Of a DNA stretch of 64,000 bases, positions 1-64,000 are shown piece after piece (within the stretch, counting starts at the first letter, position 1; each line of letters opens with the position of its first letter). The DNA comes from Hyphochytrium catenoides (taxonomy: Eukaryota > Protista > Hyphochytriomycota). Position numbers and translations under genes: made by a program. Under the pieces are notes generated by a model. That model was given only the letters and a program-made list of their open reading frames with translations, ran no database searches and was not told where the DNA came from. The stretch covers positions 173,286 through 237,285 of the forward strand of contig FLMG01002456.1 in the NCBI GenBank assembly GCA_900088475.1, in the 5' to 3' direction.

Positions 1-2782
1 CAATTATAGCGTTACCAAGGACGGACTTGCAAACCAACTGCTAAATGTCGTAGTAGGGCACGAGCGACCAGATCTTGAGGAGCAGTACGGAGCCCTTGTG
101 GAACAAATGTCTGCCAGCACACTCCTCCTAGTGGAGCTGGAAGACGCTCTCCTAGGCAACTTATCTAACTCTACGGGGAATATATTAGACAACGAAGAGC
201 TGATCGCCACTCTAGACGAGACGAAGACTAAGGCGGTGGAGATTGGAGCTAAACTGGAGCAATCCAGACTGACCAAGGAGGAAATCAGTAAGGCCAGAGC
301 AGTCTATACTCCGGTGGCCAAACGGGGCTCTATTCTCTACTTCGCTGTGTCAGGGCTATCCAATATTATGAGTATGTATGAGGTGTCCTTAGCCTCTTTC
401 CTGACTGTGTTCAGAGGGGCCTTGTCCGGCGCAAAGAAGGATGTAGTGCTGGATAATCGGCTGAAATACATGCTTCAGTCCGTCACTGACCGAATTTATG
501 ACTTCACCTGTACGGGGATCTTTGAAAGGCACAAGCTCATGTTTTCAGTGCAAATGACCTGTATGCTAATGGAAGGAGACGGCAACCTTAATCGACCCGA
601 ACTGGACTTCTTCCTTAAGGGTGATACTTCACTCTCGCCTGCTGAAAAGGCGAAAGATGCGACCCTCTCCTGGATCTCTGACAGTGGATGGAAGGACCTG
701 AACTACCTCTCCACACTTTCAGAACCGTTAGCTTCTCTGGTCCCTGATGTCCAGCAAAATGCGTCTGTCTGGCGAGCGTGGAATGATTTAGAAACGCCCG
801 AATCTGCTGATCTCCCCATGGGATACTCAACGAGGCTGTCTCCGTTGCAAAAGCTCTTGATATGCCGCTGCTTTCGACCCGATCGGGTCTACAATGCCGC
901 AAAGCTGTTCGTAATGTCGATAATGGGGGATAAGTACGTCCAGCCGCCAGTGCTCAATTACCAGCGCATTTTCGCGCAGAGCAGTCCTCAGACCCCTATG
1001 GTTTTTATCCTCAGTCCAGGCGCCGATCCGCAGAGCGACATCCAATTGTTGGGTGAGGAATTAGGGTTTACAGGACACAAGTTCAAGTTCTTAGCACTAG
1101 GTCAGGGACAAGGCCCCCTGGCAGAACAGATGCTTGCCACAGGTGCATCCAGGGGCCATTGGGTGCTCCTGCAAAACTGCCATTTGCTTGCGAGCTGGTT
1201 GAGAACGCTGGAAAAGTTCCTCGAAGGGCTGCAAAAGCCCCATCCAGACTTCCGCTTATGGCTAACTACAGAGCCTACCGACCGCTTCCCATTAGGTATA
1301 CTTCAGCGATCCCTTAAAGTAGTGACTGAGCCTCCTGATGGACTCAAGCAGAATATGCGTAGTTCTTACACCAGGATCGACCAACAAATGTTAGAGGAGT
1401 GCCCGCATTGGGCTTATCGACCACTCGTCTACGTCCTCTGCTTCCTGCATGCTGTGGTCTTGGAGAGAAGAAAGTATGGAAAGATCGGATGGAATGTCAG
1501 CTACGACTTTAATGAGTCAGACTTCAGTGTCTCTCGGCGACTACTAGGGCTGTACCTTAAGAAAGCCTATGAGGATCAAGATGAGAATCTTCCGTGGGGT
1601 TCATTACGATACCTAATTGGTGACGCTATGTACGGAGGGAGAGTTAGTGACAGTTGGGATAGGCGGATCCTTGTTACTTATCTGCAGGAATACATGGGAG
1701 ACTTCCTCTTCGACAAATCACAAAAGTTCTATTTCAGTAGAGACGGCTTTGACTACGAGCTGCCTGAATGGGGTCCATTGGAGAATTATGTGGCCATGGT
1801 AGAGAAGCTACCGCTCACTAACGGCCCAGCGGTGTTCGGACTCCATCCAAATGCAGAGATCGGCTACTTCACAAATGCTACCAAGCGAATGTGGCGTGAT
1901 CTGATTAATCTGCAACCACGGTCTACGTCGTCAGGGGATGGCGTATCGCGCGAGTCTTATATCGCCAAGGTGGCGATTGGCATTCAGACCAAAGTCCCTG
2001 CACAGGTAGATGTTGGCTTAGTGAGGAAAAATCTAGGCCGCACACCGACGCCGACCGAGGTCGTTCTGTTGCAAGAGCTCGACCGTTTCAACACCCTCTC
2101 AGAAAAGATGGCAACTTCTCTTGCTGAGCTTCAAAAAGCTCTTGTTGGAGAAATAGGTATGAGTGAGGAGCTCGACCAACTTGGAGAGGCATTGTACAAT
2201 GGTTTCTTGCCCACTATGTGGAGGCGGCTTAGTCCTGCTACTCAGAAGCCTCTAGGCAGCTGGATGGGACAGTTCGGTCGCAGACATGAGCTTTACATGG
2301 ACTGGATTGCTAATGGAGATCCTAAGGTCATGTGGCTGTCTGGATTACATATTCCGGAGTCCTATCTGACAGCATTAGTTCAAGAAACATGTCGGGCGCT
2401 CACTTGGCCTCTCGACAAGTCGACGTTGTACACGAAGGTGACGAAGTATCGAGACGCATCAGAAGTTCCGGAAAAGCCCAGACATGGCTGTTACGTCGAG
2501 GGGCTATACTTGGAAGGAGCCAGTTGGGACCTGGAGAAATCGCAACTGAGAAGGCAAACACCGAAGGTCCTCGTAGAGCCCTTGCCTATTCTACAAGTCA
2601 TTCCGATCGAAGCAGGGAAATTGAAGTTGCAGAACACTTTCCGAACACCTGTGTACGTTACTCAAGAAAGGGCAAACGCCATGGGGGTGGGTCTAGTTTT
2701 CCAGGCTGATCTGGCGACAAGTGAGCATGATAGCCATTGGACTTTGCAGGGTACCGCTTTAGTTCTTAACGTAGACACTTAG
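1..2782 (+). CDS. DNAH10: Axonemal dynein heavy chain, C-terminal part (end of AAA5/strut, AAA6, C-terminal domain); 5'-partial; DNAH10 / inner-arm I1-alpha-like
   Basis: Uninterrupted ORF open from the window edge. Motifs: [96 protein letters not shown] (DNAH10-type), [17 protein letters not shown]. Confidence 0.93.
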
Positions 2783-2849
2783 TCGTAGAGATGATAGATA
2801 TAGGATTCTCATATTATGTAAGTTTCAATCAGCATAAATAAACTCAACC

Positions 2850-4115
2850 TCCACATGGCGTGACTTCGGTAAGGTGATACTCTACTCCCAGGAACCGCCC
2901 CAACCATAGGCCAACAATTCGCGAGAAAGTTGGTCACGGGGTGTCAGTGGTCAGAGCCCTGGTGATTCCTTCGCTTGGGTTTCGGATGGTGGAACAACTA
3001 CCAGCGCTGAGGAGGAGGTAGGGCAAGAACGCAGATCGGTGTCAGGACATGTCTACTGTCGAACATCATCCAAGCTTACTCACATTTCGAAGTGAGCATT
3101 AGATACTTGCGCTCAACCTCAATCATGAAGCGTGGGTTGGACAGTGCCGAGGTCATTTGCCTTACAACCCCCTACAAGCGTAAGCAGAGGTTGATAGCAC
3201 ATCTAGAAAGAATTTAAAGGAGCAAAGATGGTCTACCTCCTTGCCGATAAAATGAGGCCACTTATTTTGATGTACCTCTGGGGTGTCAGCCACGATGACC
3301 CTGGTACCTATGTGACAATGTGAGAAGGGATATGTCGGCGAGCAAGCATACCCTCACTTCACCTAGAGGAAGTATGGTCCCTTGGGCTGCAGGTGTGACG
3401 GTGGGTCTGCATAGCTATGTTACGAAACTTGATTGAGTATGGATCAGGTACGGTTAACGCCCTTACACTTTACGAGATACGGCTTCGGGGGCGGTCACAG
3501 TCAATCGAGTCGATTCTGGAGATGGAGCAGTAGGGGGCTTCGGAGCGGGAGGAACCTGTGGCGCAGGGGCTAGAGACTTCACGGTAACAGGTTTAGTGAT
3601 CGATCCAGCCTGGACGACGGCATCGAAACCGTGATACTGAGAGGTCCAATATCTCTGTCTTCTTCCCTCTCTGCCAGAATAGGATACATGAGGTTGTTGA
3701 TTTCAATCTTTCACTCCATGCTTAGAGAAGCCTACCTCTCGCACATTAGCTGTCGGTTGTAGTCTGCAGCATGGGTGAGTACCCTGTAGTAGGTTGCTCT
3801 ACCTCCATCCAGTGTCGAGGCGGCATTGCGGTCTATCTCCCCTTCAAGTATTCCCCTCAGATGTTGAGGGACATCAAATCTCTCGATCTCAGCTTTTTCA
3901 TCACCACCACGAGCACTCACGGGTCCAAGTGTACTTGTCATCGGACCTCGGCGCCAGGAGAGAGGGGCTCTTAGGCCGGCTAAACGATCTCTGGTCCTTG
4001 AGACTGTTCGAGGCTCACTGAGGTGGACGCTCAGCTGACAGCACGATGAATCCTGGACTCGCTTCTGTATGATTCTCACGGCGTTCTGACAACACAAAGA
4101 GGTGGTGCCACCCAT
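2850..4115 (-). CDS. Probable multi-exon hypothetical gene (Pro-rich exon near 3470-3670); boundaries uncertain
   Basis: 127-aa ORF 3732-4115 ends at a GT donor. Further minus-strand donors (e.g. GTAAGG near 3465) flank an exon reading YWTSQYHGFDAVVQAGSITKPVTVKSLAPAPQVPPAPKPPTAPSPES. No recognisable domain. Confidence 0.35.
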
Positions 4116-4592
4116 CAGAAGCTCTAATCACTTTCACATCTCAAAGCATCCATCAAAAAAGTTCGCCAAGTACGGTACAGAGTTAAGTCTAACATTGCAT
4201 ATCAGAAATCCATAGCGATGGTAGGGAGCCTGGTCCCAAATGGGGTAACTTGTATTCTGTATCGCTCTCTTATGATGTCGATTTGGCGGTCTCTTTAGGG
4301 TTGAACTCTGCAACCTTTCGTTCGCAAGACACGCACTGTCATGATGCAACCCGAACAGTTATATGTCTCCTCTTCCGGGGCTGATGAGCGATGTGGCTCT
4401 GTGAGGAGAGAAGACTCTGCCTAGTTTCCGGTCTGTGCCATGAAAGTGTGAGCTTGAGCACGTGCAACCTTGTGTTCACGCTTGGCTCCGGCTTCCACTG
4501 CAAGTTAGTTCAAGGGCTAGCTCTTTAGCCGCTAATAGCTTGTCAGGGTTAGCTGCCAGGGCAGATGGTAGGGACATCCAGAAGTCTCTACC

Positions 4593-7500
4593 ATGCGCCA
4601 GATAAAGGTTACTTGTTTGGGCCGTGAGAGGCTAACTCATCTCTCGCAGACGTGGCGGAACTTACGCCACTGTGGCTGTTATTATCTACCATGGCGCTCT
4701 TTAGAATTTGGGCGGTAACGTAGACCTAAACTTTGCTGTGATGGAGGAGAGCCGCGGCGCTACAGTGCCGATAGCTCTATTGGCCAGGCTAGGACATTGT
4801 TCTACTAGCTGTGTTCTGGAGGTAACTCGAAGAAGTTGGCAATGGCAAGCTGATGATCTAAGTAACGCTACCCTGTCATACGCTGCCTAGGAGTTGGCGA
4901 GGAGTGGTTGGACTGCTGGCGATATAGCGTCTCTCATTTGTGATAGGAATGCAGCATTCTATCATAGGGGACTCGCTGTCTGGGCAATGGCGACATGCTT
5001 GAATTCAGACAAGGTAATGTATAGTAAAGTGCGAAAACTCTTATTTGAAACAAACGCTAAGTCTCACTTGTTCGTCTTCGCTGTAAAGGGAAGCCTTTGG
5101 GAGTCACAAATGACAGAGTCGATCATCGCAGCTGTAATAGATATCATGAGTTATAGTCAGGTCTGCGATATTGGGGATGCGGACATCAAGCGGATATACT
5201 GCAATTGCTGCTATTTGCTTGCGCTTCTCATGGACCTGCACGAAGGCTCCCGCTCTGAGAAGATATTGCTTAGTCGGGTCAAGCGCGGCTCTACCCAGGC
5301 TATGGAGATGACAGAAAAGCCAGCTGGAAAGGACTCAAGGGTAATGGCAGTGCTGATGGGAGTGGTCCCGCCGAAGTCTCAGGCAAGCAACGTTTTCTTC
5401 TTACGCTTGTAGAATATCTGACCTTGCTCTGGCAGATAAGGCAGATTAAGCCTCCTGTAAGGTTTAGAACAGCCGAAGGACACAGGCTCTCTCATGCAAA
5501 GATTGACGATTCTACGCTTCTGACGGTCCGAGTAGGAGAGCAGCCGCAAAATAATCAACACTCGGATCATTTGGATCTTATGGAGGGTCACAGTAACATC
5601 GCCGTCTTACCGGCTCGGACGCTTCCACCCATCAAGACTGCCCAGTCTCTAGGACCCACGGAAAAACACACAATTCCGTCACGGTAAGTGGCCTGTTATT
5701 TCTCCGTCTATCTACCGCAAAATCTCATCGCTTGCTAGGGTGATCATCGAAAGGGATGGAGAACAAGGAGGGAACGCGTTAGGTCCATATGGAGAATCCA
5801 TCCGTCTCTTTGAGCCCCCTCGCCCACCCGTGCTTGGGTACCAGGTTCCGCAACATTATCTACCTTTCCATCGGCCACACTCTGCCGATAATGCCAAACG
5901 AAGAAGGCCACGACCAACTGCTCGGCTCGAAGGTGAGTAGCTCATTTTAGCCGATCGTGATTGTCGCAACGTCTTAATGTGCCGATCTGCAAGGCATGTC
6001 GAATTATCTTCTAGACAATGAAGGCAGTCAGGACAGACCCCATACCAGTGATAGTCAAAGACTATCTCGAAGGTTGGTTGGCCACAAGTCTATTTGCATT
6101 CAGTCTTAACCAATTCACTATTCCAGTTCAGACGCAGGGGTATCACTAATCTATCCAAGCGACTGGATGCGTTCAACTAGCAAGGGGGATTCACAGTTCC
6201 TTCTTGAGCCAGGTGATAACCATAACCCGCAAGCGGTCCATTAGTACATAGATAGTGGCCTTTGCTGACCCGAAACTCTCGCAGATCGCTTACTGCAGGC
6301 AATCGAACATAATGCAATGCCGATCACCACTAAGGAGCAGCCAGTCAAGTATAGCTTAGGGGCAGAGCAGCTTGTTTTCAGAAGTAGGAGGTTTTCTTTG
6401 ATGAAGCTTCTTCTCTCCCTCACCTACTAATGCTAGCAGGTCCAATGGTACCGGAAGTTGATGGCCCTGCCACCTCATCCGAAAGCATCAGCGCCCACAC
6501 AGGATCGGAGGACGATACTTTTGAGCCAAGAAATCCCACCGATCCCGACTCGCGACACTACCGCAGAAACCGCCTGGTGGTCATCCTGCAAGCTCCAGTG
6601 TTTCCCAATAGCTGGGAAGCGCTGCGGCGGTTGCAGCACTCTGAAAATACCATCATCATGGACTCCCTTGGGCGTAAGCTTCGTATCTTGAGGATGGAGG
6701 AGGGTAACCTGAGATTAAGCATTCGGTAAGGTCATATACTAGGATTTGAAGGTGATAAACGCTTTTCAAAGCTTATAATTGTGCAGACAACGCATAGAGC
6801 GGAGTCGAGGATCGATATCGATGGATAAGATGTTCGAGATGAGAGGTGGCCCTGCATTCTGTAGAGAAAGGCTTCATGACGCTTTAGCTATTTGGGTGAA
6901 CCAGTTTGAGGTCAATCAAATGCGAAGGTTTGTATAAGAGCGCCAGTAAAACGGCGTGATAATGAACTAATTAGCTACTCTGTAGAGCGCTAACACAGTG
7001 GAAGGCGCTAGTGGACTCCAAGCGGTACATTGAACGTCGGGGAGAATATAGGCGACAGGCGTCAATAAAGTTTGTGAAGCTTGTAATCCGACGGCTGGAA
7101 GTCTCCCTTAGGCTCTCGGCTCTTGTTCGATGGGTTCACACTGTCAGGTGCGGTCACCGGTAGCGTGGCTACATCAGTCCATATTCACTGATTGTTTACG
7201 CTCCAGATGGACTATATGGAATGAAAGGACAGCAGCTGCCATCCGAATTCAGACAAAGATTAGGGGCTATATCGCACTTCAGAAGGTTATGTGGATACAC
7301 ACTCAGAAACCTATTGGAGGAGTCCTTTCAGATATTTATCTTGCCGAAGAGAGGAAGGTCACTTTTCGTATACCTGGAACAATAAGAGAGGATAAGCGCC
7401 GGGCCTGGTTTGCTGCTGTCATGGTACGTGGCAAATCTGGCTTCACCCTCTTTCAATATCGAGCTCATGCGTCGTGAAAGGTCCAAGCGCCATACAAGGG

Positions 7501-10500
7501 CCGAAAATGTAGGCGTCGCTACCTGTACGTCTTACGCCAGACTGTAAAGATTCAGTCTTGTGTGAGAGGCTGGATTTGTCGATGGCATTATATGGACATG
7601 AAGGTGGATACCCCTAAATCACGTCATAGAGAGCTATCGACACATTATGCTTTTCTATAGGTTGCGGTCGTCTACATTCAGGCCACTGTCCGAATGTATA
7701 TAGTCAGATCAGCCTATTTGCATGTCCTGGGAGCAGTGCGGAAGCTTCAAGCCAACTGTCGGGGCTTCAGAGGTCGCAGGCTGTATCGGGCCGCAATACT
7801 CGCAAGGCATATATGGCAGGAGGAACGTATGACAGCTGCCCGGGGTTAGTCGAAACCAATGCAATCAAATTTATCCAAAATTAAAGTGTTCCCGGCAGAG
7901 TTGCAACGGGTGTGGCGTGGTTATCAAGGGAGAAAGGAGGCCTGGCTCATCAAGTCCTATAATCAATTGTTATTCAGGTTCGTATTTTTTCACCGTCGAT
8001 TAGTTAACGAGATCCTGAAACCCTTCTTTCGTAGTTCCGCGCTTAAACTCCAAAAGGCCTGGTACACCAAGAGAGGAGATTGGGTTACTTTTCTTCTTCT
8101 GGGTTGTCTCCGAGAGCAGGCTGAGGAGGACCGGCGATTCGAGCTAAGACTGAAATATTGGTAAGCGCTAGTGTGAATTCCTCGTCGTTGGCTCGCTCAC
8201 CCATGGCTTGCGGGCTTAAGGGCAAAGAAGTCTTGCGCTAGAAAAATCCAGGCGGCCTTTCGACAGCACTGGAAATGTGTTCTGTGGAAGAGTTCTGTAA
8301 CCTTGCAATGCTGGTGGAGGATGAAACTGGCTCAGGGTTTACTAGAAGTACTCAAGCTTGAGTTCAAATCTATCGTAGCCATCCAACGTTGGATAAGAAC
8401 GGCCATTGCCTTACGCAAAGATTCCGCGAGAAAGGTATATTGACATATTCTTCCTTTAGCCTTATTCCCCTCACCCTCCCAATGCAGATTCAATTTGCCT
8501 GGTTACGTCATGAGGAGGGATTACTTCTCCGCCACTTGTTAACCCAGAAGCAAATACGGAAGAGTTGGGAGGCACGGCAGTCTTATAAAAATTCCCTAAT
8601 GGCGGCGAAGCAAATCCAGCGGCTGTGGAGGGGAAGAAAAGGAAGGTTAGCTAGCTCTTGCCAGCCTTAAGCGGGTGTCACTTATCTCAACCCCTGCTGA
8701 CCGGGACTTACTGCTATTGAAGAGAGACAGGGCGGAGGGAAAAGGCTGCTAGAGACATTCAGAAGATAGTGCGTGGATGGCTGGGGCGAAAGGAGTACCA
8801 CCGCGAAGTGCTTGCTAAGAATCGACGATTGGCTCAAGCGTACATCCAATCAATTCTTGCTAAAGCGGTAAAGCAAGAGATCATTCGCAGGGTAGTTGAA
8901 AACAATGGAGCAACGACCACCATTCAACGTGTGGTAAGGGGCTTTCTCACCCGCCAGCGGTTGTTGCAGAGGTGGATACGGGAGGAGCGACTGCACAGGT
9001 ACTCGCATTATACATTCAGTGTCTACTCTTGTCTAACAAGACGGGAAATAGAATGGCAAGTCGCGTGCAGAGATCTTGGCGCAGTCACGCCAGACAAAGG
9101 GCAGCCAGAATGATCATGACCGCTAGAAAAAGGCGAAGGGACAATCCGTATCGGGATCTCCCTTCAGTACGGGCCGTGTTAGCACGCTGCTTGAGGTAAG
9201 GGTTATTGTTTGCCTAAGACTGCCAAGGGGTTAAGAGGAACTTCTGTCACCTTTTTGATGTACAGAGATGCCGAACAGTTCTACGACGCCGCTGACGAGT
9301 TGGTAGGCATGGGTATTCCCAAGTTCCTGCATAAGCTTGGAGCGGTTGAGTACGTCAATACAATGGCTGAAAAGAATATCTGTACTGTCAACGACCTTAA
9401 AACGTATACCGAACAAGAGTTGGAAGCAATGAACATTGCTGATTTGGAACTGAGAGAAGAGATATTACTACTGGCTCAAGACCGCGTCCGAAGCCGAAGA
9501 TATGAAAATCTCCTGTTGCGACTGAAAAAGTTGAAGGCACAGCACCTTCGAACGAGGCATGTGCTCATCAAGTCGGAACATCTGGTCTTCAGGGCCGCAC
9601 GGCACGAGACGTTGCTGACAGCGGCTATCGAAGAAGTAAGATGGACAGTGTTGCATGACCTTGGAGTTTCCCTATGCTAATGCTCTCTTATGCGTCGTAT
9701 TATAGCTTGAAAAGGAGGGGCATGACTTTACACATCTCCCGAGAGGCATGAGGAGAAGGATAACGTTACTGACACAGCGGCAAGCGACTGCTGTTCAAGA
9801 GCTACAGAAACTAAAAGGCGCGGCAGAAGAAGTTAAAGCTAAGGCGATTGTCTTAGAATCAGAAATGAACGAACTAAGCACCGCAGTAAGTGTTCCCAAT
9901 TATGTAAGCGCCAGGCCGCAAGTAGTCTTAACTTGTACTCCTCCTCCCCTTTACTACGGATGCGCTAATCAACAGCTGACTGTTCTCGAGAATCAGAAGT
10001 CTAAATGTCTCGCAGCCCGAGAAAAGCTAGTGCTCGTGCATGATGGAGAATACGTTCGTGAAGTTTTTCTGAATCACTATCCAGACGCACAGGCTAGAGC
10101 CAAAGCATTTGCAGATGCTGTTTTGGCAAGCGGCAAACCGATCACATCAAATCAGCTAGATAGGTATCCCTTACTGCTTAATAGCTGCAGTTGTGCTCAG
10201 TCTAAGCCTGGCTTCTCATGACCAGGTTCTTGCGTAAGTTCACCAAGTCTTCGGAGGCAAAAGAGCGACTCGCAGAGCTTGTGTCGTTTCAACAGGTAGC
10301 CACACAAAACTTCCTTGATTCAGTAGCATTGTGCATGAATAGCTAACCAAGGGTTCAACAGGAACAAGCTATGGAGGACTGGGACAAGCAAAGAATGGGG
10401 TCATTCTGCGACCTGCTCCAGTATGCAGCCGAACGTATTGTCAATATCATATACCTCTCCAGCCACAAGGGCAACATGGAGACTCCATTCGACACCACTG

Positions 10501-13500
10501 TCGCGGCGACGCAGCTGCAAAGTAACTCTTTCATATACAGTGACCTGGTGCAGCTGATGGAGGAGGCCAGGGGCATACCAATGGCCACTCGATGCGCATG
10601 GTGGCAGTCTACCATGCAGAGACTGAAGACCATGGATGATGAGGCCCTTAGAATTCAGGTAGTAGCCGCCCCACCTCCCACGTTAGCTAGGAGATTTATC
10701 CAAAATCTCACTTGCATAACTTCAGCGACTTTGGAGAGGAACGGCAGACCGTCTACGGATAGGCATTCTACGACATAAAAGAAGATTACAGGAGATAGCG
10801 GAAGAGTTCGAGGAGGAAAGAGCTCAGAAAGTGAGGGACCAGTGGGCAAAAGACCGTGGCAAGGAAATAGCCCAGCGTCTAATGGCCATCGCAATCAACA
10901 AGAGAGAGGTCGTTGTCTCCGAGCTCCTGGAAGTGCTGCCCTTCGGATGGATGCAGGAATATGATCCTGCCACACAGGTACCTTCCATTCCCTTACGTCG
11001 CTGTGAAGAACGAGTATATTCTAACTAGGCACTTAGCTTCCCTGCTTCGTCAACAAGCAAACTGGCCAAACCCAAATGGACAGACCACAGTACACTTACG
11101 AACAATATGAGGCAGCAATCACAATACAGAAGACAACTCGTCGTTACCTGGCGGAAACAATGCAAAAAGTGATAGAACGAGAAAAGGCAAAGGTTAGAGC
11201 TCTTTCTCGAAGTCATTCTGAAAACGTGTACTCATCGAGGACCATTACGTGTGCCTTGCAAGGCCGCCATTGATGCTGCCGGAAGAGAAAGATGGGAGAG
11301 ACTCTCTCACGAAAGGAACAGGCATGTGACCCTTCGCTTGTCCTTAATCGTCAAGCGGCATGGATACAACCCAGTCAAGCTCCGTGAGGCAGAGAGATTG
11401 GAGGAACGGTTCAACGTTACATTCAATGCCATCTCGGCCGGGGACATGGTAGAACAGAGCAAGCTGCTTGTGGAGCTGTTCGAAGTATATGCAAGGTATT
11501 ACAGGGTGACCTTGCCCGTTGTACTTCCCCATGTGAAGTTGGAATACACAAGAGTAGCGATGCCGTATGGTTGGCGAGAGCAAGTTGTGGAGGGTAAGTT
11601 TAATCCTTGATCTTTGTGAGCTACCTATTGACCTCACTGGCGTACTGTGACTGTTTCAGGCGAGACCATTTATCGTAATCTCCTTACCGGGGACTTGTCA
11701 AGAGAACCTCCAGCTTACAGCTATGAGGAGGACAAGGGTGCCTTGATGCTACAGGTGAACCTTGTATTCTTCCTCCAAAGAAGCTTCTACCAACAAGGTG
11801 CATTCTATAGACTTTGTGGCGTGGATACAGTGGCAGACGGCACTATAGGCACATACTGGAGAATTTCGCACTGGTCGACTTTGTGCAAAGCTCTCTAGTA
11901 GAGTTAAGATCCACCGGGTACATTGGTTATGGCACTGAAGGTACGAGAGCTCACCGACTCTTCAATACACGGACTCTGATAATGGCGCTATGTGATCAGG
12001 AATGAACGTGGTCCTATACCTCAGGAGGCTGGGCTTAGCGCACTTAATGCCGCTTTTCGTACCGAGTGAAAAGGAGATTAAAGATTCTTTGCTGAGAAAG
12101 CTGAAGCCCCGAGAGCCTATGACACTTGAAGAAATCTGGGGGCTTACGGACGATAAGCTCCGTGAGATGGGGGTATCAGACCCTACAGAGAGACGGTACG
12201 ACGCTCAGTGGACTCAGATCACTATGCCTTTCAGCTGAACTACTATGTCTACTCAGGATTCTACTGGAAAGCCCTCGACCAACGAAAATGCGATACCCTC
12301 TGGACGATAAACAACCAGCTTTTGACGAGAATTGCATCCTTTCTTTCTTCCAGAGCCATAAACACTTGGAGCAAGTCCTTGACACGGTAAGGATGACTCA
12401 CTACCTACCAGGCGTTAACGTTATTAGTGACTGCTGACGACTTGAGCAGCTCTTGCCTAATCAGACTCAACGAGCAGCAGCCTTTGCTGAGGCAATATTA
12501 AGGTCCAAGAATCCTGTTACCATTGGTCAAATAACTGGACTCCTCCGCTTTTATGGAGGAAAGGCGAAAACAGCACAAGAACACCTTGAGGAATCACTCA
12601 GCCTTGAGACCGTTGGATCGGAATCAGAGCACCAGCGCGCCCTGAAAAAGCTTCGCCAGACTGTGAAGCGGGCTGCGGTAGTTGTAGGGAATCTCAAGAT
12701 ATACTCTCTGCAAAAATATCTGGTTACAGTCCTCGAGGAAGCAGATTGCTACTTGAAGCATCACGAAGTGCAGACCCCTCTTCTCAGTGAACTTCCGCCA
12801 GATATTTGTGCTTCTTCCGGTAAGCCGTCCATTGAATTGTCCTCTCATCACTGCATCTGATGTTTTTCTGCTTGCTGTAGAAAATGACCGCCAAATAAAG
12901 TCATTCGAATCTTCGCATCTCCTGGGCTTGTGGAGCCGCTTGCCACTGAGCTCGAAGCATTCTGCTATGAAAGCAGCATGGCATCTTAGGCACTACTGTC
13001 TCCACGGGGTTCTTCGAGCTGTTCGTGCAGTCATTCTTATCCAGGCGTTAGTTCGAGCTTATTTTGGTAGACTGCACTATAAAGTACTACTTAAGACGAG
13101 GTAACAAGGGAAAGCTCATCTCATGATACTAAAGACTGACGTTCAATATTCTCAGGGAGCACGCCGCAATGCAAATGCAGCTCCTTTGGAGAGGTTACCA
13201 GGCAAGAAGTGTTCGCTGGTATTACTTGGCACAGCAACAATCTGAATGGCAAGAGCAGCGTGATGGAGAGAGCGGTCAGTATCCCATTTATCTATGTGCA
13301 AAAGGCGGAGAGCTTACTTAGTGTTTACCTCAAAAGGACAATCGTTCTACGTAAATAAGTCCGATAATATCTCTTCATGGACCCCTCCTGTCGACGAAGA
13401 CGGCGCAGAGCTACCGTACCGTCCCCTAATCTTCGACAAACGATCAGGGAGGAAAATTCTAGCTTGGCCTCAGCTTGAGGAAAAGCGCTTATTGGACGAA

Positions 13501-15757
13501 AAGGTATCTTACTCTTCAAGCCTTATAAATCGAAAGGAGCATCTCCCTCATATTCCTTTCACAAGCTCCAACATCTGCGCCTGAAAGGGCTATGTGACGT
13601 TTGCCAGACCGCTAGAGCTGTCCGTCGATGCCCTGAATGTCAGGCCACAAGGCCTGAACAGTATCACTTTTGCTTCGCCTGTTTCATAGTTAGACATCAA
13701 ACCTACCTGAGCAACAATCACCACTATGAGACTATCTCACGACAGCGACCTGAGAGTTTGCGATGTGTAGAGTGCGGCGGCTTGGCGTCTCGAAGGTGCG
13801 GCTGCAAGTACATGAATATTTTTGTCACGTCACATTTACCGCATCTCTTCTGCCTAATGAACACTTTGCTGCCAGCTGCAAGCCTTGTGACGACTTTTAC
13901 TGTGAGTCCTGCTTTGAAGCTACCCACAGAAAGGGCAAACGGGCTCAACACGAGTTCGTTCGTTTCCGGAAAGGCGGAAAGGTAAAGAAGGTCACCGGTT
14001 GGCGCTAATTGCCTCCATCTAACATTCACTTAAAGGTTTGTGTTGAATGCGAGTCACAGATCGCCACAAAGATATGCGATCAGTGCGAAGATGAGCTGTG
14101 TCAGGACTGTGCTATAAGAATACACCGAAAGGTCTGGTTCACATCATTTGTGTTATGGTGAATAACATGACAAGATCCGTCGCACTAAACCTCAAATAAA
14201 TGCATCAGGGACGTAAGGCGAATCACACCTTGTCTGATATGAAGGACTCAGTTCTTGGTGAAGACGGCTTTTGTGGGGCCTGCAAGCAGGGACAACCGAT
14301 GGAGCGTTGCACAGTTTGTGCAATGCCCCTCTGCCAGGGATGTAAGCTTATCCATGCTGAGGTATGAGTCCACGTATAAGAGACAAGGGAGAGGTCTTTC
14401 TGCTCTCTCTATTGCTTTCCTTGACCTTGTTGTTACAGGGACTGTGCCCCCTAAGCGATGCTTCTAAGGACAAAAAACGACAAGACGACTTACAGCTAAA
14501 GGCTCTATGCATTGAGTGTGGCAAAAATGCTGACAGAGTTTGTGACCAGTGCCATGATGCGTATTGCAGGTCAGCGCTCCTCTAGTATAATTGGTTATCC
14601 TGTACTTAGCTTGCTATCGGCAGTGACGTCTGGGAAGGCAACCCAGGGTGCTTCTACAAATATCATCAAAGAGGAGCAAGAAAGAATCATTCTTGGTCCG
14701 ACCTCAAGGACGATATTGTGACTACACAGGACCAGACCAGTCGAGTTAATAGTACTTTGGAACATCCCAGCATAAGTAGCCCTGGAGAATCAGGTCATGA
14801 GCTAGATACAGCAAGCGTCATACTGCTCCCTGCTGAGATGATCATTGCCATGAACCAGGTCATAGTCGGACTGCCGACAGAGGAATATCCACGTCTAGAG
14901 GCAGGCAAGAAATTGACAAGAGGTGGGGTACTTGGTGCTTAGGGGCGGGGTGTCCGCCAATGAGCCTCTAGCCTCTAAACTTCCTGGCTTTGATTGTGCC
15001 GAACAGCTTCATACAGAGCCAGCTTTGTGACAATTGTGGCAGCACCGGCTTTTGGGGTAAGAACGCCGTGGAGAAACTGAAGCGAGGGCCGGATGAGAAA
15101 CTTTTGTGGCACAAACTGCATCAATGTCCTTCCTGCGGTAAGAAATATTGCCAAGCCTGCGACCGAAAGCTCCACAGCCAGGTACAATGTAACTCCATGG
15201 CAGCTTAGAGACTACCAGATACTCATCTTTTTTTATCTTTACAGCAACCAGCCCAAAGTCATACTAGACAAGCGCTACCACAGCCGTGTTGTGTGTGGGG
15301 CTGTGGTAAGGCAACGTCTTCGGGCACGGAATACTGTGCAACCCATAACAGCCCACACAAGGCGGTGGATGTTAGCGCACGGGTTTCTGGCACAGCGAGG
15401 CAAGTGGAGCTCGATGCCCTTCGGTGAATGGGGTACCAGGCGCACTTTGGTTTGATTCTGATCATTACGTAAGTCCTCTCGAGCTCAGACATAAAGTGAA
15501 GCCAGGACCGAGAGGGCGAAACGCTCTTGCCTCATCCTGAGCGTGATGTAGCTGGCACTACGTTTCATTCGTGCAGGTGGTACACAGAGAATAGACAGCT
15601 ATTTCGGTTTGCCTCCTGGTGTCTTCAACTTATGTTCATCGATCCCTGCTGCCAAGCCGTGAAGTTTTCGGGCTTTCGCTCGCTGTTCTGCCAGAATCTC
15701 AGCCTGCGTCCGACCTCCTCGTTTGCCGGCGGCGGCTATGTCCACGTCAGGGCGTAG
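4593..15757 (+). CDS. Giant multi-exon protein with many IQ calmodulin-binding motifs, two SAM-like domains, WW domains and C-terminal B-box zinc fingers
   Basis: The exon joins I checked stay in frame across short introns. IQ motifs: IQTKIRGY, LQRVWRGY, IQRLWRGR, IQRVVRGF, IQALVRAY. WW: LPFGWMQEYDP, MPYGWREQV..YRNLLTG, EWQEQ..FYVNKSDNISSWTPP. SAM-like: FLHKLGAVEY..LEAMNI, YLRRLGLAH..LREMGV. B-boxes: CVECGG..CKPCDDFYCESCFEATHRKG, CIECGK..CDQCHDAYC. The 5' start is uncertain. Confidence 0.8.
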
Positions 15758-16937
15758 CTTTTCTAGCTCCACCGGCACAATCGGAGGTGGTGGTGGAAAG
15801 CAGACCTCATTTACAAGCCTGCCGCCCTAGATTAGACGCTGTAGCAGGCTTGCATGGCACAGACATAGCTTACCTATAGAAGAACAGTACTCTGCAACGG
15901 CGGAAGAACTGGTTAGTACCTACATCGCGAAAGTTGTAGACGCGATACTTACATTGGGAGTGTGAGGACCAAAGCGTAGATGTTGATAAGATAGATGTAC
16001 ACTAGTAAACAGATATTAGTCGCTTGTTTATCGTATTAGCCAACGTAGCTGTGGCCGATCAAACCTTCATCTAGAGCTTGAGTAACCGTGAACAGTGATA
16101 TCTCCATGCTAATCCACCAGGAAAAATTGAGGGCATGTAGGAATGTTCCCCAGAATTTACGAGGATTGATCTCCTGCACTCTCTTGATTATGAACATCTT
16201 TCCTCAGCGACTATGATGCCGACAGAGCTCACCCTTCCTCCACTATGCAATACAGTCTTGGCCGACCCTAGGCAGTTTAGGATCGCCAAAACAGCTGTCA
16301 GGCGGAGTGAAAGGTTAACGCTCAGTGATCCAAACCTGAGAAGCGCTGTGACTCTCCCGCTCTTGGATCTCTTGGCGATGGGGCGGCTTGCAAGAATCGT
16401 CGGCCCATCCATACCAGCTGACGCTCCAAGCTGTCTAAGCTGTCTGCGACAACTTTTCATCGTCCACACGTAGTTCGAGTGGGACAGGCAGGACAACCTC
16501 TCGTCGGTTAGCAGCTCTAAGAAACGGCCTCACTCACTCCAAGAGTGGGTGGGTCATGTCATTTATCATAAAATATACCTCCTTTCACGGGGTGGGTAGG
16601 CCTTCTAATGTCAAACGAAACGACATCCACTGATGAGTTTGATGCTGCGCTCCTCCAATTTTCTGATAGGGCCCCGTCCTCCAACTAACACTCTTAGGCC
16701 AGAGCCCAGCCTTCACAGCTCCCCGTCCTTCGGAACTCATCACTGCGCCTCCTCACTTCTGCAGACCTTCCCACTCTTACTTTCCTGGTCTCTTCAAGGC
16801 TACCTTCCCACTCCATATTGATCCGGTAGCCATCGACTTCTAGAGTGATTCAGTACGATATATAGTCCTAGAGAGCTCGATCCCTCGACAAGTGGAAAGT
16901 TTTAACATAAATTGTCGGACTAGACATCCAAGCCTGG

Positions 16938-19175
16938 ATGGAGCAGCTTGCGTGCTCCGACGCTGACAGGGCTCCGAGCAGTCAGTCGAGCACCCGCTTT
17001 CAGAGTTTCAAGCTTGAGCATGTTTCTCAACTACTCGAAGATACTCTAGTCCATCAGAACGAAAAAACCGTCGCAAACAATACCAAGGACTGCTTCTCAA
17101 GCGATGATGCAATTAGCGTACTCATCAGGTACGGCGTCTGCAACAACACGAAAGATGCCCAGACGATTTGCGAAATGCTGCTACGAGATGGGTGCATTCG
17201 ATCAATATGTGCGGAACAGCAGGCTTTTTCTGCCGGCCAGCCCACCTGGTTTCAATTTGTCCGTGGGCCTCCGCATTCACCAGTAAACTTGGGAAGTGGA
17301 ACTCTCAGTGACGCCGAGAGCCAGTGCTTCAGCGATCAGGAGCTTGAGGGCCGGACGTCTGTTCTCGACCAAGCGCCAGTCCAGCCACTGCCGAATGGGA
17401 TGCTACTGCCATCACAGTCACACATGGCAGCCATTGCTGGTAGAGCGGACGGCCCGGAGAGAAGAAGGGGCATACTTGTGAAAGAATCTCCAGCGGAGCA
17501 ACAGTTACCCTCATGGCTGGTTGTAACTGTTCATTCTGCGCACTTCCAGTCTTGTGCATTTGATGTTGATGCATTCGCTGTTGTATATGCCTTTCAAAGC
17601 CGCACCAGGAAGCGGAGATATCTTGGGAGGACTCCGATCATGTATGGTTCTATTACTCCAGCTTGGGAAGCTGACATTGGGTGCTATGTTAAGGAGACAG
17701 ACGCTACAGCTATACTGGTCGAGGTATGGCATCGTAAGGAGAGTGATAAGTATTATCTTGGCCATGTGGCTTTGAAGCCATGGGCTCATAAGGGTGAGCT
17801 CAGGTGGTACGAGCTTCAGGGCCCGACAAGACGAAAGATGTCAACCTTCTCTTCAGGGAAAATATTGATAGGCTTCCGCCAGACGGGAGGAGACGAAGAG
17901 ATCACAATTGCGGCACAGCCTAGTGTGAGACTATCGAGGCTTACTACTGTCCTGCGTGAATGCACATTTTTCTCTTCTATGGCAGCCGTAAGCTCAGCCT
18001 ACCCCTTCAATGCTGCGGTGAATTATGTGGTAGCAGGTAGAGAGTTACTTCGGTCAATCTATGCTGGAGAGCGGAGCCAGCTAGAGGATGCCAGTGAAGT
18101 TTGCAAGATATCCTGGTATATCTTCGCAAAGGTGGTCGAAAAGAATGCGGCATTTATTTCTGGTGCAGTACTTTTGGAAGATCCTGGCTTTCGCCTCTTC
18201 AACGCCTTGTCCCCTTTAGGTTACTCTAGGGCTTTTAAGGGCACAAACAGAGATGTGGCTGAATATTCCGTCAGTACGTTTGGATCCAGTCACTTTGTTG
18301 ACTATATTCGCTTCTCGATGAAGCGAGGGGCATGGTATATGCCTCAAAACAACGTCGTCTACCGTCTAAGTGGAGACTCATCATCCCTAGGCTATTATCA
18401 GGTAAGGACGGAGCAAAGGCACAATGAAGTGGGAGACGACTGCTAAGTATCCTTGATTCCTGTACAGGTTGGCATTGACATTAACGCAAGGCCTTTGAGC
18501 CCGTACGAATTAGGACTCTTCTGTGGCAAGTCTCATATACTGTTCGGGAAGCTACCCCTGAAGTCAGAATCTGAACAGAGAGACTGGCTTTTCTTTAAAC
18601 CTGAACTCTTCGGAACGAAGACTGCCACCGACCAATTGAGGCATGGGATTGAGTATCTTAAGTCAAGGAATCAGCGTCCTGTGTCAAGCGAAGCTCAGAA
18701 AGCATGTGCTGCTGCTATGAAAGAGGTCGGACTTCTGCACCAGTGCGCAAGTACCAGAAAGGAGAAGATTGACAAGGGGTACCTAGAGGACTTCCGGAAC
18801 ATCGTAACGCTAGCATACCGGACTTTGGGTTTCAAAGTCCTGCGAACTGAGCTTACAGAAGAAGAGTTACTCCAGCGAGCTGCGGTGCTTGGCATATCTT
18901 TCATGACAAATGTGGTATCCTCAATACTCTCAAAACTAGCGGAGCGAAGTACGAAGCAGAATGAGACAATTTTCTGGCGTCCCCCAGCCACAGACAAGGA
19001 TTCCCTCATCATAAACACCGTCTTGAAGCTCGGTGTAAGTTTCCAAGAAAGAATATGCTGCAGTGAACTTAACCTGGATCATCTGGAGGTTCGATTCGGA
19101 CACGAGGTTATATTAGATCTACAAGAGATCACTTCTGACATAGGAGTAAACAAAAGCATATCAAGAGCAAAGTAA
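16938..19175 (+). CDS. DEP-domain + C2-domain protein with an uncharacterised C-terminal enzyme-like domain (2 exons, intron about 18402-18467)
   Basis: DEP-like: DCFSSDDAISVLIRYGVC..AQTICEMLLRDGCIRSI..F..WFQF. C2-like: LVVTVHSA..DAFAVV..LGRT..ITPAWE..ILVEVW..YYLGHV..WYEL. CAG|GTAAGG...TACAG|GTT joins YYQ|VGID in frame. Confidence 0.8.
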
Positions 19176-19349
19176 CTACTAATTGGAACTGTAACCTCTT
19201 GCCATGGCATTAGCATCTTGACGGTCTACATAAACCCAGTCGACTCGCGCCATACCCATTATCACGGTCTGCTCGCGCTGCATTTCTCTTCACGAACAAG
19301 TAGATCTCCTGCTGATCTCAGCCATGCAGCCTGCATCCCTCTTCAAGAA

Positions 19350-19391
19350 NNNNNNNNNNNNNNNNNNNNNNNNNNNNNNNNNNNNNNNNNN
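19350..19391. other. Assembly gap (N run)
   Basis: Run of N characters. Confidence 1.
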
Positions 19392-19879
19392 TGCTTGTGT
19401 GAGGATGTGCAGGTTTGTAACCGACCACATCTTTGCTTTGCTTGCAAGTTTGGAAGCCTTCCCGGAAGAATGGAAGCTTTCAATCCATTTTGGTATAATG
19501 GGAGTACGTCAGAAAGAAACAAATAGGGCAGTTGAAAGAAACAAGTTGAAGATAAAAATAGGTTCGAGTGCGCTTTGATGAGCAGGAAGCTTCCAGCCAG
19601 ATCGTCACTCAAAGTGCTAGCCGTGTTGCTATGACCTCGCCGCCACGATGCTCAGCACTCACGGACATCAGCAAGAGTGTAAGGAACAGCGAGGCTGAAG
19701 AGCTGGGGCGGCGCTTGGCGCTACTAAGAATCATTTTACTTACTCGATCTAGGTCACCGTGACTCACTTGACACATCTAAAGTGGCATTGGTGGTGATTT
19801 CTGCATCTTTGGACTCACACTAAAAAGCTAGGCCGCTTTAGTGGCTGCCTCTGGTCTCTTGTCTCTCGTACCTATTATC

Positions 19880-21718
19880 ATGAAGTTAAGACTGGATATT
19901 AGCCTGGCCCTATTGCTGCTAGCAGCAGGTCAGGCGCTAGCTGGGGATGAGGAAGGTTCTGCCGACCTTACGGGGAATCTGGAGCTAAACCCTGGAGATG
20001 GAGAATTTTTTGGAGGGGGCGGCGATGATGATCGTGTTCCGGTTGGTTTGTCAAACTTCACTTCTGTTAATGTCAAGACAAGCACAGACAAGATTGTCAG
20101 CATCTTCATCCCGCAGCCTGTGGCCGTTGGGTTTCCCATTCAGAACTTCCCTGCATATGGCCATCTCAATGCGCAATCAATGTCGTTCATTGCTCTTGGC
20201 GATTGGGGAGTGGATCCTAGTGTACAGCCTCCGGCAGGAGCAGCCTGGGGAGTGGCGGAGCAGCAAAGGATATCGCAGCAGGTAGGTCCTCTCGTTTAGC
20301 CGCATTGCCAGTTTACTCCTGACCTGACCCCTTGATACATAGATTAGCAGCCTGGCGGAGAAAAGCAAGATCAACTTGGTGGTTAGCACCGGCAACAACT
20401 TCTTGGAGTCAGGAGTCCTTACCGTAACTGACCCAAGATGGAATACCACCTTTGAGAATAACTTCAAGATCAACGCACCTTGGTATGCTGTGCTTGGGAG
20501 GAACGACTATTTGCAGAATTCTGCTGCCAACAACGATCAAGCCACACAGGCTCAGATCCGATATACTGCTTCCTCGAAGCGTTGGTTTATGCCTTGGTAC
20601 TATTATACTAGGCTCTTCTTCGTGCAGTCCCCAGACTCAAATTTCACAGTCCAGGTACAGACATTCGATTTTACCCTCATTCGTACAGTCTCATTTGATA
20701 CATAAATTCTTGTGTAGTTCATTTTCCTTGACACCACCAGCCTCTTGGGATGGAGCGAGGGCGGCTGCCGCTGGGATAGGGGCGCCGATGAACCTGAGTG
20801 GTGCAAAGGGGACCAGGTGCCTAAGGAGGAGGAACAGCTTCAGTGGTTGGAGGACACCCTCAGCTCATCCATCGCGGACTGGTTATTCGTAGTAGGACAT
20901 CATCCAGTGTACTCAGTGGGGCAGGCAGGCATGCAGAACTACCCTCTTGGAAGTTCCAACCCGGACTTCACCAAAAAGATGATGGCGTTGCTTCCCAAAT
21001 ACAATGTCACTGCTTATCTCTCCGGACATGATCATGTCAATCAGGTAAGCATAATGAACTGTCATTCGCGGTGCAAATAGATCTGCCACTGAAGCTCCTC
21101 CTCCAGGTCCTCGGGATGAATAGTGCAAGCAATTATTACACAGCACAGTATGGAAATGTGGCACTCTTTGGGGTCGGCTGTACGGGAAAGCTTGACGGGA
21201 AGATCGTCGGCAACCAAGAGAAGCTGCAACAAATGTACTCATCTTCTGCACAACTCAAGTTTAACTCTCTGACGCCAGGATTTGGGGTCGTCAACATCAC
21301 AAGCCAACAGTTTACTTACACGGTGGTGGACCAATACGGGAAGACTTTGTACACAGAGACTTACGGTAGAACCAGATGGATTGACATAGAAGCAGTTGCC
21401 GAGCAAAGGTCTAAGCTCGTTGACGGGGATAGGAAAGATGGCTATGGCGTCTCAGCCTCTCGCATCGTCCTGATCATTGGTCTGTCTATAACAATTGCTA
21501 TTGGCATCGGATACCTTATTTACAGAAGAGCCTTCGTGGCTGGACAATTTAACCCTGCAGCACGCCTGCAGAAGTCCAGGAATGATCATGCCATTACTAT
21601 TGAGAAGGATTCTGGCGCCTCAGTTCTCATGATGAAGAAGAAGCCCGCGCAGAGTGGAAATCCACCTGCCACTGTTGCAGGTCTGGAGAAAGGAGTCAAA
21701 CAGCTAGACTCTCTTTAA
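19880..21718 (+). CDS. Type-I membrane calcineurin-like metallophosphoesterase (ACP5/purple acid phosphatase fold) with degenerate metal-binding motifs; 4 exons
   Basis: Signal peptide MKLRLDISLALLLLAAGQALA. Motifs GDWG, TGNNFL, PWYAVLGRNDY, RWFMP, FLDT, QLQWLE, VVGHHP, YLSGHDH. C-terminal TM IVLIIGLSITIAIGIGYLIY followed by RR. Confidence 0.88.
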
Positions 21719-21823
21719 TCTCAATAAATACTTCTATCGGCACGAGATCCTCCTGGCCGCCCCATTTGAATCGCCCACGTAAGCTCCAAAGCGCAGCGTC
21801 TGATTTCGGTGAAGGTTGTGGAT

Positions 21824-22769
21824 TCAATTACTGTCTTCATCGACCGTAATACTCGTTCCCTTAGTTGTGCTCTGCACAGAGGTAAAATAGCCTCGAGGAC
21901 TTTCGAGGCCTAAACAATGTTCAGAACTGATCAGCTCACACTCTGCCTTCTTCGGACGTACCTTATAGAAACATTCAACGTCGGCACCATTAATAATTCT
22001 AACCTGACTCTTGACCAGAGCGCGTTGCTCTGTATGTCTACAGCTTCTCCAAATGCATTCAAGGCGTTCTCTGTCGTCCCGATGTCGAAGCAGCAGAGTC
22101 TGCACCAATAAGTCAACTTACTCAACGCATGCATAAGACCAAAGGCGCTGCCTACCGCCAGTGAAGTAAGCAAATCTAGTTCTTCGCTTGGTCCTTTGCG
22201 ACTTTTTCCAGCCCGGGGCTCACCCTTGAAGCAGTGATACTTTGGTGGTATGTGACACAGACATTCTTATGTGCAAAGAAGACACATGAAGAGAAAACAA
22301 GTATCTTACCTTATGTGACATGGTATCAGGGCTAGACATCATTGTGTTTAAGCCCTCAGCACTATCATTGGTTTTGAAGCGTGATTCGGGGGCCCTAGCG
22401 GTAGAGCGCTGAGCCAGATGAGGTTAGGGTCCATGCAAGTTTCAGGTCTCTGACGGCTCTTACTTGACGCTCGGTGGAGGTGGAGCTCTGTTGTGTAAGG
22501 TGCTTTCCGAATCTGTCGACCAAGTGTATGACACTGCCCGTACTAAGATTAGAGATTGGGTAGTTTGTCGGCGTTTCATCAGGAGATGAAGATGAATATG
22601 CCGCTTGCGAAAGTCGTTCTTCTCTGTCGGGCGAAGAAGTTACTGAAGAGAGGAAACTAAACTCATCCAAAGACCGCTGTGGTGTTGCATTATCCTCATC
22701 AGAATCCCAGGCTGACAAGAAGGAATCTGACTGCATGATATCTCCCTTTCGCCTCTTTGAGGCAAGCAT
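21824..22769 (-). CDS. Hypothetical multi-exon protein (Ser-rich N-terminus)
   Basis: ORFs 22395-22769 and 21824-22108 are linked by apparent GT-AG introns (donor GTAAGA near 22309). No domain recognised. Confidence 0.45.
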
Positions 22770-23051
22770 ACATAAGAACTACCACTAACTATGTATTACG
22801 CGGGAATCAGAAGTCGTAATCCCGGACAGCTTTTGGACCGCTGAAGAGAGACAGACAGAGCCTAAGGTAATAGTCAGTGAGAAGCAGTCAGGCATTGGAT
22901 CCTTAGATCAGGGCCTATTCTTCCTTGGCCATCCCAGTCATCACGCAGATGGTCAGCAAGAACTGCGAAGTTTCGAACTGCTCTGGATCGCGCGCCGATG
23001 GCGGGAAGTGGTTATAAAAGGAGCCGCTAACGCTAAATCTCTATAACCCCT

Positions 23052-23085
23052 CCCCTACTTGTACAACCCCCCTACTTGTACAACC
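23052..23085. repeat. Perfect 17-bp tandem duplication (CCCCTACTTGTACAACC x2)
   Basis: Read directly: 23052-23068 and 23069-23085. Confidence 0.95.
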
Positions 23086-23803
23086 CACATGTCAAAAGTG
23101 TACAAATAAATAAAAGTACAAGAGTTTCGCAGTACAAGTACAGTAACCAAGAAGAGTGTTGTTGTGAGGGGAGGAGGCGGAAGAGAAAGAAGGACCACTT
23201 GAACCGAGAAAGAAAACCAGTATGACGGTAGCTACCAGTATTGTGCGCCTCTAAATACGTACTATCCTGTTTCCTATTGGGTAAATATTGTGAGAATCTG
23301 CTTTAAAAAAGAATATCGCCCACAGACCTACCTGCCTTCAAAGGGCACGCAGTCTGGCTGCAAAATCAGTGCTTCCTCATCACTCTGTATAGAATACAGC
23401 CCCACCAACCCCTATCGCCTACAATAACATGCAGCTAGAAAGGTAAGACATCTACTCGAAATTTACCCAGCCGTGTCATCGGCGAAGGATTGGGCTGATG
23501 TGAAGCTTAGCTCGTTGATGTAGCAGTCTCCACCGGTTGAGTATCAGACAAATCCATCACTTTGAAGCGACATAGACTAGTGAAGGGCCCAAGGTTTACC
23601 ATAAGTGCGGCAGAACGTCAGCCGAGGCCAGAACACGCGGCTGGGGCGCTGCAGATGCTTCAGCTCCAGCCAGCAGTAAACGCGCAGTGCTGTGGGCCAG
23701 GGCTGCCTTCTGGAAATCTCTGCACTTATCAGTTTTTTGAAGCTTGCCAGAATGCTCTTTGCCGCAAGCTACGAGCGCCTGACAGCGCCTTCGTCGGCGT
23801 TAT

Positions 23804-23865
23804 TAATTCAGCGGATCCGGTTACTATCTAGCACATAATTCAGCGGATCGGTTATAATCTAGCAC
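23804..23865. repeat. Imperfect tandem duplication of about 31 bp (TAATTCAGCGGATC(C)GGTTA..ATCTAGCAC)
   Basis: Read directly: two copies at 23804 and 23836, upstream of ORF 24033. Confidence 0.9.
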
Positions 23866-24032
23866 TGGTGGATACCAATCTGAATTAGTTAACTGTCCGC
23901 GGAAGCCTAAGTGCGTTCTGAGTTGCCGACGGAGTACTCACACTTGGTTCGTGCTGTACATACTACAAGCTCCGAAGACCCTAACAACCTCCGCGTGAAG
24001 GTGAAGCTTAGTGCTAAGCTGCGCAAGAGAAG

Positions 24033-24905
24033 ATGAGAGCTACAGCTGACTACTCAACTGTACACTCGCCCGTGGAGTCACGGCCAGCGACTGCGGTTGC
24101 CGTGGCCGTTCCCTCAGATGTAGAGGAGCCTCCCTACGATTTGGAGGTTGTCTCTACAGAGCCGGTCGTTTCTGGTTCAGGGTCAGATCGCAGACTGAAG
24201 AAGCTTTGGACGGTTGGCACGCTCATCCTTGCCCTGGGTGCGATAGCAGCAGTGGTAGGAATGACCTCTTTTCATAAGGGATCTTCATCTCAGGATCCAG
24301 CTGCCAGTCCTACATTAGACTCACCGCAGGGAAAGGGCTTGCCACACTCAGGAGAGCACATTGCGATGGACGCCATGATGGAGAATGAAACGGTATTTGA
24401 GGAGTATCAAGAGCACGTTGTCAGAGGCGAGTTCCTAAGTGGTAACCCACCAGCGTTGAACGGTGGAATCGAAGGAGGAAACAGTCCCGGGGTGGCAGAT
24501 TCCGCAGTCGCCGGTGGCGGCCCATCACTCCCGGACTGCACAATCAGCACTTTTCAGAATATAGACATCTGTGAGGGGATGACTCCACAACTTCTTCAGC
24601 AGTTGTTGGATAATGCCGCCACAATACCACAGGCGCCACCCGTACAATCACAACCACCAGGGCTGCCACCTGCGTCGCAGCCTCAAGCGACACCGGCTCC
24701 TGCGCCGGTCCCAACTCCTGTCGTTAGCCGTCCAGGTGGCTCAGCGCCGAATCCCGCGCCTCCTCCTTCTGGAGGAAGCCCCCCTCTTCCACCACCTAAC
24801 TCACCCAGCACCATCTCAGATGGAGTCACATTCCTCACTCTTATATGTAATTGTCTCAAGGGATCAAATGGTGCTGATGATGATTGTACCTGTTTGGCGC
24901 AGTAA
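24033..24905 (+). CDS. Intronless single-pass (type II-like) membrane protein with a Pro-rich stalk and Cys-containing segments
   Basis: 290-aa ORF. RRLKK precedes TM LWTVGTLILALGAIAAVVGM; PAPAPVPTP/PPP region; Cys pairs CTISTFQNIDIC, CNC and CTC. Confidence 0.7.
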   Translation: MRATADYSTVHSPVESRPATAVAVAVPSDVEEPPYDLEVVSTEPVVSGSGSDRRLKKLWTVGTLILALGAIAAVVGMTSFHKGSSSQDPAASPTLDSPQGKGLPHSGEHIAMDAMMENETVFEEYQEHVVRGEFLSGNPPALNGGIEGGNSPGVADSAVAGGGPSLPDCTISTFQNIDICEGMTPQLLQQLLDNAATIPQAPPVQSQPPGLPPASQPQATPAPAPVPTPVVSRPGGSAPNPAPPPSGGSPPLPPPNSPSTISDGVTFLTLICNCLKGSNGADDDCTCLAQ

Positions 24906-25069
24906 GGAGCTCAAATGACTCAGGCCAGCGCAGCCTGGAAGTTGCCTGACAAAGTTCGATTTCTAGAGATGGGCTCCCATACCTAAAGTGTGGCAATGGG
25001 GCTGTGCTCTGACCTATATATTTATGTTGTTACCTCAATAAATAGCGAAGATACGTCTTCGTGCTTATA

Positions 25070-26901
25070 TCACGCCACGGCACTTTTTGTGGGCTGAACG
25101 ATTACCGAGTGGCCAAGCAGAAGAAAGGTCGACCCCGTCACAAACATAAACCCTAAGAGCTCTGAGCCACAGCGAGCTATAGCTACAAGTAACAGTGTGA
25201 GGATAATAGCTGCGAAAGTGGAGAGAATGTACTCGGACATCTTGGGATGAGCTAAAATGTCCCCATACCGGCTTTTGATCAGCTTGAAGGAGGAATTGAG
25301 TCTGTCCCTGCTCCACCAGGTTTGATAGCTCTCACTTTTGGCGCTTCTTACAGCCATGACATGGGCTGCCATTGCTGAAAAGAGCTTCATATCGGTATTC
25401 ATCCTCTCGAAGTCCATGTGAATGCTATGGATGTAGTCGTAGAGAAGCTCAATAGCATCACCTACAAAGCGGTTGACATAGAACTTGGCAATAGAACTGG
25501 CAAGTCCTGGTATACGGCTTGGAAACTTAAAATCTGCATCAAAGGCTAACATCCATAAGGATGATGACTCTATTTCTGAATTCGTTGGCGTCGTTTTTTT
25601 TCTCGACGCACGACCAGCGTCGTTCCCGGCTGAGCCTTTCTGCAGCCGCAGTGTCATCGAGGCGCTCTCCTCAAATAACTTCTTGATACGTGTGATCGGC
25701 AAGGCTAGGTCCACGAACTTGTCTGCCTTGCTCTCCTGAACCTCTAGCACAGTGCCTCTAAAGCCATAGAGGCTAGATCCCTCTTCAAAATAGGTGACTT
25801 TGACTGTGGTCTCGGCTATTCNNNNNNNNNNNNNNNNNNNNNNNNNNNNNNNNNNNNNNNNNNNNNNNNNNNNNTTCGCTAGTATGAACCTGATCTCGAT
25901 GACGTTATGATCATAAGACAACTCGGCAACCATCCTTGTGTGGTCTTCGTTGAAAACTTGTATCTTGAGCCTTTTCCATAGGTTGAGGTTATCTGCCACA
26001 TTTGGATAATGTTCCTTCATTTCCGGTATATCAAGAGGAAGGTGTAGAGTTAGCGGAGTCCAGCAAGACTCCTCTCCGTTTAGACTTGGCGGAGTAGGCC
26101 TTAGAGGTAAACGGGGGCTTGCCTCTAGTGTCTGCTCACTCTTTGTCTGTCGACCGAAGGCAAATCGTGGCTTTTTCTGCGCTTCCCCAAACAGAGTAAT
26201 CTTCTTGAACTTGACCAGTCGTGTTACAAGCTTGTATGTGCGGGTGAAACGACGTTCAAAAAGCTCTTTCAGTGCCGCGGAATCAGGGTTCTCTTGCAGG
26301 AGCTTCCCCAGCTTCCGAGAGTAATCCGCGATGCTACCAGGTGGAAAGAAGCCATTCAAGCGTAAGCCTAAAGAAAAGAAGCAAGATCAGTTAGAATAGG
26401 TGGCATGTCAAGATACGTGAGTTAAGATCGCCGCAAGGCGCAAGGAAGGCTTACGAAGCTCAACGTCCTGAGTGTTGCAGTCCGTTGGCAGAGGGTAACG
26501 ACCAGCATAGATGGAAGTTGATCCTGCACTGTTGTGACACTCTAACGGAGGGGAGAACCTATCAGCGAAGGCTATGACTGGGTCTTCTTTTTCCCATCGG
26601 TTTCCCTTCACGGCGTAATACTTTACACGCGCAACCACATGGAAGGGGAAAGACGAGTCCTCCCAAAGCCAACGGGCAAAGTCCTCCTAGCAGAGAGAAA
26701 CACCGTATGAAAAACTGATGGAAAACACTCGCGAGGAGTTTGGGAACACATTACCCGTAGCTTGTCTTTCTGTAGGCTTGCTGCCTTCAAAATGAGTGTG
26801 AATGGGGCCAGCAGAAAGACGATGCTTGGGACTATAGGCTCCATATACTGGTTGAAAATCCGGATAAGAACATTTCCGGCTGTCTCTCCTGAGGGTGACA
26901 T
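25070..26901 (-). CDS. Hypothetical protein with C-terminal TM helices (3 exons; spans an N gap)
   Basis: Exons join in frame (DKLR|EDFARWLW; VEL|RLRLNGFF). The last exon is a 429-aa ORF ending in two hydrophobic segments. Confidence 0.65.
25822..25874. other. Assembly gap (N run) within a CDS
   Basis: Run of N characters. Confidence 1.
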
Positions 26902-27582
26902 GGTACGTGGATCAACCCTTGAAAGGCTCTCACTTGCGATAGAAGAATCTTCTATTGGAAGCTTGTCTTCATGGCCTCATCGGTCCAATGAAGCTTGAGG
27001 AGATGTTGACGATGCCTGAAGCTGTTTCTGAAGCTTCAGAATCCGATAGATAAAATAAATATAGTTCTATGAGATTGGTGATGATGCAACCTTTTTGTTA
27101 GCCAATAAAGGGAACCGGATAGATTTTGGTCCGGATACTTTCGTACCTGATCATCAAAATCTGCATTCTGCTATACTGTAATGGAGCTCGAAAAAGTCCA
27201 ATTATCCACAATAAATAACGCGAGTCAAACAGTTATCTCCAGTTGTGCTCAGAAATAACCTTTACCTATTGATATAATTGTCCTGGGGAAGGTCCCACAA
27301 GGACAATGCTGTAGTGAAGGCGACAAGGAACACAAGCCGACAATAACGGACAAGTGTTGGAGCTTCGGTAATCCAAGATTTTCTTGGACTCTGATGAGAG
27401 TGAGCAGCTTCTGCGTGATCTGTCTAAAGGCCTTCATTTGGTGCTCCCGAGATCTCCCACAAATCATTGTGAAAAATACGTTTGTCTCGACGTGCTTTGC
27501 CACCGCGGTGTTGTTGGTACAAGTGCTCTCCCCTTCGCCAAGACTGTCCCAAATAACTTCTGCGTCGGGGAGAATCTCCATA

Positions 27583-30500
27583 ATGAGCATTCACACTGAA
27601 GCAACCCTTCAGCACGCGAGGGATGAGGTCTGTGGAGATTGGCTTTTGTGCATTCGTTCATAGTGTTCTGATTGCGCTATTCAGGTACTTGCCGCTGCAG
27701 GTGGGCCGGCGTCTACGTTTCTGAAGGATATTGAGGCTGCACGGAACCTTGGCGAGTTCAAAACTGGTGCCAAGGGCAACCGCAGGTTGAGCGCTGAAGA
27801 GATCGAGGCTCTTAAAGCGAATGGAAACTATGGTAGTATCACTGCCACGGCCAGCCGTCTCGTTGATAATTAACCAGCATTTGTCTATTGGCAGCTTCGG
27901 ACTGGAGCAAGGTGTTGGTGCTGCCGGGGCGGAAACTGTTGACCGACCGCATCCGCAACTGCGTGTTTGATGGCAACATCGCTCTTGGTAAGGTGAAGTG
28001 GAGGACTGAACATCCAGAAGTATGACCCTATTGTTCTAAATGTCGCTAGGCTCGTTTTCGGGTCAGATAACACTTCATGGAGTGAGCCTTTCAACCGGTG
28101 TTTACAACTCCACTCTAGCAGAGGTTGTCATTGAAGACAACTGTTTGGTGAAGGTAGGCCCGTTGCAGGCAATTCCGTGGCCTTCTTATAACTGGTGCCT
28201 TTGGCGTGCCCATATATTTGACTGCTAGGACAACACACTTATCGCCAAAACTGTTATCATGACTGGATCAGCGGTCGTTGGCTGTGGGACCATCACCTCA
28301 ACTGGCGCAACTGCCTTCAGTAATGGTATCGAGTTGCCAGTTGGCGTCGAGATCGGAGGCCGAGACATTAAAGTCTGGGCTGAAATGACTTTTGAAGGTG
28401 AAACCTTTGGTCTCTTGCATAATGCGGAAGCTGAGCTCTGAAAGAAGAACGCACTCTACGCAGCTGCGGCAGCAGTTGGAGCCTACAGACAGGACAAAGA
28501 GGCCCTAAAGGCTTACTCTGCTGCTGTCGACAAGTACACCGCTAAAGCGACCTCGAAGGTCAGTCCGCTTCTGTAGAGACCTATTCCGTAAAATGAAAAT
28601 AATCTCCTCAGGATGGAAGTAAGTAAGCTAAACTCTCTATCTTTGCCCGGAACAGTTCAATGTGATATCCCAATCGGCTCGTGTGATCAATGCGCCTCTT
28701 CTAAGAGACGTCTATCTTGGTCCGGCTGGCTCTATTCTTCAATCGGAGGTACAGCGCACCTGTGTCATCTCATCCAAAGAGGTAATGGCCTATGCCAACT
28801 GCTATCATGTTTCGACAGCATGCGGTGTAGGACTCATGTAGACATTGTAGGAACCATCCAGCATCGCTTCAGGCTCCACTGTGAGGGACGCTTTGCTGCA
28901 GTGGGCCACCCATGTTGACAGCCAGAGCATTGTACAGCGCGGGTTTCTCTGTGAGCACTCCCATGTAGAGAGACATGGAAAACTGTTCGATTCCCTTCTA
29001 GGCCCGAACAGCGGTATCGCTGAGGGAGAATGCACATCCAGGTTAGTCCCAACTCCGCATTGCACGATAGGGACTAAGATCTTTCCAACTAAACGTCATC
29101 CTGAATAGCTTTGTCGGCCCATTTGTGGGTTTCCATCACCAGTCCCTCCTCATTGCCAGTTTCTGGCCAAAGGGTAAAGGGAATGTGGGATACGGCGCCA
29201 ATGTTGGCAGCAATCACACCCTAAAGGCACCAGACCAGGTGAGACCACAGTACGGTATCTGGGGTGTGTGATGCGCTGATTGGGCTGCGAGCGCAGGAGC
29301 TATGGCCCGGAGAAGGGGTCTTCTTTGGCCTCTCTACCGCCATCAAGTACCCCAGTAACTTCACTAAAGCACCATACTCAGTCATTGCCACGGGCTGTGT
29401 CACCCTGGCGCAGAGTTGCGAGATGCCCTTCAGGTTCGTGTCCAGTGCCTATCTCGATTAAGACGGCAGTTGCTCACCTGGCCCATCTGTACTACGCAGC
29501 CTTATCAACACACCGGGAGAGTCTATTCCAGGTCTTTCCCCTGCCTTCAACGAAATCTCTCCGGGGTGGGTCCTTTCGGATTGCGCGTTTACTCTCCTTC
29601 GTAATGAAGACAAGTATGCGAATCGTAATAAGGTACCTCAATAACCCCTGGGCTGTTCGTTCTGGTCCGCCCTACATAGCCATGTTATCTTTGCTCCAAT
29701 TATGCACATCTTGGAGACATTTGCTCCAATCCAATGCTCTAGACCTTCCTTCCTTCAAGTGCCTTTAGTGGCGCGCACAGTTTATAGCTGAGGAACTGTG
29801 TATTCCAAGTCCAAAAGGACCAAGATCGCGTGGGAGATCTTTCGGCCGGAGATTGTGGATATGATGCTTAGTGCTAGGAAGCGGTTGATTGAAGCAGAGG
29901 GAAAAGCCAAGATTCACAACGCTCGCAAAGAAGCAGTTTACACCGACAAGGAAGTTCCTGGCCTGGGTAAGAGGGTCATACTGAATTGCAAAACATCTAA
30001 ATCTCATACATTCGTCACCAAAGGGAAGAACTATATGAGAGAGAGCGCCAGGAAGTCGGCGATTGATGCCTACACCTTCTATATCAGACACTATGGATTG
30101 AAGGGCCTTCTCCGTCAAGCTCAGGCAGGAGCATCTCTAAACACTATATTGCTAAAGGGAAGCAAGAGTTGCATTGGGGACCAGAAGCGGTAAGAAGGCC
30201 ACAAGGCTCTTTAATGAGCACACAAAGCCACTGAAAGTGTTCACGTATGCCCTTCTTATAGCTGGAGTCACGAACAGGAGGCCCTTCTGTCTGAGTATCC
30301 TGGCTATACGGCAGAGCAGTTATTGGAAGAAGCAGTCAAGAGCCACGCAGAACTCGCTAAGAGCGCAGGTAAGTTGTTCGTCCATCTCCTACGCCCAATT
30401 TTTTTTTGCCCAGTGCCCATGATGTTCAATATTAGCTCGAGGAAAGTCAAGGGACGATGTGCGAGGTAAACAAATCATCCCTGATTATGACCACACACAT

Positions 30501-30687
30501 ACTGCTGCCTCCAAGGAAAAAGTCGTGATTGCTGCAAACAAGTAAGTCCACTAATTGTAGTATGAGAGATCGCGTTGACTTGCGTTCTACGCCTGATACA
30601 ACTGATCTCTTCTACCATATATTGTTGTCACATAGGTTGGCCGCGGAGCTTGACGTTGCGACAAAGAAGCTCTTGTCGAAGCTCTAG
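27583..30687 (+). CDS. DUF4954-family (left-handed beta-helix / GlmU-like) protein, about 16 exons, C-terminal -SKL
   Basis: Spliced translation: RRLSAEEIEALKANGN.SDWSKV, FSNGIELPVGVEIGGR, LLGPNSGIAEGECTSSFVGPFVGFHHQSLLIASFWPKGKGNVGYGANVGSNHTLKAPDQELWPGEGVFFGL, NEISPGWVL..RNEDKY, SRDDVRGKQIIPDY, ending KKLLSKL*. The family assignment is from recall of these motifs. Confidence 0.8.
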
Positions 30688-30746
30688 ACGCTTACTTCTA
30701 ATGAAGAAGTATAACTGGCGGCAGTAGTTTGCCATCTAATCACTTT

Positions 30747-32398
30747 CTAATGTTCCGCACCATCCGGTGAGCGTTTAGGTTCCATTCCATCTTCATCTGC
30801 GTGACTGAGATCCATGATAGTTAGGTTGCGATAAACGCACTGCACTGAATAGCACTTACTGGGCATCACTCGGCGCATTTCCTTAAAAGTCTCCTTGTTC
30901 ATGTTCTCATACATTTCTCCCAACTTCATCTAGCAAGAGAGGGTTAGTGGGGTTTTCACTGTCTTGTCAAGGGGTGTATCGGTTGTGTCCTCGGTCTACC
31001 TGCAACTCATCCTCAGCCATCTTGATATTATCGCAAACTGCTTTGGCAAAAGCTTTGACCTTGCATAATAAGTTAGCGAAACTTTAGTGCTCTGACAGCC
31101 AATTCGAGAACGCATGACCTTACATCGGTAGACTGCACTGAGAGCGGAGAGGATAGTTTCCTCGAGGTGTGAAGCTGGACATTTCCATCCTCAAAGTAGT
31201 GGACATGGAGCCGTATCTGGCCTGATAAGGCCCGACGGCTAATGTCCACAGACCAGTCTGAGCTCCAGTTACCACTCCTGTGAGCAGAAAGATGACATGC
31301 GACCATTTAAGAAGAGTGTCCGCGGCGAAGAGAAGACGGCCCCCACCTACCAATAGTTCCTAAGGTTAACGCTCACGCCGGATATAAGTATTTGAAGTTG
31401 ATCCTGGCGAGCTAGAACGCTTAGGCCTGCCCTGAGAAGACGGTCGGTGGGTGAAGGTTAAGTTCTGATGCCTGACTGAAGACGAAGATCACTCTTTTTA
31501 CTTTTCTCCGTATGCGAGGTGCACATATTCCACCAGAGCGTCCTCTACTGCCACTCTGGCCAAGCAAAGGGTAGATCCGATGGGAAGACCGGGGAGATGC
31601 AATGTAGGAGTTCCCCGAAGGCGCAGTTACAAAAGAAAGAGAAGAGGGTTAACAAGGTGCTACTATCTACAAAAAGCAACCGTGAGCAAACTGAATCCCC
31701 GAGAGCTCCAGGGATAGATAGACCGAACTCATGTGCGCTGTATCGGCTGGAAAGGTAGAATACATTCCAACTTTGAAGGGAGAGTACCTCAGCGTTTCAT
31801 GAGCGCTATCCATCTGCGTTGTGACGGGTTGCCCATCATCTACCACTAACCTCTGCCATAAAAGTCAAGCATTTTCGTGCGCAGAGGAAAAAGCACCACG
31901 GCTTAATCACTAGCTTCAAGTTAAGCAATTGAATAAACGTACCTGCCTTAGGTGATCGAACTGATAGATTTTCTTTGTTCTAGAGTCAATATAGTGAGTC
32001 GGGTCGAGCTCTGTAGCTTTCGAGATCACAAGCTGGGAGGAAGAGGGTTAGACCAGTCATCCCTTGTGTCCATTGGTCTACTTGATACGTGGACGATAGT
32101 TGGAGCTCCAGCTCACCCTCGTGTCAGATCCCGTTACGGCTACTGGCAGGTAGCTCTCTGTATTATATTGCCGAAGGATTCCGGCGACGACAGGCTCGGT
32201 CAGGATTTCGGCTGGGACCAACTTCTTGAGATCTGGAGTGGAGTATAACGTATTGTTGTCAGGACATTTAGACGTATGAGAAGAGCATTTGGTCTGACCG
32301 GTAAGCACTTCCTTCACCTGGCCAGCAGGAGAGGAGATTAGGAGATGCTGGGCGATCTTGAGCTTCTCTTCATCGGTGATCTCTTCCACGTCCGCCAT
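30747..32398 (-). CDS. CAPZA: F-actin capping protein subunit alpha (multi-exon)
   Basis: EEKLKIAQHLLISSPAGQVKEVL, NLRNYWSGNWSSDWS, LHVHYFEDGNVQL, YENMNKETFKEMRRVMP, KMEWN. Confidence 0.95.
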
Positions 32399-32934
32399 GG
32401 TCTTTTTAAACAACGTCCCAACCCTTGAAACACAAGTCCTGCTCACGCTCGATCCTCCCACTTCCTGCTTGTATGTCCAGCCTCGGCACCACTATTGTTG
32501 ACTGACGAAGGTCCTTTGCGTCTGGTTGGTAGGTCACGAGACGACATCAACTGTCTTCAATGAGAACCAAATAATCCTCGCGCCTTTTATCACATCAATT
32601 AGCATATTGCACGGTACAACAGATCTTTGTTCTTGTACGTTGTACCTCGTGGATTTACCATAGAATCTATAGTGTGGCCTGTATTCGTAGGATACAGTAC
32701 GACGTGACAGCACAGTTGTATCAAAGTGAAATGACCAGAGGCTCTTGGACAGACACTGCTCAAACTGATATCCCAGTCTGTCAGACCAGACCTTGCCCTG
32801 CAGTCCTGCAGCACTTCATTCGGCACTGATGCTGGCACTTCTAACATCTATAAGCAAGGTCATCGCTTGACCCGCGGGAAGAGCACTGTGGTGTCCGTGT
32901 TAAGTTTGAACCTCATTGTTATCCCTAGCTTACA

Positions 32935-33641
32935 ATGGCTGGCGACGGGTTAGAGGAAATGGATGTATCAGAGAACGCTGATCACGTGGCCCCTTCCAAA
33001 GTCCCAGTAGAGTTTCCGGATGATCGATCGCGGTTTGAGCTAGAGCTCGAGTTTGTTCAATGCTTGTCCAAGCCATCATATCTAAACTGTAGGCACAACG
33101 TGTGGGCTTGGCATCCGTAGAGGTGATGTACCTGACGTTGCCCTCCTCGCCACAGACCTCGCCATCAACCGATTCTTCGAGAATGAAGCTTTTCTTAACT
33201 ACCTAAAATATCTAAAGTACTGGCAGAGGCCCGAGTATGCGCAATTTATCGTGTAAGTACGGTTAAGACTGATCTTGAGGTAGATCTGAAGATCAACTGA
33301 ATGAAGTTTCTTATTACATGGTGCTACTCTAGCTACCCGCACTGCCTTGCTTTCCTGGATATTATAGAAAACGAGACCTTCCGTCAGGTGAGAAAAGTGA
33401 TTACGATATTGAGAACTTGTTGACACACTGCAGACCTCCCAGGCAATCAAGCGGGACGACTTCACGACCCTTATTCACAGTCAACAGTTCTATCATTGGC
33501 AATACTTTCTCAATAACCGCTATCGGGAGGCAGCGGAAGCAAAGGTGGGCTGGCTTTTACTGTGTGCTGACACAAGAAGGTCTTGTTCCCAGAGTCAAGG
33601 TCTGACTCCATTTGGTTCAGGGAAAGCAGGCTTCCAGCTAG
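32935..33641 (+). CDS. MED31: Mediator subunit 31 (SOH1), multi-exon
   Basis: RFELELEFVQCLSKPSYLN.LAINRFFENEAFLNYLKYLKYWQRPEYAQFI.YPHCLAFLD..FRQ..HSQQFYHWQ. Confidence 0.95.
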
Positions 33642-33667
33642 TCTAGATACTGGTACTTGCAGACTGA

Positions 33668-35769
33668 TCAGAACGGGTTAACCCATCTCGCGAACTGGAT
33701 ATTGGGCATTGGAGCCATCCGACACAATGGTTTGAACTTGAACTCCTCGCCTATCTCTTCCGGACTGTATTGGTGGATGATATTCAGTATGTCAGCCAGC
33801 AGCGGGTCATCCCCTGTCATCGGATCTTCAAGGATCCTGTAGAACACGAAACGAAATGCGTCAGAACTATTCAAGAGCTACGGATCAAGGGCCGTGGCTA
33901 TCTCCTGTGTATGAGCTAACAGACAAACAAATTACGACGAGACAACACTTACGGGTCAGTGTGTGTCTTGCCCTCATACCACTTGGTATGCACAGCAGCG
34001 CCGGCCTCTTCTAGCGCATTGGCAAACTGGAGCGACTGCTTCCAGGTCACCGATGCGTCAGCAGTGCCGTGGTATAAAATAACCGGAGGCAGATAGTCCA
34101 CAAAGTCCCGTCTCCTATTAAACAGTAGACTTTAGGTCATCCCAGCTTGTCTGACCGACCCCTGGTAGTAAAGCAACTGCCAAAGGGCGAGCATACATCA
34201 CAGTTTGCTAAGAAGTACTAATAGAAAGAAGGATCGAAAGCCATGAAAGCGATAACCCTTTTTCAAACGAAACCACCGTACTTTATAGAATTGACCCTGA
34301 GACTAGGAGACCATCGATCAAGCTGGTCCTCAAAAATCTGTCTTTGAATGGAACGATCGAGGCCCCTGGCGTGAAACTGCTCGATGCTCTGGAAGACATT
34401 GTAGGGGCCAGATATGCCGATGAAGGATCGGAGTGAAGAGGAAGTCCAAGATATCGGTTCCCTGGGTTGAGCCACAGAGAAAGGGTTATGACTTCTCAGC
34501 AAGATTACTAAAAGAGCAAAGTGCCCTACCCGTTGCACTCTTTCACAGCTTGGTCGATAACAAGGCATGAAGAGATATGTGCACCAGCAGATTGTCCAAT
34601 GAGAGTTACGTTGTCGGGATCTAACAAATATGTATGTGGGACTCTAAACGGGAGAAAAGGTCATACTATAAAAGCCAAGAACTCACCTCCGCCAAAGTGG
34701 TGGATGTTGTTAAAGACCCAATCAAGGCAGAGACTTAGATCCTCCGTCATGTCTGAGATAGTGCCTTGAGGATAATTGCGATAGTCTGGAGCCACAAAGA
34801 CAACTCCTAAGTCTTGCATCACCTATTTGTAAGGACCATTTTTATCGGTAAGCTTTTGCCAGAGGAGAAGGCAATTAGTCAGCTCACCTTCCCCATAAGG
34901 AAGCCCCAGGCTTTATAGCCAATGATCCAGGCTCCTCCCGATACAAAGACCACCACGGGATACTTCTTGCCCTGAGGCTGTTGACGCTATGTCAGAAACT
35001 TCATGATCATCCGGCTAGGTCAATTCAAAAGAACACCAAGCACCTACATTCTGCTTAAGGTCCTTGCAAACCCGATAGACATCGAGTGACTGGCGCTTCA
35101 TGAACCCGTAACTGATGTTTATGGTAACCCGCGAGTTAAAAAGGTAGAAGTTCAGGACCTGAACAAAGGCGGGCATGAGTGCCGCCACGAATAACATTAG
35201 CCTGAATCAGGTAGGGGAAAAGAAAGAAAAGTCATTAGCAGTTAAGGATCTGCACACCATGACACTACAACAGCCTGCTTCACCTACCTAAAGGCCATAA
35301 ACATCCACTTGGAGCCTGTGCGGAGCATCCAAAGAAGCTTAACTGTTAGCCGAGTTAACAGCCAACTTGTCTCGACCACCTCCTCCACCAGCAAGAGGCT
35401 AGAGCGGCGAATCGGTCCCTCATGATACGGCAAAGAAGAGGGCGTGACACCGCGAATCGGAGATTTATGGCGAAAAGATTGACGCTTGCCAGGCAATCTC
35501 GACGGGCTAGTACTTTTGGAGCGTGGTTTTGTGGACTGAGGAGAAGATGCTTTCCGGAATTGGTTATCTTTGGTCCCGTTCCCTCCCCCGGTCGTCCTCT
35601 GGGTAAGTCCTTCGTGGCGCAACTTGTCCTCGCTGGGCCGGTTCTCGTTAGAAGTGCTGCTCCGGCTTCCTCCGGTCTCAGTCTCAGCAACGTCGGTCTG
35701 CTCAGTCTTAGATGATGACGGGGAGGCCGATCGATGGCGCCGTCGTCTTTGTTTCTGGGTGGACGGCAT
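33668..35769 (-). CDS. ICME: Isoprenylcysteine alpha-carbonyl methylesterase-like alpha/beta hydrolase (multi-exon)
   Basis: [23 protein letters not shown], nucleophile motif [39 protein letters not shown]-terminal ARWVNPF. Confidence 0.88.
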
Positions 35770-38700
35770 CTTCGACCGTACTTCCTTACTGCTTTGTTGC
35801 CTTCAGTCAGCCCTTCATGCACGAGGCAGAAGAAGAGCGGAAGGGGGGCTTACCTAGGTGCGGAGAACACCAACACGACCGCAAGGCTTGAGCCAAAAGA
35901 TCGACACAAGCTGCTTCTTCACGTCTCCAATCAAGGTGTGGCGATGACCTCCAGATTCAGCTGTTGTCCCACGCTCTTCTATAGAAAGGGTGGCAGAGAA
36001 GACGAGCTGATGTCCCTGTGTGCTAGCCTTTCTATGAGATCACTGAAATTCACTGTTGTTCCTTTTCATGAAGGCTTGCGAGGCTACCGATAGCCCTTGT
36101 ACAACTCCCACCGCCGCCCCTCCTCGTAAACAACCAAAGCCTTTTGATGATGTGTTTGACTATGATGTCCAATCGCCAAGAGAGATCATAGGACAACATT
36201 CCAAACGACATTCCAGGCCGAAAGCCCGTTTTAGAGTTCTCAATCCTCTTGTCCGTCCATATCTCTTATCTCCTTTCCTTCCTTCCTCTCTCTATCTGTG
36301 GCTCCGTTAGTCTGTCTCCCTTCTGGTCATGCTTCCCCTCCTGCATGTTACAAACCAACCCTTTGAATCAGAACAGGAACCGCAGGTGCAAGAGTCCGGT
36401 CTTACTAGTCCAGTATCACGGGTTTACCGTACTGGATATATGCAGCAGGCTCGCATATTATTATTGACAACAAACACAACTCGTACGAACACAAACGGTA
36501 CAACAAGAACGTCGTCACAGTCCTCTCCCCAAGTACTGCAGTTGTTCCGCTAACAACAACTACACACACCAGGATAACGGCCCACGCTGCCTACTACTAA
36601 AGGTAGATGGGCGTTAGCGCCATCGATGGTTACTCTTACTACGCCGTTTGTTCGCGTCAAGCGCACCAAGTCTGAGGATGACGAGTTGGCCGTTATGTCA
36701 ACTGCACTACAGATTCGAGATGCTGATTGTTGAGAGCAGAGCTGAGCTGGAGCTGAAAGCTGAAGGGTCAGATGATCAGATAAAGGCTTTACGGAGAAGG
36801 GTTAGTTATCGTAGTCTATGAGCTGCTTGGTGATCACCATCACCATTATTTTATTAGTGCTGCCTGGAACTGGGACGGAGGGCGCAAGGAGGAGGACTTT
36901 ATGGAGAGAAATAACAGGTAGTTCTACCTGTAGAATAGAATAGGAAGAAGCGTCACTACTGACTAATAAGAATGATCAAAAATGATGATGGAACGATCCC
37001 GCTGTGGAGTACGTGTGGCACGGTCAAGAAGGAGAGAACTGGCAAAGTACAGTACGACTTCTGTAGAACTTCAATAATGACGGAGTGAGACAAGACATGG
37101 GGATAATTATGGTTATCACCATCACCACCAGAGGAGTTTAGTTCATCACTCATTATAGGAAAACTAAGAGAAGACGATCTTGGTAACACTTTGCCGTTCT
37201 TGCGACTCTGTGTTGTCCAGTCTCATATATCGAAAGCCGTGATTTTTGGCTCTTCGTCTTCCACACTTCATCACTGATTGCTGCAAACACCACTTAAGTT
37301 CTCCCAAATTGCGGTCTCTTAGCCAGACAAAGAGGATAAAAGGCGACTTGGCCCGCGACGAGGAGCATCACCGCAGCAGTAGTATCCTCCTTAAAAAGGT
37401 AACCTTTTGAATCTAGTCAATTGCCTATGGCTGCGAAGCTGCTAGTCCAACAAGAACGAACGGAAGCTGACACAGGGTACTGCGTGTTTGCCAATATGGC
37501 ACCTGCAGCACTTACAGAACAATTTGGATGGTTCCTTCCATTGTTTGTCCCAGATGTTTAGTCAAAAGGTCCTGCAGGGGAGCTCACTACCGTTGGGTCT
37601 CCCCTCACTCGCGACACTGCGGTCCGGTAGAGAGCAGTCTCCTCCTACTTGGGCTTGTACGACGGCTTGCTTATAGAGCAGTCCTCCCCACTGACAATGC
37701 CTTGGTACATAGGTTTGAAGGCAGCAGTCTTCCCTGTATAGCAATGACTGCTCATCTGCTCGCATCGCTTAATCGTCTTTCACAAGTGCCCCTCACGTCT
37801 TGTGATGCTTTCAAAGAAGAAAGTACAGCCTGGCTTAATACGCTGTAGATTGCAAGTCCCCAAAATAGAGGAATAGAGGATCGGAAAGCACTCTTTTGGC
37901 GAAAGGTAAACCTGGAAAGAAGAGCGGAAGCCACCCTCGAGAACAACTAAGCCACATAGATAGCAGTTAAGCCTTAGCGGACATCGACACCAATTGTCTC
38001 TAGAAGAGATAGACTACCAATTATCTCTATAAAAGAAAGAGGTCATATTCACAGAACAATTATGAGCCTGCTCTAATCTTTCACACGGGCAATTCTTTGT
38101 GGAAGCTCGAGAAGGGTGTGAGAGTTGATTCATTTGCAACCTTCCTACTAACATATACGAGTGGGGAAGCTTGCCAGTGCAATCGCCTGATGGAAGTCTG
38201 ACAGCCACCCTGAAGAGTATTACACAGGGCGGTGACCATCGTCTGCCTGAGACAGCCCGAGCTGCCGGGATTTGGAACTGCTCAGTAACTACCAGATTGG
38301 TGGAGGTTGATGAGCTCATGGTGCTGTTGCTGTCCCTATTATTCCGCCACTGTCATCCCTTCTACATCATACAGTGGCGATCTTCACCAGGCTCATCTCG
38401 CTGTACAAGTGATCTGAGAGATGCTGTTACCAATCAAAAGGCAATGTAGAGCCTGGATTACCCATCGAACTTATTATATTTACATAAAATACTGTAGCTA
38501 GAAAATAACACTCTATGTGCACTTTCGCTCATTAAAAATTATTGTCACCACGAAGAAGGTGGAATAAAACCCAACCCACAAACCCTCTCCTCACAACAAC
38601 AAGGAGCTATATAGACTTCAATTTTCCTATTCTAGTCTGAAATCAACCTCCCACCTCCCGCCTGCCCTCTCTCATGTCAATAATATAATACCTTTTCGGC

Positions 38701-39476
38701 TCCGATACTTTTCATTGCGCAATGAACTTACAGAAGCTGGTTCTATTTCCGCACTATTTTTCCTATGAAAGCTGATTCAAGGCAACCCATCCTGCTCCGC
38801 TTTGGTCTCATCTAACACTATGCTGTCCACTTTTATGACCTCAAATTCACCTCTCGAAGGAAAGATGCGCTCCCGAGCGCACCTCACTGTCCGCGTCGAC
38901 TGGAATTTGTCTGTCCACCGTCTGCCTCTGTCTTCTTCTTGTGTCCTCCCTTCCTGCCCTCCTTTCCACATGAAAAGCGGCAGCGCTGATAAAAATTCTT
39001 CAGCTCTCAAGGGCAAAGCTGTTATAAATTAGAAAGGCTCAACTCCCTCTGGCTATAGAGACATTGTACCTGCTGTGTATTGTTACTGCTTGCCGCGACG
39101 TGCCGTGACCCACACAGAAGACTATCATTTACAGCGCTCAATGCCTCATGCGAAAAGTACATTCTGCAGCTTTAGTCTAAGTCCTAGCAGTTGTGCCTTG
39201 TAGGCACATATCAAGCCTCCTTGATTGTTGTCCCTTGCTGGTGAAGACCTGCTCTGAGTGGCCTCGCTACCCAGGGGAAAGAAACGAGCAGTAGACGGAC
39301 TATCTGGGCCTATCCTGTTAACCCTCGGTGACTGAGTTTTGCTTTTACTGGACTAGCAGCTGTTACTGTCACTGAGGTTGTCTTCCTCTTGCTAGTCGAA
39401 GTGAGTCCTCTGGAACCTAATAGTTGCCCGCGGTGTGCAACTATCGTTGCTGAGGTGAGAGTTATCGAACTCAAAC

Positions 39477-40621
39477 ATGGACCAAGAGTCCAGCGTCCGA
39501 ACTTTTAGAAGACTCTCGACTTTCGGAGAACGATGGGGCCTGTCGGACCTTTATTGGTGGATTATCATTGGCGGCGGGGCCCTTCTCCTGGTGCTTCTAT
39601 TTGTCATAGCACTTTGCTGCTGTGTCAGATCGGCAAAGAAGAAGGGTTCTGAACGAGCTAGAGAGGAAGCCAGAAGGGTATGATGCCTTATTAATCCGGA
39701 AAGTGAAAATGAGCTTACACAGCGTTGTACTTGCGTCGTCTGCAGATTCAGGAAGAGCAACGGAGGATCCTTCTTCAGCGCCAGGCCCGAGAGCAGGAGC
39801 TCCAGGTATCCGTGATAACATGGCCCAAAATGACAATTGGGTTAAGCGATCGCTGATTGATTGTGTCTGCAGCAACAAGCAGCTTTAAACTCTACATACG
39901 CACCCCCACATTTACCATCTGTCAGTCAGGGTTACTCCAGCAACAACCTTAATCTAAAACCCACTAGCGCTTACTCAGGTATTAGCTTCATATGTCGACT
40001 GGAATCGATGGCCACATGCTCACCCTACATATCGCAGTTGCTGCACCTCCTCCGGTTCCCGTAAAGCCCCCTCCTTTCTATACAAGTAAGTGAACTTGAA
40101 GCTTAAAGAGGGTTAGTTTTCTTTAGAGCACTTTCACCTAACACGCTTTAACTCCACCAAAAAAAATAGCTGAGGAAGACCGTGACAGTCGCGCGGTGCA
40201 CGAGCGTATCGAGATGCTCCGCCACAGAGCTGAGTTGTCAGAGGGTCATGAAGGGCAATCGGTACTAATGGAGCATGGCAGGAGAGATTATAATGGACAG
40301 GAATATACCAATTCCAGCCAACCATACTCCCAGCAGCCTCTCTATGGGCAAACATCAGTGGCAAACCCAGTGCCAGCAAGATACAATATTAGAGAACAGT
40401 ACAATCAGCCGGTCCACGAGAATGGTCAAGTATCAGGACAGGGCACCTATGACAAGCGCTCACAGCAGGGTTACGGACAGCAGTATCAGCCAGCTGGCGA
40501 GTATCACAATGGCCCCAGCGAGTACAATCCAGATTACTCTTATCATCAACAGACGCAGGCTGCAGTGCCTCCAGTTGAGCGTAAAGTTAGGGCGACATCC
40601 GATGGCTCGATAGAGTTCTAA
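39477..40621 (+). CDS. Single-pass membrane protein with a juxtamembrane CCC and a Gln/Tyr/Pro-rich tail (multi-exon)
   Basis: TM WWIIIGGGALLLVLLFVIAL followed by CCCVRSAKKK; GT-AG introns; low-complexity final exon ending DGSIEF*. Confidence 0.65.
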
Positions 40622-40991
40622 TAAATCGCCATTGTACTTTACTTTGATGGGCCTGCCACCAGGCTTTCGGAGCGATGCCTTGAGGTTAAGGTTACCCAGC
40701 TTTTTCCGCAAGCGCTCTGCTCTTTAATGTTGTCTTCCTATCCAAGCAGACTTTCCATCCCGAACAAGTGCCGTCGGCCACTACAGTGTACCACAGTGGC
40801 ATGGACTTCTTCCACATTCCTGTTTTTCCTGTCTGGTGTCCCCTGTGCCCTTCAGTCTAAGTTCTCGACGCGCTAACTCCGACGTTTAGGCTAGATCTTT
40901 GGTACTGGCCTGCTACGTACCAAAGTAACCGTACTAGCTTGACACCCTTTGATTACAGTAGACAAGGGTTGCATAGGTTGCCTTTCATTGT

Positions 40992-42098
40992 TTAGCAACA
41001 CGACCAACTACTTCCCTCTTGTGCTCGACTTTCGGCTGGCTGTACCACATCTTTCCTCTTCGGTCGAGGCGCGAGGAAAATATCTCTATGACTTAGTGTT
41101 CCTCGCACTAGGGCTCTCGCTGATTCGTCCAGGTTCGTGTTGAGCTTGGCTGATGTTTCAAACCTTGGCGAAATGGTAAGCATTAGTCGGCGAATGAAGC
41201 CAACCAGGCGAAGGTTGGGTTTGCCATACCATCCTAGAAAGCCGTTCGTTGTGCAGTACGAGTCAAGAAACTCTAAATCGGGCTTCGAGGCTGCGATATC
41301 AGACTAGTGGGAAAAGTTAGGAGAAGGTGAGGTACCCAAGATACAGGGCAGACAGCATAGTAAAGTGTGACTGTCATAGTTCAAAGCTAACCTTGTTTGC
41401 GCACAAAACCACCGGTAGAGCCTTTCCATTAGGAAGAAGCACCTAAAAGAGATGGCTCTTCTCAGTGGGCCTTCTAGAATCATTAGCATAACCAGAATCT
41501 CACCTTAGTGTCAATTTCTTCCTTCCACTGTTTAGAGTTTAGGCGCAGTAAATGGCGTAAAGACCGCAGACAGTTAACCTTTTGGTGGCACTTGAAATAG
41601 AGTATATGCACTGAGATCTCTACCTTTTGGATACTCTCAAAAGTCTCTGGTCGGGACATGTCGTACACTAGTAATGCTCCCAAAGCGTCCTTGTAGTAGA
41701 CCTAAGGTCATGACCCAGGCTCGGTCAGAAGCAATTTTGAAGGTCTGGAGCCTTGACCAAGCCCTTTTCCATAGCTCTCACCCTATTCAGAGCCCGAAAA
41801 TGTTCTTGTCCAGCTATGTCCCAGAGCTGCAGCCGGACAGTGGTGCCATCTACTGTCACGGCCTTAAGTGCAAAGTCCACTCCGATGGTGGTCTTGTGGT
41901 GCTCAGAGAAAACATCGTGGACGTATCTAAACATATACCATGTGTAAGGTGGGTATTTTAGCCCGACGAGCTCACAGCCCACCTCTTGATTATGCTTGTC
42001 TTCCCCGTGGCGGGATCTCCTAGCACCAGGACCTTCAGCACCGCGTCCTGAGCTTCATCCACGCGGCGGTTGACGCTTGTCTGTGATGAGGACATCAT
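40992..42098 (-). CDS. RAB32: Rab GTPase of the Rab32/38/Rab29 group (multi-exon)
   Basis: [24 protein letters not shown], diagnostic [34 protein letters not shown]-terminal CC prenylation motif. Confidence 0.9.
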
Positions 42099-42804
42099 AA
42101 CCCCAAGCGCCTTCTGATTTGGACCCTTATCGATGGAGCTCCCTGCCTGAGGAAGAGAAGAATCTCCACTCTAGCATTCAGAGCCAGAAGGGGTAGGGCT
42201 CAGAAATCGGACCACTGATGACCCTGCCGACTGCAGACAGAGAAGAAGGCACACTACTAATGGATATTGCAGGCACTGTTGCTGCTGACAGAGATCAGAA
42301 ACTTCGATCTTCGATAAACTTGTAATAGTACGGGCCGAGGGTTTCCCAAGTCCCCCTCTATTGATTAGGCTGTGCTGTCCTCCTCATATTACCACACCAG
42401 AGGTAGTGTTCAGGGATGATTGTTCTGAGTTCTTGCCTTCTGAAGCTTGTTGGGTTTTGCTTTAGAGCATGATGACTGCCAACAACGGCACATTATTGCC
42501 TGCTGAGAGGGCATGGAGCTTGTGTGCGCACGGGGCCAACAATGCGACCCATGGCAAATAACCAGCCACCTTCAATCGCGAACAAAGGTAGAGCCTAAGG
42601 ATCAATAGAGCTTTTGTCGCGTTTTGGGGAAGAGAAGAAGAGGGATTGACGATAATCGTGTCAGTGAAAGGCCATCATCAGGACTGAGCAGGTGCCCTTG
42701 ACATGGCCTCTGCGGAGTCCCACGCCAAATGATTGAGCCCAGAAAGTGAACATCAAGCTGCCCCGTACACTGTAGAAAGTGGTAAGTGATTAGTTTACAT
42801 CTTG

Positions 42805-45459
42805 TTACTTAGGTGCTGATTGGGCCTGAACTACAGGGCCTTGAAGGTCTTCTCCTTTGACGTGACGGTAGCTGATTATAGTCTTCCACACCTCCTCCTC
42901 GGCATTGTCGACCCTAGCGGCCTTGGCAAGCTCTGTATACGTCTCGTTTGCAACCGTCACGTCTAGCTCATTGAGGACAATAACCCCTCGAAGAGCAGGA
43001 CGCCACATCCCTTCTCGCAGGAGCAATTTCACGTACAAGTAGAGCCTATTCTCTGGCGGCAAAGGAAGCGGGCTCTCCATAACCGCCGACATCGCCTCTA
43101 GTGCTTCTTCCTTCCGTCCCAAGGCCCAGTAGCAGTCAATCGCAATGTCGTAGATGGTGCTAGCAGCCAATAAATCGCCCGTCAGCGCCGTATCTTTCTC
43201 TTGTGTCCGCAATCTCCGATGTAGAGTCTTGAGGAAGCTTGTCATGGCAGTAGAGTCCGAAAGATCCAGAGCTACGGGTAGAGTCATACTTTTGTCTAGC
43301 TCAGGCGTTGGGTTATTGGGCGTGATGTAGCGTCCAGTGGCTGGTGCCCATCTGTTGGAGCAACTCGGAAACTTCTCCAGCGGAAGGTCCCGCAAAGTGC
43401 AAAGCAACCCCTTGTCGATTACTGAGACTGCCTCAATGTGGCGACCCGCTGTTTTGCAAGCAGCCAATGCCGTAGCATAGCAAGCCATATGGAGACAGCC
43501 CTTTTCATGAAACCTTTCTAGCACCTGGAATGCGTCTTGATAGCGCCCTTTCTTTAGCAGAGCACCCACAGCTAGCTACAGAGACAGAAGCAAGGGTTCT
43601 TAGCACCCAGAGCCCACCTTCACTGGTTATCAGACCCTTACCTCAACGTGACGGATGGTCAAATGAGCGCTTGTGTCCAGTGCATGATTTATCATAGCTA
43701 AAGCACGGTCGCTAGCGCCGTCGCGGAGGCATAAGCGGAGAAGGTCATCTCGAAGTCCCTCAGACGGTCTGAGTTCCATATAGTGTTGGTCCCAAAGTGC
43801 CCAGAGACTTGAACGGAAGTTGCCCTTCAGTAGTGTCTGGAAGGTAAAGTGGCTCGGGACTATCCCGTCCTGTATCATCTTGTCCACTAGCGTCTTCACA
43901 GTTTTCTCTGAGGCGCCTTTTTCAATCTCTAAGGAAAGAAGGGGGTCAAACATACTGAATGGTCTGAACTTGGTAGAGTACGGAAAGGTATCGCTTACCC
44001 CTCTCCAATATGATGTCCCACGTATACACGTCTCTTGGGACGCCTAGAGCATCCATGTTGTTCAAGAGAATCTCAAAGCGCGAGTCTCTTAGGTTGGAGC
44101 TATAGAGCCTTAAAATCGCACGATACGAGTAGATATCTAGCTTGATGCCGTTACTTGCTGCCATTTCAACTATTGTTGTGCAATGTTTCACACTCTCTGC
44201 CGCCACCGCCACCTTAAGAGCAATGGTATACATCATGCTAGAGCTGGGAAGATCGTGCTCTCTGCCAAGGAGGAATCTCAGAGCCTTGAATACGTGTTGA
44301 TGTGACGCTACACGTAATCTGGTTTTGACGTACCTAACATAAGCCAATATCCTAACGGCTTCCTCTGGATCTTGCTGAGATTTGCAGGCGTACAACGCGA
44401 GGTAGCAAAGGCTTGGCGTCAAGGTGACACCGGCATTTATGAGCTTCGACATGGCTTCAAGAATTGTTGCAGGTCTTCCTGTCTAAATAATCGGTAAAGA
44501 GGCCATCTTAGGAGAAGAACCGATGGAGAAGCTTGACAACAATAGCGAGGCACCTGCAAGAATGTTTTTAGAAGCTTCTCATAGCCGTCCCCTAGCGTAA
44601 CTTCCTTGTAAGGTATCTCCTTGAGTGCTTGATTGCGATACTTGCTCAAGGTCTCATGATCAAAAGCACGATACGCTGCCATAATTTGCAGAGCGCGGCT
44701 CCTTGGGGTTGGCTTTAGACCTACAGTAGGTGATTAGGGGTGATGTTTGAAGAGTTAGCTGACGTAACCTTACCCACCTGTATCTTCAAGTTCCTCAGCG
44801 GCTTTGACTGCCTGGCTGTGCATTCTAGTTCTTATTAGGCACTCAATGACCCAACAGAAAGTCTCAATGTCCGAGCGAAGACCCTTCGTCTTCATCTCTC
44901 TCACCAACGCCAAAGTTCGAGAGGCTTCGGCCCTGAGACAACAAAGCTCTAACGCCACATTATAATGCTGAGTAGTGGCACTGGGGTTACTCAATAAATG
45001 TCGGAGTAGGACGTCAGTGTCTAGGCATGATGCTTTGGAACTGCCCGGTCGTTGGTCACCGATTTTAGCGCCTACAAGTTTCTCAATTTTACGCTGAAGA
45101 ACTTGGTCGGAGCGCAGTTGATGTTGCTTCAGCGCGTGCTTTGCCAAGCGCTTTAGCTCCAGGCCAGCGTCGCTTGTATGCGTGCTCCTCACTGAACCTT
45201 TAGCAGGATCTCTTCGGGCTGGCGTGAATGGCACTCTTTTGCGAGGAGAACGTAGTTCCCTCGTCCTCAAAGGCCTCGCTGGCGGAGGCGGCGACCGTCC
45301 AGAAGTACGATCGTTAGCTACATCATCGATTACGCATGACTGCGCAGCAGCAAGTGTCTGATGCCCACATCGTTCTGCAGGACGGCTGCGTGCGACGACG
45401 TTCAACGACAAAGGTATCGAGCTGTAGAGCCGTGGAAGAAAGCCTTTCCGGTTAAGCAT
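42805..45459 (-). CDS. Pentatricopeptide-repeat (PPR) protein, probably organellar (multi-exon)
   Basis: Degenerate 35-aa repeats (HYNVALELC..EMKTKGLRSDIETF; YTIALKV..MAASNGIKLDIYSYRAIL; KMIQDGIVPSHFTFQTLL; CYATALAAC) and a basic N-terminal presequence-like region. Confidence 0.8.
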
Positions 45460-46492
45460 GGCTGTGCTCCGGTGAAAGGTTAAGTCTGCTCCCAATAAGG
45501 AAGGGAGGTGATGCGATAGTGTCAGAGAGGCGGAAGCCTGGGAGAGTAGTCAGCAAGCCCCATGATGTAGTGGGCCGCTCTCCTGCGTTGTCGCAGCTGT
45601 TTCTAGCAGCTTTTTTCAGCTACGACGTGGGATAGAGGAAGTCGATGGCAGTCAGAACTACATTCCAAGCCTTTGAAAGCGTCTCATAAGGTATACTTCT
45701 ATTGAGCTGACCACAGCTCGATGTTAGAGCCGCATTGCCTGTGACAGCAGTGGAAAGCGGAGTGGTCCCTTGCTGATGGCACACGCATCTGCAGCTTCCT
45801 TGCTTCGGCGATGTCAGGAGCGATGACGAGGAGGACTTGATGGCAGAGTAGCCGCAGACAGTTGAGCGCTAGGGAGGAGCCAGGGAGGAGGACTGCAGAA
45901 GGAGGCATTGACGTACTTCTGACTTCCGAAAGCTTCAAATAGTTCCAGATTTGCTTCAATGAAACTTATAGAAGAGCCATAATGAAGAAGGTAGTAAACA
46001 ATTCTTACTTTTCTAGTAACCTATAATTGATTTCGCCAAGGTAGAGAACCAGTGTAGTTGTACACCGGTGTTCAAGACAATAACTATCCCACCCATCCTT
46101 AAACTTATATAAGAGATACAGATTGACCTAACCACCCTCAGGACGGATGCCTGCACCAGCCGTCAGAGCTTCCTCCAGCTGGGTTTCGCCTTTGTTTTGT
46201 TTGTGCTTTTTGTTGATGTTTCTTGTCGTTTCAGTCTGCCTTCCATCAGGATGTGGATATCATGGTAACGCGAGAAGAGCTGGAGCTCCCTGCATGTTGA
46301 GGCAGGCGCACGCGAAGAGCTCCTTCTGATCCTCTCTTTCGTGTCCGAGGAGGACGAGGCAATAGCGTTTCTCGCTTCCTTCCTTTAGACCAGGCGTGCC
46401 TGAGGACTTGTAACAGCGGTCCTCTGTAGCTAGTCTGAGATAGTATGGGCATGGGAGAAGTTTAGGGCTAGGTTAGGTCGTGCTTAATCGTC

Positions 46493-48202
<1,710 letters not shown>

Positions 48203-48283
48203 CAAAGGTAGCTAGGTAGAAGAGCTAGAGATGGTAGTGAGTCGCAAGCTCTCTTCGCAGCGACATGGAGCCAAAGCAGTCAT

Positions 48284-49471
48284 TCAGACACTGGTAGTAC
48301 TTCGCGAGTGGTAGTGGAATAGCTTCAGACCATGGCCGTCGCAATGACCCGCGACTTCCATCGCGAGTTTATGGACCTCCGACTTCTCTGAGAGTAGCAA
48401 CTGTGTGTTGTGAGGGTGAGTCTTCAGTAAAGCAGCCCCACAATCCACGCTATTGTTGGCCTACCTCTTCAGGTAACAAGCCATCTTTTGCAACGCCTTG
48501 GATGAAGTTTCTCTCCCTGTTGAGGGAAGGACACATTAGAATGTGCAATTGGGCCAAGCCAGCAAGCGGCAGACAATACCTAGCAGGATATCTTTGGCGG
48601 TAACAGAGAATGAGCTCGGTCTCATCGGACTGAAGTGCCCCTATAGTGGACTTTAAGGACTCATAATGACTGTCATCATACAGTAAATCGCAGCCAATGA
48701 TAAGGTCAAAGGGTCCAAATTCTTCCCGAATAGTTTGAGCTGCTGGAAGATCGCCCCTAGGCAGGAGTGAGGTTGGTGATGATCACTTTGCTTATTGCGA
48801 CAAGCCTACCAGGTCAGTGGGAGCACGCAGATTGGATTGGGCAAGGTTTCTCTATGGCGATGGCAGTTCTGCTTTAGCACATCCAATATTGCAAGGTCTC
48901 CGTCTGTGGCCAAGACTTCCGCTCCTAGTATGCAGAAGTAAGAACAAAAGGGTCTGGTTGGCACGGCATCCCGCAGCCTTGAAGAAGAGGACAGCAGTAC
49001 CGTATAGCGCTGCTTGCAGGGACGCAACCCCAATGCCTGCTCCAAGCTCAATGATCCGCAAGTCTTCCATGCAAAGCTCTGATGCATGTTCTGAGGCCGT
49101 CTTGAGGCAGTAATGTCGGCAGAGATAGCTCAATAACAGCAAAGAGGAGTCCCATCTATTTTTTTTGGACGGAGGCAGAGATAAAAGCACCAATCCATGT
49201 TTAGTCCGACCGCACTGCAGTGCACTGTAGACTCAATAGCTTACAGTGCTCCTCCAGTGCCATCGGACAGCAGAAATGACTGTCGTAGGCCGAGCGTAGG
49301 CCCAGAAGGGAGAAACCGGACGTTAAGGAAGCTTTTTCCTTTTCGTTCTAAGTCTTCCGCTCTCTGGTCATAGAAATCACCGTCTTCTTCTGAGACGCAG
49401 CGATTACGGATCTCCACCTCCGCTTCGGCAGAGTTGAGTTCATCTTGATCGAGTTCAAGCTCGTGAGCCAT
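48284..49471 (-). CDS. Seven-beta-strand lysine methyltransferase (METTL21/22-like, Methyltransf_16 family), multi-exon
   Basis: TGGALWDSS, IIELGAGIG (motif I), VLATDGD, L.WG, FDLIIGCDLLYD. Confidence 0.87.
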
Positions 49472-49927
49472 CTTCGTCGTTCATCACAGAGCTTCCCTTG
49501 TCAGGGTCAAGTCCTTCTTCTCGTTGACTCTATCAAGAAATCTACAATCTCTCTGATATTTATAAACAACCTTTCTACAATTCACGTCCCACACTACATG
49601 TCAAGCATCGAACCTCCGTGTTGACCTCTTTGAGTCTCTTTGAAGCTCGACCCAAGAAGTCAGCAGCTTGTGAGCTTAGTCTGTGAGAAGGCAGAGGAAG
49701 AAGGGGTCCGAGATAGAAGATCGTTGTCGCTTGGGATGTGGCTCTCGAGGATTTCATTGTGGGAGGTTAGAAGGTGATGCCCCATCATAGCTCAAAAAAA
49801 ATGTCGCGGGAAGGTGGGGGAAAGAAGGAAGAAGCTGGGGGTTAGCGGGCCAGGCAGACTCGCTAACGCCTAGTAGCAGGTCTGGTGTGGGGTTGCATCA
49901 CCAGTCCGGATGAGAAAGGATTGAGGT

Positions 49928-52900
49928 ATGAAACGACACAACGGGGCCGAAGACAAAAGAGGAGGGAGCAGGAGGACGGACAACGGAGGAGCAGGGGAGG
50001 ATGAGTGTGAGCACCTCGATCCCGCGGAGGAAGAAGAGACAGGACAACCTAACGTTGATGAGAGGAGTTGCCAACATGATGAGCGCGGCAGTGGCGGAGA
50101 AGAAACCTGGCGACGGCTTCTTGTTGACACCCCACCACCTAGAGACATCCCAACTCATTATAATGCCCCGAGGAGCAGACCCTCTTTCACACCCTTCAAG
50201 GGTTTGAATAAGGAGCTAGCGGCAGGCGGTGGTGTCTGACTCTACTCAAGCGCTTCATTATCAAAAAGCTGGCTTCTACCGCCCAGCGCACCGGAAATAT
50301 GACGGCGGCTGCAGAACTTTTTGGTTGCGGAAGAGTATTTTATGGCGCCTTGGGCCCGCTAGCGCAGGAGAACCAAGCAGGGAATGGCTGCAATGCTCGG
50401 CTGAATTGCAGCTGCAAGTGTATGCGCACACCTCAGCGTCTGCAACTTCCAGCCGCAGCTAAGCGGCCCTCTGTGACCACCACGTCGTCCTGCAGCAGAC
50501 TTTCACGTTTTCCGGTTTCAAGCAATGGCTGCTCTTCTCGGCGGACAGCGGACGAGGAGCCGGAACAGATTGTTGCGGGGCGACATTGCACCCTAGTAAA
50601 GACAGGTACATGAACAAGGGCCTCAATAGTTCCCATTCTGCGTCCTCAGCGGCCACCTTTTGCCTTTGTGCTTAGGCGGCGGCGACGTGTATCAGTATGG
50701 CAGTCTCTACCACGACGCTCAGCACGAGCCTCGGCTCCTACTTTCTACGCATTCTTTCAGTGACGTGAAAGTGAGAGTTCTAGCGGCTGGGAGCCACCAC
50801 TGCCTGGCCCTCACAGGTAATTGACCTTCAACCGCCACCCCTGACGGTTGATCAGCGCTAACTTCAGCCTGCAGACGCACATCTGGTACTAAGCTGGGGA
50901 TGCGGGAGAGATGGACGGCTAGGGCATGGGGACCAGCGTGATCGTCGTTGGTAGACTATTTTCCTTTCACCTCTGGCGAGGAACAGGTTCTGACCTCCCT
51001 TTTAGGCCGGAGCCGATCAGGTCGCTTGCCCCAAAGACTCTCCAGGAGAAAGTCATCTTCGTTGCTGCAGGAGGATCTCACTCAGGCGTCTTGACCAGTT
51101 AGTACCTTGTTCACTTCTTTTATCTTCATATTGATCTGCTCAACTTATGCCGCCAATATAGCGTCTGGAAGCGCTTACCTCTGGGGCTCAAATCGACACT
51201 TTGAGGTCTGTACTGCACCAGAGCCGTGTATTCTTAATCCAACTTACCTCGGGGCAATAGATGAGACCTCTGGCCAACATCTTAAAGGCTCGAGGCTGGT
51301 CTTCGGGTAAGATAGCACCGGTGAACCTTAGAGCAGGGATAAGGAGGTAGACCAAACTCATTAAATTCCGCTCCTGCGCACCCAGCACAAATCACACAGC
51401 TCTAATTACCAGCGATACTGGTCACCTGTACACCTGGGGTTCAGGGGCCGATGGCAGGTAGGACAGCTCCACTTGTCGTCATTACTGGCCGCTGCGTCTT
51501 TCCTGGCAGTCTTCGGTCATCCATCGACTTGCTTTGTCTACGAAAGCTACCTGGTTGGCCCTTAAACCAATCCTCCACTACCCTATCACAGGCTAGGGCA
51601 CCCTGAGCCTTACCACCAGGTGCAGTATCCCAAGCGCGTGCCATTCTTTGGAAGCTTTACGGTGAAGACTGTTGCTCTCGGGGCGGCTCACACATTGGCA
51701 CTCACCTTTGATCAGGTAATAATATGGTCTGCTTCACAGCGGACGTATATAGTTTCATTGCCCTACCTCAGAAATTGGTTGCCGCCTTCACGTCTCTCAC
51801 GGTGATCCTTAGCTCTCGTTTGCCTTTCTTGACTTCGATCCCTTCTGTCACACACGATGAGTATGTTTAATTCCAGCCTGCTTGTTCCCCTTGCCTTTTG
51901 ATCTTCCTGCTCCTTCTGACTCCTCCCTTTCTAGAGTTCGCTTTTATATCACTATTATCTGTTAGTACTGTCTTGATCGTTTTCTGTCCTCCATTTACTT
52001 CACCTAATGATGCGCCAAGCTGCTGGATTAGATGCCTGATAATGTTAATGCGCGTAGATGGTTTACAGCTGGGGCTGCAATGACCAAGGCCAATGTGGTC
52101 ATGCCCCCACGTACCAGTCCAGTCGTGTCCCTGTGAAGGTTGAAGCACTATTTGGCCATAGGATCCTACAGGTTCCAAAGTCAGGCCTAGTTACTCCTAA
52201 AGAGTCCTGAATATTAATCCTTTTACCCACATCTGCGCGCAGATAGCCTGCGGCCCTTCAAGCTCTGCCGCCATCTCTGGTACTGGAGAACTGCTAGTCT
52301 GGGGGTGTAATGACGGTGGATGGCTAGGCGCCGATGGGCATGATGGCTCCGGGATTTCAAGTTCGGCTTTCGACAGTGCCCACAATATTCTCACTCCTGT
52401 ACCGGTCAGGACCAGTGAAGGTATGGATGACTCTCTCCTTACAAGGATTTTGGCCTTTAGATTTCTCATCGTGCTGCAAACCTAGCCCTTTCGTCGCGAG
52501 TTATTGGCGTGGCGCTGGGAGGGGAGCATATGGTATTTCTACAGCGGCCATCACTTGGGACTACTGGCCTTCAGAATCAAGATTTTGATGTCTATCAGCA
52601 GCAGCCCTCGTCGTTGGTGACGTGGGACAAACGAAGGGATTCAAGTGATGCAACACATGCAACACACAATCATGGTCCTCCTACAAGAAGCATAATAGAA
52701 TTCGTCTCCCAGGCCAAAACTGAATGCATCACACTGAGGGCGAAACAGAGCCCGTATAAGGCGACACTCAGTCAGAACTTCGCGCGATCTACCTCTTCAT
52801 ATTCGGAAGACTCATCCGACCTCTTTTACTCGGATGAAGGAAGTAACGATTGCCAAGTCGCACCGCACCCGGTTGGAGGAAAGCGGCTTTCGGACCCGGC

Positions 52901-53798
52901 GAATTGTTCCGCCGATCATGCCCCTAAACCTTCAGGGCTCTCGCTACCGGACAACCCTTTGCCATCTTCAAGAGAACGCCGCCTAATAGCTGCCTACTTA
53001 AGTCTACACCCAGACTGGACTGCGCTCTACGGGAATGGTGAAACAGGCGAGTGCACTAAGCCGCCAGTAGGTTGGAAGCAACAAGGATCGGGGATGCAAT
53101 CCCCAGAGCTGGAATCGACCGACATAGAGCGGAAAAACGACGCGAATAAGCTTTTCGATGCCATACGGGATGCCCAGGTAGCGGATGTCGTGGACTTGTT
53201 GAAAGAGGGAAATGGAGGACTAACACGGTGAGGCAAGCATTGAGGGCATAACTGGCTTTCCGGACGACATGCATCTAAGCTAAGACCTCTTACAGGGATG
53301 AGTCTGGGAATACTGCTCTTCACATGGTAGCCCGTGCTAACAGGCTGGCTTTGGTCCCCGTTTGCATCAAATACGGGGTGCCCATAAACAGTTATAACGT
53401 GAGCAGCAACTATTCTGCCCCATCAATGCACCTCTTACTTTGGTGCTTTTTACGTCCCTCTATTGCCTTCAGATCTTTTCTTACATGCCCTTGGCTCTCC
53501 CTCCATCTTCCCTCTATTCACCCTCTAACTTCCCTCTTATTGTTCGACCTTCACGGCCCTTCAATTCTTCTCCTTGTTGCGTATTATCACAATGTTCCTA
53601 TTGCTCCTTAACATTCCCCCTACCTGCTTCCAAAAGGCAAATGGCGAGACTCCCCTTCATATTAGCTATAAACGAGGATTTTACTCGTGCGCTGAAGTGC
53701 TGAAGCGTTGGGGTGCGGACGACTCTCTTTTAGATTCAGAGGGAAACACATGTTATGAATTGGAGCACGAGGATGGATCCCCGACCACCATGGTCTAG
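49928..53798 (+). CDS. RCC1-repeat beta-propeller plus C-terminal ankyrin repeats (multi-exon; start may be 50299)
   Basis: LAAGSHHCLAL..SWGCGRDGRLGHG, VAAGGSHSG, YTWGSGADGRLGH, VALGAAHTLAL, SWGCNDQGQCGH. Ankyrin: DESGNTALHMVA, NGETPLHIS..WGAD..DSEGNT. Confidence 0.85.
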
Positions 53799-54569
53799 AA
53801 GTGGATGAGGTTCGAGGGCACCTCTCTTCCCCTTGGGTTCCTTCAGCAGCAGGACCACTGCAGTCTTTGTGCTCTACAGGAGGAGCCTAGCATGAATCGC
53901 ATACAGGGATATCACCATCATATTGCTGGGTTCGAGGTCTGCACGCAGGGAGTGAGCGGTGCAAAGTCAAGACCTTATCTTAGCCATAACCGACCACCAT
54001 TTTATTGCTTCCTTCTAGGCTGTCAGCAACTATCACCTCCTTTTCAAAGCAGTGCGAAAGCTTTTTGTATTCACAACTGTTTTGCCAATAAGGCAAGTAC
54101 TAGAAGCAGGAAATGACCGGAGGAGCAAGGCAAGACTCTCACATCTACCCGAGGCCGACGACCGTGGTTCTCCACACGCAGTCAAAACACCACCACCAAT
54201 TGTCTATGGTAGTAAGCTCTATGCAATTAGAAGAGCTCTAACCCTAAAGACAGTTGCGGCTTTGCCGACGCCACGGGTCGGAGGCGCCATCTCTCTAGCT
54301 TATGAAGCCAGAGGGAAGTGAGGAGGGCAAGCGGAAAGATGAAAGACCTGACGAGGTTATGGCGATTAGAAAGGCGTGACCTAACAAGCTCAGACCAACG
54401 AGCATGAGATAGGAACGCAAGGGAAGAGATTATCGTGGCACAAGAGGTAAAGTTTGACGTGGCTGTCTCTATAATCCTGTATTAATAAAAACCACTATAG
54501 ACGTCTATCTTGCTATCCTGCATGTACCTGCATCCAAGAACAATAAATAAAGCGGTCTGATAAGTTTCG

Positions 54570-57500
54570 CTAGCTGGCGCTGGCTACCTTCTGCATCTTC
54601 ATGGCCACCACAGGTACATCCTTCGTAGGGTAAGGGCCAAGGACCTCCTGTCGGCGAGGGATGACACCTCCAGGCAGAGGAAGGGTACTGCTGCCAATGA
54701 TCTGGAGGTCAATTTCGCGGGCCGCTTGTCTCCCTTCACTGATCGCCCAGACTACTAGGGATTGGCCCCGACGGCAGTCTACACGAGAGAGCCATCATGT
54801 TAGATGCAAAAGTCTACCAGAGGGCAGGATGTGATGCTCCGGCAGATATGAACAAACAAGTATGTCCAAGCCCTTGTTTTCTAAGATAAACTCGTCCTCA
54901 CCTCCCGCGGCGTAGACCTTATTGATGGACGTTGCATAGCACTTGGGAGAAGTGGCGAAATTGGATCTTCCGTCCAAGTCCACACCGAGCTTATCAGCGA
55001 TGAGCTTTTCAGGGCCTAAGAAACCCATGGCCAAGAGCACCAGGTCGCATTCCCAGACCCTTTCACTTCCCGGCACCTCCTTCATAATCCATCTTCCGCC
55101 TGCGTCCTTCTCCCAGTGGACCTGAACAGTCTTAACAGCCTTGACATGGCCCTGGCCATCGTCTAGAAATTCTTTCGTCATGATATTAAAATGCCGAGGT
55201 TCATGACCGTAGTGCATGCGGACCTAGAAGGAGAACGGCCAAACGTCGGTGCGATAGAAGGCGGATTTAGTTTGTCTTATAGTGATAAGGCAAAGCCACG
55301 GAGCAGAAGCAGAGTGCAATGGAACAAAAGCAGAGTGCAATGGTATGAAAGCGGAGTGCAAGGCGTACGGGGGTAGTTCGGTAGACATAAAGCGGAAAGT
55401 CACTCACCTCTGCATGGCCATAGTCTACGCGGAAGACCTTTGGCCAGGTGGGCCAAGGGTTATCACCTGCTCGGGTCTCAGGAGGCTGAGGCAGAATCTC
55501 AAAGCAGATCACGGAAGTGGCGCCCTGTCTCACAGACGTGCCAATGCAGTCAGTGGCCGTATCGCCTCCACCAATGACTATGACTCGCTTCCCCTTCGCC
55601 GATACAGGCCAGCCCCCGGCTTGTGAAACCTGGAGACCCTTGTCAAGAAGGGATTTCGTCGTCGGCGTGAGAAAATTCATCGCAAAGTCAATGCCTGCCA
55701 GTTGTCTGCCTGGCACACGAAGATCCCTTGGCCAAGTGGCTCCCGTGGCCAGCAACAAAGCGTCGTTGGATGCTAAAAGCTCTGCGGCGTCTACGTTCTT
55801 TCCCACTTCGGCCCCAGTGACAAAGCGGATGCCCTCAGCAGCCATTATGTCAATCCTCTTTTGCACCAGGCCCTTGTCCAGCTTCATGTTGGGGATGCCA
55901 TACATAAGGAGGCCGCCAATTCGGTCCTCGCGCTCGTAGACTGTGACGTTGTGACCCGCTTTGTTGAGCTGATCGGCAGCAGCTAGACCAGCTGGTCCAC
56001 TACCGACGATGGCAATCTGATACTTGGTTCTGCGAAGGAAGAGGGCACCAGTCAGGCCTGAGTCCGAAGGCAGTATGCGACTAGAGAAATAAGCTAAAGC
56101 TGCCATGAGGGTAAAAAGAAAGCCTCTTTGCGTTTTCTTTCACCTGACACGTGGGGGATTTGGTGCAATCCAGCCTCGCTCGTATCCATAGTCAATTATC
56201 GCAGCCTCAATGCTCTTGATAGACACGGGGTCAGCATTGATGCCCAGGACACAAGAGCCTTCGCAAGGCGCAGGACACACTCGCCCGGTAAACTCTGGGA
56301 AATTGTTGGTCAACAGTAGGCGGTCTAGCGCCTCCCTCCAGTCACCTTTGTAAACAAGGTCGTTCCATTGTGGGATCACGTTACCCAGAGGGCAGCCAGT
56401 ATCGGATTGGCAAAAGGGAACGCCGCAATCCATACAGCGGGCTGCCTGTGTCTTGAGTTCAACCTCTGGAAGTCGGCGGTTGATCTCGTTGAAATCACGA
56501 GTGCGCCGTTTGGGGTCGCGGTAGGGGTCGATCCTGATGCACAATGATGAGACCACAGAAGAAAGCAATCCCCGTGGAGGATTAGAGTCATCAGCGTGTC
56601 GAGGAGGACTCAAGTTGAAGTCCGGCAACCGAAAGCTCACAGAAAAGAAACGAGGTTATAGACAGAGGTAACGATGTTTACCTCCGATTGTACTTCATAA
56701 AGCCCCTCAACTTGTCCAGCTTCTCCATCTTCTTCTGCACCACCTCCTTGTCAACGATCGTCTCTTCGATATCGGCTACTGGAGAGCCAATCTCGGAAGG
56801 TGAGCGTAAGCCATCCTGAGGAGGTGATGGAGGGGCTTCAGGCTGGACGGGAGAGGATAAAGGAAGCACATCCTTTTTCACAGGTGAAGAGGGAAGCTCT
56901 TTGGCTTTAAGCTTCTCCAATGCCGCACGGTAGTCCCTTGGCATTACACGCACGAAATACGGTAAAGTTTCCTCAAATTGCTGCAGAATAGAGGCAGCCC
57001 TGGTGCTTCCGGTTTCCACAGCGTGTTCATGAATAATTGTGCGCAACCAGATCACCTCCTCCTTGTCCTCCAACTGGTCCAGATCAACTAGCTCGCCGTT
57101 AACTATTTTAGACGCCGCTGCTTCTGGATCAAAGATGTAAGCAATGCCACCACTCATCCCAGCAGCAAAGTTCCTGCCCACTCTGCCAAGAATGACCGCC
57201 CTACCGCCGGTCATATACTCGCACCCGTGATCTCCCACGCCTTCACAGACCGCTACTGCGCCCGAGTTGCGAACACAGAACCGCTCAGCCACGATCCCCC
57301 TGAAGAAAGCTTTGCCGCTAGTCGCTCCGTAGAGGCAAACGTTTCCTGCGATGATGTTGTTCTCAGGAACGAACTCAGGCGCATAGTTGTCGGGTCGAAT
57401 AACTATAGTACCACCGCTGAGACCCTGCGGAACATAAGAGCACGATAATAAGCAAACTACCTTCAGGCAACTATTATCATCTGGAAACTACAAAGATGTC

Positions 57501-60500
57501 TTCCGGCGAGGCTGTCTCTTCCGCTATGGACTCACCTTGCCAACGTAGTCATTTGCGTCACCTGTTAGAATGAGTTTCACGCCCTGGCAGAGAAAAGCAC
57601 CAAAAGACTGTCCCGCCGAACCCTTGACATCGAGTCTGATTGCACCATCCTCAAGTTGTAGACCTTGCTTCTTTCTTATTGTAAGATGATGAGACAAAGT
57701 GGTAGCAAAAGCTCTATCGGTGTTCTTGATGGAGACGTTGAGGGCCACAGTTGGTTGTGACTCTAGCACCTTGTCCACCTGCGCAATGATACCATTGTCT
57801 AGACGCTCCTGCAGGATAGAATATTGGTGAGGCATGTATTTTCAAGCTCTTGTTTACTCAACAGATTGTTAGCCGCCACAAGGTACTCATCAAAGTTATC
57901 GACAAGCGATAGCCTGCGCCAGTCTGGCATCTAGCCATCTTCCTCTTCTCTACTCATCCCTCTGGTTCCATTGCCCCACCTACCTCAAGATAGTGGTTTT
58001 GCTTCTCAACATTGAAAGTCGGGACCCCGGGTCTCAGGGAAGACGCTAGAGTCAGCAGACAGCTCAGATCGACCGTACTAGCCTTCCTTCCCAAGCCAGT
58101 CCTCATGCGTAGCAGATCTGTCCGCCCGACCATCTCATTTACCGTCCTACAGCCCAATCGTGCCATGATTTCTCGCATGTGCTCCGCAACCATAAAAAAG
58201 TAATTCACAACATGCTCAGGGCTGCCCGTGAACTTCTTCCGTAGCTCGGGATCTTGAGTAGCAATCCCGACTGGGCAAGTGTTCAAGTGGCATTTGCGCA
58301 TCATTGTGCAGCCCATCACGATTAGGGGTACTGTCGCAAAGCCAAACTCCTCCGCTCCCAATAGGCATGCAATGGCGCAATCTCTCCCTGTTTTCAGTTG
58401 ACCGTCGGTCTGAAGAATGGTCCTTCCTCTTAGGTTATTTTGGACCAGGACCTAAGTAGTGGTGAAGCATGTAAGCATTTATTCAGAGCCAGTCTCATAT
58501 GGTAAGCAAGACTACCCAATACGTGTACCTGATGAGTCTCCGCTAGTCCAAGCTCCCACGGCAGCCCAGCGTGCTTGATGCCCGTCCAACTGCTTGCACC
58601 CGTGCCACCATCATGGCCTGAAATGAGAACGTGATCCGCATGTCCCTTCACCACGCCAGCCGCGATGACACCGACTCCAACCTCAGACACTAGCTTCACG
58701 CTTATCCTTGCTGAAGGATTGCTGCACTTAAGGTCATAGATGAGCTGCGCCAGGTCTTCGATCGAGTAAATATCGTGATGCGGAGGAGGAGATATAAGTC
58801 CAACCCCAGGGGTCGAATGCCTGGTCGCAGCAATAGTTTCCGAAACCTTGTGCCCAGGCAATTCGCCTCCTTCACCAGGCTTGGCGCCTTGCGCCATTTT
58901 TATCTGTATCTCGTCGCTGTTGCTTAAATACTCGACAGTCACACCGAAGCGCCCAGACGCGACTTGCTTGATCGCCGACCGGAGGGAGTCCTGTCCTTCC
59001 ACTACTTCGAATCTGACGGGGCGAAAGTCAAAATAGAGTGAATAAGGATAATCCCGCGGGGGGAGGGGGGGGGCAGGGGGAAGGAATTGGGATATTAAGT
59101 TGTACCGGGTACTCACCTCTTTGTATCCTCGCCGCCCTCCCCGGTGTTGGACTTTGCTCCCATCCGATTCATTGCAGCAGCCAGCGTCGTATGTGCTTCG
59201 ATGGAAATGGAGCCATAGCTCATTGCGCCAGTGCAGAATCTTTTCACAATCTCTGCCGCTGATTCGACCTCCCCAAGCGGGACGGGATCAGCACTTTCAT
59301 AATCAAACTCCAGAAGTCCGCGAAGGGTACAGTTCTTCACAGCCTGCTCGCTTTCCTCCGCAAACTTCCAATAGGCTCCTTTATCGTTTCTTCTGGAGGC
59401 ATCTTGAAGGTTGGCGATGGCTGCAGGTGTGTTGGTATGAACCTCCCCACCATCTCTCCAATGGTAGTCACCAGGATTTTCAAGAAGGGAAACCTCCTTG
59501 ATCATCTCACGGGCTGAAGCGACAGAACGATATCGGTTGGTAAAGAGATCAGCGGAGATGGAAGGTCAAGCACAGAATAGGAGACAAAGCGCCAATCAAC
59601 ATAACATAGCTTGAGGCAAGAGATAATCAAAAGATGACGCAGAAGAAGTTGCTTTGGTTCAGCTCACAGTCCTAAGAAGGAACTTACCGGTGGGAAACGC
59701 AATGGAATGTCGTGAGAGACACTCTTCAGCAAGGAGGTCAAAGCCAAGCCCCTTCACTCTTGAAGCGGTACCATGAAAGCACTTCTCCATAACCTCGGGG
59801 CCTAGACCAACTGCCTCGAAGATTTGAGCACCTTTATAGCTTTGCAAGGTGGAAATCCCCATCTTGGCCATCACCTTGCGGATACCTGTGGCGACCGCTT
59901 TCTTGTAGTTCTCTGCAACCTCGTGGTCATTCACCGAAGCTGGTAAGCGGTACGACGCGTTGTTAGCGGTATGTTTCACTCATGGAACGATGGCAGTAGC
60001 CCAATAGAAAACGACATGAGGATAGACACTACGAGTACTTTTTAAAAGGAGCGTTTTATCCAAAGTCATGGGACCAGCGGGTCGCGCCCGGCAAGGATGG
60101 TGAGATTATTGGGAGTAGAATAGGGACCAACCTTCAAGCAAGCCCTCTCGTCTAAGCTTGGCAACAGTCTCATAGACCAAGTAAGGGAAGATGGCATCAG
60201 CGCCATAGCCCACCAAAAGACAGTGATGGTGCACTTCACGAGCCTCTCCCGTTTCCAGAACCAGCGCTACCTTCATCCTTGTCTTCTGGTTCACCAAATA
60301 ATGGTGGACTGTAGAGCAAGCCAAGAGTGTAGGGACAGGAGCTCTCTCCACGGAGGCCTTTCGGTCTGAGAGAACCAGGATCTTCGCGCCATGGTCTATC
60401 GCCTTCGCTGCCTCCTCACAAAGTCTATCAAGTGCGGCCTCAAGCCTGCCAGAGCCCTGAGATACAGGGAAGGTCGCATCCAAAGTCTGGACACTCCACT

Positions 60501-62901
60501 GCAGATGAGAGCTCTCCAATCCCTTAATCTGTTCAAACTCCTACAAAGGTGACGTTTCAGTCTATCACGAGAATGACAACACATTGGGACACAATATTCA
60601 CTAAAAGTATATCAGTAGCACTCTACAAGGCTCAAGGAGAAGAACACTTCTTACCAAGCCGGAGAGGACTGGATTATCAAGTACAAGCCTCTGGCATTGA
60701 CTCTCATCAGTCCCAAGGATGTTGCCTTCCGGACCAATGGCACAGCGAAGGCTCATTACGACCGCCTCCCGAAAGGGGTCAATTGGAGGGTTTGTGACTT
60801 GCGCAAACAATTGCTTGAAGTATTCATACACGAGTCGAGGTTTCTGCGAGAGACACGCCAGAGGAGCGTCATTGCCCATTGATCCGAGTGCCTCTTTCTT
60901 GTTTTGGATCATAGGCAAAACCAGCATGTTAATCTGCTCGATAGTATAGCCAAACATTGTCAAACGCCTATCCTGGCTTAAGGACATCTCGTCGAGTCCA
61001 ATGCTGAAACTTTGAGGATTAGCTTGCTCAACCAGCTTTTCCATGTAAACCGCCTGCATACAGGTGATCAGTGTTAGCCGATACCGAACCAAAGGACCCA
61101 GGGAGCCATCTCTATAAAGGGCTAACTATGCACTAGAAAGCTTACATTCTCAACCAGCCAGTTGCGGAACGGGTGAGCATCAGCAATTGAAGTTTTCAAA
61201 TCGGCATCGTTAACGATGGTGCCCGCTTCAGTGTCCACAAGAAGCATCATTCCGGGCTGAAGACGACCCTTCTCCTTTATTTTGGAGTTCGAAACTTGAA
61301 CAACGCCCACCTCGCTCGCCATAATCATACGATCATCATTTGTAACATAATAACGGGAGGGTCGGAGGCCGTTGCGGTCTAGAACTCCCCCAATGTATCG
61401 CCCGTCCGTGAAGGTGAAGAGTGCAGGGCCATCCCAAGGCTCCATAATAAAGGAACCCCACTACAGGAGAGGAAGAAGAGGTGGTTAGTATATGATGACG
61501 GTCTGACGCCGTATTCGAAGCAGTCTACCTCATAAAAGGCCTTCTTCTTCTCGTCCATATTCTCATCGTTCTGCCAGGCCTCAGGGACCATAAGCATGAT
61601 AAGCTCAGGGAGTGATCTCGAGCCATCATTGAGCAAGAACTCGAGAACATTGTCGAAAGACGCTGAGTCGGAGCCGCCAGCCTCGATTATAGGGAAGAGA
61701 GAGGTTGTCTCCTCTTTGAAGTTCTCGGACTGGAGCCTACCTTCTCTTGCCCTCATCCAGTTCTTGTTCCCTCGTAAGGTGTTGATCTCCCCATTGTGCC
61801 CCAATAACCGCATAGGCTGAGCTCGAGGCCAGCTAGGAAATGTATTCGTGGAGAATCTACTGTGTACGAGCGCAAGGTGCGACTTCAAGGACGGATCCTG
61901 AAGCTCTACAAAGTATTGCGGCACCTGCAACATGATCAGTCTGTAAGGACGTTACCTTGAATAACGGGTATCAACACCCAAGATGGACTATACAAGTGGC
62001 AGAAGTGAGAAAGTATGGATGACGCAACTTTACCTGTGTGGCGGTCAACATTCCCTTGTATACAATAGTAGAGAGAGAGAGAGAACAAATGTAGAACTGT
62101 TCCTCGCGGGAGATCATATGCGTCGCGCGTTTCCGAAGCATGAAAACCAACTTCTGGAGTTCCTTAGGTCCGCATTTCCGCTCAGAGGTAACAAAGACCT
62201 GGCTCAGATAGGGCTCCCTCGAGAGAGAAGACTCGCCAATCATGGAATTGTCAGTCTTTACTTCACGCCAACAGAACACCTGAAGGTTTAGGGTGGACGC
62301 AATTTTGCAGAACTGGTCCATGTGGCGTTGCCGGATCTCGGAGTCCTTGTTCAAAAATAAGATACCAGTGGCGTACGAGCCCTTAGCCTGTGTCCAAAAG
62401 AAGCAATGTCAGATGGAAACTGTCTGGGAAAGAAGCTGTCCTAAAGAGGGACAGGACTCACCGGTAGGGCGAGGCCCATTTCTTCGCGGAGCCGTCCTTC
62501 ATAGTAATCGTGTGGAATCCCGACCATGATCCCGGCACCATCGCCAGTGTTCTCTTCACAGCCGCAAGCTCCGCGGTGCTTCATATTATCGAGGAGCGTA
62601 AGAGCATCTGACACAACGTCGTGGGACGGTGTGCCCTTGATGTTGACAACGAAGCCGACGCCACAAGCATCCTTCTCGTCCTCAGGATTATACAGACCCT
62701 TCTTGGGCGGGAAACCATCATACCCAAGGGTGTCATAGAAGGCATCCTAGAGAAACATAGAGCGGTTCAGGTTTTGGTCTCTCCCCTGATCCTTTGATCC
62801 CAAACATTTATGCACAGGATCGTCCCAAGTGCAAGGCCGATTCTCACCTTGGGCTTGGCGCAGGTTTCTCCACAAGGTTCAATGGTCTTGGTTGGCTCCA
62901 T
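54570..62901 (-). CDS. GLT1: NADH-dependent glutamate synthase (fused alpha+beta GOGAT), multi-exon
   Basis: [16 protein letters not shown] (Ntn Cys), [60 protein letters not shown]. Beta part: [56 protein letters not shown]. Confidence 0.97.
55307..55362. repeat. 21-bp tandem repeat (about 2.6 copies, AAGCAGAGTGCAATGG...) inside a GOGAT intron
   Basis: Read directly: copies start at 55307, 55328 and 55349. Confidence 0.9.
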
Positions 62902-64000
62902 AAGGTCCGTAAGCCGACACTTACGGCTATTTTTCTCCCGCGCACACTACTTAGGAGCGCTAGTGAGCTCCAAGCGCGGCAGAAGCAGGGGAGATGCGAT
63001 GTCTCTGGCAACCAAGAAATTGAAGACTAACCCAAAAGGATCGAGATGTTTCTGTTAAGAAATGTGTGAGGATGAAGAGAGAATGGCAGGCGGTGGGAGT
63101 GAGGGGTTAGGAGAACAGCACAGAAAGAGGGTGCGAGGTATGTGGTGGGCTAGAACCCACCATCAGGCAGTCCTGGCAAGCCGCAGGATGATGGCAGCAG
63201 AGACAAAGGCAAGGGCTGCCTACAGCTCTGCCTAGGAACTACCACTGAGGGGAGACTTTGTGGCGAAGCGATGGGACTGCGCTCTGACGAGGGTAGTCGT
63301 AGCAATGAAAGGCAGGGTTTAGAGGGGAGAGACAGGCCGGCACACTAACCAGAGCCTTTATAACAAAGAGAAGAGAAGCCCATACATCACCCATTTTCCT
63401 CCTCTGAGACCTTTCGTTTCTTCTTCTATGCTAAGATGCCTTTCTCCTCTGCTCCTCCCCCAACACCACTTCCTTCGTCCTCCTCCTCCCTCCACCGCCT
63501 CTCTCATCAGATCAGAAGAGAGAGAGGGCGGGTAGGACCTCGGATGAGATGACAGAAAGATCCAATCTTCAGATGTCTAGCACTGGATGCTCACAAGTCC
63601 TAAGATAATATCAGGGAGGAAGGGAGGCCATAAAATGGTAGTGACGGAGCGAAGAATTAGGGACCGCAGTCATGCTACAGGAACCACAACAGACCTAACG
63701 TAGTCACATATCTGACAGCCCGTTGTCATTTCTGTCTGCTAGGGAATCAACCCAAAGCTCCCGAGGTTTGCTATACTGCGAAAGGATTTGAGACTCACCT
63801 TTAAAAGTCGCTTATTGGAATGTGCGCTTACATCAGCCTTTCAGTGGTATCAGTTGCTGGGAGTACTAGGCTTTGCGTTGAGGGTTTTTCTCCTGGTACG
63901 TAGGGTGGAAGCAGAAAAAGTTGAAGTGCGCATTCTTGTGTCCTTGACTACGGTAATGGAGCTGGTCCCACAATCGGCGGAAGAACAAATTGGACCCATC

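Follow-up and report, generated by a model that had tools for sequence, protein, structure and literature searches.

The gene described here lies on the + strand of a 64,000-nucleotide stretch of the Hyphochytrium catenoides genome (hereafter the window) and is predicted to consist of two exons which together encode approximately 723 residues. A DEP-like and a C2-like region are followed, from residue 334 onward, by a C-terminal domain of approximately 380 residues which carries no family name. In window coordinates, the gene is composed as follows.

16908-16910, + strand: in-frame stop codon, 27 nt before the ATG
16938-18401, + strand: exon 1, 488 codons, with the start ATG at 16938
17076-17258, + strand: DEP-like region (aa 47-107; PF00610, below the Pfam cut-off)
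17514-17843, + strand: C2-like region (aa 193-302), degenerate and without an SDPY-type calcium loop
17937-18401, + strand: N-terminal part of the unnamed domain (aa 334-488), predicted to form three helices and the first strands
18108-18125, + strand: motif ISWYIF
18153-18170, + strand: motif FISGAV
18174-18188, + strand: motif LEDPG
18219-18230, + strand: motif GYSR
18279-18293, + strand: motif FGSSH
18402-18467, + strand: the sole intron, 66 nt, GT-AG, with a TAA in frame
18468-19172, + strand: exon 2, 235 codons, followed by the stop codon TAA at 19173-19175
18468-19133, + strand: C-terminal part of the unnamed domain (exon 2 aa 1-222)
18401 and 18468-18482, + strand: splice-spanning motif QVGIDI, the codon for Q ending at 18401 and VGIDI following at 18468-18482
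18531-18551, + strand: motif SHILFGK
18588-18617, + strand: motif LFFKPELFGT
18639-18656, + strand: motif RHGIEY
18753-18767, + strand: motif TRKEK
19074-19115, + strand: motif LDHLEVRFGHEVIL

Two open reading frames cover the gene, one extending from the ATG at 16938 to 18446 and a second, frame-compatible one from 18453 to 19175. The single intron mentioned in a preliminary description of this DNA is the 66-nt GT-AG intron at 18402-18467, with the splice-site letters TAT TAT CAG/GTAAGG...CTGTACAG/GTT GGC ATT GAC. Homology searches were run with the two exon pieces separately, and both pieces retrieved the same proteins in phmmer with their order kept (E down to 2.5e-33 and 1.3e-25, respectively). 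In homologue P0004, for instance, residues 341-501 are aligned by the exon-1 piece and residues 512-700 by the exon-2 piece, while the sequence across the junction, GYYQ/VGIDI, is unbroken in the homologues (GYYQLGIDI in P0004). Since the exon matches are colinear and the junction is contiguous, which on sequence comparison is far above chance level, the predicted splice is confirmed by homology.

DEP and C2 domains had been proposed to precede the unnamed domain, and profile matches were obtained at both positions, but each of them stays below its Pfam threshold. PF00610 matches the window protein with 22.5 bits (E 1.1e-4) at a gathering score of 32.7 bits. In a six-frame search the window gene reaches 26.5 bits, again below the 32.7 cut-off, whereas the same position of a paralogue on contig C557 exceeds it with 36.1 bits; in addition, the DEP domain of DEPTOR was weakly matched by the DEP-like region in a PDB sequence search. 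For PF00168, residues 195-291 yield 19.0 bits (E 1.7e-3) at a gathering score of 22 bits. In BLASTP, the C2-like region aligns with the C2-carrying region of P0004 (E 0.001, 25% identity over 122 aa), whose precomputed Pfam matches include C2, and the two stretches are placed equally relative to the unnamed domain; the nearest homologues likewise carry a strong C2 immediately upstream of it. Hence, both modules of the window protein are supported indirectly, by the DEP domain of the paralogue, by the P0004 alignment and by the strong C2 of the homologues. Calcium-dependent C2 domains are marked by an acidic loop with a D..G.SDPY-type motif after strand 2. This motif is absent from the C2-like region of the window protein, where in pairwise alignment KDFGGSSDPYV of P0004 is replaced by SCAFDVDAFAVV, and, judged from this loss, the module is probably calcium-independent.

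The unnamed domain is recognized by its family profile in both exon pieces with 181 and 222 bits at the colinear profile positions 2-142 and 141-349. Its N-terminal part contains the motifs W..A....K..F.SG, EDP, YSR and FGSSH, its C-terminal part GIDI, HILFGK, FFKPELFG, a histidine, RKE, LGISFM within a helical bundle and LDHLEVRFGHEVIL; the motif series given in the preliminary description was thus recovered in full, and in place, in the translation. Comparison of 22 eukaryotic with 31 Dependentiae sequences, which share only about 20-30% mutual identity, revealed approximately 16 invariant or nearly invariant residues, mostly polar ones or glycine, namely W, the G of SG, the D of EDP, S-x-H, G-x-D, G, F-x-K-x-E-x-x-G, H, R-x-E and G. 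The C-terminal D....R.G.E is invariant in the eukaryotic alignment as well as in a separate alignment of the Dependentiae sequences. Every invariant residue is intact in the window protein, the charged or nucleophilic ones being S450, H452, D492, K532, E534, H547, R585, E587, D692, R697 and E701 when residues are counted over the sum of both exons. The motifs are therefore kept across homologues, and the earlier impression that the H/D/K/E/H/R/E residues look catalytic agrees with their conservation throughout the family; such a pattern suggests an active site, in as much as it is the one expected from sequence for a catalytic domain.

Neither exon piece of the unnamed domain gave a match in Pfam, NCBIfam or the PDB sequences, and PDB sequences remained without a match when searched with the family profiles. 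Likewise, the domain is unmatched by Pfam in 31 Dependentiae and 10 chlamydial members, the Dependentiae ones also yielding nothing in NCBIfam. Its description as unnamed thus stands, and no well-characterised pan-eukaryotic family appeared in Pfam, NCBIfam or the PDB. A cofactor or substrate motif was not recognised in the domain, either. For structure prediction, the domain of homologue P0004 (P0004:335-710) was used in place of the window domain, together with a 30-row family alignment, resulting in a model with a pLDDT of 88.8 and a pTM of 0.89. The model is built from three N-terminal helices, a mixed sheet of small size, a bundle of four helices and, at the C-terminus, a strand bearing D....R.G.E. 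A Foldseek search of the full model against the PDB returned a best E of 0.042 at a TM of about 0.1, fold searches of the ESM Atlas gave TM values of at most 0.27, and among both no structural match covered the alpha/beta core. Rows for SelO/YdiU and ACAD11 in the Foldseek output were noise (TM of about 0.1), and the scores of 0.80 in the ESM Atlas feature search are of a level often reached by shuffled proteins. Several readings suggested by known enzymes were rejected because the order or spacing of their motifs does not fit and their folds are absent from the fold searches: type II PI4K-like motifs (GSS..F, FKP..E), the LnaB-type S-HxxxE motif, PD-(D/E)xK nucleases, PAP2, metallophosphatases and Pol-beta nucleotidyltransferases. 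The lone structural match to stand out in any library was A0A0N9QY92, an uncharacterised protein of 397 residues from Chrysochromulina ericina virus CeV-01B, which Foldseek retrieved from BFVD with an E of 2.3e-3 and a probability of 0.94 over 338 columns, a domain-like length, at a TM-score of only 0.28 and 13% identity. Sequence gave no confirmation of this viral match, and neither the eukaryotic profile nor P0013 or P0022 had a hit in IMG/VR. As far as sequence searches and the predicted model reach, the unnamed domain represents an uncharacterised family for which no relative could be detected in sequence or fold.

An HMMER search of the whole protein library with the exon-2 piece identified 25 family representatives at E <= 1e-3 (best 6.6e-18) among 1.84 billion, whose source names read 'hypothetical protein' at most. 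A word-index protein search found nothing with either exon piece, and the same search with the family profile added a few further unnamed members. The representatives look eukaryotic in 24 of the 25 cases and mostly derive from short transcript-like contigs, with one being part of an NCBI assembly record. Partner domains above the Pfam cut-off are C2 (P0002, P0005, P0016 and P0061), PH (P0016), GYF (P0003 and P0008) and WW (P0005). By eye only, zinc-finger-like heads and hydrophobic tails can be read on other eukaryotic members; an SH3-like tail of P0001, also seen by eye, was given no confirmation by Pfam. The nearest kin of the window domain are P0004, P0014, P0016, P0002 and P0061 from metagenomes and metatranscriptomes, the best sharing 37% identity with it. 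In these proteins of PH-C2-X or C2-X architecture (X being the unnamed domain), C2 directly precedes the domain, as the C2-like region does in the window protein, but PH takes the place of DEP and the C2 is a canonical one that scores far over the cut-off. The H. catenoides genome itself contains one paralogue, on the above-mentioned contig C557, with the same order of DEP, C2-like region and unnamed domain, and with the motifs GKIPPK / FLFLKPELWGT and LDHLEFRFGNEVILD. While the window gene has a single intron, the domain of this paralogue is distributed over many exons spanning about 4 kb; exon-by-exon matching of the paralogue yielded fragments only.

Taxon frequencies in bacteria were obtained by a profile search of species genomes. 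Matches were found in 42 of 261 Dependentiae genomes, often in tandem, and a single genome can hold as many as 7 of them (3 to 5 open reading frames). In Chlamydiota, 29 of 401 genomes match, those carrying the domain measuring 1.5-3.6 Mb, and a Simkania plasmid record was the entry point to this group. Only 2 of 401 Desulfobacterota genomes match (D. vulgaris and one more), and none of 251 Bacillota genomes, which were included as a control. Among the NCBI names of bacterial members are hypothetical proteins of Candidatus Babeliales and Protochlamydia naegleriophila. The preliminary description had named Dependentiae/TM6 as a source of similar motifs, which proved correct given the profile matches and the NCBI taxon names, Babeliales being that of one member; bacterial homologues hence exist in Dependentiae, Chlamydiota and Desulfobacterota. 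Ankyrin-repeat genes and a gene for prolyl-tRNA synthetase accompany the 25th representative, P0023, on its compact contig of 8.8 kb; this synthetase is 59-66% identical to Dependentiae/Babeliales enzymes. Close relatives of P0023 were not found in the species genomes searched.

A signal-peptide-like N-terminus, as called by a simple hydrophobic-window heuristic, is present in 23 of 25 complete Dependentiae open reading frames versus none of 10 chlamydial ones, the N-termini of the latter being polar (n=10). The two Dependentiae frames lacking a signal look like misses of the start codon or of the heuristic. The base rate of signal peptides is already high in this phylum, as 44% of the CDS of Chromulinavorax, a Dependentiae genome, carry one (PMC6561590). 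The Desulfobacterota copies are set in a different context. Querying plasmids by tblastn with the Protochlamydia protein led to the megaplasmid pDV of Desulfovibrio vulgaris Hildenborough (Nitratidesulfovibrio vulgaris Hildenborough), on which DVU_RS16555 (WP_014524689.1), a hypothetical protein of 826 aa, contains the complete domain with all invariant motifs and scores 123.5 bits against the bacterial and 45.6 bits against a mostly eukaryotic profile. Directly upstream of it lies DVU_RS16550, a CesT-family chaperone (E 7.4e-26), and the pair ends the type III secretion cluster of pDV, after sctN..sctR. The type III genes of this plasmid are reported to form two sigma-54-dependent operons (PMC4641369). 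In the second Desulfobacterota genome, two tandem pairs of a CesT gene plus a family member lie next to FHIPEP/SctV and a gene resembling SseC; another chaperoned gene of this locus bears an RGS domain of the eukaryote type. All three Desulfobacterota copies thus follow a CesT-type chaperone gene within a type III secretion locus, and these three chaperone-member pairs in two genomes provide good contextual evidence, read from gene order, for putative injected effectors. DVU_RS16555 differs from the window protein in being bacterial and in having neither DEP nor C2; owing to its position at the end of the type III cluster and behind a chaperone gene, it is presumably injected rather than resident. 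The term 'effector-like' applied earlier to the domain consequently suits both the signal peptides predicted in Dependentiae and the Desulfovibrio copies placed after CesT genes in type III loci.

Relationships within the family were inferred from a careful, unrooted maximum-likelihood tree of 53 rows and 315 columns covering 22 eukaryotic and the Dependentiae sequences. All 22 eukaryotic sequences constitute one clan, which is split from Dependentiae at 100/100. Within it, the window exon-2 piece is sister (87/87) to a clade of mostly C2- or PH-C2-bearing proteins plus P0062, itself supported at 100/97. In a quick three-group tree, to which 11 chlamydial rows were added and from which two long branches were removed, the eukaryotes again form one clan (99), 10 of 11 chlamydial rows cluster together, as do 28 of 29 Dependentiae rows, and the order of eukaryotes, Dependentiae and chlamydiae is not settled. 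Due to the single eukaryotic clan at 100/100, there is no sign of a recent transfer into the window genome. The suggestion of a horizontally acquired, domesticated gene lacks support on two counts as far as a recent event is meant: the window sequence falls outside the bacterial clades, and the low intron number, which had been taken as an argument for acquisition, is not shared by the intron-rich C557 paralogue of the same DEP-C2-X layout. Judged from these trees and gene structures, the eukaryotic and bacterial copies parted long ago, and the window gene is not a recent import.

Since the tree is unrooted, either direction of an ancient transfer fits it. A protist signalling enzyme may have been captured by intracellular or predatory bacteria as a 'eukaryotic-like' effector, a course of events which comes close to an even chance. 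A capture of this kind is generally held to account for the Sec7, F-box, ankyrin and RGS domains of these bacteria, and by analogy with them a eukaryotic origin is slightly favoured. The same direction is indicated by the restriction of appreciable bacterial frequencies to two phyla whose members are obligate intracellular associates of protists, with sporadic occurrence in type III secretion loci elsewhere in bacteria, by the eukaryote-type RGS domain on a chaperoned neighbour in one of these loci and by the varied native architectures of the eukaryotic members; however, the three bacterial groups are not nested within the eukaryotic clan, and the eukaryotic spread looks narrow, with metatranscriptome-like matches lacking a taxon. 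Conversely, an effector domain might have moved once, anciently, from bacteria into protists, followed by fusion with C2, PH or DEP and by duplication, which is possible but holds distinctly less than an even chance. Bacterial copies do outnumber the eukaryotic ones and diverge more, with long branches in three phyla. Eukaryotic members are scarce, at 24 representative clusters in the 1.84 billion searched, and Pfam and PDB sequences are without a match. Yet fast evolution of effector genes would inflate the divergence of the bacterial copies, the position of the eukaryotes as one clan outside all bacterial groups fits the reverse direction equally, and a recent version of a bacterium-to-eukaryote transfer is excluded by the intron-rich paralogue. 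That the gene is an artefact, stemming from contaminating bacterial DNA or from the mis-assembly of a eukaryotic DEP/C2 gene with a bacterial one, is improbable in the extreme: a spliceosomal GT-AG intron interrupts the domain itself, the GC content of the gene (0.45-0.53) lies within the range of the surrounding DNA, the contig is longer than 237 kb, a second, intron-rich paralogue has the identical layout, the window sequence groups with eukaryotic C2-bearing homologues, and evidence in favour of an artefact was not found.

With regard to function, the window protein is regarded, as the probable though far from assured reading, as a DEP-/C2-recruited membrane enzyme of an uncharacterised family, the bacterial copies of which are exported, with an ancient split and no recent import. 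The DEP-like and the degenerate C2-like module would bring the C-terminal domain to membranes, where S-x-H, G-x-D, K-x-E, H, R-x-E and D....R.G.E may make up one active site acting on a membrane-bound substrate within eukaryotic cells. This substrate would most likely be a phospholipid or phosphoinositide head group or else a membrane-anchored signalling protein, and among possible chemistries that of a hydrolase or transferase is favoured. Bacteria living in or attacking eukaryotic cells would export their own copies, as paralogue arrays bearing putative Sec signals in Dependentiae, as signal-less proteins in environmental chlamydiae and as CesT-paired proteins from type III loci in Desulfovibrio. 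A comparable arrangement of C2, joined by PH in relatives of the window protein, beside a catalytic domain for membrane lipids is known from the C2-linked membrane enzymes cPLA2, PTEN, PLC-delta and class II PI3K, although their catalytic domains bear no sequence or fold likeness to the unnamed domain. The domain could instead be a binding or regulatory module, e.g. one that regulates GTPases or senses lipids or ligands, with its invariant residues serving binding or folding. This is considered unlikely, as about a dozen of the invariant residues are charged or nucleophilic (S, H, D, K, E, H, R, E, D, R, E) and have been kept across lineages with only 20-30% shared identity, a pattern more often met in active sites than in binding surfaces. 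A further-reaching version of the membrane-enzyme reading, to be taken as tentative and somewhat short of an even chance, would make the domain a novel class of enzyme, novel also in its fold, that modifies a membrane lipid or a membrane-anchored signalling protein of protists, while bacteria of at least three phyla export copies to the same host target; the routes envisaged in it, Sec in Dependentiae and type III in chlamydiae and Desulfovibrio, are equally tentative. If true, the window DEP-C2 protein would be the host's own resident equivalent of an effector that bacteria inject.

A family known only as 'hypothetical', yet conserved, confidently folded in the predicted model and enzyme-like, is common to protists and to what Dependentiae, environmental chlamydiae and Desulfovibrio putatively export. 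Once identified, its chemistry could reveal a new activity used in the conflict between bacteria and protists and a new membrane-signalling enzyme of stramenopile-like protists, and would provide a clean case in which to study how hosts and their intracellular bacteria share genes. To our knowledge, Dependentiae effectors are essentially unstudied, and we know of no role for the Desulfovibrio type III system. Hence, DVU_RS16555 and its chaperone, which reside in a model sulfate reducer, offer a tractable member of the family.

In the type III secretion locus L094 (G1029:C8) of the second Desulfobacterota genome, which harbours two members of the unnamed family, the following two genes are also encountered:

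L094:7478-7927, chaperone gene accompanying the RGS-protein gene
L094:7966-9678, RGS-domain protein of 571 residues (PF00615, E 2e-16)

The RGS domain of the latter protein is of eukaryotic type, its N-terminus gives a weak SicP-binding-like match, and its gene adjoins CesT-type chaperone genes. In this Desulfobacterota genome, the protein is a candidate for a factor that is injected to regulate the G-protein signalling of the host.

In Dependentiae genomes, family members are found in tandem, with two or three per array:

G246:C1:854936-861161, Dependentiae tandem array
G247:C12:68332-74084, Dependentiae tandem array
G094:C1:13813-16691, Dependentiae tandem array
G207:C58:68442-77535, Dependentiae tandem array

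Such an arrangement is as expected for expanding effector families. Among the Dependentiae members, one carries a fused DnaJ domain and another fused ankyrin repeats. The prolyl-tRNA synthetase genes of two further records, L012 and L018, share 61-64% identity with the copy on the compact 8.8-kb Dependentiae contig that encodes family member P0023. Both records are titled 'uncultured Pseudomonadota bacterium', which looks like mislabelling because the genome collection places both genomes (G224 and G197) within its Dependentiae phylum set.

The four contigs encoding family members P0013 and P0053 (L006-L009) are compact, AT-rich and apparently devoid of introns, and on them the family member adjoins genes that display weak matches to the hormone-receptor domain (HRM). 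They may derive from either a protist or a large virus. Among structural matches, only A0A0N9QY92 from Chrysochromulina ericina virus CeV-01B, retrieved from BFVD, stood clear of noise (Foldseek E 2.3e-3, probability 0.94, 338 columns). On structural grounds, this protein may be a giant-virus representative of the family.

Regarding the flank of the Hyphochytrium gene itself, an assembly gap (N run) is located at window positions 19350-19391, approximately 175 nt downstream of the stop codon, leaving the coding sequence untouched.

What the first reader, a model, noticed from the sequence alone, without database searches (positions are those of the whole stretch)
27583..30687. Bacterial-type DUF4954 beta-helix protein ends in the peroxisomal signal -SKL, visible only after splicing
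Seen: the final join AAC AA|GTAAGT...CATAG|G TTG gives ...SRDDVRGKQIIPDY...LDVATKKLLSKL*, with the stop at 30685-30687. The ORF track misses this. Established: C-terminal SKL preceded by basic residues is the canonical PTS1. DUF4954 has no known function, is known mainly from bacteria, and resembles hexapeptide acyl/nucleotidyl transferases. Inference: an uncharacterised enzyme of probable bacterial origin, now with about 15 introns, retargeted to peroxisomes, which would point to an undescribed peroxisomal pathway.
Basis: partly seen in the sequence, partly recalled or inferred. Interest (0 to 1): 0.72.

Follow-up and report, generated by a model that had tools for sequence, protein, structure and literature searches.

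The report
Peroxisome-tagged DUF4954 beta-helix enzyme gene
An intron-rich protist gene encodes a complete enzyme of an uncharacterised, mostly bacterial family that ends in the peroxisome-import signal -SKL; eukaryotic relatives keep similar endings, and bacterial gene neighbourhoods tie the family to glucosamine-6-phosphate metabolism.

Summary
27583-30687 (+) splices through 15 GT-AG introns into one 652-residue frame ending ...KKLLSKL*. The last join is backed by homology: a metagenomic relative (P0340) reads VVVAARKLAAELQQLVSKL across the junction, against VVIAANKLAAEL...LLSKL here. No RNA run was listed.

The protein is a full-length DUF4954 left-handed beta-helix protein, 48-52% identical to oomycete and Planctomycetota members. 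It sits in a single eukaryotic clade (support 98-99) with oomycetes, labyrinthulomycetes and a choanoflagellate.

In that clade, 17/54 proteins end in canonical [SAC][KRH][LM] and 36/54 in PTS1-like tripeptides. For bacterial relatives the figures are 13/180 and 25/180.

One caveat: bacterial homologs end at the same helix position, often in -AKL/-ARL/-SKL. The signal therefore looks pre-adapted rather than newly added, and localisation is untested.

New here: in 52 of 80 bacterial species, nagB (glucosamine-6-P deaminase) lies directly upstream of DUF4954. Giant ORFs fuse a GlmS-like module to it. The fold is closest to amino-sugar N-acyltransferases (YdcK, QdtC, GlmU). My best reading is a peroxisomal enzyme acting on GlcN-6-P/GlcNAc-6-P.

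The joined protein model was used only in local scripts and was never sent to a search or fold tool. Another note of this scan reports a separate bacterial-type gene with -SKL in this genome.

The parts
27583..27627 (+). exon 1 with start codon (MSIHTEATLQHARDE)
   Evidence: The N-terminus aligns from residue 1 with bacterial P0165. No added presequence.
27685..28558 (+). exons 2-6 (27685-27832, 27895-27987, 28050-28153, 28229-28397, 28464-28558): N-terminal helices and the first turns of the beta-helix
   Evidence: model. Exon-level Pfam DUF4954 hits at profile positions 18-53 and 88-138. tblastn is colinear.
28656..29632 (+). exons 7-11 (28656-28781, 28851-29041, 29109-29238, 29297-29433, 29500-29632): the conserved core carrying the family's near-invariant motifs (EHSHVERHGK, GE.T, GPFVGFHHQ, WP.GKGNVGYGANVGSNHT, APDQE, PGEG)
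   Evidence: Column conservation in A2. Exon 9 is 73-86% identical to homologs. phmmer of exon 8 gave 179 hits.
29810..30541 (+). exons 12-15 (29810-29966, 30024-30189, 30262-30368, 30436-30541): C-terminal helical domain
   Evidence: AlphaFold model of homolog P0340: helices 434-646.
30542..30635 (+). last intron (94 nt, GTAAGT...CATAG, phase 2). If retained, the frame stops at TAA 30543-30545.
30636..30687 (+). exon 16: the last base of a Lys codon, then LAAELDVATKKLLSKL and TAG. The PTS1 tripeptide SKL is at 30676-30684.
   Evidence: Homology across the junction to P0340 and to oomycete C-termini.
30747..32461 (-). convergent neighbour: F-actin capping protein alpha subunit (several exons). 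It bounds the 3' end of the gene.
   Evidence: PF01267, E 1.1e-15 for 31073-31306

Best explanation
This is a functional nuclear gene of an oomycete-related protist. It encodes a 652-residue enzyme of the DUF4954 family: a long left-handed beta-helix followed by a helical domain. The gene shares a single origin with the copies in oomycetes, labyrinthulomycetes and a choanoflagellate, and that eukaryotic clade is nested among bacterial sequences. It has been resident long enough to acquire 15 introns. Two of these appear to sit at the same positions as introns in Saprolegnia; those positions are approximate and the phase was not checked. After splicing, the protein ends in -KKLLSKL, a strong type-1 peroxisomal targeting signal. 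I infer that PEX5 imports it into the peroxisome matrix. The signal occupies the natural end of the family's C-terminal helix, which in bacteria often reads -LLAKL or similar. Import therefore needed little or no change after transfer, and was then maintained by selection, since eukaryotic tails vary but stay within S/A/P-K/R-L/M. For the chemistry, I infer an amino-sugar acyl(acetyl)transferase-type enzyme that changes the acetylation state of glucosamine-6-phosphate (GlcN-6-P <-> GlcNAc-6-P). The direction is unresolved. Shown here: the gene model, family membership, PTS1-like ends in orthologs, the nagB linkage in bacteria, and the fold class. Inferred: import, substrate and reaction. My estimates: gene model about 0.95; terminal exon about 0.9; import about 0.65; hexosamine-phosphate link about 0.6; acetyltransferase specifically about 0.35.
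For: Gene model and stop. Colinear tblastn of DUF4954-certified homologs (Pfam E 1e-26 to 1e-59). Local BLASTP gives 48-52% identity over about 600-655 columns. Junction homology (P0340, oomycetes). Eukaryotic clade: FastTree support 98-99 and IQ-TREE SH-aLRT 99. Named members are Hondaea, Aphanomyces, Saprolegnia, Phytophthora, Pythium, Lagenidium and Diaphanoeca. Saprolegnia's copy is a spliced gene next to PRP8. PTS1 enrichment: canonical 17/54 vs 13/180 (Fisher p 1.9e-5) and extended 36/54 vs 25/180 (p 2e-13). Final residue is L/M in 41/54 vs L in 45/180. All near-invariant family residues are present in the window's exons 8-10. Bacterial context: nagB lies directly upstream on the same strand in 52/80 species loci and within the flank in 60/80; a NagC-like ROK regulator occurs in 13, nagA in only 2, glmS in 3. 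NagB identity is above the TIGR00502 cut-off. Single giant ORFs fuse GATase+SIS (GlmS-like) to DUF4954, beside GH94, ROK, PGM_PMM and NTP-transferase modules. Fold: the AlphaFold model of P0340 has pLDDT 96.6. Best matches are YdcK (Z 21.6, 268 residues), QdtC (Z 18.4), GlmU acetyltransferase domain (Z about 18) and LpxA/LpxD (Z about 15-16) (Foldseek). Precedent for hexosamine enzymes in peroxisome-type organelles: PMC7909634, PMC2414269.
Against: No RNA run was available to confirm the last splice. No localisation data exist. The C-terminal helix is modelled as ordered up to the last residue in the homolog, and PEX5 needs an accessible end. Seven percent of bacterial relatives also end in canonical tripeptides at the same position, so -SKL alone is weak evidence. 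Phytophthora and Peronospora end in -ARV, and several members have non-PTS1 ends, some probably through annotation errors. No nag gene lies near the eukaryotic copies. The alignment to GlmU's catalytic region is short and weak (hhalign probability 57%, His off by one). Operon logic (a nagC-nagB partner without nagA) would fit a deacetylase, whereas the fold and the GlmS fusions fit an acetyltransferase. The window's own joined protein was never scored against Pfam or folded.
Confidence: 0.55

Rival explanations
1. The protein is cytosolic. The -SKL is only the inherited end of the family's C-terminal amphipathic helix, packed against the protein and not read by PEX5.
For: Bacterial homologs have the same modal tail length (34 residues after the D-D-x-R-G anchor) and often end -LLAKL, -LLARL, -ILSRL or even -LLSKL followed by a few residues. 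The last helix of the modelled homolog is ordered, with pLDDT about 91. The window's tail has no flexible linker before SKL.
Against: Eukaryotic members are 4-5 times richer in PTS1-type ends than bacterial ones. These ends occur in many separate sublineages, with the tripeptide varying inside the PTS1 alphabet (SKL, AKL, ARL, ARM, SRL, PRL, PKL, SNL, SSL). Several have Pro/Gly/Ser linkers before it. No acidic residue occurs in the last nine positions of the window's protein.
Confidence: 0.25
2. The annotated last splice is not the main form, or not the only one. Retention of the 94-nt intron gives a protein ending ...AANK without the last helix and without PTS1, so the gene yields a cytosolic or dual-localised product.
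For: The unspliced frame stops immediately. No RNA data could be obtained. Other notes of this scan suggest splice-dependent PTS1 choices elsewhere in this genome (unchecked).
Against: The donor is a consensus GTAAGT and the acceptor a pyrimidine-rich CATAG. The helix encoded by exon 16 is present in all full-length homologs, bacterial and eukaryotic, so a truncated form would lack a conserved structural element.
Confidence: 0.1
3. The enzyme is peroxisomal but unrelated to hexosamine metabolism in eukaryotes. For example, it could be an acyl-CoA-dependent acyltransferase using peroxisomal acyl-CoA on another acceptor. Alternatively it could be a NagA-like GlcNAc-6-P deacetylase built on a beta-helix with a His/Asp/Glu metal site.
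For: Eukaryotic copies are not clustered with nag genes. The family has an unusually dense set of invariant His/Glu/Asp/Asn residues (H331, H332, H358, D364, E318, E366, E371 in P0340 numbering), more than typical hexapeptide acetyltransferases. nagA is missing next to nagB-DUF4954 (2/80), and acetate kinase is adjacent in 6/80 loci.
Against: No beta-helix amidohydrolase is known (my own knowledge). All close fold neighbours are amino-sugar acyltransferases. GlmS-like fusions fit a consumer, not a producer, of GlcN-6-P.
Confidence: 0.3

Closest known systems
DUF4954 (Pfam PF16314) proteins of oomycetes, e.g. Saprolegnia parasitica SPRG_11090, Aphanomyces spp., Pythium oligandrum, Lagenidium giganteum
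   Same: Orthologs. They are about 50% identical over the full length, of the same length and domain order, in the same eukaryotic clade, are spliced nuclear genes, and have PTS1-like ends (-PRL, -SKL, -AKL).
   Different: The window's gene has many more introns (15). Its tail is the canonical -SKL rather than -PRL or -ARV. The oomycete proteins are annotated only as 'DUF4954 domain-containing', with no function or location given.
Bacterial DUF4954 family proteins (Planctomycetota, Omnitrophota, Latescibacterota, Sumerlaeota, Spirochaetota and others)
   Same: 47-50% identical end to end. They share the same motifs and the same C-terminal helix ending at the same position, sometimes in -AKL or -SKL.
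   Different: They have no introns and are usually the gene after nagB in an operon. In bacteria the tail cannot be a peroxisomal signal.
GlmU C-terminal domain, QdtC, LpxA/LpxD, YdcK (left-handed beta-helix amino-sugar acyltransferases)
   Same: The beta-helix core superposes (Z 15-21.6, 180-268 residues). There are weak Pfam hits to Hexapep_GlmU. GlmU's substrate is a glucosamine phosphate, as the bacterial context suggests here.
   Different: Only 6-19% identity. DUF4954 is about 650 residues with a long conserved loop region and a helical C-terminal domain that have no counterpart. The catalytic His correspondence is not established. No nucleotidyltransferase domain is present.
Glycosomal hexosamine/sugar-nucleotide enzymes of Trypanosoma brucei (GNA1, UAP and others)
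   Same: They are a precedent for GlcN-6-P/GlcNAc-phosphate enzymes inside peroxisome-derived organelles, some through PTS1 (PMC7909634, PMC2414269).
   Different: They belong to unrelated protein families (GNAT fold for GNA1). Kinetoplastid glycosomes are a special case. Nothing comparable is described for stramenopiles, as far as my searches reached.
Other bacterial-origin enzymes with PTS1 in this same genome (scan note s1-349974, Bacteroidetes-type malate dehydrogenase with -SKL)
   Same: The same pattern: a bacterial-type gene with introns and a C-terminal SKL.
   Different: That enzyme has a known function. I did not check that note.

Membership tests
DUF4954 (PF16314) | Significant match to the family profile | tested here: inconclusive
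   Exon by exon, there are only sub-threshold hits (E 0.0017 and 0.036, colinear profile positions; gathering score 26.2 not reached). The joined protein was not scanned, because a spliced model has no reference.
DUF4954 (PF16314) | Full-length, colinear homology to proteins that pass the Pfam threshold | tested here: met
   Homologs score E 1e-26 to 1e-59 on PF16314 and map onto all exons in order. Local BLASTP gives 48-52% identity over about 600-655 columns.
DUF4954 (PF16314) | Family's near-invariant motifs (E/H-rich strand, GE.T, GFHHQ, WP.G.GN..YGAN.GSNHT, DQE, GEG) | tested here: met
   All are present in the translation of exons 8-10, judged against column counts in the 150-sequence alignment A2.
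PTS1-targeted peroxisomal matrix protein | C-terminal tripeptide [SAC][KRH][LM] | tested here: met
   -SKL* at 30676-30687 after splicing.
PTS1-targeted peroxisomal matrix protein | Favourable upstream context (basic or hydrophobic, no acidic residues close to the end) | tested here: met
   ...DVATKKLLSKL: Lys at positions -6 and -7 and no acidic residue in the last nine. This is a rule of thumb from established PTS1 work; no predictor was run.
PTS1-targeted peroxisomal matrix protein | Signal conserved in orthologs of other peroxisome-bearing species | tested here: met
   17/54 canonical and 36/54 PTS1-like ends in the eukaryotic clade, against 13/180 and 25/180 in bacteria. Exceptions are Phytophthora -ARV and some doubtful gene models. 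The counts are not phylogenetically independent.
PTS1-targeted peroxisomal matrix protein | Terminal exon used in mature mRNA | not testable with these tools
   No RNA run was listed for this stretch. Only homology supports the exon.
PTS1-targeted peroxisomal matrix protein | PEX5 binding and organelle localisation; PEX5 present in the organism | not testable with these tools
   No experiment was possible and the rest of the genome is not readable from this window. Other scan notes mention PTS1 proteins in this genome but are unchecked.
Hexapeptide (left-handed beta-helix) amino-sugar acetyltransferases (GlmU-C type) | Left-handed beta-helix fold superposable on the acetyltransferase domain | tested here: met
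   Tested for homolog P0340 (pLDDT 96.6): GlmU Z about 18, rmsd about 3.8 over about 200 residues; YdcK Z 21.6.
Hexapeptide (left-handed beta-helix) amino-sugar acetyltransferases (GlmU-C type) | Catalytic His and acetyl-CoA site in equivalent positions | tested here: inconclusive
   hhalign of A2 vs E. coli GlmU gives 23 columns at probability 57%. The conserved His300 (129/150) falls one residue from GlmU His363.
Gene acquired from bacteria (horizontal transfer) | Eukaryotic sequences form one clade nested in bacterial diversity, with patchy eukaryotic distribution | tested here: met
   One side of a branch, SH-aLRT 99; FastTree support 98-99. Thousands of bacterial members contrast with a few protist lineages. 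The root and direction are inferred from distribution, not shown.

The most novel reading that the evidence does not exclude
DUF4954 is a missing, non-orthologous enzyme of hexosamine metabolism: a beta-helix enzyme that interconverts GlcN-6-P and GlcNAc-6-P, replacing NagA or GNA1/GlmU-C. Stramenopiles and some other protists took it from bacteria together with a ready-made PTS1 and run this step inside peroxisomes. That would be a peroxisomal hexosamine branch outside the kinetoplastid glycosome.
Probability: 0.25. Interest if true: 0.75.

Novelty: new member of a known kind. Interest (0 to 1): 0.55.

Why it matters
DUF4954 is a large, strongly conserved family (thousands of bacterial members and several protist lineages). 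It has no solved structure and no assigned function, and it was named in only two papers of the searched library, neither of which appears to be about its function. This window shows a clean eukaryotic copy whose peroxisomal signal appears only after splicing. Following it up gave two testable leads. First, PTS1-like ends are conserved across the eukaryotic clade, which predicts an unlisted peroxisomal matrix enzyme in oomycetes (including crop and fish pathogens), thraustochytrids and a choanoflagellate. Second, there is a very tight nagB-DUF4954 gene pair across about a dozen bacterial phyla, plus GlmS-like fusions, which gives a concrete substrate hypothesis for assays. It is also a neat case of a bacterial C-terminus that already resembled a eukaryotic targeting signal before transfer.

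Tried and rejected
- Exon-by-exon Pfam scans gave only two sub-threshold DUF4954 hits and one Hexapep_GlmU hit. Family membership therefore had to be shown through homologs.
- RNA evidence: no run was listed, so read laying could not be used.
- A profile search of the PDB by sequence found no DUF4954 structure, only weak beta-helix similarity to eIF2B gamma/epsilon, gamma-carbonic anhydrases and GlmU.
- An early guess that the genome was an alveolate, prompted by a 'GAP50-like' note, was dropped. The gene is sister to oomycete orthologs.
- I looked for nagB, ROK or GlcNAc-epimerase homologs in the window and found none. The neighbours of the Saprolegnia and picoeukaryote copies show no metabolic cluster.
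- Large ORFs at 24033-24905 and 25070-26359 have no Pfam match.
- Findings look-ups for peroxin, glucosamine, acetylglucosamine and DUF4954 gave nothing usable.
- Literature searches for a non-orthologous NagA or a beta-helix partner of nagB found nothing on this family.
- Left out by rule: the joined 652-aa model was not sent to Pfam, the protein databases, the PDB search or structure prediction. It was built from window coordinates inside scripts and compared only with sequences already fetched.
Full report
**Observation**

The stretch 27583-30687 (+) was read directly. The mechanical ORF list shows only fragments. Three-frame translation and splicing by coordinates give 16 exons joined by 15 GT..AG introns of 57-177 nt, a 1959-nt coding sequence and a 652-residue protein with no internal stop.

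Exon 15 ends ...GCA AAC AA at 30541. The intron starts GTAAGT and ends CACATAG at 30635. Exon 16 starts with G TTG. The frame ends ...ATKKLLSKL, with SKL at 30676-30684 and TAG at 30685-30687. Without this splice the frame stops at TAA 30543-30545 and the protein would end ...AANK.

**Is the model right?**

No RNA run was listed for this stretch, so support comes from homology.

- A phmmer search with exon 8 by reference (window:28851-29105) found 179 proteins. Most are 600-700 residues and match at the expected position.
- Ten of them were scanned and pass Pfam DUF4954 at E 1e-26 to 1e-59.
- Six full-length homologs laid on the window by tblastn hit the exons in order. Query coordinates are contiguous across every intron, including the long intron 11 and the in-frame intron 12.
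- Every homolog continues 17-27 residues beyond the part that matches exon 15. A protein stopping at ...AANK would therefore lack a conserved element.
- The metagenomic relative P0340 reads VVVAARKLAAELQQLVSKL where the window reads VVIAAN|KLAAEL...LLSKL. The homology runs straight across the last junction.
- The next gene, F-actin capping protein alpha on the minus strand, ends about 60 nt after the stop.

**Handling of the joined model**

It exists only in scripts, built from window coordinates and compared with sequences already fetched.

**What the protein is**

Exon-level Pfam hits to DUF4954 are sub-threshold but colinear. The joined model is 48-52% identical over about 600-655 columns to oomycete proteins and to Planctomycetota proteins alike. 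All near-invariant family residues are present in exons 8-10.

AlphaFold2 was run on the close homolog P0340 with a 150-sequence alignment. It gives a very confident model (pLDDT 96.6, pTM 0.94): N-terminal helices, a long left-handed beta-helix, a conserved loop-rich segment and a C-terminal helical domain whose last helix runs to the penultimate residue.

No DUF4954 structure is in the PDB by sequence. By fold, the best matches are:

- the uncharacterised acetyltransferase-like YdcK (Z 21.6, 268 residues);
- QdtC (Z 18.4);
- the GlmU acetyltransferase domain (Z about 18);
- LpxA/LpxD (Z about 15-16).

Apart from the uncharacterised YdcK, these are amino-sugar acyltransferases. A profile alignment to E. 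coli GlmU is short and weak (probability 57%). It places the conserved His300 one residue from GlmU's catalytic His363, which is suggestive only.

**Relatives and origin**

Word-index searches returned over a thousand relatives. Most are bacterial: Planctomycetota, Omnitrophota, Latescibacterota, Sumerlaeota, Hydrogenedentota and Spirochaetota.

Named eukaryotic members are many oomycetes, the thraustochytrid Hondaea, an MMETSP labyrinthulomycete-like transcriptome and the choanoflagellate Diaphanoeca grandis. There are also marine contigs with eukaryote-type neighbours such as RING fingers and cytochrome b561.

In FastTree trees of 203 and 234 rows, these sequences and the window's protein form one clade with support 98-99. 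In an IQ-TREE run on 94 rows, the 40 eukaryotic rows are one side of a branch with SH-aLRT 99. The window's protein is sister to the oomycete group. This agrees with another agent's note that the genome belongs to an oomycete-related protist.

The Saprolegnia ortholog is a spliced gene next to PRP8. Two of its intron positions appear to coincide with window introns 5 and 13 (positions approximate, phase not checked). The gene therefore seems to have been nuclear and interrupted before these lineages split.

A bacterial origin is the economical reading of the distribution. The root and the donor are not shown.

**The signal**

Within the eukaryotic clade:

- 17 of 54 proteins end in [SAC][KRH][LM];
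- 36 of 54 end in a wider PTS1-like pattern (-PRL in all Saprolegniales, -PKL, -SNL, -SSL, -ARM and so on).

Outside the clade the figures are 13 of 180 and 25 of 180 (Fisher p 1.9e-5 and 2e-13). These counts are not phylogenetically independent, but PTS1-like ends occur in at least nine sublineages. The last residue is L or M in 41/54 eukaryotic rows. It is L in 45/180 bacterial rows.

There is one twist. Bacterial proteins end at the same place: the modal tail is 34 residues after the D-D-x-R-G anchor in both groups, and 34 in the window. They often read -LLAKL, -LLARL or -ILSRL, and some contain -LLSKL followed by a few residues. The signal was thus nearly ready-made in the donor family.

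The same fact weakens -SKL as evidence on its own. So does the ordered terminal helix in the model. I put peroxisomal import at about 0.65.

**Function**

Six bacterial loci were inspected first. Five, from five phyla, have a glucosamine-6-phosphate deaminase gene next to DUF4954, directly upstream on the same strand in four. Three also have a NagC/Mlc-like ROK regulator. The deaminases pass the NagB equivalog cut-off (TIGR00502).

A scan of one genome per species returned 80 loci. tblastn with E. coli and locus-derived queries gave these counts:

| Neighbour | Loci (of 80) |
|---|---|
| nagB, same strand, 60-404 nt upstream | 52 |
| nagB anywhere in the flank | 60 |
| NagC-like ROK regulator | 13 |
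| acetate kinase | 6 |
| glmS | 3 |
| nagA | 2 |

Two giant single ORFs (2641 and 3342 residues) in uncultured bacterial assemblies (Planctomycetia in one case) fuse a GATase+SIS (GlmS-like) module to DUF4954. They sit beside GH94 phosphorylase, ROK, and a second giant ORF with NTP-transferase and PGM_PMM modules.

Everything points to the GlcN-6-P node. The fold class and the GlmS fusions favour N-acetyl transfer to GlcN-6-P. The nagC-nagB context without nagA favours a NagA-like role. I cannot decide between them.

Hexosamine enzymes inside peroxisome-derived organelles are documented only for trypanosome glycosomes (PMC7909634, PMC2414269). The library holds two papers that even mention DUF4954, and neither appears to be about its function.

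**Verdict**

Two corrections apply: the signal looks inherited rather than added, and localisation is unproven.

The gene is a new member of a known but uncharacterised family. The added value is the ortholog-wide PTS1 pattern and the nagB linkage, which together give a testable hypothesis.

Noticed in passing
L015-L094 (bacterial loci), e.g. L032:8001-9854 with nagB ending 91 nt upstream: A nagB-DUF4954 gene pair is conserved across about a dozen bacterial phyla (52/80 species loci directly adjacent on the same strand). nagA is almost never nearby (2/80). Acetate kinase is adjacent in 6 loci. This points to an unassigned step of amino-sugar metabolism.
   Followed up: partly
L011:5001-15029 and L012:5001-12926: Single uninterrupted ORFs of 3342 and 2641 residues in uncultured bacterial assemblies (L011's contig is labelled Planctomycetia) fuse GATase/SIS (GlmS-like) modules to a DUF4954 domain. 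Each is followed by another giant ORF (at least 4734 and 1958 residues) with NTP-transferase, mannitol-dehydrogenase-like and PGM_PMM modules. Each is preceded by a GH94 phosphorylase and a ROK protein.
   Followed up: partly
window 30747-32461 (-): An F-actin capping protein alpha subunit gene in several exons, convergent with the DUF4954 gene. The two stop codons are only about 60 nt apart.
   Followed up: partly
window 29967-30023: Intron 12 is 57 nt, in frame and free of stop codons. Retention would insert 19 residues that homologs lack.
   Followed up: no
window introns 5 (28398-28463) and 13 (30190-30261) vs L014:10001-12496: Two intron positions appear to be shared with the Saprolegnia parasitica ortholog. 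Positions were mapped through tblastn and a pairwise alignment, and the phase was not checked base by base.
   Followed up: partly
P0240 (EukProt transcriptome protein): A protein labelled eukaryotic groups inside a Planctomycetota clade and ends -NAPA. It is probably bacterial contamination of a transcriptome, or else a separate transfer.
   Followed up: no
window 24033-24905 (+) and 25070-26359 (-): Long ORFs of 290 and 429 residues upstream of the gene have no Pfam match at E 0.01.
   Followed up: no
P0324-P0326, P0029, P0331 (Phytophthora, Peronospora): Peronosporales orthologs share a conserved -AAFVARV end rather than a canonical PTS1, while Pythium oligandrum (-SKL), Lagenidium (-AKL) and an unnamed sequence grouping with them (P0358, -ARM) keep one. 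This may be a weakening or loss of targeting in that lineage.
   Followed up: no
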